A stretch of 38,843 nt of DNA from positions 1 to 38,843 of the forward strand of contig JBEKVQ010000005.1 in the NCBI GenBank assembly GCA_049997815.1. Reading direction: 5' to 3'. This DNA is from Minisyncoccia bacterium. GTDB lineage: Bacteria; Patescibacteriota; Minisyncoccia; UBA6257; GWB1-50-10. A program made the position numbers and the translations under genes. Within the stretch, counting starts at the first letter, position 1, and the number at the start of each line of letters is the position of its first letter. The notes beneath the pieces are model-generated. The model had not been told where the DNA came from. It saw only the letters and a list, made by a program, of their open reading frames with translations, and did no database searches. Of this stretch, positions 1 through 38,843 are shown in pieces.

Positions 1-2
1 CG

Positions 3-227
3 GAACACAAGATCAGACATCTTCTTAGTATCTACGGCAGGATGTACATTCAGGAATTCATTCCGCCGCTCTTAAGAGGGGATGGATACGTAGTCTATCG
101 ACTTATCTTGACCTTCAACCCGTCTCAGAAATGTTTCGAGCCGCTGGGTGGTTACTGGGTTGGAAGAAGAAATTTCAAAATTCACGGTACTCCCGACAGC
201 GTATTCGGACCACTCGTTCTGGCGTGA
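3..227 (+). CDS. C-terminal part of a hypothetical protein (possibly ATP-grasp-like), truncated by the window start
   Basis: Frame is open from base 3 (EHKIRHLLSIYGRMYIQEFIPP...) to TGA at 225-227. YIQEFIPP resembles an ATP-grasp motif. Followed by a terminator. Confidence 0.55.
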   Translation, partial: EHKIRHLLSIYGRMYIQEFIPPLLRGDGYVVYRLILTFNPSQKCFEPLGGYWVGRRNFKIHGTPDSVFGPLVLA

Positions 228-251
228 AAACATCGCGCCACGGGCGAATCC

Positions 252-290
252 AAGGGCAAACGTACAACCAAACGTTTGCCCTTTTTATTT
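252..290 (+). terminator. Rho-independent terminator
   Basis: AAGGGCAAACGT-8 nt loop-ACGTTTGCCCTT followed by a T-rich tract. Confidence 0.75.
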
Positions 291-333
291 AACTGTTGCA
301 CTCAATCTTCTTTTATTATATTTTGTAACCAAG

Positions 334-405
334 GGGCGTTTAGTTCAGTGGTAGAACGTTGCATTCACATTGCAAAGATCGCTGGTTCGATCCCAGCAAC
401 GCCCA
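334..405 (+). tRNA. tRNA-Val(CAC)
   Basis: Acceptor stem GGGCGTT/AACGCCC, D arm GTTC/GAAC, anticodon stem TTGCA/TGCAA with loop TT-CAC-AT, T arm GCTGG-TTCGATC-CCAGC. CCA not encoded. Confidence 0.97.
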
Positions 406-574
406 CAAACAAAAGAAGCTGGATAATATGCCAGATTCTTTTGTTTTATGGTGTCGGGGTCGAACCACGGAGAGGGGTCGGGAGAACACGCTCACGGTTT
501 CCCGTGTAGGAAAATAGCGAAGCGTTAGAAACCGAGGGTTTCTAAGGAGCGAAGCGACGTTCGATTCCCAGCAA
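385..574 (+). mobile_element. Putative ~174-bp non-coding mini-element integrated in the tRNA-Val 3' end
   Basis: GTTCGATCCCAGCAA (385-399) recurs as GTTCGATTCCCAGCAA (559-574). An inverted target-like copy lies at 452-466. Core 467-558 is homologous to the minus strand of 28026-28119. Confidence 0.7.
407..446 (+). terminator. Hairpin/terminator directly after tRNA-Val
   Basis: AAACAAAAGAA.CTGG-loop-CCAG.TTCTTTTGTTT. Confidence 0.6.
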
Positions 575-592
575 TGTTGCTATAATAAATCG

Positions 593-1057
593 ATGAAGCC
601 AAACTACATAATTATCCCCGTCATAACGATTCTCACCGCCGCAATCGGGAGCTGGCTTACGAGCGGGGGAATGAACTGGTATAAAACCGTCAATTTTCCA
701 TCCTGGACGCCGCCCGGCTCGGTTATCGGTTTAGTCTGGACCGTCATATTCATCTTGAGCGCGATTTCGGCGCTCATGGTCTGGAATCAAGCCGCTCACG
801 ATAACCGCCTCTGGTGGATTGCCGCCATATTCATTGCGAACGCTGTTTTAAACATTCTCTGGAGCTATTTATTCTTTAACCGGCACCTCATCGGTCCGGC
901 TGTCTGGGAGGCCGGTCTTCTAGGAATATCCGTCATCGCTTTGACCGTTCTGATATGGCCCATCTCCCGGCTCGCTTCGGTTTTTCTCTGGCCCTACGCC
1001 AGCTGGGTGATCTTCGCCACATACCTAACATATTCGGTCTGGTTCTTAAATCACTAA
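593..1057 (+). CDS. tspO: TspO/MBR family tryptophan-rich sensory protein
   Basis: WY..(V)..PSWTPP, VWT, LNILWSYLFF and PYASWVIFATYL motifs; five hydrophobic segments. Confidence 0.92.
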   Translation: MKPNYIIIPVITILTAAIGSWLTSGGMNWYKTVNFPSWTPPGSVIGLVWTVIFILSAISALMVWNQAAHDNRLWWIAAIFIANAVLNILWSYLFFNRHLIGPAVWEAGLLGISVIALTVLIWPISRLASVFLWPYASWVIFATYLTYSVWFLNH

Positions 1058-1089
1058 AACAATCGGGTTAATCTGCTACAATATTAGTC

Positions 1090-1647
1090 ATGCAAAATTT
1101 CGTTCCGAAAAAGATGTTCTTCACGAAAGGCGTGGGACGGCATAAGGAATATCTCCAATCGTTCGAGATGGCTCTCCGCGACGCAGGCATCCAGGAATAT
1201 AATCTGGTGCACGTAAGTTCCATCTTCCCGCCGAACTGCAAGCGCGTCTCGAGAGAGGAGGGAAAGAAATCGCTTGCACCCGGGCAAGTGGTTTTTTGCG
1301 TGATGGCTCGCGAAGCGACGAATGAACCCAACCGGCTCGTGGCCGCTTCGATCGGCTTGGCCCAACCGGCGGATTCCACCAATTACGGATATCTTTCCGA
1401 GCATCACAGCTTCGGCGAAACCGACAATAAGTGCGGGGAATATGCCGAGGACTTGGCCGCCACAATGCTCGCCACCACTTTGGGAGTGGAGTTCGATTCG
1501 GCCGCCGCCTGGGACGAACGAGAACAGGTCTATAAATCCTCCGGTAAAATAATCCGCACTACGAACATTACCCAGTCCGCGGAAGGGGACAAGAACGGGC
1601 TCTGGACGACCGTGGTCGCCGCCGCCGTCTTGGTGTCAGAGGACTGA
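1090..1647 (+). CDS. pdaD: Pyruvoyl-dependent arginine decarboxylase
   Basis: [23 protein letters not shown] (Ser-Ser self-cleavage site), YGYLSEHH, C-terminal WTTVVAAAV. Confidence 0.93.
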
Positions 1648-1653
1648 TTTCCG

Positions 1654-2235
1654 ATGAACATCTCGCGCGAAGATGCTTGGAAACTTTTGACGGAACATGT
1701 GCAAACGGAAAGTTTGCGCCGACATTGCTTGGCCGTTGAAGCCGCAATGCGCGCCTACGCGAAGAAATACGGCGAGGAAGAAGAACTCTGGGGGATCTGC
1801 GGATTGATTCACGACTTTGACTACGAAGAATTCCCTTTCTATAAAAACGAGCACGATTTAAACATTGCCGAAGGCCACCCCTTTAACGGCATAAAGATAC
1901 TGAAAGAGAAGAACTATCCGCCGGAAATCATCGAAGCGATACTGGGTCACGCGACTTATTCCGGCGTGCCGAGAAAAACACAGATGGCGAAATGTCTCTA
2001 TGCCGTGGACGAACTCTGCGGATTCGTAATGGCGCTCGCGCACATTCGGCCTGACAAACTGAGCGGGATGACGACGGAGTCGGTTGAGAGAAATCTGAAG
2101 AAAAAAGGATTCGCCGCAAAGATAGATAGGGGAGAAATTGAAAGGGGAACATCCGAACTTGGCGCGGACAGAGCCGAGCACATTAATCTCGTCATCGGAG
2201 CACTTCAGGCAATCTCCAAAGAACTAGGGTTCTGA
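1654..2235 (+). CDS. HD/HDIG-domain metal-dependent phosphohydrolase
   Basis: LRRHCLAVEAAM, GLIHDFDYE, AILGH and AVDELCG motifs. Confidence 0.88.
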   Translation: MNISREDAWKLLTEHVQTESLRRHCLAVEAAMRAYAKKYGEEEELWGICGLIHDFDYEEFPFYKNEHDLNIAEGHPFNGIKILKEKNYPPEIIEAILGHATYSGVPRKTQMAKCLYAVDELCGFVMALAHIRPDKLSGMTTESVERNLKKKGFAAKIDRGEIERGTSELGADRAEHINLVIGALQAISKELGF

Positions 2236-2236
2236 C

Positions 2237-2659
2237 ATGAAAAACTTAGGTATCTCTAAAGAGAACAAGGGTCGTGGAGTCGGCGTTATCTTAAGAGATA
2301 AAAAAATCCTTTTGATGCACCGCATTAAAGACGGCGAAGAGTATTTCACATTTCCGGGGGGCGGCATTGAAAATATTGAGACACCGGAAGAAACGGCGAA
2401 AAGAGAAGTAGAGGAAGAATTTTCTCTAAAAGTAATCAAGTGCAAGTTTCTTTTTGATATATTCAATAGGACCGGCAAGGAATATTATTTCCTCATAGAA
2501 GATTTTAACGGCGAACCGCAAATCGGCGGCCCTGAAAGACAAAGAATGAGCGAAAATAATTTTTATGAAGCCAAGTGGTTTAATCTTGAGGAAGGACTCA
2601 ATTTGAAGAATCTGTTCCCCGAAGAAGCGAGAAACAAATTAAAAGAACTGATCCTGTGA
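2237..2659 (+). CDS. NUDIX hydrolase
   Basis: Nudix box FPGGGIENIETPEETAKREVEEE. Confidence 0.9.
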   Translation: MKNLGISKENKGRGVGVILRDKKILLMHRIKDGEEYFTFPGGGIENIETPEETAKREVEEEFSLKVIKCKFLFDIFNRTGKEYYFLIEDFNGEPQIGGPERQRMSENNFYEAKWFNLEEGLNLKNLFPEEARNKLKELIL

Positions 2660-2781
2660 TCCCAGGAAGAAAAATAAAGTGGGGAATAGCCGTTTTTCGT
2701 ATCACAACGCAATGGCGTTTCAAGTGTGGATAACTAGCCAAAATAACCTTCAAAAAACATAGATAGAATCTAGCCATACCT

Positions 2782-2813
2782 AAACGAAGCGCTCCATAGG
2801 GGCGTTTTTGTTT
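2782..2813 (+). terminator. Probable terminator hairpin upstream of the dcw promoter
   Basis: AAGCGCTCC-ATA-GGGGCGTTT followed by a T-rich tail. Confidence 0.5.
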
Positions 2814-2824
2814 GGTAGGGAGGA

Positions 2825-2874
2825 TGATATAATTGTGTATGTAAGTGGGGGAAAGTGGATAACTATGGGGATAA
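2825..2874 (+). promoter_or_regulatory. mraZ/dcw promoter (extended -10) with MraZ-type direct repeats
   Basis: TGATATAAT at 2825-2833. (G/A)TGG units at 2845, 2855 and 2865 have 10-bp periodicity, as known for MraZ operators. Confidence 0.7.
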
Positions 2875-2896
2875 CCCCTAAATCTGGGGAAAACTA

Positions 2897-3328
2897 ATGA
2901 TTTTAGGAGAATACAAACATAGTTTAGACACTAAAGGCCGATTGGCGGTACCGGCTAAATTCCGAGAGAAACTCGGCGCCGGCGCCATCATTACCCGCGG
3001 CCTCGATAAGTGTCTTTTTATTTTCGGCGCGAACGAGTGGGAAGTTCTGGTTCAGAAACTCATGAATCTTCCGCTTGCCCAGGCGAATTCGAGAGCCTTC
3101 GTTCGATTGATGCTCGCAGGCGCAAGCGATGCGAAAGTGGACGCGCAGGGTCGCATATTGGTTCCGGATTATTTAAGAAAATACGCCGGATTGAAGAAGC
3201 AAGCGGTCGTCACGGGGCTCTACAATCGCATGGAGGTCTGGGACGAGGAAGAGTGGCAGGCCTACAAGCAGAAAACGGAGGCTTCATCCGATGAAATAGC
3301 GGAAAAATTGGGAGAATTGGGAATTTAA
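2897..3328 (+). CDS. mraZ: Division/cell wall cluster transcriptional repressor MraZ
   Basis: GEYKHSLDTKGRLAVPAKFR and DAQGRILVP repeats; first gene of the dcw cluster. Confidence 0.98.
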   Translation: MILGEYKHSLDTKGRLAVPAKFREKLGAGAIITRGLDKCLFIFGANEWEVLVQKLMNLPLAQANSRAFVRLMLAGASDAKVDAQGRILVPDYLRKYAGLKKQAVVTGLYNRMEVWDEEEWQAYKQKTEASSDEIAEKLGELGI

Positions 3329-3329
3329 A

Positions 3330-4220
3330 ATGCCCCACATCCCCGTTCTTTTAAAAGAGGTTGTGAAAGTGCTGGATCCGCATCCGGGAGAATTCATGAT
3401 AGACGGCACGCTCGGCAGCGGCGGACACGCGAAAGCGCTTTTGGAAAAAATGGGTTCGCGCGGAATGCTTCTCGGATTGGATTGGGATGAAAAGAATCTT
3501 GAAAGCTTTCGGAGAAATAATGAGGGAATGAAGGGAGGCCTTACTCTCGTTCATGAGAATTATGCGAACTTGCCCGAGATACTGGAGAAGCACCGGCTTT
3601 CCAAAGCCGATGGTTTGCTTCTGGATCTGGGATTCTCGAACGAACAATTGGAACACTCCGGCCGAGGATTCAGCTTCTTGAAGAATGAACCGCTCGATAT
3701 GCGCTACGATGCCGAAGACGAAGAAAGGCCGACGGCGGCAAGCATCATAAGCAGCCTATCCGAAAAAGAACTGGCCGACATCATCTATGAATACGGCGAA
3801 GAAAGATTTTCCCGGCAGATAGCCAAAAAGATAATCGAGCGCCGGAGGCGGGGAAGAATAACGACGACGGAAGAATTGGCTAACGTCATCCGAAGCGCGG
3901 TCCCGAAGAACTACGAGCACGGCCGCATCCATCCCGCGACGAGAACGTTTCAGGCACTCCGGATACACGTGAACAACGAGCTCGGCAATCTTAAGACCAT
4001 CCTCGGGAAACTGCCGGAGATAATGGACAAGGGCGGCCGGGTCGCCATCATCTCGTTCCATTCTCTCGAAGACCGGCTGGTGAAGATAAACTTTCAAAAC
4101 CTCGTCAAAGACAAAAAGGCTTCGTTTATAAACAAGAAACCGATAACGGCAGGCCGGGAAGAAGCAAAAAACAATCCCAAAAGTCGCTCGGCGAAGCTCC
4201 GAGCAATAAAAATAATTTAA
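3330..4220 (+). CDS. rsmH: 16S rRNA m4C1402 methyltransferase RsmH
   Basis: HIPVLL, DGTLGSGGHA, PLDMR, HPATRTFQALRI, ISFHSLEDR and SRSAKLR motifs. Confidence 0.98.
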   Translation: MPHIPVLLKEVVKVLDPHPGEFMIDGTLGSGGHAKALLEKMGSRGMLLGLDWDEKNLESFRRNNEGMKGGLTLVHENYANLPEILEKHRLSKADGLLLDLGFSNEQLEHSGRGFSFLKNEPLDMRYDAEDEERPTAASIISSLSEKELADIIYEYGEERFSRQIAKKIIERRRRGRITTTEELANVIRSAVPKNYEHGRIHPATRTFQALRIHVNNELGNLKTILGKLPEIMDKGGRVAIISFHSLEDRLVKINFQNLVKDKKASFINKKPITAGREEAKNNPKSRSAKLRAIKII

Positions 4221-4222
4221 CA

Positions 4223-4540
4223 ATGACCATAATCAGACCCATACAAACGAAAAACGGATTCCGATTCCTGTTCCTGTTCTTTTTGACCATATTCGTAAGT
4301 GGAATCTTCTACGTTTTGGAGTATAATTCATTCGTGAGCGCCCGTTACCAGGTGAATTCGCTCAAGAAACAGCTCGCGGACGTAAGCGCGACGAACACGG
4401 ATTTGAAGAGCCAGCTTTATAAGATGACCGACCCCGTGCAACTGCAAACGCTCGCCGCAAAGTACAATCTCACCCTGGAACGGAAACCGCAATATTTGAA
4501 CCAAAACCAATGGGTGTCCGTTTCCTCCTACTCACAATAG
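4223..4540 (+). CDS. ftsL: Cell division protein FtsL-like
   Basis: Single TM followed by a coiled coil; located between rsmH and the PBP gene. Confidence 0.65.
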   Translation: MTIIRPIQTKNGFRFLFLFFLTIFVSGIFYVLEYNSFVSARYQVNSLKKQLADVSATNTDLKSQLYKMTDPVQLQTLAAKYNLTLERKPQYLNQNQWVSVSSYSQ

Positions 4541-6123
4541 CTTTCGGCATTCTATTCGGGCTCCTTGGCCTGAATATCTACAGTCTTCAAATACAAAAAG
4601 GGGGGTATTACGTGAACAAAGTCCAAGCGAGGGACGAGGCCTTGGCCCAACTGCAACTGCGGCGAGGCCAGATTTTTTTTAACGATAAATACGGAAATAA
4701 CATAACGGTAGCCCTAAATAAGGATTATCCGGTCATTTATGGAGTGCCCAAGGAGGCGGCGGACCCGCAGAAAACGGCGGAAACTCTTTCGCCTATTTTG
4801 AACAAGCCGGTCCAGGAATTGAAAGACGATCTCGACGACCCGACAAGCCTGTTCCATATGGTCGACGAAAAAGTCTCCCAGGAAGAATTGGATGCGGTTC
4901 AGGCGCTTAATCTGCCTGGAATTTACGAAAGCACCAAGCAATATCGATTTTATCCATTCGAGAACTTGGGAGCTCAGCTTCTGGGTTTCGTTGGGTTGAA
5001 CAAGGACACGAGTGCCCCGAAGGGCCTTTATGGCACGGAAAAAAATTACGATGCCCCGCTCGCGGACGGGCATGATATAGCTCTTACGATAGACAGAAAT
5101 CTCCAAGCCCAGGCCGAGCAGATGATTGAAAAGCTTGTGAACGACCACCAGGCGGAGAGCGGGAACGTCATAATCGAAGAACCGAAGACGGGAAAAATCC
5201 TCGCCATCGCCGATTACCCGAATTTCGACCCAAACAACTATAAAAACTATCCGATAAAGGATTTCATAAACTCGGCGGTGCAACTGGTCTACGAACCCGG
5301 CTCGGTCTTCAAGCCCATCACCATGGCGGCGGGAATAGATGCGGGCATCATAACGCCTACGTCCACTTACACCGATTACGGCCACGTTACCATAAACGGA
5401 AAGACCATCACCAACTGGGACCACAAGGCCTACGGACCGAATACCACAATAACCCAGGTCATCGAACGCTCCATCAACACTGGAGCGGTCTTCGCCGAAC
5501 AGAAGATAGGTCGGCCTACTTTCTTGAGTTATCTGAAACTCTTCGGCTTGGGCGTCAAAACCGGCATTGATTTACCGGATGAAGTCACGGGCAGTTTGGC
5601 AAATTTGGAGCGGAAGGGTGCTCAAGACATCGATTACGCCACGGCTGCCTACGGTCAAGGCACTTCGGTCACGCCGCTTCAGATGATAAACGCTTTCTCG
5701 GTCTTCGCGAACGGCGGGTTGCTTATGAGGCCCTACATCAATGCCGATTCGGAACCCTTTGTCGTACGCCGGGTAATAAGCGAGGACACGGCCAAAAAGG
5801 TGATAGAAATGATGCGGTCGGCAGTGGAAAAAGGAGGGGTCGCGACCATCCCGCAATTCAACGTGGCGGGCAAAACCGGCACGGCTTTCATTCCGGATTT
5901 CGTGCACGGCGGATATCTGCCGGACGATTACATCCATACCTTTATAGGGATGGCGCCGTCCACGAATCCCCAGTTCGTGATAATGATAAAGCTCGAAAAG
6001 CCGGAGGTGGGCAAGGAATTGGCGGCACTCACCGTGGTCCCGGCCTTTCAGCAATTGGCCGCCTTCGCTTTGAATTATCTGAATATAACTCCAGATAATA
6101 TCCAAACGCCGAGCAGCAAATAA
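4510..6123 (+). CDS. ftsI: Class B penicillin-binding protein (FtsI/PBP3-like transpeptidase)
   Basis: N-terminal TM, RGQIF, YEPGSVFK (SxxK), SIN (SxN) and GKTGT motifs; dcw position. Confidence 0.9.
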   Translation: MGVRFLLLTIAFGILFGLLGLNIYSLQIQKGGYYVNKVQARDEALAQLQLRRGQIFFNDKYGNNITVALNKDYPVIYGVPKEAADPQKTAETLSPILNKPVQELKDDLDDPTSLFHMVDEKVSQEELDAVQALNLPGIYESTKQYRFYPFENLGAQLLGFVGLNKDTSAPKGLYGTEKNYDAPLADGHDIALTIDRNLQAQAEQMIEKLVNDHQAESGNVIIEEPKTGKILAIADYPNFDPNNYKNYPIKDFINSAVQLVYEPGSVFKPITMAAGIDAGIITPTSTYTDYGHVTINGKTITNWDHKAYGPNTTITQVIERSINTGAVFAEQKIGRPTFLSYLKLFGLGVKTGIDLPDEVTGSLANLERKGAQDIDYATAAYGQGTSVTPLQMINAFSVFANGGLLMRPYINADSEPFVVRRVISEDTAKKVIEMMRSAVEKGGVATIPQFNVAGKTGTAFIPDFVHGGYLPDDYIHTFIGMAPSTNPQFVIMIKLEKPEVGKELAALTVVPAFQQLAAFALNYLNITPDNIQTPSSK

Positions 6124-6130
6124 CCACCTC

Positions 6131-7438
6131 ATGAAACAGCTGATCTTAAAAATATTGACGTTGAAACTGCGGCTCATTGCGAAGCTGACGATTCGCCGCT
6201 ATAAACCGAGCATTATCGGCGTAACGGGAAACGTCGGCAAAACTTCCGCGAAGATGGCCATCTACGCGGCCCTTGCGGGCGATCGGAGTGTCCGCGCATC
6301 ATCCAAAAACTTCAATAACGAACTCGGCCTGCCGCTGAATATCATCGGGGATTGGGAAAAAACGGGCGGAGTTTTCTTTTGGCTGAAGGTCGTTGCTTTC
6401 GGCCTCGGGCAGTTGCTCATCAGAAATCCAAAGTACCCCGAGATACTTATCCTTGAATATGGCGTGGACAGGCCCGGCGATATGAACTATCTTCTCGGCG
6501 TGGCTCGGCCCCAAATGGGCGTCATCACGGCGGTGGGAAACGTACCGGTGCACGTGGAATTCTTCAGCGGACCCGACGGTGTGGCGAAAGAAAAATCAAA
6601 ACTCATCGTTCAGTTACCCACGACCGGCTTCGCGATTTTGAATGCCGATGACCCCCTGGTCCTTAAAATGGCGGAAGATACGCGCGGCCGCGTTATAACC
6701 TACGGCTTTTCGGATAAGGCCGACATAAAAATATTAAGCTTCAGTAACCGCTCGGATATCGACACCGGAGAGGCAGGCATTTCATTCAAAATAAACTACA
6801 ACGGGAAAATTGTGCCGCTCAAAATACCGAATGTGCTCGGAAAAACGGCCGCCTATGCTTCAGCCGCAGGCGCCGCCGTGGGACTTATCTTCGGCGTGAA
6901 TCTCGTGAAAATTGCGGAGAATCTCGGCAAAATGGAAACACCCGCTGGCCGGCTTCGGGTAATGCCGAGTATTAAGGGCTCGTTCATCATTGACGACACA
7001 TATAACGCCTCGCCGCTCGCTATGAGGGAGTCGCTTGAAATATTCAAAGGCCTCAAGGCTAAAAGAAAGATTGCCGTACTCGGGGATATGTTGGAAATCG
7101 GGAAATACACCATGGAAGCGCACGAAGAGATAGGAACGCTGGCCGCCAATCGCGTGGACATGCTCCTCACGGTAGGCCTGCGCGGGAAATTCATCGCGGA
7201 AGGCGCACTTAAAAACAAGATGCCCAAGAACGCGGTCTTTACCTTCGACGACATTCACGACGCCGGGCACTTCCTTCAGGAAAAATTAAGAAGCGGAGAC
7301 GTAGTACTTCTGAAGGCCTCGCAGGGCGTGCGGATGGAGAAAGTGGTCAAGGAAATTATGGCCGAACCCCTCCGCGCCGGCGAACTTCTGGTCCGCCAGG
7401 ACAAAACATGGCTTGAAAAACAGGGGATGTACGAGTAA
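6131..7438 (+). CDS. murF: UDP-N-acetylmuramoyl-tripeptide--D-Ala-D-Ala ligase MurF
   Basis: GVTGNVGKTS P-loop, NFNNELGLPL, DDTYNASP, VLGDMLEIG and LLKAS motifs. Confidence 0.95.
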   Translation: MKQLILKILTLKLRLIAKLTIRRYKPSIIGVTGNVGKTSAKMAIYAALAGDRSVRASSKNFNNELGLPLNIIGDWEKTGGVFFWLKVVAFGLGQLLIRNPKYPEILILEYGVDRPGDMNYLLGVARPQMGVITAVGNVPVHVEFFSGPDGVAKEKSKLIVQLPTTGFAILNADDPLVLKMAEDTRGRVITYGFSDKADIKILSFSNRSDIDTGEAGISFKINYNGKIVPLKIPNVLGKTAAYASAAGAAVGLIFGVNLVKIAENLGKMETPAGRLRVMPSIKGSFIIDDTYNASPLAMRESLEIFKGLKAKRKIAVLGDMLEIGKYTMEAHEEIGTLAANRVDMLLTVGLRGKFIAEGALKNKMPKNAVFTFDDIHDAGHFLQEKLRSGDVVLLKASQGVRMEKVVKEIMAEPLRAGELLVRQDKTWLEKQGMYE

Positions 7439-7469
7439 GGTAGTTATAAGTTACAGGTCATTTGCATAT

Positions 7470-7541
7470 GGCGCTTTCGTCTAGTGGCTAGGACACGACG
7501 TTCTCAACGTCGGAACATGGGTTCAATTCCCGTAAGCGCTA
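7470..7541 (+). tRNA. tRNA-Glu(CTC)
   Basis: Acceptor stem GGCGCTT/AAGCGCT, anticodon stem CGACG/CGTCG with loop TT-CTC-AA, T arm ATGGG-TTCAATT-CCCGT. CCA not encoded. Confidence 0.97.
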
Positions 7542-7706
7542 CAAGTATAAAATGCTCACCTTAGGTGGGTATTTTATACTTTATACATCGGGAATTGAAC
7601 GGAACTTTCGCGCCTGCGGGGCAGGATGAAGCGAAAGTCCGTGGCTTCGGAGGAGCTTTTTGCTTTAGCCAAAAAGCGGGGGAGAAGAATTCCCGTAAGC
7701 GCTACA
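7525..7706 (+). mobile_element. Putative ~163-bp non-coding mini-element integrated in the tRNA-Glu 3' end
   Basis: Exact 19-bp direct repeat AATTCCCGTAAGCGCTACA (7525-7543 and 7688-7706). CGGGAATTGAAC (7589-7600) is the exact reverse complement of tRNA 7521-7532. Hairpin-rich core between them. Confidence 0.72.
7543..7581 (+). terminator. Hairpin/terminator directly after tRNA-Glu
   Basis: AAGTATAAAATGCTCACC-TTA-GGTGGGTATTTTATACTT, an 18-bp stem allowing G-U pairs. Confidence 0.65.
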
Positions 7707-7724
7707 CAAATATAAATGGGGGGG

Positions 7725-7756
7725 GCCTACCCGCCGAAGCTTTAGCGAAGTAGGGC
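7725..7756. repeat. REP-like short imperfect palindrome
   Basis: GCCTACCCGCCGAAGCTTTAGCGAAGTAGGGC, with CCTAC/GTAGG ends. Resembles dispersed 'CCGCCGAAGCTTTAGCGAAGG'-type repeats I recall from groundwater bacteria; one copy in this window. Confidence 0.45.
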
Positions 7757-7815
7757 AACTCTCCGTGGGACGTTAGAACTTTTTTCCGGAAGAAAGCCCG
7801 GGAAGAAGACCACGC

Positions 7816-10800
7816 TTACTGCGCTAAAAGTTTATTAATATATGTGCGGGTTAACGGGCCAAAAAAGCCGATGGCTGGTTTGATGCCCGCCTTTTTCTGA
7901 AACTCTGCGAGTGCACTATTGGTAAGGCTACCGAAATATCCAGTTGCGCCGGCATGGGCGAGCCGTTTTGTAGATGCTCCTGCATTATAACCAATCAGAA
8001 ATTTCTGAAGTCTAATTACGTCATTGCCATACAAACCAACCGAAAGATTATGCATAAAAAGGACTATTGGTATTGGCGGAAATGCAGGTGGAGTGGGCGG
8101 GGGCGTAGAGATGGGGTTACTGTTTGAAGCCGTAACTGTTGGCCACGAAGCAGGTACCCAAACAGCCCCTCCAGCTCCTGCTTGCCCCCCAAATGTTGTG
8201 TCAACTTGAAGGTCAGGATTGCCTCCCATGGCAACCCAAGCGCCTTGACCAGCTGAGTTACTTGTTCTTGCTTGCCAATGATAAGTTGTTCCCGCCATGG
8301 TTAAACCAGTGACAGTGACTGCTCCAATTACTGGAGAACCAGAATAAGAAACAGCATTCCCGGAATTAGTGACGGTGCCACTGAATGCCGTTCCGTTTTC
8401 TTGAACCTCCGCTTGTGGAGTAAGCAAATCAGAAATATTTCCAGAAGACATACCAAACTTAAGCGTTACGGCTGACCCGCCAGTAAAAGACCCTGGCCCC
8501 GGGGTTATTGTCGTTATTCCGTCAGATTTGTATTGAGCCAGTGAAGAGGGAGAACCGGGCAAAAGAAATTCATAGGCCCCAATGTCCGGTGCCGTTCCTT
8601 GAGGACGGGATGTGCCGACAAAATCACTGACAAATCCAGTGATTGTGCCCCCGGAATTAATTAGCGGGGAAGTCGATAGCAAATGAAAGTCCCCAGTTCC
8701 CGAATTTACGAACGCTGGATCAGCGCCAGACCAAGTAGTGCTTCCGGTATCAGTGTAAGTTCCTGTCCCGCCCCTACCGGAGTTTTTGAACCAATTATTG
8801 CTGCCGGTAAGTGTTGCCCCTGCCCCAATAAAAATATCACTTGTTGTTGAGTTGTAAACGACATTATTTTTCAAAGTTGCGTTAGAAGCGGCATTAAAAC
8901 CGTATCTGCCCGAACCAAATATTGTGTTGTAGTAATAATTTAAACCCGCGCTACCGCTACTAATGATTGCGTCGTTTGTTAATCCGTTGAAAATGGAGTC
9001 GTGTAAGTTAATATTGTAACTGCTACTAGAAATTAAAGCTCCGTTGTTTCCACCAAATTTGAAGTCGCCAATGTCCAGATAATTGTAGTCGTTTGTATTT
9101 AATGCCCCTCTATTATCAAAAGGAAGTTTGCCAAATTTAAAATCATCGATGTAAAAAGTAATGGGATTTTGGTAAGCATAAAAATATATCGCATTTAATT
9201 TCCCACCAGCAGTTATAGTTTCTATTCCGTTGACATTAAGCCATAATTGATTATCTATGTACATTTTAAAACTGCCACTCGTTGAATGAAGATAATCTTC
9301 GATATACATTTTATGCCAATTTCCGCTAGTAATACTTTTCCTGCTCGGAATTGTCCAATTGCTATTTTGGGGCGCATCTAAAACAATTTCGTTTGAATAA
9401 CGTGATGTGCTAGAAGGTGCAAGCGTGAGTCTCAGCTCGTAGCTTGAGTTATCCAAAATACGAAACATGTTTTGATCACTACTAGATGTTTGATCGGTAG
9501 GATAATAGAACCAGTAACTAACATACATTGTATCCCCTTCATTTATATTAGTTGCAACCACGTTCTTTAGGCTTAGAGAAACTGTACCTGATGCTCCTCG
9601 AACAACCTTGGCGGATTGTGCTCCTTCGTGAAAAATCGAAGTATCTGCTGTAATCGAACCGCCAGCTTGGTTAAAAGTAAAATTCCATGAGCTCGTTGCA
9701 CTTTCAAATGTTTCGGCTACAGCTGGTGTATTTGCTAAGTTTCCCCCAGAAAAAGTTGAGGTCGTATTCCCCCTCAAAGAAATATTACTCGTTCCGTTTC
9801 CGCTCCACCCCGCAATAAGGGGGCTACTGTAAGTATTTGTGCCAGCGAAACTAACAGTATCTCCCGGCTGAACATCTAATAATTCAAGATAATTAAGTGT
9901 TTTTATAGGTCTTGCTGAAGTGATTCCAAAGTTAGTCCAATCGACCCCATTGGTTCCATCAACATAAAAGGTTGTATTAGTTGGTATGACTCTTCCTATT
10001 GTGGCCCTTAATACCCCGCCCCAGCCATCTCCATAACCGTACAATCCACTCCAGTTTGTGGCATAATGCGAAGCCAAACCGGTGTACTCTGCTCCGTGTG
10101 ATGTGGCGCTGCTGCCAAAATCTTTAACTACTGTCCACGTTGTCCCATGGTCACTTGATACCACAATTTGATTTACATAGTTATTTGTACAAGACCATTC
10201 ATTAATGCCTATTGAACTAAAAACTATATTGCCCGCATCGTCTACATCAGCCCATCCCCAATAACCACATCCGGCAAGTGGGTAGACAACGTTTATAGTT
10301 TGAGTGAAATTATCATCTGTTATCCTTGCGATTGCTCTGGTTTTAGTTCCATATGGCGAGTGCATATCCATACCCACATAAATATAATTAGCATCTGAAG
10401 TTATTGCTGTAACTTCTACCGGAGTTGCGTCCGAAAAAGTTGGCAGAATAAAACTAAAATCACTGGCGGAGATTCCGTCTGCGTTTATTTTATTTGATGG
10501 CAGTTTTAAAATTCCATGATCTTGGTCACCAATTGCAACATAAAGAGCGTCACGATATGGGTCATAATAAACTTGATGAATATGATCTTCTGGCGGTGCC
10601 CAGTTGGCTACATTTGTCCAAGTTCCGTTTGGTCGCCTTCTCCATAAATGACCACCGGTCGTCAAAGTGTGTGTTGTATATTCTCCGGCCCACACATTTC
10701 CGTATTTATCTTCCGTAAAGTTCCATATTTTCCCGGTGCTGGTGGCATCAACGAATTGTTGCACCGGAGTGAAGTTTAATCCATCGGTACTTTCGAAAAT

Positions 10801-11148
10801 ATATGATTTACTGTCATCGGTTTTTTCCCCTCCGACATAAAGAATTCCGCGACTATCCAAAAACATGTCTCCTAGCATATCACCGCGCGGGTTTGGGTTT
10901 CCTGCATCGTTCCATTTTGTTCCATCAAACATGGAGGTGCCATAAGTTTGATTAATTGCAGTAACTTTATCTTTTTGAACCACCATTGCTCCACCACGAT
11001 AGGCGTGCGACACGACACCTTTATCAATCTGGACCCATCTTAAAGTTGCGGCATAGACAGGAGAACTAACTGCGAAGAAAAAAGTTACAAAGAAGAACAA
11101 AGAGAAAAGAAACTTTCTCTCGTATTTTGTCCTCGAGATTTTGTTCAT
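7816..11148 (-). CDS. Large secreted multidomain surface protein: beta-propeller (BNR-like), beta-helix with a lectin/LamG-like insert, choice-of-anchor Q-like segment, C-terminal peptidoglycan-binding domain
   Basis: Signal peptide ending PVYA; Asp-box-like STDGLNF and SSDHGTTW; FYVDGTNGVD; GDFHLLSTSPLINSG...PDIGAYE; Pro-rich linker; DVIRLQKFL...TGYFGSLT...FQKKAGI...GFFGPLTR. Confidence 0.8.
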   Translation of the reverse strand: MNKISRTKYERKFLFSLFFFVTFFFAVSSPVYAATLRWVQIDKGVVSHAYRGGAMVVQKDKVTAINQTYGTSMFDGTKWNDAGNPNPRGDMLGDMFLDSRGILYVGGEKTDDSKSYIFESTDGLNFTPVQQFVDATSTGKIWNFTEDKYGNVWAGEYTTHTLTTGGHLWRRRPNGTWTNVANWAPPEDHIHQVYYDPYRDALYVAIGDQDHGILKLPSNKINADGISASDFSFILPTFSDATPVEVTAITSDANYIYVGMDMHSPYGTKTRAIARITDDNFTQTINVVYPLAGCGYWGWADVDDAGNIVFSSIGINEWSCTNNYVNQIVVSSDHGTTWTVVKDFGSSATSHGAEYTGLASHYATNWSGLYGYGDGWGGVLRATIGRVIPTNTTFYVDGTNGVDWTNFGITSARPIKTLNYLELLDVQPGDTVSFAGTNTYSSPLIAGWSGNGTSNISLRGNTTSTFSGGNLANTPAVAETFESATSSWNFTFNQAGGSITADTSIFHEGAQSAKVVRGASGTVSLSLKNVVATNINEGDTMYVSYWFYYPTDQTSSSDQNMFRILDNSSYELRLTLAPSSTSRYSNEIVLDAPQNSNWTIPSRKSITSGNWHKMYIEDYLHSTSGSFKMYIDNQLWLNVNGIETITAGGKLNAIYFYAYQNPITFYIDDFKFGKLPFDNRGALNTNDYNYLDIGDFKFGGNNGALISSSSYNINLHDSIFNGLTNDAIISSGSAGLNYYYNTIFGSGRYGFNAASNATLKNNVVYNSTTSDIFIGAGATLTGSNNWFKNSGRGGTGTYTDTGSTTWSGADPAFVNSGTGDFHLLSTSPLINSGGTITGFVSDFVGTSRPQGTAPDIGAYEFLLPGSPSSLAQYKSDGITTITPGPGSFTGGSAVTLKFGMSSGNISDLLTPQAEVQENGTAFSGTVTNSGNAVSYSGSPVIGAVTVTGLTMAGTTYHWQARTSNSAGQGAWVAMGGNPDLQVDTTFGGQAGAGGAVWVPASWPTVTASNSNPISTPPPTPPAFPPIPIVLFMHNLSVGLYGNDVIRLQKFLIGYNAGASTKRLAHAGATGYFGSLTNSALAEFQKKAGIKPAIGFFGPLTRTYINKLLAQ

Positions 11149-11251
11149 AACTTCTGATTTATAGTTCCCTTTACTTATATCATAGCAAAATCTTGATGTT
11201 GGATGTAAATAACTACGATCTATCAGCCCCCGAAGAGCGTTAATAAATGAC

Positions 11252-11310
11252 GTTCGATTCTCCGTGGCATGAACAGCGAGAGGCGAGGTTGACTCTCCGT
11301 GGGGCTACCA
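11252..11310 (+). repeat. Two tandem degenerate tRNA 3'-end fragments (att-like scars)
   Basis: GTTCGATTCTCCGTGG (11252-11267) and GGTTGACTCTCCGTGGGGCTACCA (11287-11310, ending in CCA). ACTCTCCGTGGG also occurs at 7758-7769. Confidence 0.6.
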
Positions 11311-11455
11311 AGTTAGATTTATTACCGCTATATTCCTCTAAGCACTAGTAAGTGCCGTATTACCGACCTTTTTTCAGATCCAAGCCGAATAATTGCCATT
11401 CCTTCAGCTCTGCTATAATATGATTCCAATCACGTCCCACTAGGACTACAAGATC

Positions 11456-12952
11456 ATGGACCAAAAAGGATTTGTCCAGATACCCATACTTATCGCAATC
11501 ATCGTGGGTGTTTTAGTTTTAAGCGGCGTCGGCTATTTTGGAGCGGAGCAGTATAAAAATTACCAAGCTGGAAAAATTGAGAAGGAAAAAATAGCAGAAG
11601 AGACCCAACGGCAAAGAGATTTGGAGATTGGTGCATTAAAGCAAGAAGTCGAAACGCTTAAGAAGCAACCAATAGTTCAGCCATCACCGGTGACAACTTC
11701 CACAACGCCCGTCACGATTACAACACCTGTTATTACGCCCATCGCTCAGTCCTCCATACAACCTCCCACTTCCACGTTCAGCAATATAAACGGTTGCGGA
11801 ACGTATGCTAGTAGCGGAAACTATCAACTAAATAGGGATATATTAGCTACGAATCCCGGTTGTCTTAAAATCAGCGGGGCGACGAATCTAACTCTTGATT
11901 GCCAAGGGCACGCGATTGAGTATACGGCCAATGGCATAAGCGTAAGTGCCGATAAAAATTACCTTTATACCGATTCGGCAACGGATTATTCCGCACCCTT
12001 GGTAGATATACAAAATTCACAAAATTCCTCCATTAAAAATTGTACTTTAGAAACGGACGGGCAAATCCCGCTATCAATAACCGGAAGTAGGGAACTCACT
12101 GTCAGTAATAACGTAATCAATGAATCGCCTTATTTTACGGCGCATGTTAGCGTAAATTCAAGCGATAAAATTACGTTTATGAGCAATAATGTCCATGTTT
12201 ATTATGAACAGATGAAAACTAATCATAGCGATATTAAGGACAACAACTTTTTATGGCAGCAGCCATCTAAAATGAACAAGACGTACATTAACAGTGTGGT
12301 AGAGCTTAGTAATGGTTCGTATAACGTTGTAGAAAATAACACCATCAATGGTTCAGCAGATGGAGTTTGTTGCGATAGGAGAATCGGTGCTGACCACAGC
12401 ATAGGATTGATAAATGAAAGCAATGACGTCGTTTCCCAAAACAAAGCATCTAATAATTGGTTTCTCGGGATGGAAACGGTTGGCCGAATAGAAAACTCGC
12501 TCATTGACAATAATTTTATTGACAATACCGGAGCGGGCGGCATTGGATCTGTCTATCTGACAAGTTGGATTAATAACACAGTGTCGAATAATCAGGTAAA
12601 TGACTCCGGTCTCTTGTTCAATTTCGACAGGGAAAATGGATTATTGGCTAATGAAAGTGCGATTTATTTCAAAGATAACAATTTTATAAATAATTCTTTT
12701 AGAAATTATAACGGCTTTGGCGAAGGAAACTCGGCGTCGTTTCATTTTCAACCTCCCTTTTCATTGCAGACCAGCGCAGAACGGCAACCGGCCGCTTCAG
12801 AAATTATCCTAAGCAACAATCTATTTCAAGAAAATGACTTCAATAAAAACCAACCCGCTCCGATATTTTATCCAGTTGGTATGGTTAAAGATGGAGGGGG
12901 AAATATTTGCGGTAAGAGCAATATAGTACCCTATCCCTTATCTTGTAACTAG
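11456..12952 (+). CDS. Membrane-anchored right-handed parallel beta-helix (NosD/pectin-lyase-like) protein
   Basis: Pilin-like N-terminus QKGFVQIPILIAIIV, coiled coil, Thr/Pro-rich stalk, LTLDCQGHAI and Asn-rich beta-helix repeats. Upstream TGCTATAAT. Confidence 0.75.
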   Translation: MDQKGFVQIPILIAIIVGVLVLSGVGYFGAEQYKNYQAGKIEKEKIAEETQRQRDLEIGALKQEVETLKKQPIVQPSPVTTSTTPVTITTPVITPIAQSSIQPPTSTFSNINGCGTYASSGNYQLNRDILATNPGCLKISGATNLTLDCQGHAIEYTANGISVSADKNYLYTDSATDYSAPLVDIQNSQNSSIKNCTLETDGQIPLSITGSRELTVSNNVINESPYFTAHVSVNSSDKITFMSNNVHVYYEQMKTNHSDIKDNNFLWQQPSKMNKTYINSVVELSNGSYNVVENNTINGSADGVCCDRRIGADHSIGLINESNDVVSQNKASNNWFLGMETVGRIENSLIDNNFIDNTGAGGIGSVYLTSWINNTVSNNQVNDSGLLFNFDRENGLLANESAIYFKDNNFINNSFRNYNGFGEGNSASFHFQPPFSLQTSAERQPAASEIILSNNLFQENDFNKNQPAPIFYPVGMVKDGGGNICGKSNIVPYPLSCN

Positions 12953-12988
12953 AAGATTCTAGCGTTATCTACCAGTGCCTACAAAACG

Positions 12989-13023
12989 AAAAAGCTCATC
13001 AAATTTCAGACGAGCTTTTTTCT
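12989..13023. terminator. Probable bidirectional terminator between convergent genes
   Basis: AAAAAGCTC...GAGCTTTTT inverted repeat. Confidence 0.55.
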
Positions 13024-13329
13024 GTCATCAAAAAGATTGCAGGCCGCGATGAATGAACCCATGGACCCAAATGCCTTTCTGTATGTGACCTTACCTCCGG
13101 TCAGTCTGAAGATTTCATCCTGAGTTAACTTCCGAAGCTTTGACGCATTCTTCTCTTCGAGGATGTTGGCCTTGCCGGATTCTTCTCCGGTCTTGGCTAT
13201 ATGACACAATCCATCTATCCATGCCACACCCACAGGCTCACCGGTAACGAACATTAGATCTTTCTCCGGGAAGGGTTTCTCCACTCCATAGAAACCATTC
13301 TTTAAAAACCGCGTCTCGGACTTTTTCAT
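13006..13329 (-). CDS. Hypothetical protein
   Basis: 107-aa ORF filling the gap; GGGGG 3 nt before the ATG; no recognised motif. Confidence 0.55.
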   Translation of the reverse strand: MKKSETRFLKNGFYGVEKPFPEKDLMFVTGEPVGVAWIDGLCHIAKTGEESGKANILEEKNASKLRKLTQDEIFRLTGGKVTYRKAFGSMGSFIAACNLFDDRKKLV

Positions 13330-13455
13330 GATTCCCCCAATCGGTCATTTTAGATTATTAAACCCTTTCGAAAAGCCAACTTCATTCAACTTCATCCGGA
13401 GAACGTTGTCAACTGGAAATGAAAAAATATCCGATTCTGTGTTAGAATGGAGCAG

Positions 13456-13791
13456 ATGAATATTTTCAGGCAGAAAATCCTTTTAATTTTGATGGGCATC
13501 ACGGGAGTGCTCTTCGGAGCCAGTTTGGTTCTGGCCCTCTTCCGACTCAACGGGCTTTCATACCCGGTCATTCTTCACTTTGACCCGTTCCGGGGCGTGG
13601 ACTTTCTGGGAGACATGACCGACTTCTGGAGCATCTGGGTGGGTAGTATTGTCTTTGCGGGACTGAATGCCTGGCTTGCTGAAACCCTCTTCTACCGCGA
13701 ACGCTTCCTTTCTTATCTCTTTATCTCCGCGAACGTGCTTATCGCGCTTCTCATACTTATAATTACGGGAGTGGTCATTGGAGCCAACTGA
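13456..13791 (+). CDS. Conserved membrane protein (three TM segments, DUF1648-like)
   Basis: PVILHFDPFRGVD motif between TM segments. Start moved to the second Met because TAGAAT overlaps the first ATG. Confidence 0.7.
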   Translation: MNIFRQKILLILMGITGVLFGASLVLALFRLNGLSYPVILHFDPFRGVDFLGDMTDFWSIWVGSIVFAGLNAWLAETLFYRERFLSYLFISANVLIALLILIITGVVIGAN

Positions 13792-13794
13792 AAC

Positions 13795-14844
13795 ATGGAC
13801 ACGAATACTCTTCTTATACTGGCGGTCTTGATAATCGGATTTATTGCGGTTATTTATTTTCTTAGGAAGAAACCGGAATCACCCAAGGAGGACGGGCAGG
13901 CGATGGCTATGCTCCTGAACCAGATGAACGAGATGCGGAATACGGTGGACAAGAAACTGGGCGAATCCCACACCTTCGTCCAGAACCAGTTCGGCCAGAG
14001 TCAGAAGATAATCAAGGAGATAACTCAGGAACTCACGCGGGTGAACGAGGGAAACAAGCAGGTGATGAACATCACAGACCAGCTCCGCTCACTTCAGGAT
14101 ACCCTCACCAACACCAAACAGCGGGGAATGCTCGGCGAATATTCGCTTGAGGTTATCTTGGATAACTACTTCCCGCAAAGCTACGAACGCCAATACAAAT
14201 TCAAAAACGGGGATATCGTTGACTTTATCATAAGAGTGAAAGACAAACTGATACCCATAGATTCCAAATTCAGTTTGGACAATTACCAACGCATCCTCGA
14301 AGCGAAAACGGATGCCGAGCGAAATCAATTTGAGGAAATATTCAAGTCCGACCTGAAGAAACGCATTGATGAGACATCAAAATACATCAAGCCAAATGAA
14401 GGCACGATGGATTTCGCTTTCATGTTCATCCCTGCCGAGGCGATATATTATGACCTGCTTATCAACCGAATCGGAGCCGTGAAATCTAATACGCGCGACC
14501 TGGTGGAATACGCCATGGGAGAAAAACACGTAGTCATCGTTTCGCCGACTTCTTTCCTAGCCTACCTGCAAACTGTTCTCCAAGGACTAAAAGCGCTTCA
14601 AATAGAGGAATCGGCCAAGGAAATAGGGAAAAGAGTAGAAGAACTACGAAGACATATCTCGAACTACGATACATACATGGGAAAACTCGGCACTCAACTG
14701 GGAACGTCCGTCCGAACCTATAATACCGCCTACAAGGAGTTCGGGAAGATAGACAAGGACGTTCTAAGAATCACTGGCGAAGCGGCAGGGATAGAACCGA
14801 TGGTTTTGGAGGGTCCGGAGAATAATTCCGATGAAGACGAGTAA
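13795..14844 (+). CDS. rmuC: DNA recombination protein RmuC
   Basis: N-terminal TM, coiled coil, KQRGMLGE, IPIDSKF, TMDFAFMFIPAEAIY and IVSPT motifs. Confidence 0.95.
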   Translation: MDTNTLLILAVLIIGFIAVIYFLRKKPESPKEDGQAMAMLLNQMNEMRNTVDKKLGESHTFVQNQFGQSQKIIKEITQELTRVNEGNKQVMNITDQLRSLQDTLTNTKQRGMLGEYSLEVILDNYFPQSYERQYKFKNGDIVDFIIRVKDKLIPIDSKFSLDNYQRILEAKTDAERNQFEEIFKSDLKKRIDETSKYIKPNEGTMDFAFMFIPAEAIYYDLLINRIGAVKSNTRDLVEYAMGEKHVVIVSPTSFLAYLQTVLQGLKALQIEESAKEIGKRVEELRRHISNYDTYMGKLGTQLGTSVRTYNTAYKEFGKIDKDVLRITGEAAGIEPMVLEGPENNSDEDE

Positions 14845-15682
14845 AGCGCCGCTCCCGAACAAAGTTCTGGAATTCTATTCCAAGATTGGCCGACCGCTTA
14901 CGGCCGTAGAACTGGCGCGTCTCGAACCCCGCTGCCGGAAAACGAGCGAGATCCTCGAGGAACTGGACAAGTTGGAAGATAAAAAGACCGTGAGCCGAAA
15001 GGACGGCTTTTGGGCCGTGAGGGGAACGAATCTGGAAAGCCGCCGCCGACAGGACCTGATACTCGACCTGAAGTGGAAGAAACTCGTGAAACTTTCCCGA
15101 TGGTTCCGCTTCGTGCCTTTTCTTAAATTCGTGCTCGCGAACGGTTCGTTGGTGCTGGGACTCGCGAGCGAAAGTTCGGATTTTGACGTGCTGGTCGCCG
15201 TGCGAGAAGGAAGAATATTCACCACCCGCTACATTTTGAATCTCGTCTTCTCGCTTCTGCGCGCCCGCCGACTGGACGACCTAAAAGGCAGCAGCCCGAA
15301 TAAATTTTGCTTCAATCACCTCATCACTCCGCCGATATACCGGAAGGATGGTCTGAACGGGTTCGGCGCGGAGATATATCGGAATCTCGTGCCGATTTAC
15401 GGTAGGGAAAATGACATCCGCGAGTTTCTGGAAGCCAACTGGCTCTACGGCATAAATCCCGAAGCGAATCTGCTGGATATGCGTTTCCGGGAGATGAAAC
15501 CGAATCTTTTCGCGCGCTCACTGGAATGGCTCCTGGGAGGTTTCTTTGGAAATTTCGTAGAGAAGAAAATCGCCGAACCCATCGCTAGGCGCCGCCTCGA
15601 AAAGTATCTGAGCCACAAGCCCATCAAAGACCGGGTGATAGTATCGGAGAGGGAACTGGAGTTCCATTTTCAGTTACAGTGA
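14831..15682 (+). CDS. Nucleotidyltransferase-domain protein (Pol-beta superfamily) with an N-terminal wHTH-like region
   Basis: ANGSLVLG...SSDFDVLV (GS..DxD) motif. Confidence 0.7.
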   Translation: MKTSKAPLPNKVLEFYSKIGRPLTAVELARLEPRCRKTSEILEELDKLEDKKTVSRKDGFWAVRGTNLESRRRQDLILDLKWKKLVKLSRWFRFVPFLKFVLANGSLVLGLASESSDFDVLVAVREGRIFTTRYILNLVFSLLRARRLDDLKGSSPNKFCFNHLITPPIYRKDGLNGFGAEIYRNLVPIYGRENDIREFLEANWLYGINPEANLLDMRFREMKPNLFARSLEWLLGGFFGNFVEKKIAEPIARRRLEKYLSHKPIKDRVIVSERELEFHFQLQ

Positions 15683-15692
15683 AGTTTAGAAC

Positions 15693-15721
15693 TTGCTTTT
15701 TTTAGGGGCGTATGATACAAT
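15693..15721 (+). promoter_or_regulatory. Sigma70-type promoter
   Basis: TTGCTT (15693-15698), 17-bp spacer, TACAAT (15716-15721) with an extended TG. Confidence 0.7.
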
Positions 15722-15725
15722 GCCC

Positions 15726-15837
15726 ATCGTGTGAAGTGCAGAGTTTTCCTTATCTCTAACTCCGGCGCAAGCTTGAGTCAGGGAAACCTAAGGAAAGCCC
15801 TTCCGATTCCCCCCGGCGCAAGCCGGGGTGGTTTTTT
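15726..15837 (+). ncRNA. Candidate ~110-nt small RNA or attenuator of unknown family
   Basis: Own promoter; long irregular stem (TTTCCTTA/TAAGGAAA, TCTCT/AGGGA, ACTC/GAGT, GCAA tetraloop); terminator CCCCGGC-GCAA-GCCGGGG..TTTTTT. Confidence 0.55.
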
Positions 15838-15866
15838 GTAAACGACTGCTATATCCTAATATCCAG

Positions 15867-15968
15867 ACGGGTTAGTGAGTCCCTCTGAGCAGCCATGGGT
15901 TGAGCACTCACACAACAATACAAAAATTGGAGGTCACCACCATGGCTGCTCACAGGGAGACCCGTTAA
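15867..15968 (+). repeat. Long inverted-repeat element upstream of secA containing an SD sequence and an 8-codon ORF
   Basis: TCCCT.TGAGCAGCCATGG (15880-15898) / CCATGGCTGCTCA.AGGGA (15940-15958); outer ACGGGT/ACCCGT; GGAGGT at 15929-15934; ORF MAAHRETR at 15942-15968. Confidence 0.65.
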
Positions 15969-15974
15969 CCGATA

Positions 15975-18485
15975 ATGGCTTCATTTTTATCTAAACTATT
16001 CCCCAATACGATTCTTGCGGGCTACCAGAAAAAGGTGGCCTTGATTAACTCGCTCGAAGAAGAGATATCGAAACTGACGAGCGAGGAGCTTTTGGGTGAA
16101 TCAAAAAAACTGGGAGAGGAGGTTAAAAACGGCGGGGATTTGAACGAAGCCCTACCGAGGGCTTTTGCGCTCGCCCGGGAATCGGGAAAACGCACCCTGG
16201 GCCAGCGCCACTTCGACGTCCAGCTCATCGGCGGAATGACCCTGCATGACGGAAAGATAGCGGAAATGCTTACCGGTGAAGGAAAAACTCTCGCCGCCAC
16301 GCTTCCGGCTTATCTGAATGGGCTCACGGGCAAGGGCGTGCACGTCGTAACCGTGAACGACTATCTCGCGAAACGCGATGCGGTCTGGATGGGACAGATC
16401 TACCACGCTCTTGGGCTTACGGTTTCCTGCCTGCTTCATGACGGCGCTTACCGCTACGACCCGGCATTTGAGGCCGACCCCGAGGCCGACAAGGAACGGG
16501 ATATGTTCGGAAACTTCAAGGTGGTGGAAAAATTCCTCCGCCCCATCTCCCGGAAGGAGGCCTACGCTTGCGACATTACCTACGGGACCAATCACGAGTT
16601 CGGCTTCGACTTCCTGCGGGATAATCTCGCGCCCGCAACCGGTGCCTGCGTCCAGCGGGAATACTCTTTCGCCATCATCGACGAAGTGGACAGCATTTTG
16701 ATAGACGAAGCCCGAACGCCTCTAATAATTGCCGCGCCCGACAATCAGGCCAGCGAATTTTACAAAACCTTCGCCAAAATTGCGGAGAAACTCGAACCGG
16801 AAACGGATTATCTGACCGACGAGAAGCTCAAATCGGTGAACATCACCGAATCCGGCATCGAGAAGGTGGAAAAAATGGCGGGGGTCCAGAATATTTATTC
16901 TCCGGAAAATATCCGTCTCGTACACTTCCTTCAGGAATCCCTGAAGGCCAAAGCACTCTTCAAACTGGACCGCGACTACGTGGTCAAGAACGGCGAGATA
17001 ATAATCGTGGACGAATTTACCGGCCGGATGCTCTTCGGCCGCCGCTACTCGGGCGGACTGCACCAGGCGATAGAGGCCAAAGAAGGCGTGCAGGTAAAAG
17101 ATGAGAACCGCACCTACGCCCAGGTCACCATCCAAAACTACTTCCGGCTTTACAAGAAAATCGCCGGCATGACGGGCACGGCCCAGACCTCCGCCGAAGA
17201 ATTCCATAAGGTCTACAATCTGGACGTCATCTCGATTCCGCCGAACAAAGAGATGATCAGAAAAGACGAGGCGGATGCCATCTACAAAACCAAAGATGCA
17301 AAGTACCGGGCGGCCGTAGAAAGCATCAAGACCGAGCGGGCCAAGGGCCGACCGATACTGGTCGGCACCACCTCCATCGTGAACAACGAAATAATCTCCG
17401 AGCATCTCCGAAAAGCGGGAGTGCCCCATGAAGTGCTGAATGCCAAGAACCACGAACGCGAGGGCGCAATCATCGCCCAGGCGGGACGGGCGGGCGCGGT
17501 CACGGTCGCCACGAATATGGCCGGCCGGGGCGTGGACATCGTTCTGGGCGGGAACCCGCAGAATCTCGAAGAAGCCCAAAAAATAATAGAGGCGGGCGGA
17601 CTTTTCGTCATCGGCACCGAACGGCACGAAGCCCGGCGCATAGATAACCAATTGCGCGGACGTTCCGGGCGCCAAGGCGACCCCGGCTCTACGCAATTCT
17701 TTTTGTCGCTTGAGGACGATTTGATGAGAATCTTCGGTGGCGACCGGATAAAAAGCTTGATGCAGACCTTGAACTATCCGGAGGACATGCCTATTCAGGC
17801 AAATATCGTCGCGAAGGTCGTGAACCAAGCCCAAACCAAAGTGGAAGGCGCGAACTTTGATATCCGCCACCATCTTCTGGATTTTGACGACGTTCTAAAC
17901 AAACAAAGGACGGCAATATATTCCCGTCGGAGAAAGATTCTGGAAGCGGGAGAGAAGAATGAGATCTTACCAATTCTCAAGGAGACCATGGAGAACTTCG
18001 TACGCAACTCCCAAGAAAACCTAAGAAACCAGATGGAAGCGGAACCGGCGAAGCACGATGAACTCGAAAAACAAATTGAACACTTGGAAGAACATATCTC
18101 GAAATTGCCTGAGACGCTGGAACCGGAACGAGCGGCCATTATTGGCCAGCATCTCGTGAGAATCCTGGATACGCTCTGGGTGGACCACCTGGAAGGATTG
18201 GAAGCCCTCCGCGAATCCGTGAATATCCGCGCCTACGGCCAGCACGACCCGCTCGTGGAGTATCGGAGAGAAGCGCACATGCTGTACCAGCAACTGAGTA
18301 GCGCCTTCGAGTCGCTCACCTGGAACACCATCTTCCCCATCCTCGCTTTTGACCTGAAGCAGATGAATCTCCAGTCCCGGCAACAACCGCAAACGCCGCC
18401 CCCGCCGGAGTTCAGGGATATCGGCCGGAACGACCCCTGCTGGTGCGGTTCGGGAAAGAAGTTCAAGAAATGTCATGGAGCATAG
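15975..18485 (+). CDS. secA: Preprotein translocase subunit SecA
   Basis: TGEGKTL, VVTVNDYLA, IIDEVDSILIDEARTPLII, ATNMAGRG, RRIDNQLRGRSGRQGDPG, SEC-C motif GRNDPCWCGSGKKFKKCH. Confidence 0.99.
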   Translation: MASFLSKLFPNTILAGYQKKVALINSLEEEISKLTSEELLGESKKLGEEVKNGGDLNEALPRAFALARESGKRTLGQRHFDVQLIGGMTLHDGKIAEMLTGEGKTLAATLPAYLNGLTGKGVHVVTVNDYLAKRDAVWMGQIYHALGLTVSCLLHDGAYRYDPAFEADPEADKERDMFGNFKVVEKFLRPISRKEAYACDITYGTNHEFGFDFLRDNLAPATGACVQREYSFAIIDEVDSILIDEARTPLIIAAPDNQASEFYKTFAKIAEKLEPETDYLTDEKLKSVNITESGIEKVEKMAGVQNIYSPENIRLVHFLQESLKAKALFKLDRDYVVKNGEIIIVDEFTGRMLFGRRYSGGLHQAIEAKEGVQVKDENRTYAQVTIQNYFRLYKKIAGMTGTAQTSAEEFHKVYNLDVISIPPNKEMIRKDEADAIYKTKDAKYRAAVESIKTERAKGRPILVGTTSIVNNEIISEHLRKAGVPHEVLNAKNHEREGAIIAQAGRAGAVTVATNMAGRGVDIVLGGNPQNLEEAQKIIEAGGLFVIGTERHEARRIDNQLRGRSGRQGDPGSTQFFLSLEDDLMRIFGGDRIKSLMQTLNYPEDMPIQANIVAKVVNQAQTKVEGANFDIRHHLLDFDDVLNKQRTAIYSRRRKILEAGEKNEILPILKETMENFVRNSQENLRNQMEAEPAKHDELEKQIEHLEEHISKLPETLEPERAAIIGQHLVRILDTLWVDHLEGLEALRESVNIRAYGQHDPLVEYRREAHMLYQQLSSAFESLTWNTIFPILAFDLKQMNLQSRQQPQTPPPPEFRDIGRNDPCWCGSGKKFKKCHGA

Positions 18486-18500
18486 AGAGTATCGACCGAT

Positions 18501-19169
18501 ATGAAACTAGTTCCTTGGGTCAGAGATTACATTTATGCCGCCAAAGGACATGGACTTGCGTTCCTTTCGAGAAAACCGCCCGCCCACTATCTCGGATATA
18601 TAGAGAAAGGAAGGGCCCCCGTCGTGCTCATACCCGGGATATATACCAAGTGGCACTTTTTAAAGGCGATTGCAGACCCGCTATCAAATCTTGGGCATCC
18701 GATATATGTGGTTGATAAGCTGGGATATAACACCAAGGGGATTCCCGATGCCGCGAAACTGGTTCGTGAACTCATAGACGAAAAAAATCTCCAAAATGTC
18801 ATCATCATCGCGCACAGCAAAGGGGGGCTTGTCGGGAAATACCTCCTCGCGAAATACAATAATGATTCCCGGGTTAGGAAGATGATTGCTGTTGCAACGC
18901 CTTTCGGCGGAAGCCGACTCGCGCATTTCATCCCTCACCGTTCGGCGAAAGAGCTGGCTCCGGAAAGCGAGATTATCCGCGAACTGGAGAAAGAAGAGAA
19001 CATAAACCGGCTCATCGTCTCCGTCTTCGGCCTATTCGACAATCACGTACGGCCGACCTTGAGCTGCCGGCTTGAAGGCGCCAAGAACATCCAAATCCCG
19101 GTTTACGGCCATCATAAAATTCTTTTCAGTAGAGAAACGCTGAAAACGGTTTTGGAGGAAATAGAATGA
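18501..19169 (+). CDS. Alpha/beta-fold hydrolase (lipase/esterase-like)
   Basis: PVVLIPG, nucleophile elbow AHSKGG, ATPFGGS, C-terminal GHH. Confidence 0.88.
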   Translation: MKLVPWVRDYIYAAKGHGLAFLSRKPPAHYLGYIEKGRAPVVLIPGIYTKWHFLKAIADPLSNLGHPIYVVDKLGYNTKGIPDAAKLVRELIDEKNLQNVIIIAHSKGGLVGKYLLAKYNNDSRVRKMIAVATPFGGSRLAHFIPHRSAKELAPESEIIRELEKEENINRLIVSVFGLFDNHVRPTLSCRLEGAKNIQIPVYGHHKILFSRETLKTVLEEIE

Positions 19170-19597
19170 ACCATGTCGCGATAATGAAAAAATCGTGGGG
19201 GCTGACTGGAAAGATACTCTCGGGAGAGAAAAAAATGGAATCCAGGTGGTACGAAACGAGACGCGCTCCGTGGGGGAAGATTCACCCGGGCGAAACCGTT
19301 TATTTCAAGAATTCCGGCGAACCGGCAACCATTAAGGCCACGGTCTCCAGGGTTCTCCAATTCGAAGGGCTTACGCCGAGGACGGTCAAAACGCTACTCA
19401 GAAAATACGGCCGGGCGGACGGCATAGAGAAAAGTAAGGAAGATAAATTCTATAAAAGATTCAAGGATAAGAAATACTGTCTCCTTGTATTCCTGAAGAA
19501 TCCCAAAAGGATTAAACCGTTCGAAATAAATAAGCGTGGCTTCGGAATGCTCGCGGCGTGGATAAGCGTTCCGAAAATAGGTAAGATTAGGAAATGA
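19166..19597 (+). CDS. ASCH/PUA-like domain protein
   Basis: ILSGEKKMESR (GxKxxExR) motif and I.PGETVYFK. Confidence 0.8.
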   Translation: MNHVAIMKKSWGLTGKILSGEKKMESRWYETRRAPWGKIHPGETVYFKNSGEPATIKATVSRVLQFEGLTPRTVKTLLRKYGRADGIEKSKEDKFYKRFKDKKYCLLVFLKNPKRIKPFEINKRGFGMLAAWISVPKIGKIRK

Positions 19598-20559
19598 AGA
19601 GATTCGCCGTCATCGGTCTATGCATCGTAGTTCTCTTGATACTTTGCTATTTTATTTTCTTTGCGGCTCCAAACGGAAGCGCCGAAGCGGAAAGATTCGT
19701 GGTTCCGTTGAACGCCAGCCGTTCGCAGACAATACAATCGCTGGCTGACGGGGGATTCATAAAAAGTTCCTTCGGCTTCAATATTGCGCTCATTTTACGC
19801 GGAAAGTTCGGGACAATCGCCCCGGGCGGATACAAAGTTTCCAAGGGCCAGAACGCACTTCAGATAGCGGGAATCCTGTCCGGCGAACCGTATATGAAAT
19901 GGACGATCGTACCCGAAGGCTTGAGGAAAGAACAAATCGCGAACCAACTGGCCCAAACATTGAATTGGGACAATCAGACCAAGAACGAATTCTTGAACGA
20001 ATACGCTTCAAAGGGACAGGATTATAAGGAAGGGGTTTATTTCCCGGACACATATCTCTTGCCCAAGGACGAGACCGGCGGACAAATTGCGGAGAGATTC
20101 ATCGCACACTTCCAGGAAAAATTCGCGCCTTACGCTCCGCAATTCGCGAAACAGAACGTGAAGTGGACGACGGCGATAAAGATAGCGTCGCTCGTCCAAA
20201 GGGAAGCAGCGGGAGAAAGCGATATGCCGCTCATTGCCGGCATAATCTGGAACCGGCTCCTGCAGGGCATGCCTCTCGCGATAGACGCCACGATTCAATA
20301 TGCCAAAGGCGGAACGGATGATGATTATTGGACACCCCTCGTTAAGGGAGATACTAAGATGGATTCTCTTTATAACACCTATCTGCACAAAGGTCTGCCG
20401 CCCACGCCCATCGCGAACCCGGGACTCCCGGCCATTCTCGCGGTTTTGAACCCCGCGAAAACCGATTGCCTTTACTATCTCCACGATTCTAGCGGGACCA
20501 TTCATTGCGCCGCCACCTATGCCGAGCACCAGAAAAATATAGAAAAATACCTGAAATGA
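19594..20559 (+). CDS. mltG: Endolytic transglycosylase MltG (YceG family)
   Basis: N-terminal TM, VPEG, EGVYFPDTY, IASLVQRE, YNTYLHKGLPPTPIANPG. Confidence 0.95.
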   Translation: MKRFAVIGLCIVVLLILCYFIFFAAPNGSAEAERFVVPLNASRSQTIQSLADGGFIKSSFGFNIALILRGKFGTIAPGGYKVSKGQNALQIAGILSGEPYMKWTIVPEGLRKEQIANQLAQTLNWDNQTKNEFLNEYASKGQDYKEGVYFPDTYLLPKDETGGQIAERFIAHFQEKFAPYAPQFAKQNVKWTTAIKIASLVQREAAGESDMPLIAGIIWNRLLQGMPLAIDATIQYAKGGTDDDYWTPLVKGDTKMDSLYNTYLHKGLPPTPIANPGLPAILAVLNPAKTDCLYYLHDSSGTIHCAATYAEHQKNIEKYLK

Positions 20560-20687
20560 GAAAAGGCCATTCAAAAATAGGCAATCGTCCCGGAAAACCG
20601 GCCTATCGGACATCGGCGGTTTTCCGGTACAAACAAAATTTCAAAATTCAGAAATATAAGGAGAAAAACCAAATAAGGCTTAAATGA
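20556..20687 (+). CDS. Small basic hypothetical peptide (43 aa)
   Basis: ATGA overlaps with both the mltG stop and the downstream kinase start. Confidence 0.4.
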   Translation: MRKGHSKIGNRPGKPAYRTSAVFRYKQNFKIQKYKEKNQIRLK

Positions 20688-21658
20688 CGAAATCATCAAA
20701 AAAATGGTGGAAACAACCTGTAGAAAATATTTTCGGATCAAAATCGAAAATAAAAGGGATGCACCTTTTGAAACACTATGGAAATTCAAAGATAGGGATC
20801 TTCAGAATGAAAGGCGACGCAAGGACCTATCTGATAAAGGACTATAATGAACGAAAATTCGGCTATCAAGAGATCAAAAATCTGAAAAATATAAGGGACA
20901 TTGGCACATTCCACAAACCGATTTTCGTGGCCAACTATAAAAATTTCTTCGTTGAAGAGTTCATCAAGGGTAAAATAATGCAGGACATTCTGGAAAAAGA
21001 AACGAATAGGGAGAATGTAAGAAATCTGTATTTGAAAGCCGTTGACGAATTGGTGAAGATACATACGTCGGCCGGATTCTTAAAGAATAAAAACGATCTA
21101 AAAAATACGTTTAAGAGAGAGGAACTGAAAAGAAGGATAAATCTTTTCTTGTTCTACATCGAAAATTTCGGTTTCCCTTCCTACGAAAAATATGGAGGAA
21201 AAATAAAAAGAGAGTGGAGAAGGGCCGTAGAAAAAGTTCCTACAAACATTAAGAGGATGGTAAAACATCTAGGCATAAACGAAAAAAACTATCTGCTCGG
21301 GCACGGCGACTATAAACCGAACAATCTGATTCTTACCAAAAATGGGGAAATATACGTGATTGACTGGCTCGGCATGGCAAAAGCGCAACCCTGGTACGAT
21401 CTCGCTTATCTTTTGACAAGATTAACCGGGCATGAAAAGGAATTCTTTTTGAAAGAGTACCTGGAAAAAATGCACAAAAACGGCTATCTTAAGGAAACCT
21501 CTCTAAAAGAAGCGGAAAATCTCCTACGCACCGGCATAATCTATCAACAGCTACAGCGGGCAAAATCGAATGCTCATAGGATAAAATCAAAAAGAGACGT
21601 TCACCATATGAGGGAATTTTCCGCCGCTCTCGATGGTCTGGTCCACGTAATCTCATAA
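20684..21658 (+). CDS. Aminoglycoside phosphotransferase/choline kinase family protein
   Basis: HGDYKPNN (Brenner motif), VIDW and PWYDLAYL. Confidence 0.85.
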   Translation: MTKSSKKWWKQPVENIFGSKSKIKGMHLLKHYGNSKIGIFRMKGDARTYLIKDYNERKFGYQEIKNLKNIRDIGTFHKPIFVANYKNFFVEEFIKGKIMQDILEKETNRENVRNLYLKAVDELVKIHTSAGFLKNKNDLKNTFKREELKRRINLFLFYIENFGFPSYEKYGGKIKREWRRAVEKVPTNIKRMVKHLGINEKNYLLGHGDYKPNNLILTKNGEIYVIDWLGMAKAQPWYDLAYLLTRLTGHEKEFFLKEYLEKMHKNGYLKETSLKEAENLLRTGIIYQQLQRAKSNAHRIKSKRDVHHMREFSAALDGLVHVIS

Positions 21659-21659
21659 A

Positions 21660-22328
21660 ATGGGAAATCTCTACATAGTCGCTACACCCATAGGAAACCT
21701 GAAGGACATCTCTCTGCGGGCGTTGGAAATATTGAAGAGCGTTGATTTGATACTCGCGGAGGACACGCGCGTTGTCAACAAGCTGTTGGCTCACTATGAG
21801 ATAAGAAAACCCGTCTGGCGTTACGACGAATATGCGAAAGACGCTTCTTATGCCAAGATAAAAAATCTGCTCTTGAGGAGCAGCAACATCGCTCTCGTGA
21901 CGGACGCCGGAACGCCGGCCATTGCCGACCCGGGCTCGAAACTTATAACTTTTATTCAAAAAGAATTGCCAGAAGCGAAGATAATCCCGATTCCGGGGGC
22001 ATCGGCTCTCACAACCGCGCTTTCCGCTGCCGGAGTGAATGCCGACCAATTCACATTTCTGGGATACCCGCCCCACAAGAAAGGGAGACAGACATTTTTC
22101 AGAGAACTGAAAGAAATAAATATTCGGCCGATAGTTTTTTACGAATCTCCACATCGCGTAGAAAAAACATTCAGATCGCTGGAGGAAAACTTCGGCGACG
22201 CGGAGATAATCGTGGCGCGTGAGCTTACAAAAATTCACGAAGAGATCTGGCACGGCACCGCGAAAGCCGCCTCGGCTCATTTTCAAGGAGAAAAGAAAAA
22301 AGGGGAGTTCGTTATTATCATTCCTTGA
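21660..22328 (+). CDS. rsmI: 16S rRNA (cytidine1402-2'-O)-methyltransferase RsmI
   Basis: LYIVATPIGNL, AEDTR, DAGTPAIADPG, YESPHR, RELTKIHEE and KGEFV motifs. Confidence 0.98.
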   Translation: MGNLYIVATPIGNLKDISLRALEILKSVDLILAEDTRVVNKLLAHYEIRKPVWRYDEYAKDASYAKIKNLLLRSSNIALVTDAGTPAIADPGSKLITFIQKELPEAKIIPIPGASALTTALSAAGVNADQFTFLGYPPHKKGRQTFFRELKEINIRPIVFYESPHRVEKTFRSLEENFGDAEIIVARELTKIHEEIWHGTAKAASAHFQGEKKKGEFVIIIP

Positions 22329-22918
22329 TGATTAAAAGATCGCTGGACATTGTCGCTTCCATCTGCGGGCTAATTTTCATCCTGCCCTTCACGCTCTTTA
22401 TTGCTCTCGCAATCTATTTGGAAAGCGGTGGACCGGTCTTCGTCAAACTGGACCGGGTAAGCGAAGGAAAGATAATCAAGGTCTATAAATTCCGAAGCAT
22501 GGTCCAAAATGCTCATGAAATGAAGAAACAGCTGGAACACCTGAACGAAAGAAAGGACGGACCGCTCTTCAAAATGAAGAATGACCCGCGACTTACCAAA
22601 GTCGGAAAATTCTTGAGAAAATTCCGCTTGGACGAGTTCCCCCAATTCCTGAATGTTTTGAAGGGCGAGCTTTCGCTCGTTGGCCCGCGCCCCCACGAAC
22701 CGGAAGAGATGTTCCAATATCCGCCGAAGTTCAAGAAACTCTACTACGCGAAGGGGGGATTGACCGGATTATCCCAGGTGAAAGGTGCGTCGCTACTGCC
22801 TTTCAAGAAAGAGCTGGAATACGATCTTTATTATCTGGAACACCGATCGCTCTTATTGGATCTGAAAATCTTATTCAAGACGGTCTGGATATTTTTCTCG
22901 GACCCCACGGGAGTATAG
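22325..22918 (+). CDS. Bacterial sugar transferase (undecaprenyl-phosphate priming phosphoglycosyl transferase)
   Basis: KRSLDI, YKFRSM, DPRLTKVGKFLRKFRLDEFPQ and SLVGPRP motifs. Confidence 0.95.
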   Translation: MMIKRSLDIVASICGLIFILPFTLFIALAIYLESGGPVFVKLDRVSEGKIIKVYKFRSMVQNAHEMKKQLEHLNERKDGPLFKMKNDPRLTKVGKFLRKFRLDEFPQFLNVLKGELSLVGPRPHEPEEMFQYPPKFKKLYYAKGGLTGLSQVKGASLLPFKKELEYDLYYLEHRSLLLDLKILFKTVWIFFSDPTGV

Positions 22919-22925
22919 GGTAAAA

Positions 22926-22954
22926 TTGACAATAGCGCCGATTTGTGATAATCT
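22926..22954 (+). promoter_or_regulatory. Sigma70-type promoter for the lipoprotein gene
   Basis: TTGACA (22926-22931), 17-bp spacer, TAATCT (22949-22954) with an extended TG. Confidence 0.55.
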
Positions 22955-23012
22955 TTTTACCAGACTTAAGGCTGTTGTCAAATCACATATCAACCACACA
23001 GGGAGACGGAAA

Positions 23013-23381
23013 ATGAAAATCCTAGCAATTGCTGTTTCGTTTATCGTTCTCATTCTTGCCAGCGGATGCGCCGCTTCAACCTCAAAGATCTACGGCGTGT
23101 CCAAACCATTCTCCATCACCACGGAATTTCTGAGGGCAAGCGGAAATGGTACGGGGAATACTATCCGCGAAGCGACGGAAAACGCCATTCTCGACGCCAG
23201 CATGAAACTTGAAAAATTACTCCCCGACGAGAATATTAACGACATCAAGAGATTGATTATCACCGATACTCTGCAGATCGTATTGAACGGCGACAAATAT
23301 TCCGCTCACTTGAGCCTGCGAAAAGCTTATAAACTGACCATCGCTCCGAGTAGGGTGACTATGCCGCCGAAGGTGGACTAA
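23013..23381 (+). CDS. Putative lipoprotein
   Basis: MKILAIAVSFIVLILASG-C lipobox; GGGAG upstream of the ATG at 23013. Confidence 0.7.
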   Translation: MKILAIAVSFIVLILASGCAASTSKIYGVSKPFSITTEFLRASGNGTGNTIREATENAILDASMKLEKLLPDENINDIKRLIITDTLQIVLNGDKYSAHLSLRKAYKLTIAPSRVTMPPKVD

Positions 23382-23473
23382 ATTGAAGACATTCCGGCAA
23401 CGCCGGCAGTCCCAAGGAATTTTTTTTTCTTGGGATTTTTGTTTTTTGTGCAGGACGCGATACAATCAGAACA

Positions 23474-24580
23474 ATGCGCATTGCCATCACTCACGACTAT
23501 CTCAATCAATTCGGCGGGGCGGAACGGGTCTTGAAAACGCTTCTCGAGATGTTCCCAGAGGCCGACCTCTACACTCTTCTTTACGACAAGGAAAAAACGA
23601 ACGGGATATTCGAGGGCAAGGTAAAGGGTACGAGCTTTCTGGATATGCCGGGCGTGAAGAGCCGACATCGCGCCTTCATTCCGTTAATGCCTATCGCGAC
23701 GGCGCTTCTAAAACCCAAGGAAGAATACGATCTGGTGATTTCTTCCACCGCCGGTTACGGAAAGGGAATCAGGATAAAAGCGCCGTACCACATCAGCTAT
23801 TGCCACAGCCCGCTTCGCTACGCCTGGGAGATAGATTATCTGAAGAACCTACCCTTTTCTCCCTGGCCCCTCTCGCACTACATTTCCCACCCTGTCGCGC
23901 ACCTTCTCCGAAATTGGGATAAGCGTGCTGCTAGAAACGTAAACTTCTTCATAGCCAACTCCGATTTCATCGCGAGCAAGATAAGGTCCTACTATGGACG
24001 CGATGCCGTGACGGTCTATCCGCCGGTGGACACCGGAACGTTCTATTTAGAGCCAGAGACAAAACAAAAAGATTATTATCTAATGGTCGGCCGCCTGCTT
24101 TATTACAAGGGCTTCGACTGGGGCATTTTGGCCTTCAATCAATTGAGAAAACCCCTGAAGATCGTCGGCCGCGGGCCGGAACTGGAAAAACTCAAAAAAT
24201 TGGCCAAATCGCCACTCATCGAATTCATCTCCAATAACCCCAAAGACAGCGAACTCAGAAAAACCTACAACGAAGCCAAAGCGCTTATTTTTCCGCAGAT
24301 AGAGGACTTCGGCCTCGTCGCCGCCGAGGCCCAGGCCTGCGGATTGCCGGTCATCGCTTTCGACCAGGGCGGAGGACGGGAAATAGTGGAACACAAAAAG
24401 ACCGGAATCCTTTTCAACCAAGAACAATCGCCGGAAGCGATAGCCAGGGCCGTAAGAGAATTCGAGAATTTCCATTTCAACCGGAAAGCCATCGCCAAAT
24501 CCGCCGAACGCTTTTCAAAAGAGAGCTTCAAGAAGAATTTCCTGGCCGCCGCCGAACGATTCGGATTCAAACTCGGATAA
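23474..24580 (+). CDS. Glycosyltransferase family 4
   Basis: HDYLNQFGGAERVL, YCHSPLRYAW and EDFGLVAAEAQACGLPVI motifs. Confidence 0.95.
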   Translation: MRIAITHDYLNQFGGAERVLKTLLEMFPEADLYTLLYDKEKTNGIFEGKVKGTSFLDMPGVKSRHRAFIPLMPIATALLKPKEEYDLVISSTAGYGKGIRIKAPYHISYCHSPLRYAWEIDYLKNLPFSPWPLSHYISHPVAHLLRNWDKRAARNVNFFIANSDFIASKIRSYYGRDAVTVYPPVDTGTFYLEPETKQKDYYLMVGRLLYYKGFDWGILAFNQLRKPLKIVGRGPELEKLKKLAKSPLIEFISNNPKDSELRKTYNEAKALIFPQIEDFGLVAAEAQACGLPVIAFDQGGGREIVEHKKTGILFNQEQSPEAIARAVREFENFHFNRKAIAKSAERFSKESFKKNFLAAAERFGFKLG

Positions 24581-24714
24581 TCCCGCACCCTTCAAGGATC
24601 TCGCTAGTTAACGATAGAGATAATCATGAATCAAACACCAAATATGAATCCGAAACGATTTCAGAAACCGCCTCTTTGTCGCGAGACGGAGTTAATCCTT
24701 GAAGGGTGAGGGAT
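24580..24714. mobile_element. MITE-like element with 20-bp terminal inverted repeats (19/20 match)
   Basis: ATCCCGCACCCTTCAAGGAT (24580-24599) / ATCCTTGAAGGGTGAGGGAT (24695-24714); spans the whole intergenic gap. Confidence 0.6.
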
Positions 24715-25867
24715 GAGAATATTTATAGACATCCGCTCGCTCGATGCTCATTTCGCGAGTGGCGTGCCGGGATACGTGAAATTGCTCGTGGAGAACATGC
24801 TCGCGGAAGCACCGGAAGAAAGATACATTTTTTTCGCCAACTCCTTTCGCCGCAATTTGGAGAAGACCGATCTGCCCCAGAAGTACAAGGGCACCTGGCT
24901 CAATTTCGGCATCCCCAACCGACTCTTTGACTCCGTAAATCATTTCTTGAAACTCCCCAAAATAGATAAGCTCGTGCCGGCCGACGTTTTCTTCAGCCCA
25001 CATTTCAACATTCTCTCCTTCCAAAATCCGAATAAGCACGTCCTCACGGTCCACGACATTTCTTTCCTCCATTACCCGGATTTCTTCTCCCGCCGGAAAC
25101 AAATATGGCACTGGCAGCAAAAATGGAGAGAGCAGATGGAAAATGCCGGCCGCATAATCGCGAACTCCGATTTCACCGCCCAAGACCTGTCCGAAACCCT
25201 GAAACTCGATCCAAAAAAAATCACCCGTATTTACCCGGGCGTTGACGATTTTTACAGGCAACTTCCCAAAAACGACGTGAGACTGAGCCGCTTCCGGAAC
25301 GAAAGAGGACTGAACAGACCGTTCATTCTTTCGGTCGGAACGCTGGAACCGCGCAAGAACGTGAGCGCACTCATCCGCGCCTTCAACTATCTGAAACAAT
25401 CGCCCGGTTTGAAAGACCTGGGACTTGTGATCGCCGGGCCGCGCGGCTGGCTCTATGATAAAATTCTGAAGGAGACTGAATCATCCCCCTACCGCGACAG
25501 GATAAGGATTTGGGGCCGCGCCACGCCCGAGGAAATCCTTTTTCTTTACAACTTGGCCTCGGTCTTCGTCTATCCTTCGTTCTTCGAAGGATTCGGATTC
25601 CCGCCGCTTGAAGCCCAGAATTGCGGCTTGCCGGTCGTGGCTTCCAATCGTTCATCGTTGCCGGAAGTGCTCGGAAATTCCGCGCTCCTCGCAGACCCAT
25701 GGCGGATAAGCGAGCTCGCGCTGGCGATTGAATCGGTACTGAGGGATCATAAAATGTCCGAGATGCTCAAGGCAAGGGGCTTTGAAAATGCAAGGAAATT
25801 CGATTGGAAGAAATCCGCTCGCGAAGTCATCGCGCTCTTGAAATTACAGGCGCACAATAATACATAA
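24713..25867 (+). CDS. Glycosyltransferase family 4 (group 1)
   Basis: LTVHDISF, VGTLEPRKN and PSFFEGFGFPPLEA motifs. Confidence 0.95.
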   Translation: MRIFIDIRSLDAHFASGVPGYVKLLVENMLAEAPEERYIFFANSFRRNLEKTDLPQKYKGTWLNFGIPNRLFDSVNHFLKLPKIDKLVPADVFFSPHFNILSFQNPNKHVLTVHDISFLHYPDFFSRRKQIWHWQQKWREQMENAGRIIANSDFTAQDLSETLKLDPKKITRIYPGVDDFYRQLPKNDVRLSRFRNERGLNRPFILSVGTLEPRKNVSALIRAFNYLKQSPGLKDLGLVIAGPRGWLYDKILKETESSPYRDRIRIWGRATPEEILFLYNLASVFVYPSFFEGFGFPPLEAQNCGLPVVASNRSSLPEVLGNSALLADPWRISELALAIESVLRDHKMSEMLKARGFENARKFDWKKSAREVIALLKLQAHNNT

Positions 25868-25869
25868 AA

Positions 25870-27984
25870 ATGCCGAAAAAAACCGTTCCGAAAAAAAACG
25901 TAGAGCCGGTTATCGTTGACGTAAGGAAACCGAACTTCAATTACGAACGGCTCAACAAACCGCAGAAACTCAATCTGGCTCACATACCCCGGGCCAAGCC
26001 GCCCCGTTTCATAATTTTAAAAAGAACGCTTCTCGCGATACTTTTCGCCGGACTTTTCGGCCTTGTTGCCGCAATCGTGCTGGTTGTGATAAATCTCCAA
26101 ACGATAAGGGCCACAGTAACGGAGAGCAGTGGGCAGATAATCAGTAATTTCGCTTCGTCAGCCAGTGCGCTCAAAAGTTTTGAACCGGATACGGCCGTAA
26201 ATCTGCTTCAGGAGAACGATCAGTCATTTTCGGACATCAATAACGCCATAAAGAAGGGTGGCATCCAATCGTTCCTGAGCGCCGTCGGCAACCTTATTCC
26301 GATGGTGAGCAATGCATTCGGGTTTCTCGGACAAGCGACGAACCTAAACATAACTTTCTTGGAACTGGCCCAAAACATCCAAGATTTGGAAACGAACGGC
26401 TTCAAATATTTTCAAAGCGATGGACAGGGCCTCTTAACCGCGCTAAAAAACACCCATACCCTAATCCAGCAGATCAGCGAGAAAAGCCAGGACGTGAAGA
26501 ACAGCACCACGAACCTGAAGAGTCTATCGCCGCTCTTCGGAAAAATAGATCAGGACGTAAGCGACCAATATTTGAAATACTCGAGCGAGCTTTTTACCTG
26601 GGACAAGATGCTCGTTAATCTCACGAACCTCCTGGGTTCGGAAACCGACCGCCATATCCTCGTCTTCTTCCAAAATCCGTCGGAGGTCCGCCCGGGCGGG
26701 GGATTCATCGGCAGCTATGCCGATATAACGGTAAATAGCGGCCAAATGAAACAGATGGATGTGCACGACATCTACGACCCCGACGGCCAACTCGCCTTAA
26801 AGGTCATCCCGCCGGAACAACTTCAGACCGTTACGACCGATTGGGGCGCCCGGGATGCCAACTGGTTCTTCGACTTTCCAACCTCCGCCAAGACCGTCAT
26901 CCGGTTCATGGAGGCCTCCAAAATGTATTCGGAAAAGAACGTGACGTTCGATGCCGCCATTGCTTTGAACATAAACGTCGTGAACGACCTGCTCTCCGTA
27001 ACGGGCCCGATACAACTTACGGATTACAATCTGACGATAGACCAGAATAATCTTCTTGAGGAGGTTCAGCGTTCAGTCGAGGCCGGCGCGGACAAAAAAG
27101 CCGGTCAGCCGAAGAAGATATTGATGAAATTGGCTCCCATTCTGCTTCAAAAATTGAACGACCTTTCCACCGCCGACCGGCAAACTCTGTTCGACCGGAT
27201 AAAAGAACGAATAGCGAAAAAGGACATAATGCTTTACGCCAAGGATCCCGATATGGCCGCATTCCTGTCGACGAACGATCTGGACGGTTCGGTTTACGAA
27301 ATGCCGAATAATTTCTGGGGAACGTACCTCGCGGTCGCGAATGCGAACGTCGCGGGCGGCAAGAGCGACGCCTTTGTGGACGAGAGGGTGACCGCGAACG
27401 TGGACGTGGATACGAACGGAAATACTTTCACGAACGTGCAGGTCGCGCGAACCCACAACGGGAATCTAGAGAAAGACCCCTGGTGGAAGGCAACTAACAA
27501 CGATTTCATGCAGATATTCGCCGAACCGAACTCAACGCTGGTTGCGATGACGGGGAACGACGTTAAGCCAAAGTACCAAACAATGGACTACACTAACTCC
27601 AATTACATGACGAATCCGGACTTGGCGGCGACGGAAAAGGGAGAGATCTTCCTCTCCAATCTGAAGACCTGGCTTCGCAACGAATTCGGAAAGAACGTCT
27701 TCGCCACATGGCTCTTGCTTCCGGCCGGCCAAACCAAAACCTTGAACGTTCAGTACCAAACCACCTATAATAGCCCGACTGCCCTGGGCCCGGGCCAGGC
27801 CTACACTTTCATCTTCGAAAGGCAGGCCGGAGTGAAGAACAGTTTGGATGTGACGGTGAATGCACCCTTCAAATATTACTGGGCCGAATCTAACGACACC
27901 GCTTTCCATTATACGAACGACGATCCGGACAAGAGAACGACTCTCACGCTTACTCTGAAGAAGAAGACGGACGACCAACAATAA
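25870..27984 (+). CDS. DUF4012 domain-containing membrane-anchored protein
   Basis: TM anchor; FQNPSEVRPGGGFIGSY, RDANWFFDFPTSA and NVAGGKSD motifs. Confidence 0.88.
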   Translation: MPKKTVPKKNVEPVIVDVRKPNFNYERLNKPQKLNLAHIPRAKPPRFIILKRTLLAILFAGLFGLVAAIVLVVINLQTIRATVTESSGQIISNFASSASALKSFEPDTAVNLLQENDQSFSDINNAIKKGGIQSFLSAVGNLIPMVSNAFGFLGQATNLNITFLELAQNIQDLETNGFKYFQSDGQGLLTALKNTHTLIQQISEKSQDVKNSTTNLKSLSPLFGKIDQDVSDQYLKYSSELFTWDKMLVNLTNLLGSETDRHILVFFQNPSEVRPGGGFIGSYADITVNSGQMKQMDVHDIYDPDGQLALKVIPPEQLQTVTTDWGARDANWFFDFPTSAKTVIRFMEASKMYSEKNVTFDAAIALNINVVNDLLSVTGPIQLTDYNLTIDQNNLLEEVQRSVEAGADKKAGQPKKILMKLAPILLQKLNDLSTADRQTLFDRIKERIAKKDIMLYAKDPDMAAFLSTNDLDGSVYEMPNNFWGTYLAVANANVAGGKSDAFVDERVTANVDVDTNGNTFTNVQVARTHNGNLEKDPWWKATNNDFMQIFAEPNSTLVAMTGNDVKPKYQTMDYTNSNYMTNPDLAATEKGEIFLSNLKTWLRNEFGKNVFATWLLLPAGQTKTLNVQYQTTYNSPTALGPGQAYTFIFERQAGVKNSLDVTVNAPFKYYWAESNDTAFHYTNDDPDKRTTLTLTLKKKTDDQQ

Positions 27985-28145
27985 TGAATAACATCAGGAA
28001 TTTTTGCATAATTGCCCAGATAGACGTCGCGAGTTGCCACACGGCAACTCGCTCCCTAACACCCAGCGGTTTTAGTATTTCCGCCACGGGAAAACTCCCG
28101 TTTTCCCGACCCCTTTCCCGTCAATGTGGGCAAACAAAACAATAA
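27984..28145 (+). pseudogene. Displaced lepA 5' end (14 codons) continuing as a 53-aa ORF through the inserted element
   Basis: MNNIRNFCIIAQID versus LepA MNNIRNFCIIAHID; ATG overlaps the upstream stop codon (TAATG). Confidence 0.75.
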
Positions 28146-28210
28146 TCAACTGACCATCGGACAAATCTATGAACAATATAAGAAACTTCTGCATCATTGC
28201 CCACATTGAC
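28026..28210 (-). mobile_element. Putative 185-bp mini-element integrated in the lepA 5' end and supplying a replacement start
   Basis: Target duplication 27984-28025 / 28169-28210. GTCAATGTGGGCAA (28120-28133) is the exact reverse complement of 28197-28210. Core is homologous to 467-558. Confidence 0.75.
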
Positions 28211-29968
28211 CACGGCAAGAGCACGCTGGCCGACCGTTTTTTGGAACTCACGAAAACGGTGGACAAGCGCCATATGCGGGCCCAGTATCTGGACCAGCTG
28301 GAGCTTGAACGCGAGCGGGGAATAACGATAAAAATGGCCCCGGTCAGGATGAACTATGCCGTAAACGGCGTAAATTACGAGTTAAATCTCATTGACACGC
28401 CCGGCCACTCGGACTTCGGCTACGAGGTTTCGCGGGCGCTTGCGGCCGTTGAAGGCGGAATTCTCCTCGTAGATGCCACTCAGGGAATTCAGGCCCAGAC
28501 ACTGGCCAACTTCCGGGCCGCGAAGAACTCCGGACTTACCGTCATCGGAGCGATAAATAAGATCGACCTCTTCAAAAATCCCGGCGACCGGGAAACGTTA
28601 AATCACTTGCGGGAAGAAGTGGCCGAGCTCATCGGCGTAAACGGGGAAGAAATTCTTTTCGTTTCCGGAAAAACCGGAGAGGGAACGGAAGAACTCCTCC
28701 AAAGCGTCATCCAAAAAGTAAGACCGCCACGGGAAAGTTTAAAAAACCTGAACCGCGCCCTTATCTTTGATTCTTTTTACGACGACCATAAGGGCGTCAT
28801 CGCCTCAGTGCGGGTCTTCGACGGGGAGATGGATGCGACGAAGAACGTCTATCTGGCGGCGCCGGACACGACATCGAAGATAAAAGAAGTGGGATTTTTT
28901 AAACCGCAAGTCCAGGCCGCTCCCAAAATCAAAGCGGGCGAGATCGGTTACATCGCAACCGGTATCAAGGATACTTCGCTCATCAAAATCGGCGACACCG
29001 CCATCGTCGCCAGCCATCATCCCGACAAGATAAAATCTTTTATACTGCCCGGTTATAAAGAACCTCAGCCGGTGGTCTTCGTTTCTTTTTATCCGGAAGA
29101 GAATGAGGATTACGAACTTTTGAAGAAGAGTTTGGAAAAATTGAAACTGAACGATTCGGCGCTCGCGATCGAACCCGACCAGAACGAAGTGCTGGGCCGG
29201 GGATACAAGGTGGGATTTTTGGGCCGGCTTCACTTCGAGATAACGGCCGAGCGGCTGAAGCGGGAATTCAAAGTCGGAACGGTGAGCACCTTCCCGTCGG
29301 TTATCTATAAAGTAAAAACAAGGAAGGGCTGGCAAACCATCGTGAAGCCGGAAGAACTTCCGCCGGAGTATGAAGAAATTTGGGAACCGATGACGAATAT
29401 TACCATTCTCGTCCCGCCGGAATATCTGAATAACGTCTATCCGCTCCAGGCCAGATTCCGATTCACGAAAATCACAACGCACACATTCCAGGACCAGACC
29501 GAGATAAAGGCGGATATGCCGCTCGCGGAACTCGTGAGCGATTTCGACGACCAGCTGAAATCGGCCACCGCCGGCTTCGCATCCTTCAGCTACGAATTGG
29601 CCGATTATGTGAAGGCCGACATCGTTAAAGTGGACATTCTGGTCGCGGGAGATACCGTGCCCGGTCTCTCGAGATTCTTCCCGACGAACACCGTCGGGAA
29701 AGAAGCGCGAAGGATGGTGGAGAAACTTAAGGAAACCCTCCCGCACCAACAGTTCGCCCAGCCCATTCAGGCCAGGGCCAACAATAAATTCATCGCCCGG
29801 GAGGACATTCCCGCGATGAGAAAGGACGTAACGGGCTATCTTTACGGCGGCGACCGAAGTCGGAAGATGAAGCTCTGGAAAAAACAGAAAAAGGGCAAGA
29901 AAAAGCTTCAATCCCGAGCCCAAGTGAGGATTAGTCCGGCCATCTTCAAGGAACTCATCAAGAAATAG
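28169..29968 (+). CDS. lepA: Translation elongation factor 4 (LepA)
   Basis: IRNFCIIAHIDHGKSTLADR, ERERGITIK, DTPGH, NKID, GFLGRLH, RKDVT..LYGGD..RKMKL..KQKKGKK. Confidence 0.99.
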   Translation: MNNIRNFCIIAHIDHGKSTLADRFLELTKTVDKRHMRAQYLDQLELERERGITIKMAPVRMNYAVNGVNYELNLIDTPGHSDFGYEVSRALAAVEGGILLVDATQGIQAQTLANFRAAKNSGLTVIGAINKIDLFKNPGDRETLNHLREEVAELIGVNGEEILFVSGKTGEGTEELLQSVIQKVRPPRESLKNLNRALIFDSFYDDHKGVIASVRVFDGEMDATKNVYLAAPDTTSKIKEVGFFKPQVQAAPKIKAGEIGYIATGIKDTSLIKIGDTAIVASHHPDKIKSFILPGYKEPQPVVFVSFYPEENEDYELLKKSLEKLKLNDSALAIEPDQNEVLGRGYKVGFLGRLHFEITAERLKREFKVGTVSTFPSVIYKVKTRKGWQTIVKPEELPPEYEEIWEPMTNITILVPPEYLNNVYPLQARFRFTKITTHTFQDQTEIKADMPLAELVSDFDDQLKSATAGFASFSYELADYVKADIVKVDILVAGDTVPGLSRFFPTNTVGKEARRMVEKLKETLPHQQFAQPIQARANNKFIAREDIPAMRKDVTGYLYGGDRSRKMKLWKKQKKGKKKLQSRAQVRISPAIFKELIKK

Positions 29969-29979
29969 GTCGGGTCCAC

Positions 29980-30040
29980 CAAGCCGAAAAAGTGTGCGCT
30001 CCGGGCCGCTAGGCCAAGTCTTACCCACTTTTTCGGCTTG
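29980..30040. repeat. Perfect 15-bp inverted repeat after lepA
   Basis: CAAGCCGAAAAAGTG (29980-29994) / CACTTTTTCGGCTTG (30026-30040). Confidence 0.75.
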
Positions 30041-30073
30041 CTGTACCCTCCAGGAATTAGGGATAATAAGGAT

Positions 30074-30379
30074 ATGGAAAAGTCGAGATGGATAATTTAT
30101 GCGATAGTGGTTTTGCTCCTCGGCTGGGGGCTTTATAGATTGGACAGCACGAGAAGTACCACGAAAAATCAGGCGAGAGATCTAACCTCGCAGTTATCCA
30201 ATCTCCAGGCCGAGAAGCAGAACCTCTCGGACCAGATTGATTATTTCAAAAATCCGGATAATCTGGTGAATAAGCTCAAGGAACAAACGAGCTATCGCTT
30301 GCCGGACGAGAAGCTAATTATCATCACCTCTGGGGCAACGAGCACTCAGAGCACTAGCACAGTAACAAGCACGAAATAA
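30074..30379 (+). CDS. Septum formation initiator (FtsB/DivIC-like)
   Basis: TM, coiled coil, ending KEQTSYRLPDEKLIII. ATG at 30074 preferred over TTG at 30038. Confidence 0.75.
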   Translation: MEKSRWIIYAIVVLLLGWGLYRLDSTRSTTKNQARDLTSQLSNLQAEKQNLSDQIDYFKNPDNLVNKLKEQTSYRLPDEKLIIITSGATSTQSTSTVTSTK

Positions 30380-30383
30380 ATAT

Positions 30384-30454
30384 GCGGGTATGGTTTAGTG
30401 GTAGAATGCGACCTTCCCAAGGTTGAGACAGGAGTTCGATTCTCCTTACCCGCA
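30384..30454 (+). tRNA. tRNA-Gly(CCC)
   Basis: Acceptor stem GCGGGTA/TACCCGC, anticodon stem CGACC/GGTTG with loop TT-CCC-AA, T arm AGGAG-TTCGATT-CTCCT. CCA not encoded. Confidence 0.97.
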
Positions 30455-30553
30455 CATAACGAGAAATTCAGGATTGTGACGCGCAGGTACACATATAGAG
30501 ATGGTTTTTGGTAGAATTATATGATAAAAGGTCGCACAACATCGATAAAAACC

Positions 30554-31090
30554 ATGAAAAAAATAATTACCTTAACGTCGCTCGGAATCGGGATGATCCT
30601 AGGATTATCCCTGCCGTTCGCTTCTTTAGCCGCATTCCACGAAACGCAGTCTCCTTCTGGTTCGAAACTCCAGTCTCCAGTCACATTTTCCGTTACGGCC
30701 GATAATTTTTCGGATCTTAATTTCGGTCCGGGAGTTAACAGTTGGAAACTTCGGATCTTTGCCGTTGCGCCACCGCCCGTTAGCCACCAAACGCTCTGTA
30801 TGACCTCATCCACGTTGTCTGCTACTGTATCCAGTCCACCGATTTCCGAGAGTTTTCCTTCTCAAAATTATGATTTGGTTCTCGTAGGGTACTACAGTCC
30901 AACCTGCACATCTTACGCCACCTCCTCCATTGTCAGTGGGGTTATTACCATATTCGACGGTTCGCGTTTCAGTGCGGATACGGTCGGATATGCGATTGCG
31001 AAATGGTGGCCGTTGTTCTTGGGCACGGTAATTCTTGTGGGCCTTGTAATATTCAGAAAGCGGACCACTCACGTTCCCTCGAGTAATTAA
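30554..31090 (+). CDS. Hypothetical secreted protein with C-terminal membrane anchor
   Basis: Signal peptide MKKIITL...ASLA, Ser/Thr-rich body, C-terminal TM plus basic tail RKR. Confidence 0.65.
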   Translation: MKKIITLTSLGIGMILGLSLPFASLAAFHETQSPSGSKLQSPVTFSVTADNFSDLNFGPGVNSWKLRIFAVAPPPVSHQTLCMTSSTLSATVSSPPISESFPSQNYDLVLVGYYSPTCTSYATSSIVSGVITIFDGSRFSADTVGYAIAKWWPLFLGTVILVGLVIFRKRTTHVPSSN

Positions 31091-31112
31091 AATATTAAAG
31101 ACCTTCATAACA

Positions 31113-31245
31113 TCGCACGGAAAAATTCCGCTCGCGCTTAATGGCATCGCCGTGAAACTCTCTCCGAGAACTCCGCACCGAGACGGGCGTTTCACTTGTG
31201 CGACTGCCGCCGAAATGTAATTATAAACGGCGCCCGTTCGGCGGC
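31113..31245. ncRNA. Candidate structured RNA/DNA element upstream of uvrB
   Basis: Nested stems TCGCAC/GTGCGA, CGGAA/TTCCG and GTGAAAC/GTTTCAC; hairpin GCCGCCGAA/TTCGGCGGC; possible pseudoknot ACGGGCG/CGCCCGT. Confidence 0.4.
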
Positions 31246-31275
31246 GAGGCAAACAAACTTCGGATCTTAATTATC

Positions 31276-33270
31276 GTGAATAAATTTGAATTAATATCGA
31301 ATAATAAACCCAGCGGCGACCAGCCGAAGGCGATAAAAGAATTGGTTTCCGGGCTGAAGAAAGGGTACCGGGATCAGACGCTTTTGGGCGTGACGGGTTC
31401 CGGCAAGACCTTTACCGTGGCGAACGTCATCGCAGAGGTTCAAAAGCCGACCTTGGTCATCGCGCACAATAAAACCTTGGCCGCCCAGCTCACGAACGAG
31501 TTCCGCGAACTCTTTCCCCACAACTCCGTGAACTACTTCGTCTCCTACTACGACTACTACCAGCCGGAGGCCTATATGCCGAACTCAGACACCTATATCG
31601 AGAAGGAGGCGATGATAAACGACGAGATAGACAAGCTCCGCCACGCGGCGACGGCGGCGCTTCTTACGCGCAAAGACGTTATCGTCGTGGCCTCCGTTTC
31701 CTGCATTTACGGTTTGGGTTCGCCGAAGATATATCGCGAGAACATCTTTCATTTGAAACCGGGCGACCGCCTGAACCGCGAAGAGTTCATCAGAAAACTC
31801 GTGGAACTCCAATTCAACCGCACCAGTTCCGACCTGAAGCGCGCGACCTTCCGCGTCCGGGGAGACAACTGGGAAATTATGGCGCCAGACCGGGAGGTAA
31901 TATATAACTTCGAAATCAAGAACGACACCATCTCAAAGATTTATGAGGTAGAGCCGGCCAAGGGTTTCCGGCCCGGAAAAACGCCGGAGCTCAAAGAAAT
32001 TTTCATCGCTCCAGCCAAACACTTCATCACTCCGCCGGATGACCGCGAACGGGCGGTCAAAGCCATAAAAGACGAGCTGAAACAACGTCTTAAGAAATTC
32101 GAAAAGGAAAAGAAGTTCCTTGAAGCCGAGCGCTTGGAGCGCCGGACCAAGGCCGACATGGCCATGATGAGCGAGGTCGGCTACTGCCACGGCATCGAGA
32201 ACTACTCCCGCCATCTTTCGGGACGCACCGCCGGCGAACCGCCCGCGACCCTATTGGATTACTTCCCCGAGGATTTTTTGACCATTATCGACGAATCCCA
32301 CGTTACCGTTCCCCAATTGGGCGGAATGTTCGAAGGCGACGCCTCGCGCAAGCGAACGCTCATAGAATACGGTTTCCGACTGCCGTCCGCCGCCGACAAC
32401 CGCCCGCTCACGTTCAAGGAGTTCGAAGCGAGGATCGGCCAAACAATCTTCACATCGGCTACGCCAGGAATCTATGAAAACAAAAAGAGCGAGCAGATTG
32501 TTGAGCAGATAATCCGGCCGACCGGACTCGTTGACCCAAAGATAACGATAAGACCCGTTCGAGGACAAATAGACGACCTAATCGTAAGGATAAGGGAGCG
32601 CGTCGAGAGGAAAGAAAGGGTTTTGGTCACGACGCTCACGAAGAGAATGGCTGAAGATTTAAGTGCATATTTAGAGGAACTGAAAATAAAAGTGAACTAT
32701 CTCCACAGCGACGTGAAAACGCTGGACCGGATAAAAATCCTTACGAGCTTACGGAAAGGGCTCTACGACGTACTCGTGGGCGTGAATCTCCTGCGGGAAG
32801 GATTGGATTTGCCGGAAGTTTCGCTCGTCGCGATACTGGATGCCGACAAAGAGGGATTCCTGCGAAGCGAAACCTCGCTCATCCAAACCATCGGCCGGGC
32901 GGCCCGGAACGAAAAAGGGGAAGTTCTAATGTACGCCGACAACATCACCGGCTCCATCAAGCGCGCGGTCGGAGAGACCGAACGCCGCCGGAAGATCCAG
33001 CTTGAATATAATAAAAAACATCACATCACGCCGAAGACCATTATCCGGGAAATCAGGGATATTCTGCCTGTGGAGGAGATTCTAAATCTAGAAACCAAAC
33101 CTTTGCCAAAATCCAAATCTGTCATTGAAGAATTAATCAAACAGAAGGAAAAAGAGATGAAAGAAGCCGCAAAAATGCTGGACTTCGAACTGGCCGCCAT
33201 TCTTCGGGATGAAATAAAGATTTTATCTTCCAAAGTCAAGGGAAAACCCGTACCAAAAGCCGGAAGTTAA
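31276..33270 (+). CDS. uvrB: Excinuclease ABC subunit B
   Basis: PSGDQP, GVTGSGKT, YYDYYQPEAY, IDESH, LREGLDLPEV, C-terminal UVR domain. GTG start at 31276. Confidence 0.99.
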   Translation: MNKFELISNNKPSGDQPKAIKELVSGLKKGYRDQTLLGVTGSGKTFTVANVIAEVQKPTLVIAHNKTLAAQLTNEFRELFPHNSVNYFVSYYDYYQPEAYMPNSDTYIEKEAMINDEIDKLRHAATAALLTRKDVIVVASVSCIYGLGSPKIYRENIFHLKPGDRLNREEFIRKLVELQFNRTSSDLKRATFRVRGDNWEIMAPDREVIYNFEIKNDTISKIYEVEPAKGFRPGKTPELKEIFIAPAKHFITPPDDRERAVKAIKDELKQRLKKFEKEKKFLEAERLERRTKADMAMMSEVGYCHGIENYSRHLSGRTAGEPPATLLDYFPEDFLTIIDESHVTVPQLGGMFEGDASRKRTLIEYGFRLPSAADNRPLTFKEFEARIGQTIFTSATPGIYENKKSEQIVEQIIRPTGLVDPKITIRPVRGQIDDLIVRIRERVERKERVLVTTLTKRMAEDLSAYLEELKIKVNYLHSDVKTLDRIKILTSLRKGLYDVLVGVNLLREGLDLPEVSLVAILDADKEGFLRSETSLIQTIGRAARNEKGEVLMYADNITGSIKRAVGETERRRKIQLEYNKKHHITPKTIIREIRDILPVEEILNLETKPLPKSKSVIEELIKQKEKEMKEAAKMLDFELAAILRDEIKILSSKVKGKPVPKAGS

Positions 33271-33321
33271 TCGTATATAATACTGATAGGCTTAATAAGC
33301 AAGAAGATATTTTCCAACGGG

Positions 33322-33666
33322 ATGCAAATAAAAATACAAAGTACGGGATTTGAACTCACTCCCGCCATCCGCGAACTCGTAGAGAAAAAAGTGGGCTCGC
33401 TAAGCAAACCTCTGAAGCGCTTCGAGGAAAAAAGCGAAGCCATCGCCGTAGTCGAGGTCAGTCGGACGACGAAGCACCACCGCCACGGCGATGTTTTCTA
33501 CGCCGAAATAAATCTGAACGTTTCGGGGAGGGTCATCCGCGCGGAAAATTCCAACGTAAAGCTTCAGGCGGCATTGGATATAACGAAAGACAAGCTCAAA
33601 CAGGAAATTTTGAGATTCAAGGAAAAGAGGGTGGAGAAAGTCAAAAAATCCTCCCCTCGCTCATAA
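33322..33666 (+). CDS. raiA: Ribosome hibernation factor (HPF/RaiA, short form)
   Basis: ELTPAIRELVEKK, HHRHGDVFYAEINL and IRAE...ALD motifs. Confidence 0.9.
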   Translation: MQIKIQSTGFELTPAIRELVEKKVGSLSKPLKRFEEKSEAIAVVEVSRTTKHHRHGDVFYAEINLNVSGRVIRAENSNVKLQAALDITKDKLKQEILRFKEKRVEKVKKSSPRS

Positions 33667-33695
33667 TTGACTTGGCCGGATTCTTGGTCTAAATT
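33667..33695 (+). promoter_or_regulatory. Possible sigma70 promoter of uvrA
   Basis: TTGACT, 17-bp spacer, TAAATT. Confidence 0.5.
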
Positions 33696-33740
33696 GGAAT
33701 CACTACCCCCTATGGAAGCGAACCGTGGGGCAATTTCCGT

Positions 33741-36266
33741 ATGCATAAAGATAAAATAGTCATCAAAGGAGCCAGGGAACATAACCTGAAGAACGTTAAT
33801 CTCGAGATACCGCGCGACAAGATGGTCGTCTTCACGGGTCTTTCCGGCTCCGGAAAATCGTCCCTGGCTTTCGATACCATCTTTGCCGAGGGCCAGCGCC
33901 GCTATATCGAATCGCTTTCGGCCTATGCCCGGCAGTTTTTGGGGCGACTGGACAAGCCCGACGTGGATGAGATTGAGGGGCTTTCGCCCGCCATCTCGAT
34001 AGACCAAAAGCACCACTCGGCCAACCCGCGCTCCACGGTCGCAACCATCACGGAAATCTACGACTACCTCCGCGTGCTTTTCGCGCGCGTGGGAAAACCC
34101 TATTGCCCGATATGCGGAAAAGAGATAAAGAAGCTCACGACCGACGAAATCGTGGACGTCGCCATCCAAATTTCTAACGAGAACAAAGACCAAAGGAATA
34201 TCGTCATTCTGGCGCCCGTCGTGCGCGGACGAAAGGGGGAGTATTACCAAACGCTATACGATTTTTTGAACGCCGGATTTTCGGAAGTGCGGATAGACGG
34301 CGAGATGCTCAGTTTGCGCGAACGGATAGAACTTTCCCGTTACAAACAGCACACGATCGAGCTCGTGGTGGACCGCCTGCCGGCCGGCGTGGATTTCACG
34401 GATAAGGACAAGCGCCTACGTCTGGCCGAGGCCATTGAATCCGCCCTGAAGTACGGCCACGACGTCGTCACCATCATCACCGACAAGGAAACATCTCTTT
34501 CGGCCCAGTACACCTGCCCCAATGACGGCTTTTCCTTCCCGGAGATAGAGCCGCGCCTTTTTTCATTCAACAGCCCCTTCGGCGCCTGCCCGAATTGCCA
34601 CGGCCTGGGCACGGAAAGCATCTGGTCCGAAAAACCCTGCCCGGTCTGCTTGGGGAAACGGCTGAAGGAAGAGAGTTTGAACGTCCTCGTGGACAATAAG
34701 AACATTTGGAATACGACGGAGATGTCCATATCGGAAGCTCTGGAATTCTTCGGCAAACTGGAAGAAAAACTCAAAAAGAACAAGAGCTTATCGCAAGTAG
34801 CCGAAGTGCCGCTCCGCGAGATAAAAAGCCGGCTCAAATTCATGGCCGACGTCGGATTGGAGTATCTCACGCTCGCACGGAAAGCCGGAACGCTCTCGGG
34901 CGGCGAATCCCAAAGGATTCGGCTGGCTTCGCAGATCGGCTCGCGCCTCGTGGGCACGCTCTACATTCTGGATGAACCTACGATTGGACTTCACCAGCGC
35001 GACAATGCCAAGCTCATCAAAACCCTGCATGACCTGCGAGATCTGGGGAACACCATCATCGTCGTCGAACACGACGAAGAAACCATCCGTTCCGGGGACT
35101 ATTTGGTGGACATCGGGCCGGGCGCGGGCGTTCACGGCGGAAAGATAATCGCAGAAGGGCCGATGCCGGAGATAATCAAAGATAAGAGCCAGGATTCGCT
35201 CACTTTGGAATATTTGCGCGGAAAGAGATTCATTGAAACGCCCGGGAAACGCCGGCCCATAACCAAAAGCCAGGAATATCTGAAAATCAAGGGCGCGACG
35301 GCGAACAATCTTAAAGAAATCGACGTGGAAATTCCACTCAGGAAATTCACGGTCATCACCGGCGTTTCCGGCTCCGGAAAAAGCACGCTTGTCTACGACG
35401 TGCTCTACAAAACTCTCGCGAACAAGTTCAACGCTGCGAACTACAAGCCGGGCGCGCACAAGAATATGACCGGACTGGAATACGTTAACCGCGTCATCAA
35501 CATCGACCAGTCGCCAATAGGCCGGACGCCGCGCTCCAATCCGGCCACTTACGTTGGTGCCTGGACCTTCATCCGAGACCTTTTTGCCGCGAGCGAAGAT
35601 GCCCGCGTACGTGGGTACAAGCCCGGCCGGTTTAGCTTCAACGTTCGGGGCGGCCGGTGCGAAAACTGCGAAGGCCACGGATTAATCGCAATAGAGATGC
35701 ACTTCCTGCCCACGGTCTACGTTCAGTGCGAAGTTTGCAAAGGAAAGCGCTTTAACCGCGAAACGCTCGAGGTGGATTACAAAGGCAAGAACATCTACGA
35801 AGTTTTGGAGATGACGATCGAAGAGGCAGTGAAATTCTTCGAAGATATCCCGTGGCTTTACGATCGGCTGAAAATCCTGGAAGAGGTTGGCTTGGGATAC
35901 ATCAAACTGGGTCAATCGGCGACGACGCTCTCAGGCGGGGAAGCGCAAAGAATAAAACTCTCGGCCGAGTTGGGGAAAAGAGACACGCGGAGAACGCTTT
36001 ATCTTCTGGACGAACCGACGACCGGCCTGCACTTCGCGGATGTGGACCAGCTCCTAAAAGTTCTTCAACGGCTAGTTGAGAGGGGAAATACCATCGTGGT
36101 CATCGAACATAATTTGGACGTGATAAAAACTGCTGATTGGGTGATAGATTTGGGACCTGAAGGAGGTGAGAAAGGCGGGGAGATAGTCGCCACCGGCACG
36201 CCGGAGGCCATCGCAAAGAAGGTACGAAGCGCAACTGGGGAATACCTTAGGAAGGTATTAAAATAA
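33741..36266 (+). CDS. uvrA: Excinuclease ABC subunit A
   Basis: [17 protein letters not shown], zinc fingers, LSGGESQRI, second ABC domain GVSGSGKST and LSGGEAQRI. Confidence 0.99.
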
Positions 36267-36271
36267 CGAAA

Positions 36272-37450
36272 ATGACGTCTTATAAAAACCTTCCCGATAC
36301 GCCCGGCGTTTATATTTTCAGGAACGGTGCGGGGAAGATCTTGTACATCGGAAAGGCGGGAAATTTGAAACGGCGCGTTTCCAGTTATTTCTTGCGGCCG
36401 CACGATTACAGAATCCAGAAACTGGTGAGTGAGATAAAGAAGATAGAATGTAAAAAAACCGATACGGCCATCGAAGCGCTGATATTGGAAGCCGAGCTCA
36501 TCAAGAAACATCAGCCGCAATATAACATCAGGGAAAAGGACGACACTAGTTTTCTCTTCGTCGAGATCGTGAACGAAATGTTCCCGCGGGTCCTTCTGGT
36601 ACGCGGCAAAGATAAGCCGAAAGGAAAAAGATACGGTCCCTTCACCTCGTCTGCTCAGGCGCGCGAGGCTTTGAAGATCATCCGCCGGATATTCCCGTTT
36701 TCCACCCATGAAACCGGTAAATTATTGAGGCGCCCGTGCTTCGACTATCAGCTCGGCCTTTGTCCGGGAACATGCATCGGAAATTTCAGCCGAACGGAAT
36801 ATCTGAAAAACATAAAGAATCTGGAACTCTTCTTCGAGGGCAAGAAGAAAAAAATCATTCAAAACCTGAAAAAGGAAATGGCGGCCGCGAGCAGGGGAAT
36901 GGAATACGAAAAAGCGGATAAGTTCAAGCGCCAGCTCTTCGCCCTCCAGCATATTCAGGATGTGGCCTTCATAAATGAACCGGGGATCCAAAATGCGAAA
37001 ATCGGAGAGCACCGGATCGAGGGTTACGACATCTCGAACATCTCCGGCATTTCGGCCGTGGGAAGCATGGTTGTTTTCAAAAACGGCAAGCCGGATAAAA
37101 ACGAATATCGGAAATTCAAAATCAAAACAATCTTCAAATCGGACGACACCGGGATGCTAAAGGAGATTCTGGTGCGGCGTTTCAGGAACGATTGGCCGAA
37201 GCCCGAACTGATCCTTATTGACGGCGGCAGGGGACAGGTGAACGCGGCAAAAGAAGTTTTGAATAAACTGGCATTGAGAATTCCGATTGTCGGACTGGCC
37301 AAGGGCCCGGAAAGGAAAAAGAATGAATTAATCGGTAAAATCCCTGTTTTTACCGACCTTAAAACGCTGATAAGGATCCGCGACGAAGCGCACCGATTTG
37401 CCGTGAGCTATCACAAAATGGTTCGTGGCCGGAACTTCATAAAACGATAA
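36272..37450 (+). CDS. uvrC: Excinuclease ABC subunit C (short form)
   Basis: GIY-YIG PGVYIF...LYIGKA, UVR domain, RIEGYDISN, LIDGGRGQ and IRDEAHRFA motifs. Confidence 0.96.
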   Translation: MTSYKNLPDTPGVYIFRNGAGKILYIGKAGNLKRRVSSYFLRPHDYRIQKLVSEIKKIECKKTDTAIEALILEAELIKKHQPQYNIREKDDTSFLFVEIVNEMFPRVLLVRGKDKPKGKRYGPFTSSAQAREALKIIRRIFPFSTHETGKLLRRPCFDYQLGLCPGTCIGNFSRTEYLKNIKNLELFFEGKKKKIIQNLKKEMAAASRGMEYEKADKFKRQLFALQHIQDVAFINEPGIQNAKIGEHRIEGYDISNISGISAVGSMVVFKNGKPDKNEYRKFKIKTIFKSDDTGMLKEILVRRFRNDWPKPELILIDGGRGQVNAAKEVLNKLALRIPIVGLAKGPERKKNELIGKIPVFTDLKTLIRIRDEAHRFAVSYHKMVRGRNFIKR

Positions 37451-37490
37451 CCGCTCCACATATGGAGCGGATATCGTTCTGGAATCTAGA

Positions 37491-37931
37491 TTATTCGAGG
37501 TTAATCTCACCTCCGGATTCAATATAATTTATGAGATAATTCTTGATGCCTTGTTTTGCCGCCGAATCCTTTTTGAAATCCACCTTATTTTCTTTAACGT
37601 TTTCGTAGACAATATGGTACATATCCAAGCTTGCTAGAATTTCCCTGGCGACGACCATCGCATATTCCTTGTTCTTTTTTGCGGCGGCTTTCCAGACCAA
37701 TTCACTTATTTTGGAATCCAAATCCTGGATTACTAATCCGATGTCGCCGTTTCTTATCTGACTATCGTATTCTTCCATGAAACGGACAAAAAAACCGTTC
37801 ACCATGACGTCCGGGAATTGATCGAGTTGATCCTCTTCTTTTTCTTTCTTACTTACGATTTCTTCTTCCCCCTTAGACCGGATTAACGGCGGCGGGACCT
37901 TCTGCCAACCTCCTCCCATACGCTCAGTCAT
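37491..37931 (-). CDS. Hypothetical protein
   Basis: 146-aa charged ORF filling the gap; no recognised motif. Confidence 0.6.
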   Translation of the reverse strand: MTERMGGGWQKVPPPLIRSKGEEEIVSKKEKEEDQLDQFPDVMVNGFFVRFMEEYDSQIRNGDIGLVIQDLDSKISELVWKAAAKKNKEYAMVVAREILASLDMYHIVYENVKENKVDFKKDSAAKQGIKNYLINYIESGGEINLE

Positions 37932-38160
37932 ACGCTAAAAGATACTACGGAACGCTGCATAATTCAATCTAGAAAGCATAAATCACTCATTTTTAGCTAA
38001 AAAATATAACCTTCCCCTTGTTTTTCGTTATTTTAACGGGTCTGAATCAATTTTCGTCGCCCGTTTTCAACGATTTTTCGGACGCGATGCATTCTACCCT
38101 CATTTTTCCTAATTATCCCCAAAAAAGCTAGGAAAAATATGATATAATTAGATGGAATAA

Positions 38161-38843
38161 ATGCGTCCAAAAATACGCAATTTTGTCGTTCTTTGCTCGG
38201 GTCTCGTAGTCCTTTCTTCCGGGTTTTTCTTCGCTTTTAACTCGCTAGCCCATGCCGCAACGACCGTTCCGCCTATCGTGAATTACCAAGGAAGGTTGGA
38301 GGACTCCAGCGGAAACCTCCTGGGGGGATCCGGAACTCCTTACAGTTTCCGTTTCTCGCTCTGGAATACCTCAAGTACTTCCGGCGGAACCCGATTATGG
38401 CCTACTTTATCTCCGGCCACCACGACCCTCACGGTCCAGAACGGTCTTTTTGACGCCCGCATCGGAGATTCCGATGAGGGATTCCCAGCTCTGGATTTCA
38501 ACTTCACAACATCAAGCAAGATTTATCTCCAGGTCGAGGTTTACAGCACGTCCACCGCTTCATGGGAAACGCTTTCTCCCCGCCAGCCGATAGTCTCGAG
38601 CGGTTTTGCCATCAATGCCGACACGCTCGACGGTTATAACGCCGGCACGAGCACGAACAATTTGGCGCTCCTCGACTCGCTCGGAAATTTGAACATCGGC
38701 GGAGCACTCTTATCAAGCGCTTCAGGGGCACATTCAATCTCGAAGTGCAACACTCACGGCTTCATATGGGGTTCTCCAGCCCAGGCGTTTCCGGGGGCGG
38801 GAGTTGAGTTCGCGTTCGACATACGCGAGCTCCTCTTCGGGAA
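38161..38843 (+). CDS. N-terminus of a large secreted/surface protein, running off the window end
   Basis: Frame open from the ATG at 38161 to the window end. Signal peptide ending AHA; PPIVNYQGRL...FRFSLW...NGLF...YLQVEV...LSPRQ...NADTLDG module typical of CPR giant surface proteins. TGATATAAT upstream. Confidence 0.8.
   Translation, partial: MRPKIRNFVVLCSGLVVLSSGFFFAFNSLAHAATTVPPIVNYQGRLEDSSGNLLGGSGTPYSFRFSLWNTSSTSGGTRLWPTLSPATTTLTVQNGLFDARIGDSDEGFPALDFNFTTSSKIYLQVEVYSTSTASWETLSPRQPIVSSGFAINADTLDGYNAGTSTNNLALLDSLGNLNIGGALLSSASGAHSISKCNTHGFIWGSPAQAFPGAGVEFAFDIRELLFG

Follow-up and report, generated by a model that had tools for sequence, protein, structure and literature searches.

The window analysed here is the whole of contig C5, 38.8 kb in length, from a Minisyncoccia genome (G000) of 744 kb that is 99% complete in 20 contigs. 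Three small non-coding insertions are present within it, at tRNA-Val, lepA and tRNA-Glu (Table 1). The putative mobile unit at tRNA-Val starts with a replacement tRNA 3′ end, which is followed by a hairpin spacer, an arm, a core and a 7-nt end, denoted t*. The core itself comprises GGGGTCGGG, the P2 hairpin, GGAAA, the P3 hairpin with AAACCG, a small hairpin and GCGAC. At lepA the order on the minus strand is codons 1–14, a spacer, the complement of codons 11–14, the core and degenerate codons 14–1.

The sequences quoted in an earlier note on this DNA are all present where that note placed them, and the blocks it listed as collinear between the tRNA-Val core and the minus strand of 28024–28121 do align. 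The layout it described, i.e. an intact target, a spacer, an arm that is the reverse complement of the target, a core and a degenerate direct copy of the target, holds at both tRNA-Val and lepA. The third element that it placed at tRNA-Glu has the same layout, with a 19-nt perfect repeat of the tRNA 3′ end.

Table 1. Features of the three insertions in the window.
Feature	Position	Strand	Basis
tRNA-Val(cac), intact target	334–406	+	ARAGORN, Rfam tRNA, sequence
tRNA-Val target positions 1–7 (T1–7); putative crossover between 391 and 392	385–391	+	
Val element, putative mobile unit, family A, 174 nt	392–565	+	junction rule
Val spacer with terminator-like hairpin	407–449	+	sequence; equivalent hairpins in other copies
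Val arm, reverse complement of tRNA-Val 383–394 at 11/12 positions	456–467	+	
Val family A core	468–558	+	alignments, R1 match, covariation
Val t*, element-borne 7 nt, T-loop-like	559–565	+	
Displaced, decaying original tRNA-Val 3′ end	566–582	+	
tRNA-Glu(ctc), intact family B target	7470–7542	+	ARAGORN, Rfam tRNA
tRNA-Glu target position 1 (T1); putative crossover between 7524 and 7525	7521	+	
Glu element, putative mobile unit, family B, 163 nt	7525–7687	+	
Glu spacer hairpin	7543–7588	+	
Glu arm	7589–7600	+	
Glu core	7601–7683	+	
Glu t*	7684–7687	+	
Displaced tRNA-Glu 3′ end, 19 nt identical to 7524–7542	7688–7706	+	
Displaced original lepA start, codons 1–12	27984–28018	+	
lepA element, putative mobile unit, family A, 185 nt	28019–28203	−	
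lepA element t*	28019–28025	−	
lepA element core	28026–28119	−	
lepA element arm	28120–28133	−	
lepA element spacer/5′ UTR	28134–28168	−	
Replacement lepA codons 1–12, within the lepA mobile unit	28169–28203		
Host-side target positions 1–7, lepA codons 12–14 (AHID motif of the GTPase)	28204–28210	+	

Two conserved cores and their distribution

The insertions at tRNA-Val and lepA have a common core of ~80 nt with covarying hairpins (family A), and their alignment shows a mean column identity of 70% over arm, core and flanks. A covariance model, R1, was built from 13 copies found with BLAST in the genome itself, and the wider search that the earlier note had envisaged yielded many further copies. 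R1 gives 13 matches in its own genome, including one of 67.4 bits at 463–558 on the tRNA-Val core. In a sample of 101 genomes of the order, G000 among them, 58 are positive, with ~337 matches in total and a maximum of 18 per genome; in a phylum-wide sample of 151 genomes, again with G000 counted in, 13 are positive. Within one genus the copy number falls from 13 to 0. Two of the copies in the genome itself, at C9:12832-12942 and C3:69323-69433, deviate from the rest in geometry and end in a variant 3′ sequence.

The fold of the family A core is supported by covariation. In 105 copies aligned to R1 the two modelled helices are 95.1% paired, compared to 85.7% in shuffles, and 10 of the 16 pairs change on both sides, giving a score that is reached by none of 500 shuffles. 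When the helices are slid out of register, no alternative comes near the score of the modelled register. Non-canonical combinations in the core helices number 29 G-T against 18 A-C, and optional hairpins enter the core at three fixed places. Both strands of the element are predicted to fold into one identical closed shape.

The earlier note had not recognised a described family, and searches of Rfam 15, which covers the known self-cleaving ribozymes as well, bear this out. At the gathering score only tRNAs pass in the whole window, and nothing credible was found in 300–650 at E-values up to 10 or in ten other copies at E-values up to 0.1. Two exact-pattern scans for the core in viral contigs gave no match, a type of scan that degenerate copies would escape.

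The core at tRNA-Glu is not homologous to that of family A; it is missed by R1 and forms a family of its own by BLAST (family B). The suggestion of a family of non-coding elements with a conserved core is supported, but that a single system would serve all copies is doubtful, the core of the tRNA-Glu element being unrelated. By BLAST the family B core occurs in 13 of the 101 genomes, in some of them in tandem with a period of 163–164 nt, a spacing that matches the 163-nt unit of the window. Other family B copies repeat the succession of arm, core and displaced copy, with arms that are perfect in 8 of 11 cases on our reading of the alignments, and the crossover lies between positions 4 and 5 of the target. 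Families A and B have unrelated cores and one shared layout. The conserved cores are two new structured nucleic-acid motifs, suitable for inclusion in Rfam.

Arms, targets and the insertion junction

To relate arms to targets, the best match to the 12 nt preceding the core was sought within the 320 nt upstream for 88 of the 105 copies, the other 17 lying too close to the end of their locus. The arm matches the intact upstream gene end at 11 or more of the 12 positions in 65 of the 88 copies, whereas shuffled arms do so in 0 of 88; in the remaining 23 copies 10 positions or fewer match. The claim that the arm varies with the host site is thereby supported. The majority of the targets are T-loops of tRNAs, and one is a tRNA 5′ end (L040). 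Targets in protein genes include lepA (in the window and in L019), EF-G (L014, L025 and L117), another translational GTPase (C12 and L094), rplK, which in L018 is targeted at its start as well as at its end, and the ends of other protein genes (C6, L063, L104 and L115). The arms thus vary with the target across at least ten kinds of target, and the tRNAs, GTPases, rplK and other gene ends have no motif in common.

The core invariably lies outside the gene, with its arm side facing the intact gene end. As a consequence it is co-directional with the genes that it follows and antisense to those that it precedes, i.e. sense downstream of tRNAs and antisense upstream of lepA, EF-G and rplK. A riboswitch-like role for the lepA copy was considered and rejected, as the tRNA copies would then need the opposite strand of the core.

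Position-by-position comparison of 61 copies reveals where the element ends. Mismatches between arm and intact target number 0–6 at each of positions 1–11, and the arm fits the intact target much better than the displaced copy. These mismatches comprise 15 G-T, 10 A-C and 14 of other types, with no clear wobble bias that would single out RNA or DNA. The displaced copy departs from the target most often at positions 3, 4, 6 and 7 (14–21 of 61), compared with 6–9 of 61 at positions 8–11. In four young copies (L106, L113, L033 and L064) target and displaced copy are identical from position 8 onwards for ~27 to 56 nt, while 2–4 of the first 7 nt differ. In addition, identical versions of t*, e.g. 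GTTCGCT and GTGAGAT, are found at different tRNAs. The concentration of the differences in the first 7 nt and the recurrence of the same 7-mers indicate that t* belongs to the element and that the crossover in family A lies between positions 7 and 8. The earlier note, which had a displaced target copy follow GCGAC, was consequently correct from position 8 onwards; the first 7 nt are the t* of the element. A hairpin between arm and t*, with conserved mismatches, is predicted from the sequence.

Insertion restores the gene end and displaces the original one, as had been proposed for the disrupted genes. At lepA the displaced start retains its native stop/start overlap, its ATG sharing TAATG with the stop of the gene upstream. 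Empty alleles in close relatives, for which the earlier note had suggested looking, do occur. In G001, G002 and G004, of the same genus, the element is absent and the upstream gene abuts lepA, and an identical tRNA-Val lacks the element in G004 and G001. The tRNA-Val site of G003 carries a decayed copy of the element. Displaced and live starts of lepA and EF-G differ mostly at synonymous sites, as would follow if one of the two had been evolving as a gene in a different lineage.

Tandem arrangements show what is inserted. Tandem units in L107 and L113 share spacer and arm, and in L107, L113, L106, L042 and L025 the spacers of the live and displaced copies are alike, with what is left of an older arm or core behind the downstream one. 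Such a remnant points to tandem insertion of the whole unit, from the replacement gene end through spacer, arm and core to t*. Duplication of the target site in situ was rejected for the young copies on the same ground, the older arm or core remnant following their downstream spacer.

Cargo and the search for a catalyst

Cargo-bearing versions, for which the earlier note had also suggested looking, are found as two islands on contig C3. Here a common 163-nt left end, 85–88% identical between the islands and with a third type of arm and core, follows both tRNA-Ala(cgc) and tRNA-Lys(ctt). The islands end ~6.5 kb and ~1.45 kb further on, respectively, in homologous right ends, where an arm and a family A core precede the displaced end of the tRNA. 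The larger island carries genes for Mrr-like, PIN, ClpP-like and HTH proteins. Neither island encodes a recombinase, and the proteins of 253 and 388 residues encoded beside their cores belong to no Pfam or NCBIfam family and are mutually unrelated.

In agreement with the earlier proposal that the catalyst is supplied in trans, none is encoded in the window or beside the copies examined. The genome encodes one tyrosine recombinase (PF00589), one large serine recombinase and two reverse transcriptases (RTs). The RT genes, at C1:66.7 kb and C7:23.7 kb, are distant from every copy, and no tyrosine or serine recombinase or RT gene lies near any copy in this genome. Searches of the same genome for the IS110 DEDD recombinase (PF01548; 0 matches) and the Y1 HUH transposase (PF01797) gave no match, and for TnpB only a sub-threshold match to PF07282. 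Clustering of open reading frames around 42 copies reveals the target genes as the only recurring neighbours.

A co-occurring recombinase or RT gene was a further point that the earlier note wished to see checked; in the 101 genomes of the order sample neither RT nor tyrosine or serine recombinases are associated with the core. By our own tally, 24 of the 58 genomes with the core and 16 of the 43 without it encode an RT, and 21 of 58 and 16 of 43, respectively, a serine recombinase. A tyrosine recombinase is encoded in 99 of the 101 genomes, mostly exactly one, including genomes with 13–18 copies. Six high-copy genomes (G019, G024, G025, G027, G033 and G055) are free of RT, and five of these (G019, G024, G027, G033 and G055, with 9–18 copies) have a single tyrosine recombinase and no serine recombinase. 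A large serine recombinase of 498 residues is encoded in a cargo island of G028, adjoining the tRNA-Ala side. At L016 a recombinase fragment adjoins the copy.

Assembled contigs of four DNA runs over positions 1–8000 contain no joints and no circular or excised form, in an analysis of contigs that cannot show rare circles or empty alleles; the only loose contig ends in this region are assembly breaks inside the repeated core.

Mechanism, alternatives and meaning

Taken together, these features are best described by non-autonomous, site-specific integrative mini-elements that are mobilised in trans and whose arm pairs with the target, a reading to which a probability of about one half is given. 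The mobile unit measures ~150–190 nt, or kilobases with cargo. It consists of the replacement target gene end, from position 8 (family A) or 5 (family B); a spacer with a terminator, or a 5′ leader where the target is a gene start; an arm of 12–15 nt complementary to target positions 1 to ~13, which thus spans the crossover point; the conserved folded core; and the short end t*, which resembles target positions 1–7 yet is mismatched. In this reading the unit is placed in the end of a conserved gene by one crossover, whose distance from the core is constant; the host gene then runs on into the replacement end carried by the element, and the original end is shifted downstream and decays. The target would be recognised by base pairing of the arm, and the intermediate may be a small, probably single-stranded circle. 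The hairpin of arm and t* could mimic a target duplex with a mismatched overlap, at the edge of which a host enzyme acting in trans would swap one strand, replication completing the process, in a manner comparable to CTX-phi and attC. The mismatch would then set the crossover point and impede excision. Nearly every genome offers just one candidate enzyme, its single Xer-like tyrosine recombinase; a junction-resolving enzyme might act instead. Xer-type recombinases read fixed sequences, and the targets here are without a shared motif, which argues against the Xer candidate. The 23 copies with poorer arms, the two copies of deviant geometry and the lack of a circular or excised form among the assembled contigs also count against the preferred reading.

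The closest parallels to the proposed strand exchange are found in systems that borrow their chemistry. CTX-phi and related integrative elements exploiting Xer (IMEX) lack an integrase of their own and build their att site from two inverted target-like segments that pair within one strand; the mismatched central region leads to single-strand exchange completed by replication, so that integration is irreversible, and tandem arrays arise (PMC3442271; PMC4246890). The elements described here are similar in having no integrase of their own and in their tandem copies, and the predicted hairpin of arm and t*, with its conserved mismatches, might play the part of such a site. IMEX, however, always target dif, which is recognised by Xer proteins, whereas the present elements use many unrelated gene ends, are only ~170 nt long and bring a replacement gene end, and their use of Xer is putative; judged from the identity of the targets, the insertions here are not at dif through XerC/D sites. 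Integron attC cassettes are likewise small, often non-coding, and recognised by structure as folded single strands, with replicative resolution (PMC4792948). Unlike the present elements, the cassettes need IntI, insert at attI without replacing a gene end, and have a stem whose sequence is unlike that of the target. REP/REPIN sequences and IS200/IS605 mini-elements are comparable in being multi-copy, non-coding, hairpin-forming and mobilised in trans, but they require a Y1 (HUH) transposase, use guides of 4–5 nt, are intergenic and duplicate no gene end. Terminal inverted repeats and a short fixed target-site duplication, as in MITEs, are absent; the repeat is a gene end of 20 to >60 nt and the arm is internal.

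In a stronger version of the preferred reading, the arm would be a true guide, i.e. an arm and folded core of ~170 nt would direct their own insertion at gene ends that match the arm. This is put forward tentatively, as is the further suggestion that housekeeping enzymes or the fold of the element itself would suffice and that the spare gene end would spare the host; both are rather doubtful. The nearest precedent is the bridge (seek) RNA of IS110/IS1111, a structured RNA that, in work from 2024, reportedly pairs with target bases to either side of the crossover, its specificity being set by this pairing. At the sequence level the single arm is likewise complementary across the crossover, from position 1 to ~13. 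The bridge RNA, however, is encoded inside the insertion sequence together with a DEDD recombinase and has two loops that bind donor and target, whereas the present elements have one arm and duplicate and replace the target end. Alternatively, the target next to the arm could be the template from which the arm is copied or to which it is corrected. Over 72 nt the lepA core is 100% identical to that of the C12 GTPase, but the two have different arms. Near-identical cores with different arms imply that arms, instead of being handed down as guides, may be made anew or corrected on the spot.

This last possibility is central to a rather unlikely alternative, in which the elements have no integration chemistry of their own and are spread by DNA uptake and RecA recombination, which would be promoted by the copies of a conserved gene end that flank the element on both sides. 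The arm would then be an inverted repeat that is held identical by template switching (quasi-palindrome correction), or have a role in stability or termination. Several observations agree with it. No dedicated enzyme is encoded or co-occurs, and identical cores are found at different targets in one genome, as gene conversion would give. The arms track local synonymous variants of the target (lepA, G000 versus G059), and otherwise near-identical elements differ in their spacer. At lepA the cores of G000 and G059 are nearly identical and end in one and the same unusual hairpin, but the spacers are unrelated, which is not expected of a unit that is transferred whole and counts against the preferred reading. 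On the other hand, the right-hand homology at tRNA sites amounts to only ~15 nt, which is too short for efficient RecA recombination. Spread of this kind also leaves unexplained the colonisation of new targets (three GTPase paralogues, rplK at either end and the 5′ end of a tRNA), the common design of arm, core and t* around two unrelated cores, and the conserved and sharply bounded mismatch in t*.

It is known that integrative elements restore tRNA genes and that integrase-less derivatives of them (CIMEs) exist; they insert in the 3′ part (T-loop) of a tRNA gene, restore the gene, displace a partial copy and accrete in tandem (PMC5704250). Here, too, direct repeats of a gene end flank the element and the gene is restored. 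It may accordingly be asked whether the cores are arm-type or accessory att-site regions of islands moved by a recombinase of the tyrosine or large serine type. The mini-elements would then be deletion derivatives that are mobilised, if ever, by a passing full-length relative. The cargo-bearing members with conserved left and right ends, the recombinase genes at the G028 island and L016, and the tandem accretion at tRNA genes, typical of such elements in that source, would all fit. Nevertheless, the explanation is improbable. CIMEs rely on a related integrase with a protein-defined site, whereas in the present elements an arm beside a conserved folded core is complementary to the target, the kinds of target number more than ten and no integrase co-occurs; att sites set by a protein predict neither an arm that tracks the target nor near-identical cores at different targets. 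In addition, no cognate integrase was found, whether the element's own or that of a resident relative: this genome and most related ones have one PF00589 gene whatever their copy number, and none adjoins the copies examined. A large serine recombinase was seen in one cargo island, that of G028, serine recombinases show no association with the core over the 101 genomes (tallies above), and the five genomes with 9–18 copies named above lack them and have one tyrosine recombinase.

A retroelement-like process, in which an RNA of arm and core is target-primed into DNA by an RT acting in trans and the gene-end repeat is a long target-site duplication, is very improbable. It would draw on the two RT genes of the genome, on the RNA-like covarying core helices with G-U pairs and on some versions of t* that, on our reading of the motif, would pair tandem G-A with the arm. 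The RT tallies given above, the RT-free high-copy genomes and the absence of an RT beside any copy in this genome or associated with the core across the 101 genomes, as would be seen for retrons, diversity-generating or target-primed elements, all speak against it, and the older remnants behind downstream spacers indicate tandem insertion rather than duplication in situ. Least probable of all are structured RNA genes or regulators that benefit the host by pairing with the neighbouring tRNA or mRNA, the flanking duplications being incidental: the core is strongly conserved across genera and its helices covary, but its orientation tracks the gene end and not the direction of transcription, copies range from 13 to 0 within one genus, empty sites occur, and the layout is common to two unrelated cores.

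Keyword searches of the literature, together with Rfam, found no description of a target-complementary arm beside a conserved folded core, a result that leaves its unpublished status unproven; the papers that came up were those cited above for comparison. Keyword searches likewise found no description of more than ten kinds of target, of two cores with one design or of the lack of a co-occurring recombinase in such a setting.

If the arm sets the target, these elements would be the second natural case of insertion programmed by base pairing, after the IS110 bridge RNAs, in a form that is much smaller, works without a dedicated recombinase and would be of clear interest for genome engineering. 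As a true guide, it would provide programmable integration without a recombinase of its own, with at least two unrelated cores, and would also move cargo of defence genes. On a more cautious reading, much of the genome plasticity of these bacteria, whose genomes measure 0.6–0.8 Mb, stems chiefly from the elements, with up to 18 copies per genome, insertions in the genes for tRNAs, EF-G, LepA and L11, and members that carry defence islands. They account for many partial duplications of tRNAs and gene starts that annotation pipelines would misread.

Variation at the tRNA-Val locus

The displaced tRNA-Val end lies directly 5' of a TspO-like ORF, which is not found at the corresponding position in the related genomes G003 and G004, where the tRNA locus is followed by the orthologue of window 1090-1647 as the next gene. 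The presence or absence of this ORF is an insertion or deletion distinct from the adjoining tRNA-Val element. In G003 the last 30 nt of a tRNA-Val of the type in our genome (G000) are directly abutted by a different tRNA-Val allele, and this remnant is followed by the decayed end of a family A core (locus L046). The same tRNA-Val locus may have been hit by a second kind of replacement event.

Variant cores, hairpins and islands

Two family A variants in G000 carry a terminator-like hairpin at the end, replacing the usual GCGAC. Both are oriented convergent with a tRNA 3' end, and their arms match the acceptor end, not the T-loop. The variant on contig C9 is preceded by a reverse-oriented fragment of a family B core. 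A small hairpin, GCTCCGAC...GTCGGAGC, recurs in family A cores (C12, C3:69197, C9, C3:52158 and the loci L022 and L040), in which it is either terminal or inserted between the two main hairpins; its occupation of either position suggests that family A copies swap hairpins as modules.

A GC-rich palindrome of approximately 20 nt, of the CCTGCCTGCCGGCAGGCAGG type, occurs seven times in G000 versus 0 in shuffles. Three family A cores contain it, as do displaced tRNA ends in other genomes (loci L022, L083 and L130). The palindrome looks like a distinct tiny hairpin that inserts.

The left end and the right end are each conserved between two islands on contig C3, both of which lack an integrase. 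In the left end, which measures 163 nt, a terminator hairpin is followed by a further arm-like segment complementary to a T-loop and, 3' of this segment, by a core-like sequence of a third kind, which may represent a third family.

Reverse transcriptases and tyrosine recombinases

The 744-kb G000 genome contains two reverse-transcriptase genes, one of them separated by ∼2.4 kb from a serine recombinase of 470 aa. Both genes may belong to diversity-generating retroelements or a prophage. In four related genomes a stretch of ∼1.3 kb divides the tyrosine-recombinase domain, each time inside one open frame (720-860 aa), which suggests that the Xer-like gene of some relatives holds an intein or a large insertion.

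Coordinates of the features discussed
Feature	Genome	Position	Remark
TspO-like ORF	G000	window 593-1057	NCBIfam match, below cut-off
Abutting tRNA-Val alleles	G003	C25:10790-10990	L046
Family A variants	G000	C9:12832-12942; C3:69323-69433	
GC-rich palindromes	G000	C1:88699; C2:59678; C3:52116; C3:62598; C7:2003; C7:2348; C15:5526	
Integrase-less islands	G000	C3:52000-58700; C3:62520-64100	L011
Reverse-transcriptase genes	G000	C1:66722-71100; C7:23686-24213	L043-L045
Split tyrosine-recombinase domain	G042	C4:31744-33534	
Split tyrosine-recombinase domain	G045	C9:28304-30097	
Split tyrosine-recombinase domain	G058	C46:6833-8635	
Split tyrosine-recombinase domain	G061	C1:10221-12002

Follow-up and report, generated by a model that had tools for sequence, protein, structure and literature searches.

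A possible protein-less insertion element of Patescibacteria in which an inverted copy of the target lies beside a conserved folded core

Known relatives of Xer-type recombinases bind specific 11-bp half sites. Islands that enter tRNA and tmRNA genes cross over in the 7-nt T-loop, and elements of the IS200/IS605 group have their site read by base pairing with a short internal guide that lies beside a protein-bound hairpin. In CTXφ, target-like sites in opposite orientation, about 90 bp from each other, form a forked hairpin; one strand exchange follows, and the integrated form retains one working and two dead sites (PMC3089051). We analysed a 38,843-nucleotide stretch of DNA from a Minisyncoccia bacterium (the window), in which a reading of the letters alone (the preliminary description) had likened sequences at tRNA-Val, tRNA-Glu and lepA to integron attC and CTX-phage attP sites. 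They belong to elements of roughly 165–185 nt that encode no protein, and our literature searches returned no description of such an element. Its parts follow in the order R, a short variable spacer, the arm, a linker of about 6 nt and a conserved folded core. R is a replacement for the end of the target gene that begins at the insertion point and includes a terminator or a gene start, and the arm is the reverse complement of the first 10–25 nt of R. Entry would occur at a fixed point of a conserved gene; the gene would then run on into R, and its resident end, D, would come to lie behind the core. We tentatively regard these sequences as copies of a widespread, protein-less, non-autonomous insertion element of Patescibacteria, about 170 nt in length, a reading to which we give somewhat less than even weight.

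The element shares features with several described systems. As in CTXφ attP(+) and other Xer-exploiting integrative elements (IMEXs), opposed target-like sequences lie about 90 nt apart (87–94 nt here) and a hairpin would rebuild the duplex target; in the available parts of the accounts of those systems, a single strand exchange suffices and no integrase of the element's own takes part (PMC3089051, PMC3442271). A further likeness is that an Xer-type enzyme, whose catalysis here is putative, is the only tyrosine recombinase in the element's genome. In contrast to those systems, the targets are tRNA, tmRNA, lepA, typA, the S9 gene and other gene ends and not dif, the arm and the target vary from copy to copy, about 170 nt that code for nothing stand where a phage genome would be, a conserved multi-helix core takes the place of the fork, and a gene end is replaced. 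Like an integron attC site, the element has imperfect inverted repeats (..AAC / GTT..) around a variable structured centre, with mismatches near the presumed crossover, and by analogy a folded single strand would be recognised by shape. Unlike attC, it comes with no IntI-type integrase, attI, cassette array or cassette ORF, its arms match the chromosomal target in place of conserved R''/R' boxes (RYYYAAC ... GTTRRRY), and its conserved part is the centre and not the ends. The geometry proposed in the preliminary description holds as two inverted sites 87–94 nt apart, but the site is of neither the attC nor the CTX type. As with tRNA and tmRNA islands, prophages and CIMEs, the element carries the 3' part of a gene, displaces the resident part as a direct repeat and would cross over in the T-loop, but it is a hundred times smaller and lacks cargo, its targets are many and unrelated, including the 5' ends of GTPase genes, and the inverted arm and the conserved fold set it apart as well. 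No cognate integrase was found in the 2-kb flanks of 80 loci or with recombinase profiles over 41 genomes. With IS200/IS605 elements and their non-autonomous PATE derivatives it would share a single-stranded DNA intermediate, together with a site read by a guide and the lack of a target duplication from staggered cuts; it differs in a guide of 10–25 nt versus 4, in the gene end that it carries, and in a host genome without Y1 transposase or TnpB. The bridge (seek) RNAs of IS110/IS1111 likewise combine programmable target choice with complementarity in a structured non-coding stretch of about 100–180 nt, but the element's genome has no DEDD transposase, a single arm stands in place of two internal loops, a long stretch of gene end is duplicated, and no promoter is evident. 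The element also differs from MITEs, given that its inverted arm is the local target and varies, in place of terminal inverted repeats of fixed sequence, and that its repeat is 20–75 nt of gene end, one copy of which is foreign at lepA, and not a short target-site duplication.

The Val copy lies on the plus strand behind the working tRNA-Val(CAC) gene (334–406; ARAGORN; Rfam tRNA, 73.1 bits). Its R, the start of which was located in the circular-fold analysis, is the part of this gene from G53 on (385–406), and it is followed by a spacer (407–450) with a T run and a terminator-like hairpin that recurs in the circular fold. The arm, GTGTCGGGGTCGAAC (451–465), repeats the tRNA sequence from G53 on in inverted orientation and ends in ..GAAC(C). 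It is degenerate, with 7 contiguous matches and about 13 of 17 overall; C465 pairs with G385 and lies 8 nt 5' of GGGGTC, within a family range of 3–9 and a mode of 6. The conserved, folded core (474–558) begins with GGGGTC at 474, ends in GCGAC (554–558) and belongs to the GGGGTC family (nhmmer E=4.6e-14; CM R1 E=6.1e-15; covariation of P2 and P4). As the preliminary description had stated, it holds GCGAAGC twice (517–523 and 549–555), a sequence described in the available part of PMC13037366 as an extraordinarily stable DNA mini-hairpin. Beside the core, 93 nt from the arm, lies D (GTTCGATTCCCAGCAATG, 559–576), a displaced and decayed tRNA-Val 3' end that has one additional T after position 7 and an acceptor part that no longer matches the tRNA. 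The arm, the core and the displaced target at 451–576 belong to an old copy that is probably immobile. The tRNA-Val is identical but element-free in the relatives G004, G001 and G024, the flanks of which are too diverged to yield the exact empty site. Over window positions 1–8000, contigs of four other runs (X4, X5, X7 and X8) are identical through the Val and Glu copies and have no joint at either element, and neither an excised circle nor an empty-versus-filled polymorphism was seen; small insertions at 516–523 in these contigs are cross-mapping of other copies at 85% likeness.

The Glu copy, also on the plus strand, has the same layout around an unrelated core. The restored 3' part of tRNA-Glu(CTC) spans 7521–7543 (gene 7470–7542; ARAGORN, sequence and circular fold). 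Its arm, GGGAATTGAAC (7590–7600), ends in ..GAAC and is an 11/11 complement of GTTCAATTCCC in the T-loop. The core (7601–7687) ends in GGGGGAGAAG and is not matched by the GGGGTC-family HMM profile, and the displaced tRNA-Glu 3' end, AATTCCCGTAAGCGCTACA (7688–7706), resumes at tRNA position 57, a boundary that recurs in the other copies of this type that we viewed. The direct repeat (D2) has a spacing of 163, and the arm lies 87 nt from the junction. This core has homologues in 8 of 41 related genomes, where they follow tRNA-Gly, Ser, Ala, Pro and Leu. The Glu copy is a member of a second core family that shares its layout with the first.

The lepA copy identifies which gene end is foreign. 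The first 14 lepA codons are displaced (D, 27984–28025, plus strand) and overlap the stop of the upstream gene as they do in relatives with an empty site, which we established from the sequence and the empty-site comparison; D carries a His-to-Gln change in the G1 motif. A core of the GGGGTC family (28026–28113; profile E=1.4e-13; CM) lies on the minus strand, where it contains a GGGA loop, ends in GCGAC beside D and continues directly with GTC. The arm, TTGCCCACATTGAC on the minus strand (28120–28133), lies 94 nt from the junction and matches R at 14/14 positions and D at 12/14, as had been claimed. An imported spacer (28134–28168, plus strand, from sequence comparison) leads to the imported working start (R, 28169–28210, plus strand), which was recognised by allele comparison with relatives. 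The site is empty in three genomes of the same genus (G002, G004 and G001). R and D differ at 10 or more of 42 positions (at least 10/42); R is nearer to the allele of another lineage, with 4 differences to G004, and D, which sits in the native position, equals G002 at 17/17 positions of one stretch. D is thus resident-like and matches the allele of the closest relative, and the working R is foreign and came with the element, which bears out the distinction between restored and displaced copies in the preliminary description. The switch from foreign to resident sequence falls within 15 nt of the junction. At lepA, the number of differences between R and the resident D led us to reject template switching, in which the arm and R would be copied from the local target at insertion. 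Across the Val, Glu and lepA copies, everything that had been stated about the sequence of the ends holds, with coordinates shifted by 1–2 nt, and the measured arm spacings (93, 87 and 94 nt) fall in the range of 87–94 nt given before.

The GGGGTC core is present in 13 copies in this 744-kb genome (E<1e-6, lepA copy included) and in at least 121 stretches of genome contigs by profile scan, which is far above chance. All our counts are inflated by phylogenetic non-independence. All 80 of the 80 records among the matches listed are Patescibacteria or MAGs. The element occurs in 26 of 41 related genomes with 0–21 copies each, and with 13, 4, 0, 0 and 1 copies within one genus. Of 125 cores, 69 follow a tRNA gene on the same strand at a distance below 200 nt, and these tRNAs are of many species; the other targets are tmRNA, the gene starts of lepA and typA, the S9 gene at its end, and further gene ends. 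The element has the same sense as its target gene at 3'-end targets and is antisense at the 5' ends of GTPase genes. At all eight of the eight loci checked, R is the working copy. Young copies (L004 and L022) have identical R and D over 23–53 nt, and tandem units are present at L082. Spacers vary between copies and mostly contain a terminator-like hairpin, usually immediately upstream of the arm, a position that speaks against transcripts running on into the arm and core. Searches of the whole window against Rfam 15 in gathering mode returned three tRNAs only, and E-value mode returned nothing credible for the Val and lepA copies, with weak snoRNA and miRNA matches that were all below gathering scores.

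The arm changes with the target, and the junction does not move. Arm and junction sequences follow the target gene (GTTCGA, GTCAAT, GCAGCA, GGAGCA, CTGCAA and others). The position of the junction is fixed: among tRNA-linked copies, the arm ends at tRNA position 53, and so complements 53–61, in 59 of 67, and the base that complements G53 is found 6 nt upstream of GGGGTC in 34 of these 59 and 5–8 nt upstream in 57. The arm complements R better than D in 45 of 53 tRNA-linked copies, equally well in 7 and worse in 1, so the preference for the restored copy expected from the preliminary description is borne out. Extension of the arm across the junction amounts to 0, 1, 2 and 3 nt in 36, 14, 6 and 3 of 59 copies, an excess too weak to support an arm that spans the junction. 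Changes in D are almost entirely confined to the 7 nt that adjoin the core. Whereas positions 60–71 are retained in at least 47 of 53 copies, T55 and C56 are retained in only 20 of 53, and 16 insertions lie directly after position 59 of D. An altered 7-mer is followed by 12 unchanged nt in 35 of 47 cases, and the distal divergence of D is equal with or without one. In the copies outside tRNA genes (n=15), mismatches fall at positions 4, 5, 6 and 7 in 6, 7, 5 and 10 copies, and at position 8 in 2. The 7-nt zone is mismatched against the arm in most copies, and the same altered 7-mers recur: GTGAGAT in 19 of 53 copies, GTTTGAT in both tandem units of L082 and in L051, and GTCTAYY at three GTPase loci. 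The zone has the length of a recombinase overlap region and, by analogy, may be said to resemble the mismatched central region of folded att sites. It marks the place to look for strand exchange. A TC-to-GA change that recurs maintains tandem G.A pairing with the arm, a hint that in the integrated copy the arm:D helix matters too; a model based on the excised circle would not need that helix, and we count this against that model. The idea that the arm is a tRNA primer-binding site was rejected because arms stop before the discriminator and CCA and because protein-gene targets exist.

The core is conserved as a structure. Its helices P2 and P4 covary strongly: P2 alternates between AU and GC in 64 and 57 copies at one pair and in 97 and 20 at another, and position 6 of P4 is GC in 53, AT in 34, TA in 22 and CG in 9. 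The stems named in the preliminary description as a place to look for covariation therefore do covary, and the folded core, 75–100 nt in length, is under strong purifying selection. In addition to P2 and P4, it would comprise optional hairpins and possibly a pseudoknot, candidate pairs of which are found in 87 of 119 copies (47 as G.U), and P2 loops are of the GNNA type in 30 of 119. Folding with DNA parameters favours the sense over the antisense strand in 103 of 118 copies and the reverse in 10; with RNA parameters the counts are 86 and 30. A strand bias of G-T pairs, which had been suggested as a check, is weak within the helices that covariation supports (P2, 12 GU vs 3 AC; P4, 7 vs 10), and arm:R mismatches comprise 18 G-T vs 8 A-C. 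The G-U count of 113 vs 27 in MFE folds was set aside as an overstated measure of this bias. The preliminary description had also proposed that the arm pairs with the restored target in an excised circle. In silico, this is what the Glu and lepA circles do, with a separately folded core, under both DNA and RNA parameters; the Val circle places the arm on R with RNA parameters and not with DNA parameters. The predicted folded junction, a 4-bp helix with a purine bulge of about 10 nt, does not look like an Xer or IntI site.

We searched for an enzyme that might serve the element. This genome encodes one large serine recombinase and one tyrosine recombinase. The latter passed the XerA model (242.7 bits, cut-off 220) and failed the integron-integrase model (125.1 bits, cut-off 265), and this sole tyrosine recombinase is of the housekeeping Xer type. 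Across the 41 genomes, we found no integron integrase and about one Xer-type tyrosine recombinase per genome, with an Xer-type gene in 39 of 41 whatever the element count. No conserved sequence like an Xer half site flanks the junction. The arms change with every target and the targets are neither dif nor attI, and sequence-specific binding by Xer or IntI therefore cannot explain target choice. A serine recombinase is found in 15 of 41 genomes, uncorrelated with the element, and was not found in G019, G024 and G036, which hold 21, 14 and 15 copies; we rejected it as the mobiliser, given its absence from the richest genomes. Reverse transcriptase, present in 19 of 41, was rejected likewise: it is missing in G019, G023, G009, G034 and G040, and it is present in the element-free G002, G003, G012, G018 and G020. 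Genes for GIY-YIG proteins occur in 40 of 41 genomes with or without the element, the small ones in multiple copies in most, and G008, with 3 element copies, has as its only match a 447-aa open frame, which from its length class we take to be UvrC. Since their presence is independent of the element and the genes lie outside it where adjacent, GIY-YIG proteins were rejected as partners. Clustering of neighbouring genes (2-kb flanks, 80 loci) gave no recurrent enzyme; apart from target genes, it grouped only five small genes for GIY-YIG proteins and four for YraN, none of them inside the element. Among the same loci and flanks there was no longer, gene-carrying relative of the element, and PF01797 (Y1 TnpA), PF07282 (TnpB) and PF01548 (IS110 DEDD transposase) were not found in this genome, which is 99.24% complete.

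For the way in which the element moves, we infer form, chemistry and enzyme alike: it may recombine in a folded, single-stranded form, for which DNA is likelier than RNA, with an enzyme acting in trans, a reading that we favour at a little short of even chances. What the sequences themselves show is the layout, the import of R, the fixed junction, the change of the arm together with its target, the structure of the core and the 7-nt zone. The folded single-strand attachment site proposed in the preliminary description is plausible, and CTXφ offers a precedent for it. The arm would pair with the target-like sequence and so rebuild a duplex target right beside the conserved core, an enzyme supplied in trans would read that core and not the target sequence, strands would be exchanged within the zone of about 7 nt at the core junction, and replication would then fix the product. 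Such a model would give no account of how a new target, R and arm are acquired together, which we count against it, as we do the lack of a partner enzyme in our searches, a junction unlike an Xer or IntI site, the absence of circles and of empty-versus-filled polymorphism from what was seen, and the merely mild excess of G-T over A-C pairs. Somewhat unlikely, in our view, is a bolder form of this reading, a new class of programmable mobile DNA: a folded module of about 90 nt, read by a putative and possibly housekeeping enzyme, would use its self-encoded target complement of 10–25 nt to direct insertion at an exact phosphodiester bond in essentially any sequence, and would survive in essential genes by carrying the gene end that it replaces. 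The arm and core may instead be transcribed, such that the arm is a guide of 10–25 nt placed 5' of a protein-binding scaffold and a putative RNA-guided enzyme cuts or recombines the matching target, a layout that by analogy resembles IscB/Cas9 guide RNAs or IS110 bridge RNAs. The co-variation of the arm with every target at a fixed distance from the scaffold (6 nt in 34/59), the RNA-like core with its compensatory helices, GNNA loops in P2 (30/119) and candidate pseudoknot (87/119), and the favoured sense strand would all suit a guide, which would be a new RNA given that no Rfam family matches. We nevertheless consider a guide unlikely. No conserved promoter precedes the arm, a terminator hairpin usually lies directly upstream in tRNA-linked copies, and orientation relative to target transcription differs between 3' ends (sense) and GTPase 5' ends (antisense). 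This 99%-complete genome has no IS110, TnpB or Y1 gene, element-rich genomes such as G019 (21 copies) have no reverse transcriptase, the working R matches the guide perfectly, so that self-targeting would not be avoided, and GCGAAGC, a very stable hairpin of DNA in the available part of PMC13037366, recurs in the element.

Movement might also require no dedicated enzyme. The element could spread on taken-up DNA, flanked on one side by the gene body with R and on the other by D, and RecA-type recombination would copy it into a naive gene, with the arm folded onto R so that D pairs with the target. The targets are among the most conserved bacterial sequences (tRNA T-arm and acceptor, tmRNA end, GTPase G1 motif, S9 C-terminus), the lepA R is foreign, no enzyme correlates with the element, its distribution is patchy even inside one genus, and the same altered 7-mers adjoin the core at separate loci, as though they had travelled with it. 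Homing of this kind, which we judge quite unlikely, leaves unaccounted for the origin of new targets with an arm that ends exactly at the junction, the fixed linker length over dozens of unrelated targets and the strong purifying selection on a folded core of 75–100 nt; moreover, the homology of D is only about 20 nt and often interrupted in its first 7 nt, and at lepA the foreign sequence gives way to resident sequence within 15 nt of the junction. When an integrase acts at the T-loop sublocation of tRNA genes, the classical outcome is a replaced gene end and a displaced direct repeat. Such an outcome would fit a double-stranded miniature element like a CIME or MITE, a deletion derivative of a tRNA-targeting island that kept attL and attR and draws on an integrase elsewhere in the cell or on a phage, as would the large serine and the tyrosine recombinase of this genome and the tandem units at L082. 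We hold such a derivative to be improbable: the 80 loci with 2-kb flanks include no gene-carrying relative, the serine recombinase is confined to 15 of 41 genomes and not found in G019, G024 and G036, more than 25 unrelated targets are beyond the reach of a sequence-specific integrase, and the inverted arm and the conserved fold of single-strand type would be left without a role. The element could finally be immobile today, a structured module of benefit to the host (for instance one that terminates transcription, stabilises RNA or binds protein) behind conserved genes, with duplications that are old scars. Such a module would agree with the decayed, fixed Val copy that is identical in contigs of four other runs, with purifying selection on the core, and with the recurrent TC-to-GA change that preserves the integrated arm:D helix as a tandem G.A pair. 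Against it stand the range of 0–21 copies among close relatives, the lepA and tRNA-Val sites that are empty within the genus, the young copies with identical R and D over 23–53 nt (L004 and L022), and the single layout shared by unrelated core families, and we give immobility just as small a chance as the island derivative.

If the reading as programmable DNA is true, the core and arm would be a minimal targeting device free of protein genes, and its partner would be a new guide-directed recombinase or nuclease; a partner enzyme, if found, could give a new chemistry for site-specific, programmable insertion. In annotated genomes, the element leaves scars in the form of displaced gene ends and pseudo-starts, such as the 14-codon lepA fragment at 27984–28025, and working gene ends may be foreign. 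If the element is mobile as we propose, the Patescibacteria, a large and poorly understood group with tiny genomes, host a type of mobile element without a gene of its own, the targets of which would be chosen by complementarity and which would sit harmlessly in tRNA, tmRNA, translation-GTPase and ribosomal-protein genes.

The gene for tRNA-Val(CAC) (334-406) is followed by a terminator-like spacer (407-450), an arm, GTGTCGGGGTCGAAC (451-465) with a 3' part that is reverse-complementary to the tRNA sequence starting at G53 (GTTCGA..), a linker of 8 nt, and a GC-rich core (474-558) that starts with GGGGTCGGG, contains GCGAAGC at 517-523 and 549-555, and ends in GCGAC. From 559 onward lies GTTCGATTCCCAGCAATG, a decayed copy of the tRNA 3' part. 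We refer to the working gene end brought by the element as the restored end and to the copy behind the core as the displaced end. The same layout occurs behind tRNA-Glu (arm, 7590-7600; core, 7601-7687; repeat from 7688) and, on the minus strand, upstream of lepA, with the displaced first 14 codons at 27984-28025, the core at 28026-28113 (minus), the arm at 28120-28133 (minus), an imported spacer at 28134-28168, and the working start at 28169-28210. Inspection of the sequence bore out all that the preliminary description had stated about the sequences of these three copies. The Val copy is old, with a decayed arm and displaced end, and is fixed in the sampled population. In a genome of the same genus (G004, locus L141), an identical tRNA-Val is separated by ~100 nt from a homologue of the open reading frame at 1090-1647, which indicates that the open reading frame at 593-1057 and the element are both missing there.

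The preliminary description had also distinguished an element-borne gene end from a displaced one, and three relatives of the same genus with empty lepA sites (G002, G004, and G001) uphold this distinction. In these relatives, lepA directly follows the upstream gene, its ATG overlapping the stop of that gene, and the displaced start in the genome under study (G000) occupies exactly this native position. The displaced start equals the allele of the closest relative over a run of 17/17 positions. The restored start differs from the displaced one at no fewer than 10 of 42 positions and is closer to the allele of another lineage (4 differences to G004). The spacer (35 nt) does not resemble the native upstream sequence, and just past the junction the gene again resembles that of the closest relative. 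Because the displaced start is resident-like while the restored start and spacer are foreign, we conclude that restored end, spacer, arm, and core arrived together and that the displaced copy is the resident gene end. In all eight loci checked by open frames, it was the restored end that was continuous with the gene body; these loci include S9 gene ends, two further 3' ends, a GTPase 5' start, and another 5' start. The displaced lepA start (27984-28025) retains its ATG at the position natively used for translational coupling, so a short peptide running into the core antisense could still be translated; its G1 motif carries a His-to-Gln change that is shared by the displaced typA start on contig C12 and by locus L023.

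Refuting outcomes had been named beforehand for the fit of the arm, the fixity of the crossover, and covariation of the stems, and none of the three occurred. The arm complements the restored end better than the displaced end in 45 of 53 distinct tRNA-linked triples (equally in 7, worse in 1). Of 67 tRNA-linked copies, 59 have an arm complementary to tRNA positions 53-61 with no more than 2 mismatches. Among these 59, the complement of G53 is 6 nt upstream of the core GGGGTC in 34 and 5-8 nt upstream in 57, and arm length is 10-25 nt in 57, with arms of 4 and 6 nt in the remaining two. The arm ends exactly at G53 in 36 copies and extends past it by 1, 2, or 3 nt in 14, 6, and 3, which is a weak excess over chance. 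A few members use other T-arm points (e.g., unit 2 of L099, and L119), and in a second family the repeat resumes at tRNA position 57. Within the core, helix P2 has AU versus GC in 64/57 copies at one pair and 97/20 at another, and position 6 of helix P4 is GC in 53, AT in 34, TA in 22, and CG in 9, with Watson-Crick pairing in 118 of 119. The segment following P2 can pair with the P4 loop as a candidate pseudoknot in 87 of 119 copies, including T-A in 28 of the 33 with T there. At a tRNA-Lys locus (L051), a ~105-nt direct repeat (tRNA 3' part, spacer, arm, and linker) lies on both sides of the core, its second unit ending within a base or so of the expected core start, which hints that the core 5' edge can also be a precise joint.

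We also compared displaced with restored ends by tRNA position in 53 tRNA-linked copies. The two agree at G53 in 53 copies, at T54 in 50, at T55 and C56 in 20 each, and at positions 57, 58, and 59 in 48, 46, and 36; agreement at positions 60-71, in at least 47 copies each, is partly forced by the way in which displaced ends were found. Insertions in the displaced end number 16 after position 59 and 6 after position 58. The displaced 7-mer beside the core is the same as the restored one in only 6 of the 53 copies and reads GTGAGAT in 19, and 12 unchanged bases lie behind the altered 7-mer in 35 of 47. Distal divergence is alike in copies with altered and unaltered 7-mers (0.36 and 0.33 mismatches), which indicates that ordinary decay does not account for the alteration. 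A further 15 copies, of which two proved tRNA-like, show 6, 7, 5, and 10 mismatches between restored and displaced ends at positions 4-7 and then 2 at position 8. Some altered 7-mers are shared between loci: GTTTGAT is found in both units of a tandem (L082) and at L051, and GTCTAYY is common to three GTPase loci. Young copies at L004 (over 53 nt) and L022 have identical ends. The 7 nt beside the core can be read in two ways. They may form the crossover (overlap) region, and copies that have lost identity there would persist because excision is no longer possible; or they may belong to the element as its 3' end, which would place the true joint at 7|8. Under either reading, the zone matches the overlap region of tyrosine recombinases in length. 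Relative to the arm, it is a mismatched patch adjoining the conserved core, a parallel to the imperfect centre of folded attC and CTX attP sites. TC to GA, the change found most often, gives a tandem G.A pair with the arm's GA, which suggests that the helix between arm and displaced end is also kept in the integrated copy.

The preliminary description had proposed a folded single-strand attachment site with the geometry of integron attC or CTX-phage attP, or alternatively an RNA guide. This geometry is right; membership among integrons or IMEX fails on their defining features. CTXphi has inverted target-like sites ~90 bp apart, a forked hairpin, and a single strand exchange, and integration leaves one working and two dead sites (PMC3089051); by analogy, CTXphi is an apt model of how the element may work. 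DNA rather than RNA is more likely the folded form. With DNA parameters, the strand drawn gives the better fold in 103 of 118 copies and its complement in 10; with RNA parameters, the numbers are 86 and 30. On the side of DNA, a terminator mostly precedes the arm, a conserved promoter is absent before the arm, orientation relative to transcription is not constant, and GCGAAGC, an extraordinarily stable DNA mini-hairpin according to PMC13037366, recurs in the element. On the side of RNA, P2 hairpin loops are GNNA in 30 of 119 copies and the pseudoknot candidate is rich in G.U. The suggested strand bias of G-T pairs across homologues amounts to a slight excess over A-C in proven helices (12 vs 3 in P2, 7 vs 10 in P4), and mismatches between arm and restored end are G-T in 18 cases and A-C in 8. 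In folds of circularised elements, the Glu and lepA arms paired with the restored end, with the core apart, under both parameter sets, but the Val arm did so under RNA parameters and not under DNA parameters; this pairing is largely due to the inverted repeat itself. The mini-hairpin (A)GCGAAGC(G) occupies three set places in the family, namely behind GGAAR at the P3 position, ahead of the final GCGAC, and in the displaced T-loop directly after tRNA position 59 (window 517-523 and 549-555; L002, L006, L008, L029, L040, L075, L081, and others), and appears to reflect either a distinct small insertion process or a stabilising module that is favoured.

With respect to the enzyme, G000 encodes a single tyrosine recombinase, which is XerA/XerC/XerD-like and not an integron integrase, together with one large serine recombinase, two reverse transcriptases, two small GIY-YIG genes, and a 399-aa GIY-YIG open frame that by its length is presumably UvrC. 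IS110, TnpB, and Y1 genes are absent from this genome (99% complete). Among 41 related genomes, reverse transcriptases (19 genomes) and serine recombinases (15) are each missing from several element-rich members, and GIY-YIG genes are present in 40 regardless of element count and, where adjacent, lie outside the element; all three were rejected. No enzyme gene recurs within 1.5 kb of the core in 80 loci with 2-kb flanks. Xer-type tyrosine recombinases are found in 39 of the 41 genomes, mostly in single copy, with or without the element, and the partner, if a tyrosine recombinase, must be the housekeeping Xer. Against Xer, the targets have no common sequence, and the folded junction, modelled as a 4-bp helix with a purine bulge, would be unlike an Xer site. 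One reverse transcriptase (354 aa, group-II-intron-like or DGR-like) lies ~2 kb from the large serine recombinase (448 aa) in G000:C1:66482-70982, and the other, retron-type, lies at C7:23425-24318. Small GIY-YIG genes (80-130 aa) are multi-copy in G007 (up to 16), G023, and G024 (e.g., L154: 432-674) and frequently sit directly beside tRNA genes, as if mobile themselves.

A core profile search found 13 copies in G000 (744 kb), which lie downstream of the genes for tRNA-Leu, Met, Trp, Val, Pro, and Arg, at the lepA and typA 5' ends, and at one ribosomal-protein gene 3' end; another four copies show degeneration or rearrangement. At G000:C9:12842-12937 (L134), G000:C3:69333-69428 (L130), and L001, the core start is CAAAAGGGGGTC and the core is convergent to the tRNA gene, with a terminator hairpin between core and tRNA 3' ends and a sense-like partial tRNA 3' half 5' of the core, without a clean displaced copy; this may be a rearranged or mirrored form. 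By covariance model, the core is present in 26 of the 41 related genomes at 0-21 copies each (13, 4, 0, 0, and 1 within the genus), and a pattern scan of genome_contigs matched at least 121 stretches, with all 80 titles among the matches listed being Patescibacteria or unnamed MAGs. The Glu core has no match to the GGGGTC-family profile and represents the second family, which has the same layout and occurs in 8 of the 41 relatives, downstream of tRNA-Gly, Ser, Ala, Pro, and Leu. A third, unrelated type of GC-rich core (~85 nt) follows a neighbouring tRNA at L144 (G021:C43), ~75 nt downstream of tRNA-Val, in the shared layout of restored end, hairpin spacer, arm, core, and displaced end. No Rfam family corresponds to any of the three core types, and no description of the element was found in the published literature. 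Taken together, we conclude that the element is real, widespread, and apparently undescribed: a miniature insertion element by which gene ends are replaced and whose insertion site is mirrored in an arm adjoining a conserved fold.

Follow-up and report, generated by a model that had tools for sequence, protein, structure and literature searches.

A 185-bp insertion lies within the start of lepA, the gene for elongation factor 4, in a Minisyncoccia bacterium. We consider it probable (about 80%) that this insertion, at positions 28026 to 28210, is a member of a family of tiny (about 110 to 190 bp), protein-less, folded insertions of Patescibacteria, each carrying a spare gene end. The family is widespread in these ultra-small (CPR) bacteria and apparently undescribed, since a literature search outside supplementary material found no published description of such elements in CPR/Patescibacteria. 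The window, that is, the whole stretch of DNA analyzed, is 38,843 bp long, and the coordinates of the features discussed below are collected in Table 1.

Table 1. Coordinates of features in the window, with the basis of each assignment
Feature	Position	Strand	Basis
DUF4012 gene upstream of lepA	25870..27984	+	ORF list; Pfam PF13196, 76.6 bits
Displaced lepA codons 1-14 (T_L'), ancestral by position	27984..28025	+	Repeat comparison; ancestral position by relatives
53-codon read-through ORF, from displaced start into element	27984..28145	+	ORF list; no family match
Left end of insertion: GTC, then hairpin P1 (arms 28029-28038 and 28043-28052, loop 28039-28042)	28026..28052	+	Inverted repeat I19 and MFE fold
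Conserved core, 67 nt: P2, 28056-28063 with 28068-28075; P3, 28087-28095 with 28100-28108	28053..28119	+	Covariation, multicopy
Anti-piece, reverse complement of 28197-28210	28120..28133	+	Inverted repeat I5
Spacer from anti-piece to new lepA start; contains stop of 53-codon ORF (28143-28145)	28134..28168	+	
Functional lepA codons 1-14 (T_L), putatively imported	28169..28210	+	Direct repeat of T_L'
Intact lepA (elongation factor 4)	28169..29968	+	TIGR01393, 676.8 bits, residues 3-598
Second, diverged copy of the family	452..576	-	nhmmer E=3.5e-08; in covariation alignment

The first 14 codons of lepA are present twice, as a 42-nt direct repeat with a start-to-start spacing of 185. An earlier note made from the sequence had reported two lepA 5' ends differing at nine positions, and our comparison reproduced this: 33 of the 42 bases are identical, all nine differences fall at third codon positions, and eight of them are synonymous. 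The only nonsynonymous difference, at 28017-28019, gives Gln (CAG) in the displaced copy and His (CAC) in the intact one; the displaced copy has ATA at 28020-28022. The probability of at least 33 matches out of 42 is 6e-13 for one pair and about 5e-4 across all pairs in the window, and that of all nine differences lying at third positions is 5e-5. The lepA repeat is not due to chance. As also noted earlier, the upstream copy overlaps the end of the DUF4012 gene, a 704-aa ORF (76.6 bits against a Pfam cutoff of 28) whose stop codon occupies 27982-27984, with the displaced ATG starting at 27984. The downstream copy opens a 599-aa ORF that scores 676.8 bits with the lepA model, against a cutoff of 533.9. 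The element thus sits between codons 14 and 15 of lepA, in the DNA encoding the GTP-binding loop.

The integrity of this locus was checked at the contig level in four peat-metagenome runs from two years. In three of the four, one contig covered 27600-28078 and another covered 28093-28600 (28389-28600 in one run), with 0 differences. The depths of the left and right junction contigs were equal (16.6 and 16.7, 40.6 and 38.5, and 5.45 and 5.11). The contig breaks fell only within the repeated core, and the fourth run gave shorter pieces only. No contig in the four runs joined the upstream gene straight to the lepA body, and no empty allele, circle or intermediate of this strain was found among the contigs. 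Contigs built from short words break at the repeated core, and this would favor an assembly artefact fusing the lepA alleles of two strains. Such an artefact is nevertheless extremely improbable: both junctions were recovered at equal depth in three runs, no contig skips the element, the right-hand contig carries the unique anti-piece, which matches lepA, and the same layout is found in five other genomes.

Relatives were then compared at the lepA locus. In G001, G002 and G004, the three genomes of the same genus in which lepA was located (G003, 85% complete, yielded none), lepA has one start that directly adjoins or overlaps the DUF4012 gene, and the insertion is absent; the DUF4012 gene abuts lepA in G013 as well. 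Alleles lacking the insertion therefore exist, and 28 of the 30 lepA loci examined have a single start. Because the upstream copy occupies the position of the lepA start in the insertion-free relatives of the same genus, 28026-28210 is an insertion, and the suggestion that the upstream copy is the original start agrees with this position. The lepA body just past the junction was closest to G002 (56/60 and 133/150), and codons 4 to 14 of the displaced copy matched G002 at 29/33, whereas the intact start matched G004 at 38/42 and G002 at 31/42. The identities of the two 42-nt copies to relatives thus have the expected direction for lepA, with low power at 33 to 42 nt and not significant alone. 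For typA, which also carries a copy of the element in this genome, the pattern was flat, both gene ends being about equally distant from relatives. The typA locus has no insertion in G001, G002 and G004, and the DNA before typA in G001 looks, by eye, like that before the displaced typA copy of this genome.

The differences between the two gene ends bear on how the repeat arose. When 10 insertions in GTPase genes were pooled, 55 of 60 differences between the copies were at third codon positions (binomial, 4e-21) and 53 were synonymous. Since the great majority are synonymous, the spare ends would have evolved as working gene ends elsewhere. The alternative is an on-the-spot duplication, in which P1, core and anti-piece were inserted and the first 42 nt of lepA with its leader were copied locally and then drifted. 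At three other loci, the repeats are near-identical even in noncoding flanking DNA (L021, 85 nt with 4 mismatches; L026, 64 to 65 nt; L093, 63 nt), and these look like on-the-spot duplication or import from a very close strain. Also in its favor, the minimal unit between repeats can be P1, core and anti-piece alone (L012, L017 and L026), and each genome has a spare start of its own local type (FCII here, FVII in G143), which therefore does not travel far with the core. Duplications of this kind, with repeats spanning start or stop codons, are known for restriction-modification genes according to Furuta et al. (PMC2853133). At lepA, we judge a local duplication improbable. Drift in a dead copy would be expected at every codon position, but 9 of 9 differences here, like 55 of 60 in the pooled set, are at third positions; moreover, the DNA before the intact lepA start shows no relation to the DUF4012 gene end that precedes the displaced one. 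The view of the earlier note that this is no recent local duplication was thus borne out, and its proposal that the functional 5' end of lepA was imported from a diverged allele on a 185-bp element is supported by these sequence comparisons.

What lies between the two copies was more than the bare, gene-less 185-bp element described before. The gene-less part of that description stood: the insertion, whose right end is between 28210 and 28211, holds only the 53-codon read-through ORF, which had no family match in NCBIfam and Pfam scans, ends 23 nt before the real lepA start and is probably an incidental product. What had been overlooked is that the 143 bp between the copies form a conserved, folded, multicopy element with a target-complementary piece. 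The parts follow the order of the family, namely, displaced end, P1, P2/P3 core, target-complementary piece and intact end. The P1 arms are 10 nt long and 100% complementary, and the helix appears in the MFE fold too. The core contains two conserved unpaired stretches, 28076-28086 and 28109-28119. The anti-piece is 100% complementary to the intact lepA end over 14 nt, at a distance of 63 nt, but to the displaced copy at just 87% over 15 nt (inverted repeat I7). A target-mimicking pairing of the displaced or spare end with the anti-piece is therefore possible over 14 to 15 nt, and this is general across the family. No promoter-like site on the lepA strand and no terminator were found in a scan of the element. 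A scan of 27800-28400 against Rfam 15 at E<=10 gave four sub-threshold hits, none credible and none reaching a gathering score. An 8-nt repeat, AACAATAA, is present at 27977 and 28138; it was rejected as a target duplication of a unit that includes the upstream copy, as there is no comparable repeat at the typA or tRNA copies.

A folded leader before lepA could also be a host regulatory device, with a leader peptide made from the upstream copy and an RNA fold, in which the anti-piece pairs with lepA codons 10 to 14, controlling lepA translation. The 53-codon ORF is indeed coupled to the upstream gene and stops shortly before the real start, and the predicted RNA fold is unusually stable (z=-6.2), with the anti-piece paired with the start region. 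We regard this function as very improbable given that 28 of 30 lepA loci do without the two-start layout, that the peptide has no family match, and that the element also occurs, in antisense orientation, behind tRNA genes and the rpsI 3' end, positions from which it cannot affect translation.

The core is repeated throughout this 744-kb genome. We found 13 copies, 7 near-identical and 6 diverged, next to genes for tRNA-Pro, Met, Leu, Arg, Val, Trp, Asp and Leu(CAA), typA and the 3' end of rpsI (ribosomal protein S9, identified from its translation and not by a family scan). One of the diverged copies lies in the window, behind tRNA-Val(CAC) (334-406) and beside a displaced copy of the tRNA 3' end. 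Among 61 related genomes, the core was present in 32, with identity of up to 99 to 100% across genera. A 46-nt core pattern matched 32 stretches, every one in Patescibacteria MAGs, and had 0 matches in viral contigs. In the covariation analysis of the core, 94.9% of cells were paired, 7 of 17 pairs were changed on both sides, and 0 of 500 shuffles scored as high. At all of the more than 40 sites examined, a unit of about 110 nt with the covarying fold lay between the repeats, with no gene at any of them. In every case, the copy had the displaced end of a tRNA or housekeeping gene on one side and the intact end on the other, the protein-coding targets including typA, rpsI, fusA, rplK and a class-I aminoacyl-tRNA synthetase gene (MetRS by our reading). 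Insertions recurred at the same site, with seven GTPase places in 6 of 401 genomes, while a reversed control pattern gave 0 hits. The inverted arms vary by target, and the direct repeats range from 16 to 85 nt across the family. Tandem copies of the element were observed at L033.

Comparison among copies also revealed a relation between anti-piece and target. In 32 copies, the anti-piece fitted the intact end better than the displaced end in 24, equally in 5 and worse in 3. At positions -6/-7 from the junction, it mismatched the displaced copy in 24 of 41 cases and the intact copy in 1 of 41. Judging from these sequences, the His-to-Gln difference at lepA is part of a family-wide pyrimidine-to-purine signature 6 to 7 nt from the junction; the lone nonsynonymous change had been counted correctly before, but it is not a stray mutation. 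The P1 of the lepA insertion resembled those of lepA insertions elsewhere (22/26 with G143 and 20/26 with G279) and matched that of the typA copy in its own genome at 13/26. The core behaved in the opposite way, being identical to that of the typA copy (68/68), close to those of the tRNA copies of the same genome (64 to 66/68) and at 60/72 to that of the lepA copy of G143. The comparison showed a lepA-specific lineage of the element, with P1 and anti-piece in common, in two families of the order.

The abundance of gene-less copies also bears on whether the locus is the scar of a larger integrase-borne island or prophage in lepA, reduced by internal deletion to an attL and an attR 143 bp apart. 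Direct repeats of a gene end flank foreign DNA here as they do at tRNA-borne islands, and the genome encodes one serine and one tyrosine recombinase. Independent deletions, on the other hand, would not leave the same covarying unit of about 110 nt, free of genes, at more than 40 sites, with cores up to 100% identical across genera. No full-length element with core and integrase was found among the 71 loci screened either, and such a scar has only a slight chance of being the correct explanation.

A search for an enzyme was carried out at these 71 loci and across the 61 genomes. Clustering of 1823 flanking ORFs from the 71 loci yielded no recurrent mobility gene, the largest cluster being translation GTPases (39/71 loci). 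A reverse transcriptase was present in 26 of the 61 genomes, 15/32 with the core and 11/29 lacking it (Fisher p=0.61), and a serine recombinase in 24, 14/32 and 10/29, respectively (Fisher p=0.60). Neither tracks the core, and both were rejected as the enzyme of the element. The multicopy genomes G019, G027 and G032 have neither of them, and G048, with 11 core matches, lacks the serine recombinase while having a reverse transcriptase match. Of the 61 genomes, 59 have an Xer-like tyrosine recombinase; that of this genome, its only one, lies in the region C4:41485-41997. An enzyme so nearly universal discriminates nothing. In the present genome, which is 99% complete, the Y1, TnpB-like and IS110 families (PF01797, PF07282 and PF01548) had 0 matches. 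This genome has three GIY-YIG genes; a small GIY-YIG-like ORF, called by eye, was near the core in just 4 of 71 loci.

That no linked or co-occurring enzyme was found favors a different way of spreading for the same element, namely, pure homologous recombination after DNA uptake, with no site-specific enzyme. The left arm would then be the displaced copy and the right one the gene body, while the folded insert would merely loop out. The targets are the most conserved genomic DNA, as cross-genus homology requires, and the homogenized cores within the genome, set against 60/72 with G143, imply active recombination between copies. Insertions with long target duplications, in addition, are found mostly in naturally competent species, according to Furuta et al. 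(PMC2853133). Several observations fit poorly with this route. The switch from foreign to native sequence at lepA occurs within a few bases of the junction, the body matching G002 at 56/60 from its first base, whereas RecA crossovers would be expected mostly in the long gene body, and arms of 20 to 42 nt are very short for RecA. No new target furnished with an anti-piece of its own can arise by recombination, which also leaves the conserved fold, the anti-piece and the -6/-7 signature unexplained. We therefore hold it to be unlikely.

The proposed element shares features with several known systems. Gifsy-1 in lepA of Salmonella, e14 in icd and P4-type islands in tRNA genes carry surrogate gene ends. 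As in these, the target is a gene end, whose displaced and intact versions flank the insert as direct repeats, the gene functions through the imported end, and the site recurs across genomes; the 42-nt repeat and the intact 599-aa lepA fit this pattern. They differ from the lepA element, which has 185 bp, no integrase and no cargo. Here, one conserved core serves dozens of targets, each copy bears an inverted piece of its own target, and no recombinase co-occurs beyond the near-universal one. CTX phage is one of the Xer-exploiting elements (IMEX), for which the target is dif and XerC/XerD act on single-stranded DNA; two inverted dif-like sites on its strand pair to form a hairpin that mimics the chromosomal site. 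Like CTX and other IMEX, the present elements have two inverted target copies about 95 to 110 nt apart that can form a target-mimic duplex, a mismatch near the middle of the stem and no recombinase of their own, and they rebuild the target, which permits tandem copies such as those at L033. In contrast, their targets are many gene ends rather than dif, and they have no phage genes.

MITEs, REP/BIME, ERIC and Correia repeats are small, noncoding, multicopy, folded and nonautonomous, and the same description applies to the present element. MITEs, however, have constant terminal inverted repeats derived from a parent IS and a short target duplication of fixed length, both of which are missing here; the arms of the element are copied from each target, and its site is always in a gene end, beside a spare copy. 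IS200/IS605 elements choose their targets by short DNA guides adjacent to the end hairpins, IS110 by a bridge RNA and group II introns by EBS-IBS pairing; the present element shares with them an internal stretch complementary to the DNA beside the insertion point. No Y1, TnpB-like or IS110 transposase is found in this genome, the reverse transcriptase does not track the element, and there is no Rfam intron match. To our knowledge, none of these three systems carries a spare gene end.

An integron attC site is recombined with a double-stranded partner. With attC, the present element has in common that structure is kept more than sequence and that the imperfect stem has position-specific mismatches; it differs in having no IntI-type integrase context or cassette array, in a stem copied from the target and in not following the R-box consensus (by-eye comparison). 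That attC sites are folded single-stranded recombination sites is described in PMC4792948. Finally, insertion with long target duplication (Nobusato 2000; Furuta, Abe and Kobayashi 2010, PMC2853133) involves, according to the latter paper, direct repeats of more than 30 bp flanking an insert with no transposase, often spanning a start or stop codon while the gene survives, in hosts mostly competent for DNA uptake. The insertions described there have restriction-modification cargo and near-identical local repeats, whereas here the cargo is folded and noncoding and the copies have diverged like orthologues. Near-identical, recipient-derived repeats were found at L021, L026 and L093 but not at lepA (33/42).

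Taken as a mobile element with a spare gene end, the insertion would enter a conserved gene a few dozen bases from its end and supply a second version of the end it displaces. The ancestral lepA start would be left as a dead stub, still coupled to the upstream gene, and lepA would be read from the imported start, most likely still via the upstream operon promoter. We infer a transfer of the element from genome to genome, into one and the same conserved site and with a break exactly at the junction, probably as a folded single strand or a small circle. By analogy with CTX phage and integron attC, the spare gene end may pair with the anti-piece and so mimic the target duplex. The enzyme would be supplied in trans by the host, the near-universal tyrosine recombinase being a candidate only. 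The first acquisition of a new target type with a matching anti-piece falls outside this explanation. More speculatively, and in our opinion doubtfully, the element could be a programmable protein-less device in which anti-piece and spare end act as guide and target mimic for a general recombinase of the host or another trans-acting enzyme. Insertion could then occur at any conserved sequence matching the guide, retargeting would require only a new guide and a new spare end, and the pyrimidine-to-purine mismatch would mark the point of strand exchange. Two other routes were considered and rejected. In RNA-guided nuclease homing, the occupied allele would cut itself, as it retains a perfectly matching intact target; any nuclease-based drive is disfavored because the insertion rebuilds an intact target beside the element. 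A model based on a tRNA primer or a stop of reverse transcription does not fit a junction between tRNA positions 52 and 53 (our numbering) instead of at A58, and protein genes are targeted too.

If the proposed explanation is true, bacteria whose genomes are among the smallest known carry a very compact mobile element, made of about 110 nt of folded DNA and a borrowed gene end. The most conserved sites of essential genes, such as the T-loops of tRNAs, the GTP-binding loop of translation factors and the ends of ribosomal protein genes, would be invaded without killing these genes, by means of the replacement end. Annotation would be affected by second starts that are not real, fragments of pseudo-tRNAs and spurious small ORFs, and phylogenetic work by marker genes that can be foreign in their first or last few dozen bases. 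The presence of a target-complementary piece in a protein-less element suggests nucleic acid-guided site choice, which would be of technical interest if confirmed. With identities of up to 100% across genera, the cores may serve to trace the exchange of DNA between uncultured members of the CPR.

The lepA locus was read directly in the window. Codons 1 to 14 were present twice, both times in frame, with 185 nt from start to start and 33 of 42 nt identical. As the earlier note had described, all nine differences were at third codon positions; eight were synonymous, and one turned a His codon into CAG. The displaced (upstream) ATG indeed overlapped the stop codon of the DUF4012 gene, and the ATG at 28169 opened a full-length lepA (TIGR01393, 676.8 bits). 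The chance probability was ~5e-4 for any such pair across the window and 5e-5 for nine of nine differences at third positions, and chance was ruled out as the cause of the repeat. A mis-assembly was checked for by comparing the locus with the contigs of four peat-metagenome runs, a comparison that would miss rare variants. In three of the four runs, a left contig (27600-28078: upstream gene, displaced copy, P1 hairpin, and start of the core) matched with 0 differences. A right contig (28093-28600: end of the core, anti-piece, spacer, intact start, and lepA body) matched in two of these three runs, and 28389-28600 in the third, again with 0 differences. The left and right contigs had equal depth, and they broke solely within the repeated core. 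The fourth run gave shorter pieces only, and no joint skipping the element was found in the contigs of the four runs.

Next, we examined what lies between the two starts. The 185 bp had been described as an insertion without a gene of its own, and a scan for protein families found nothing recognisable encoded there. The stretch was geneless but no anonymous spacer: it was a folded, multicopy element with a piece complementary to its target. The anti-piece, an exact match to the intact gene end, was only 87% complementary to the displaced copy. When the RNA of 27984-28210, covering both copies and the intervening stretch, was folded, it was far more stable than shuffled sequences (z=-6.2), and the pairs formed were those of P1, P3, and the anti-piece with the start region. 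No Rfam family matched the lepA element region. In an alignment of the family, the two core hairpins (P2 and P3) covaried: 94.9% of the cells were paired, and 7 of 17 pairs were changed on both sides (44 such cells). None of 500 shuffles scored as high, and slid controls were far lower.

Positions of the lepA element parts and of three further copies in the same genome (G000; window coordinates unless a contig is named)
Feature	Position	Strand	Remarks
Displaced lepA start	27984-28025		Codons 1-14
Stretch between the lepA copies			143 nt; P1, 67-nt core, anti-piece, and 35-nt spacer, in this order
P1	28029-28052		Perfect 10-bp hairpin
Core	28053-28119		67 nt
Anti-piece	28120-28133		14 nt; exact reverse complement of 28197-28210, the final 14 nt of the intact copy
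Intact lepA start	28169-28210		Codons 1-14
Copy behind tRNA-Val(CAC) (334-406)	452-576	-	Diverged; tRNA 3' end present as a displaced copy; core with an additional small hairpin
typA (BipA) copy, locus L002/L085	C12:13933-14096		TIGR01394 match; second translation GTPase hit
rpsI copy	C6:53768-53887	-	Diverged; at the 3' end, last codons duplicated; rpsI (ribosomal protein S9) read from the translation, no family scan

To determine which start is ancestral, lepA loci were compared in G000 and 29 relatives. A single start was found at 28 of the 30 loci, and two starts occurred only in G000 and in G024, from another genus, so the arrangement was absent from most relatives. In the three same-genus genomes where lepA was found (G001, G002, and G004; none was found in G003, which is 85% complete), the sole lepA start adjoins or overlaps the DUF4012 gene, as at 27984 in G000. 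Hence, it is the upstream copy that occupies the ancestral position. Past the junction, the right edge of the insertion, the lepA body resembled G002 most closely, from the very first bases onward (56/60 and 133/150), and the displaced copy, over codons 4 to 14, also fitted G002 best (29/33). The intact start fitted G004 best (38/42, versus 31/42 for G002). These counts are small and only suggest a native displaced copy and a foreign start. The typA gene carried no insertion in G001, G002, and G004; its identity counts to relatives did not discriminate between the copies, and the promoter-like region upstream of the G001 gene resembled, by eye, the region before the displaced copy in G000.

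The earlier note had argued against a recent local duplication. We compared the last 11 codons of the two copies at ten insertions into GTPase genes (lepA in six genomes, typA in G000, one typA-like gene, and two fusA genes). Among 60 pooled differences, 55 were at third positions (binomial, 4e-21) and 53 were synonymous, a pattern not expected if the end had been duplicated on the spot and one copy then left to decay, which we consider very improbable. The simplest reading of this divergence, also for lepA, is that the functional end had served a gene of another lineage before it was brought in with the element, as had been proposed. In some other members of the family, near-identical repeats included noncoding flank (85 nt with 4 mismatches at locus L021, 64 to 65 nt at L026, and 63 nt at L093), so that repeats also arise by duplication in place or by import from a closely related strain. 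In every genome, the sequence type of the spare start was the local one.

The core was found at 94 to 100% identity in 7 copies in the 744-kb G000, and a profile search gave 6 further diverged copies, one of them inside the window. In every readable copy, the order was displaced gene end, P1, core, target-complementary piece, short spacer, and intact gene end. The adjoining tRNA genes were those for tRNA-Pro, Met, Leu, Arg, Val, Trp, Asp, and Leu(CAA). In typA, the start was doubled as in lepA and the GTP-binding loop was hit at the same codon; the displaced copy again had CAG for His, and the two cores were identical (68/68). Two copies on contig C3 (C3:62555-62733, locus L007, and C3:52021-52253) had a tRNA-like left arm and no tRNA on the right, and each preceded a small open reading frame (28 and 48 codons) starting ..TLV(Q/D)DVRTFF..; they look rearranged and may have arisen by recombination of one copy with another or by insertion at a site resembling the usual target. 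A GC-rich mini-hairpin of about 19 to 20 nt was nested inside P3 or elsewhere in the cores at C1:88659-88750, C3:62555-62649, C3:52021-52177, L030, and L111, and the same motif lay within the tRNA-like arm of L016. A second, related core subfamily, set apart by its P2 and an additional hairpin, adjoined tRNA-Asp and tRNA-Leu(CAA) (C3:69361-69431 and C9:12868-12940), and one of its copies stood back to back with the tRNA-Met copy.

We then compared displaced with intact ends, counting bases back from the junction. Among 46 distinct copies with a confident repeat, a purine in the displaced end replaced a pyrimidine of the intact end at -7 in 15 and at -6 in 8. All 23 were transversions (14 T>G, 6 T>A, 2 C>G, and 1 C>A), and the two ends never differed at -1 to -3. 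The change turned a His codon into a Gln codon in 4 of the 10 GTPase cases and Ile into Ser in one fusA case, at the same distance from its junction. This family-wide signature explains the His-to-Gln difference in lepA. At -6/-7, the anti-piece was mismatched with the displaced end in 24 of 41 copies and with the intact end in 1 of 41; overall, of 32 copies, 24 had an anti-piece that suited the intact end better, 5 showed no difference, and 3 favoured the displaced end. The mismatch may be a mark of strand exchange, the result of selection keeping the anti-piece free, or a trait borne by the element. At L033, the middle repeat of a tandem copy bears the variant end, a hint that the variant travels with the element.

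How the element moves was approached through its possible enzymes, and none proved to be linked to it. No mobility gene recurred near the 71 element loci, the presence of reverse transcriptase and serine recombinase did not track with that of the core across 61 genomes, and no Y1, TnpB-like, or IS110 family was found in the 99%-complete G000. One Xer-like tyrosine recombinase was present in 59 of the 61 genomes, a distribution that would fit any mechanism. In G027, a core copy (L014, C3:105849-106518) lay 87 nt from the sole Xer-like tyrosine recombinase gene, the only such adjacency seen, which may be due to chance. At C1:66722-70148 of G000, a reverse transcriptase gene (357-amino-acid frame) lay 2.4 kb from the only serine recombinase gene of the genome (470-amino-acid frame); this pair, with no core copy nearby, may be a retroelement or a mobile island. 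A second reverse transcriptase was at C7:23686-24213. Nuclease-driven homing is unlikely because insertion rebuilds a perfect target beside the element. Pure homologous recombination after DNA uptake would account for the missing enzyme and the choice of conserved sites; it leaves unexplained why foreign sequence gives way so sharply to native sequence at the junction, as well as the conserved fold, the anti-piece, and the -6/-7 signature, and we regard it as rather unlikely. We therefore lean, without strong conviction, towards recombination that is precise at the junction and involves the element as a folded single strand or a circle, in which the spare gene end would pair with the anti-piece and thereby mimic the target duplex. 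The CTX phage, integrated by host Xer recombinases (PMC3442271), and the attC sites of integrons (PMC4792948) are the closest precedents. The element has the layout of integrative elements carrying a surrogate gene end; here, however, there is no integrase and no cargo, and one core serves many targets. Long repeats across start or stop codons are shared with the "insertion with long target duplication" (PMC2853133), whereas the near-identity of its repeats is absent here. The element is not a MITE because its arms are target derived. A literature search found no published description of such elements.

The core was present in 32 of 61 genomes (G000 and 60 relatives of its family and order), with up to 11 matches per genome and identities up to 99 to 100% in other genera. 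A 46-nt degenerate core pattern matched 32 stretches among species-representative genomes and none in viral contigs. Every match with a taxon in its title was a Patescibacteria metagenome-assembled genome (Jorgensenbacteria, Colwellbacteria, Harrisonbacteria, Paceibacterota, and others), and several titles read just "bacterium." Further targets in relatives, read from translations with no family scan, were rplK, a class I aminoacyl-tRNA synthetase gene (MetRS by our reading), fusA, and a typA-like gene, and a tRNA-Leu was hit in its 5' part. The lepA P1 of G000 matched that of G143, from another family of the order, at 22 of 26 positions and that of G279 at 20 of 26, with a compensatory change, versus only 13 of 26 for the typA copy inside G000. 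The lepA core matched the tRNA-copy cores of G000 at 64 to 66 of 68 positions, versus 60 of 72 for the G143 lepA core. Thus, P1 and the anti-piece follow the target from genome to genome, and the core is homogenised inside the genome. Among 401 genomes of the order, 10 contained a GTPase motif followed by the P1 start pattern, at 11 places in all (0 for a reversed control pattern). Seven of these places, in six genomes, were true duplications (lepA in G000, G024, G143, G261, G279, and G386 and typA in G000), and the other four were unrelated. The intact lepA of G261 (L077) reads ..AHIDSGKS.., with Ser after Asp versus His in the other lepA genes examined, and its displaced-copy junction was shifted by one base, matching the Ser variant. 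At lepA in G279 (L081) and G386 (L080), the displaced start and P1 were left and the core was deleted, with an anti-piece-like stretch persisting in G386. Therefore, the elements decay where they sit, and the spare start is retained.
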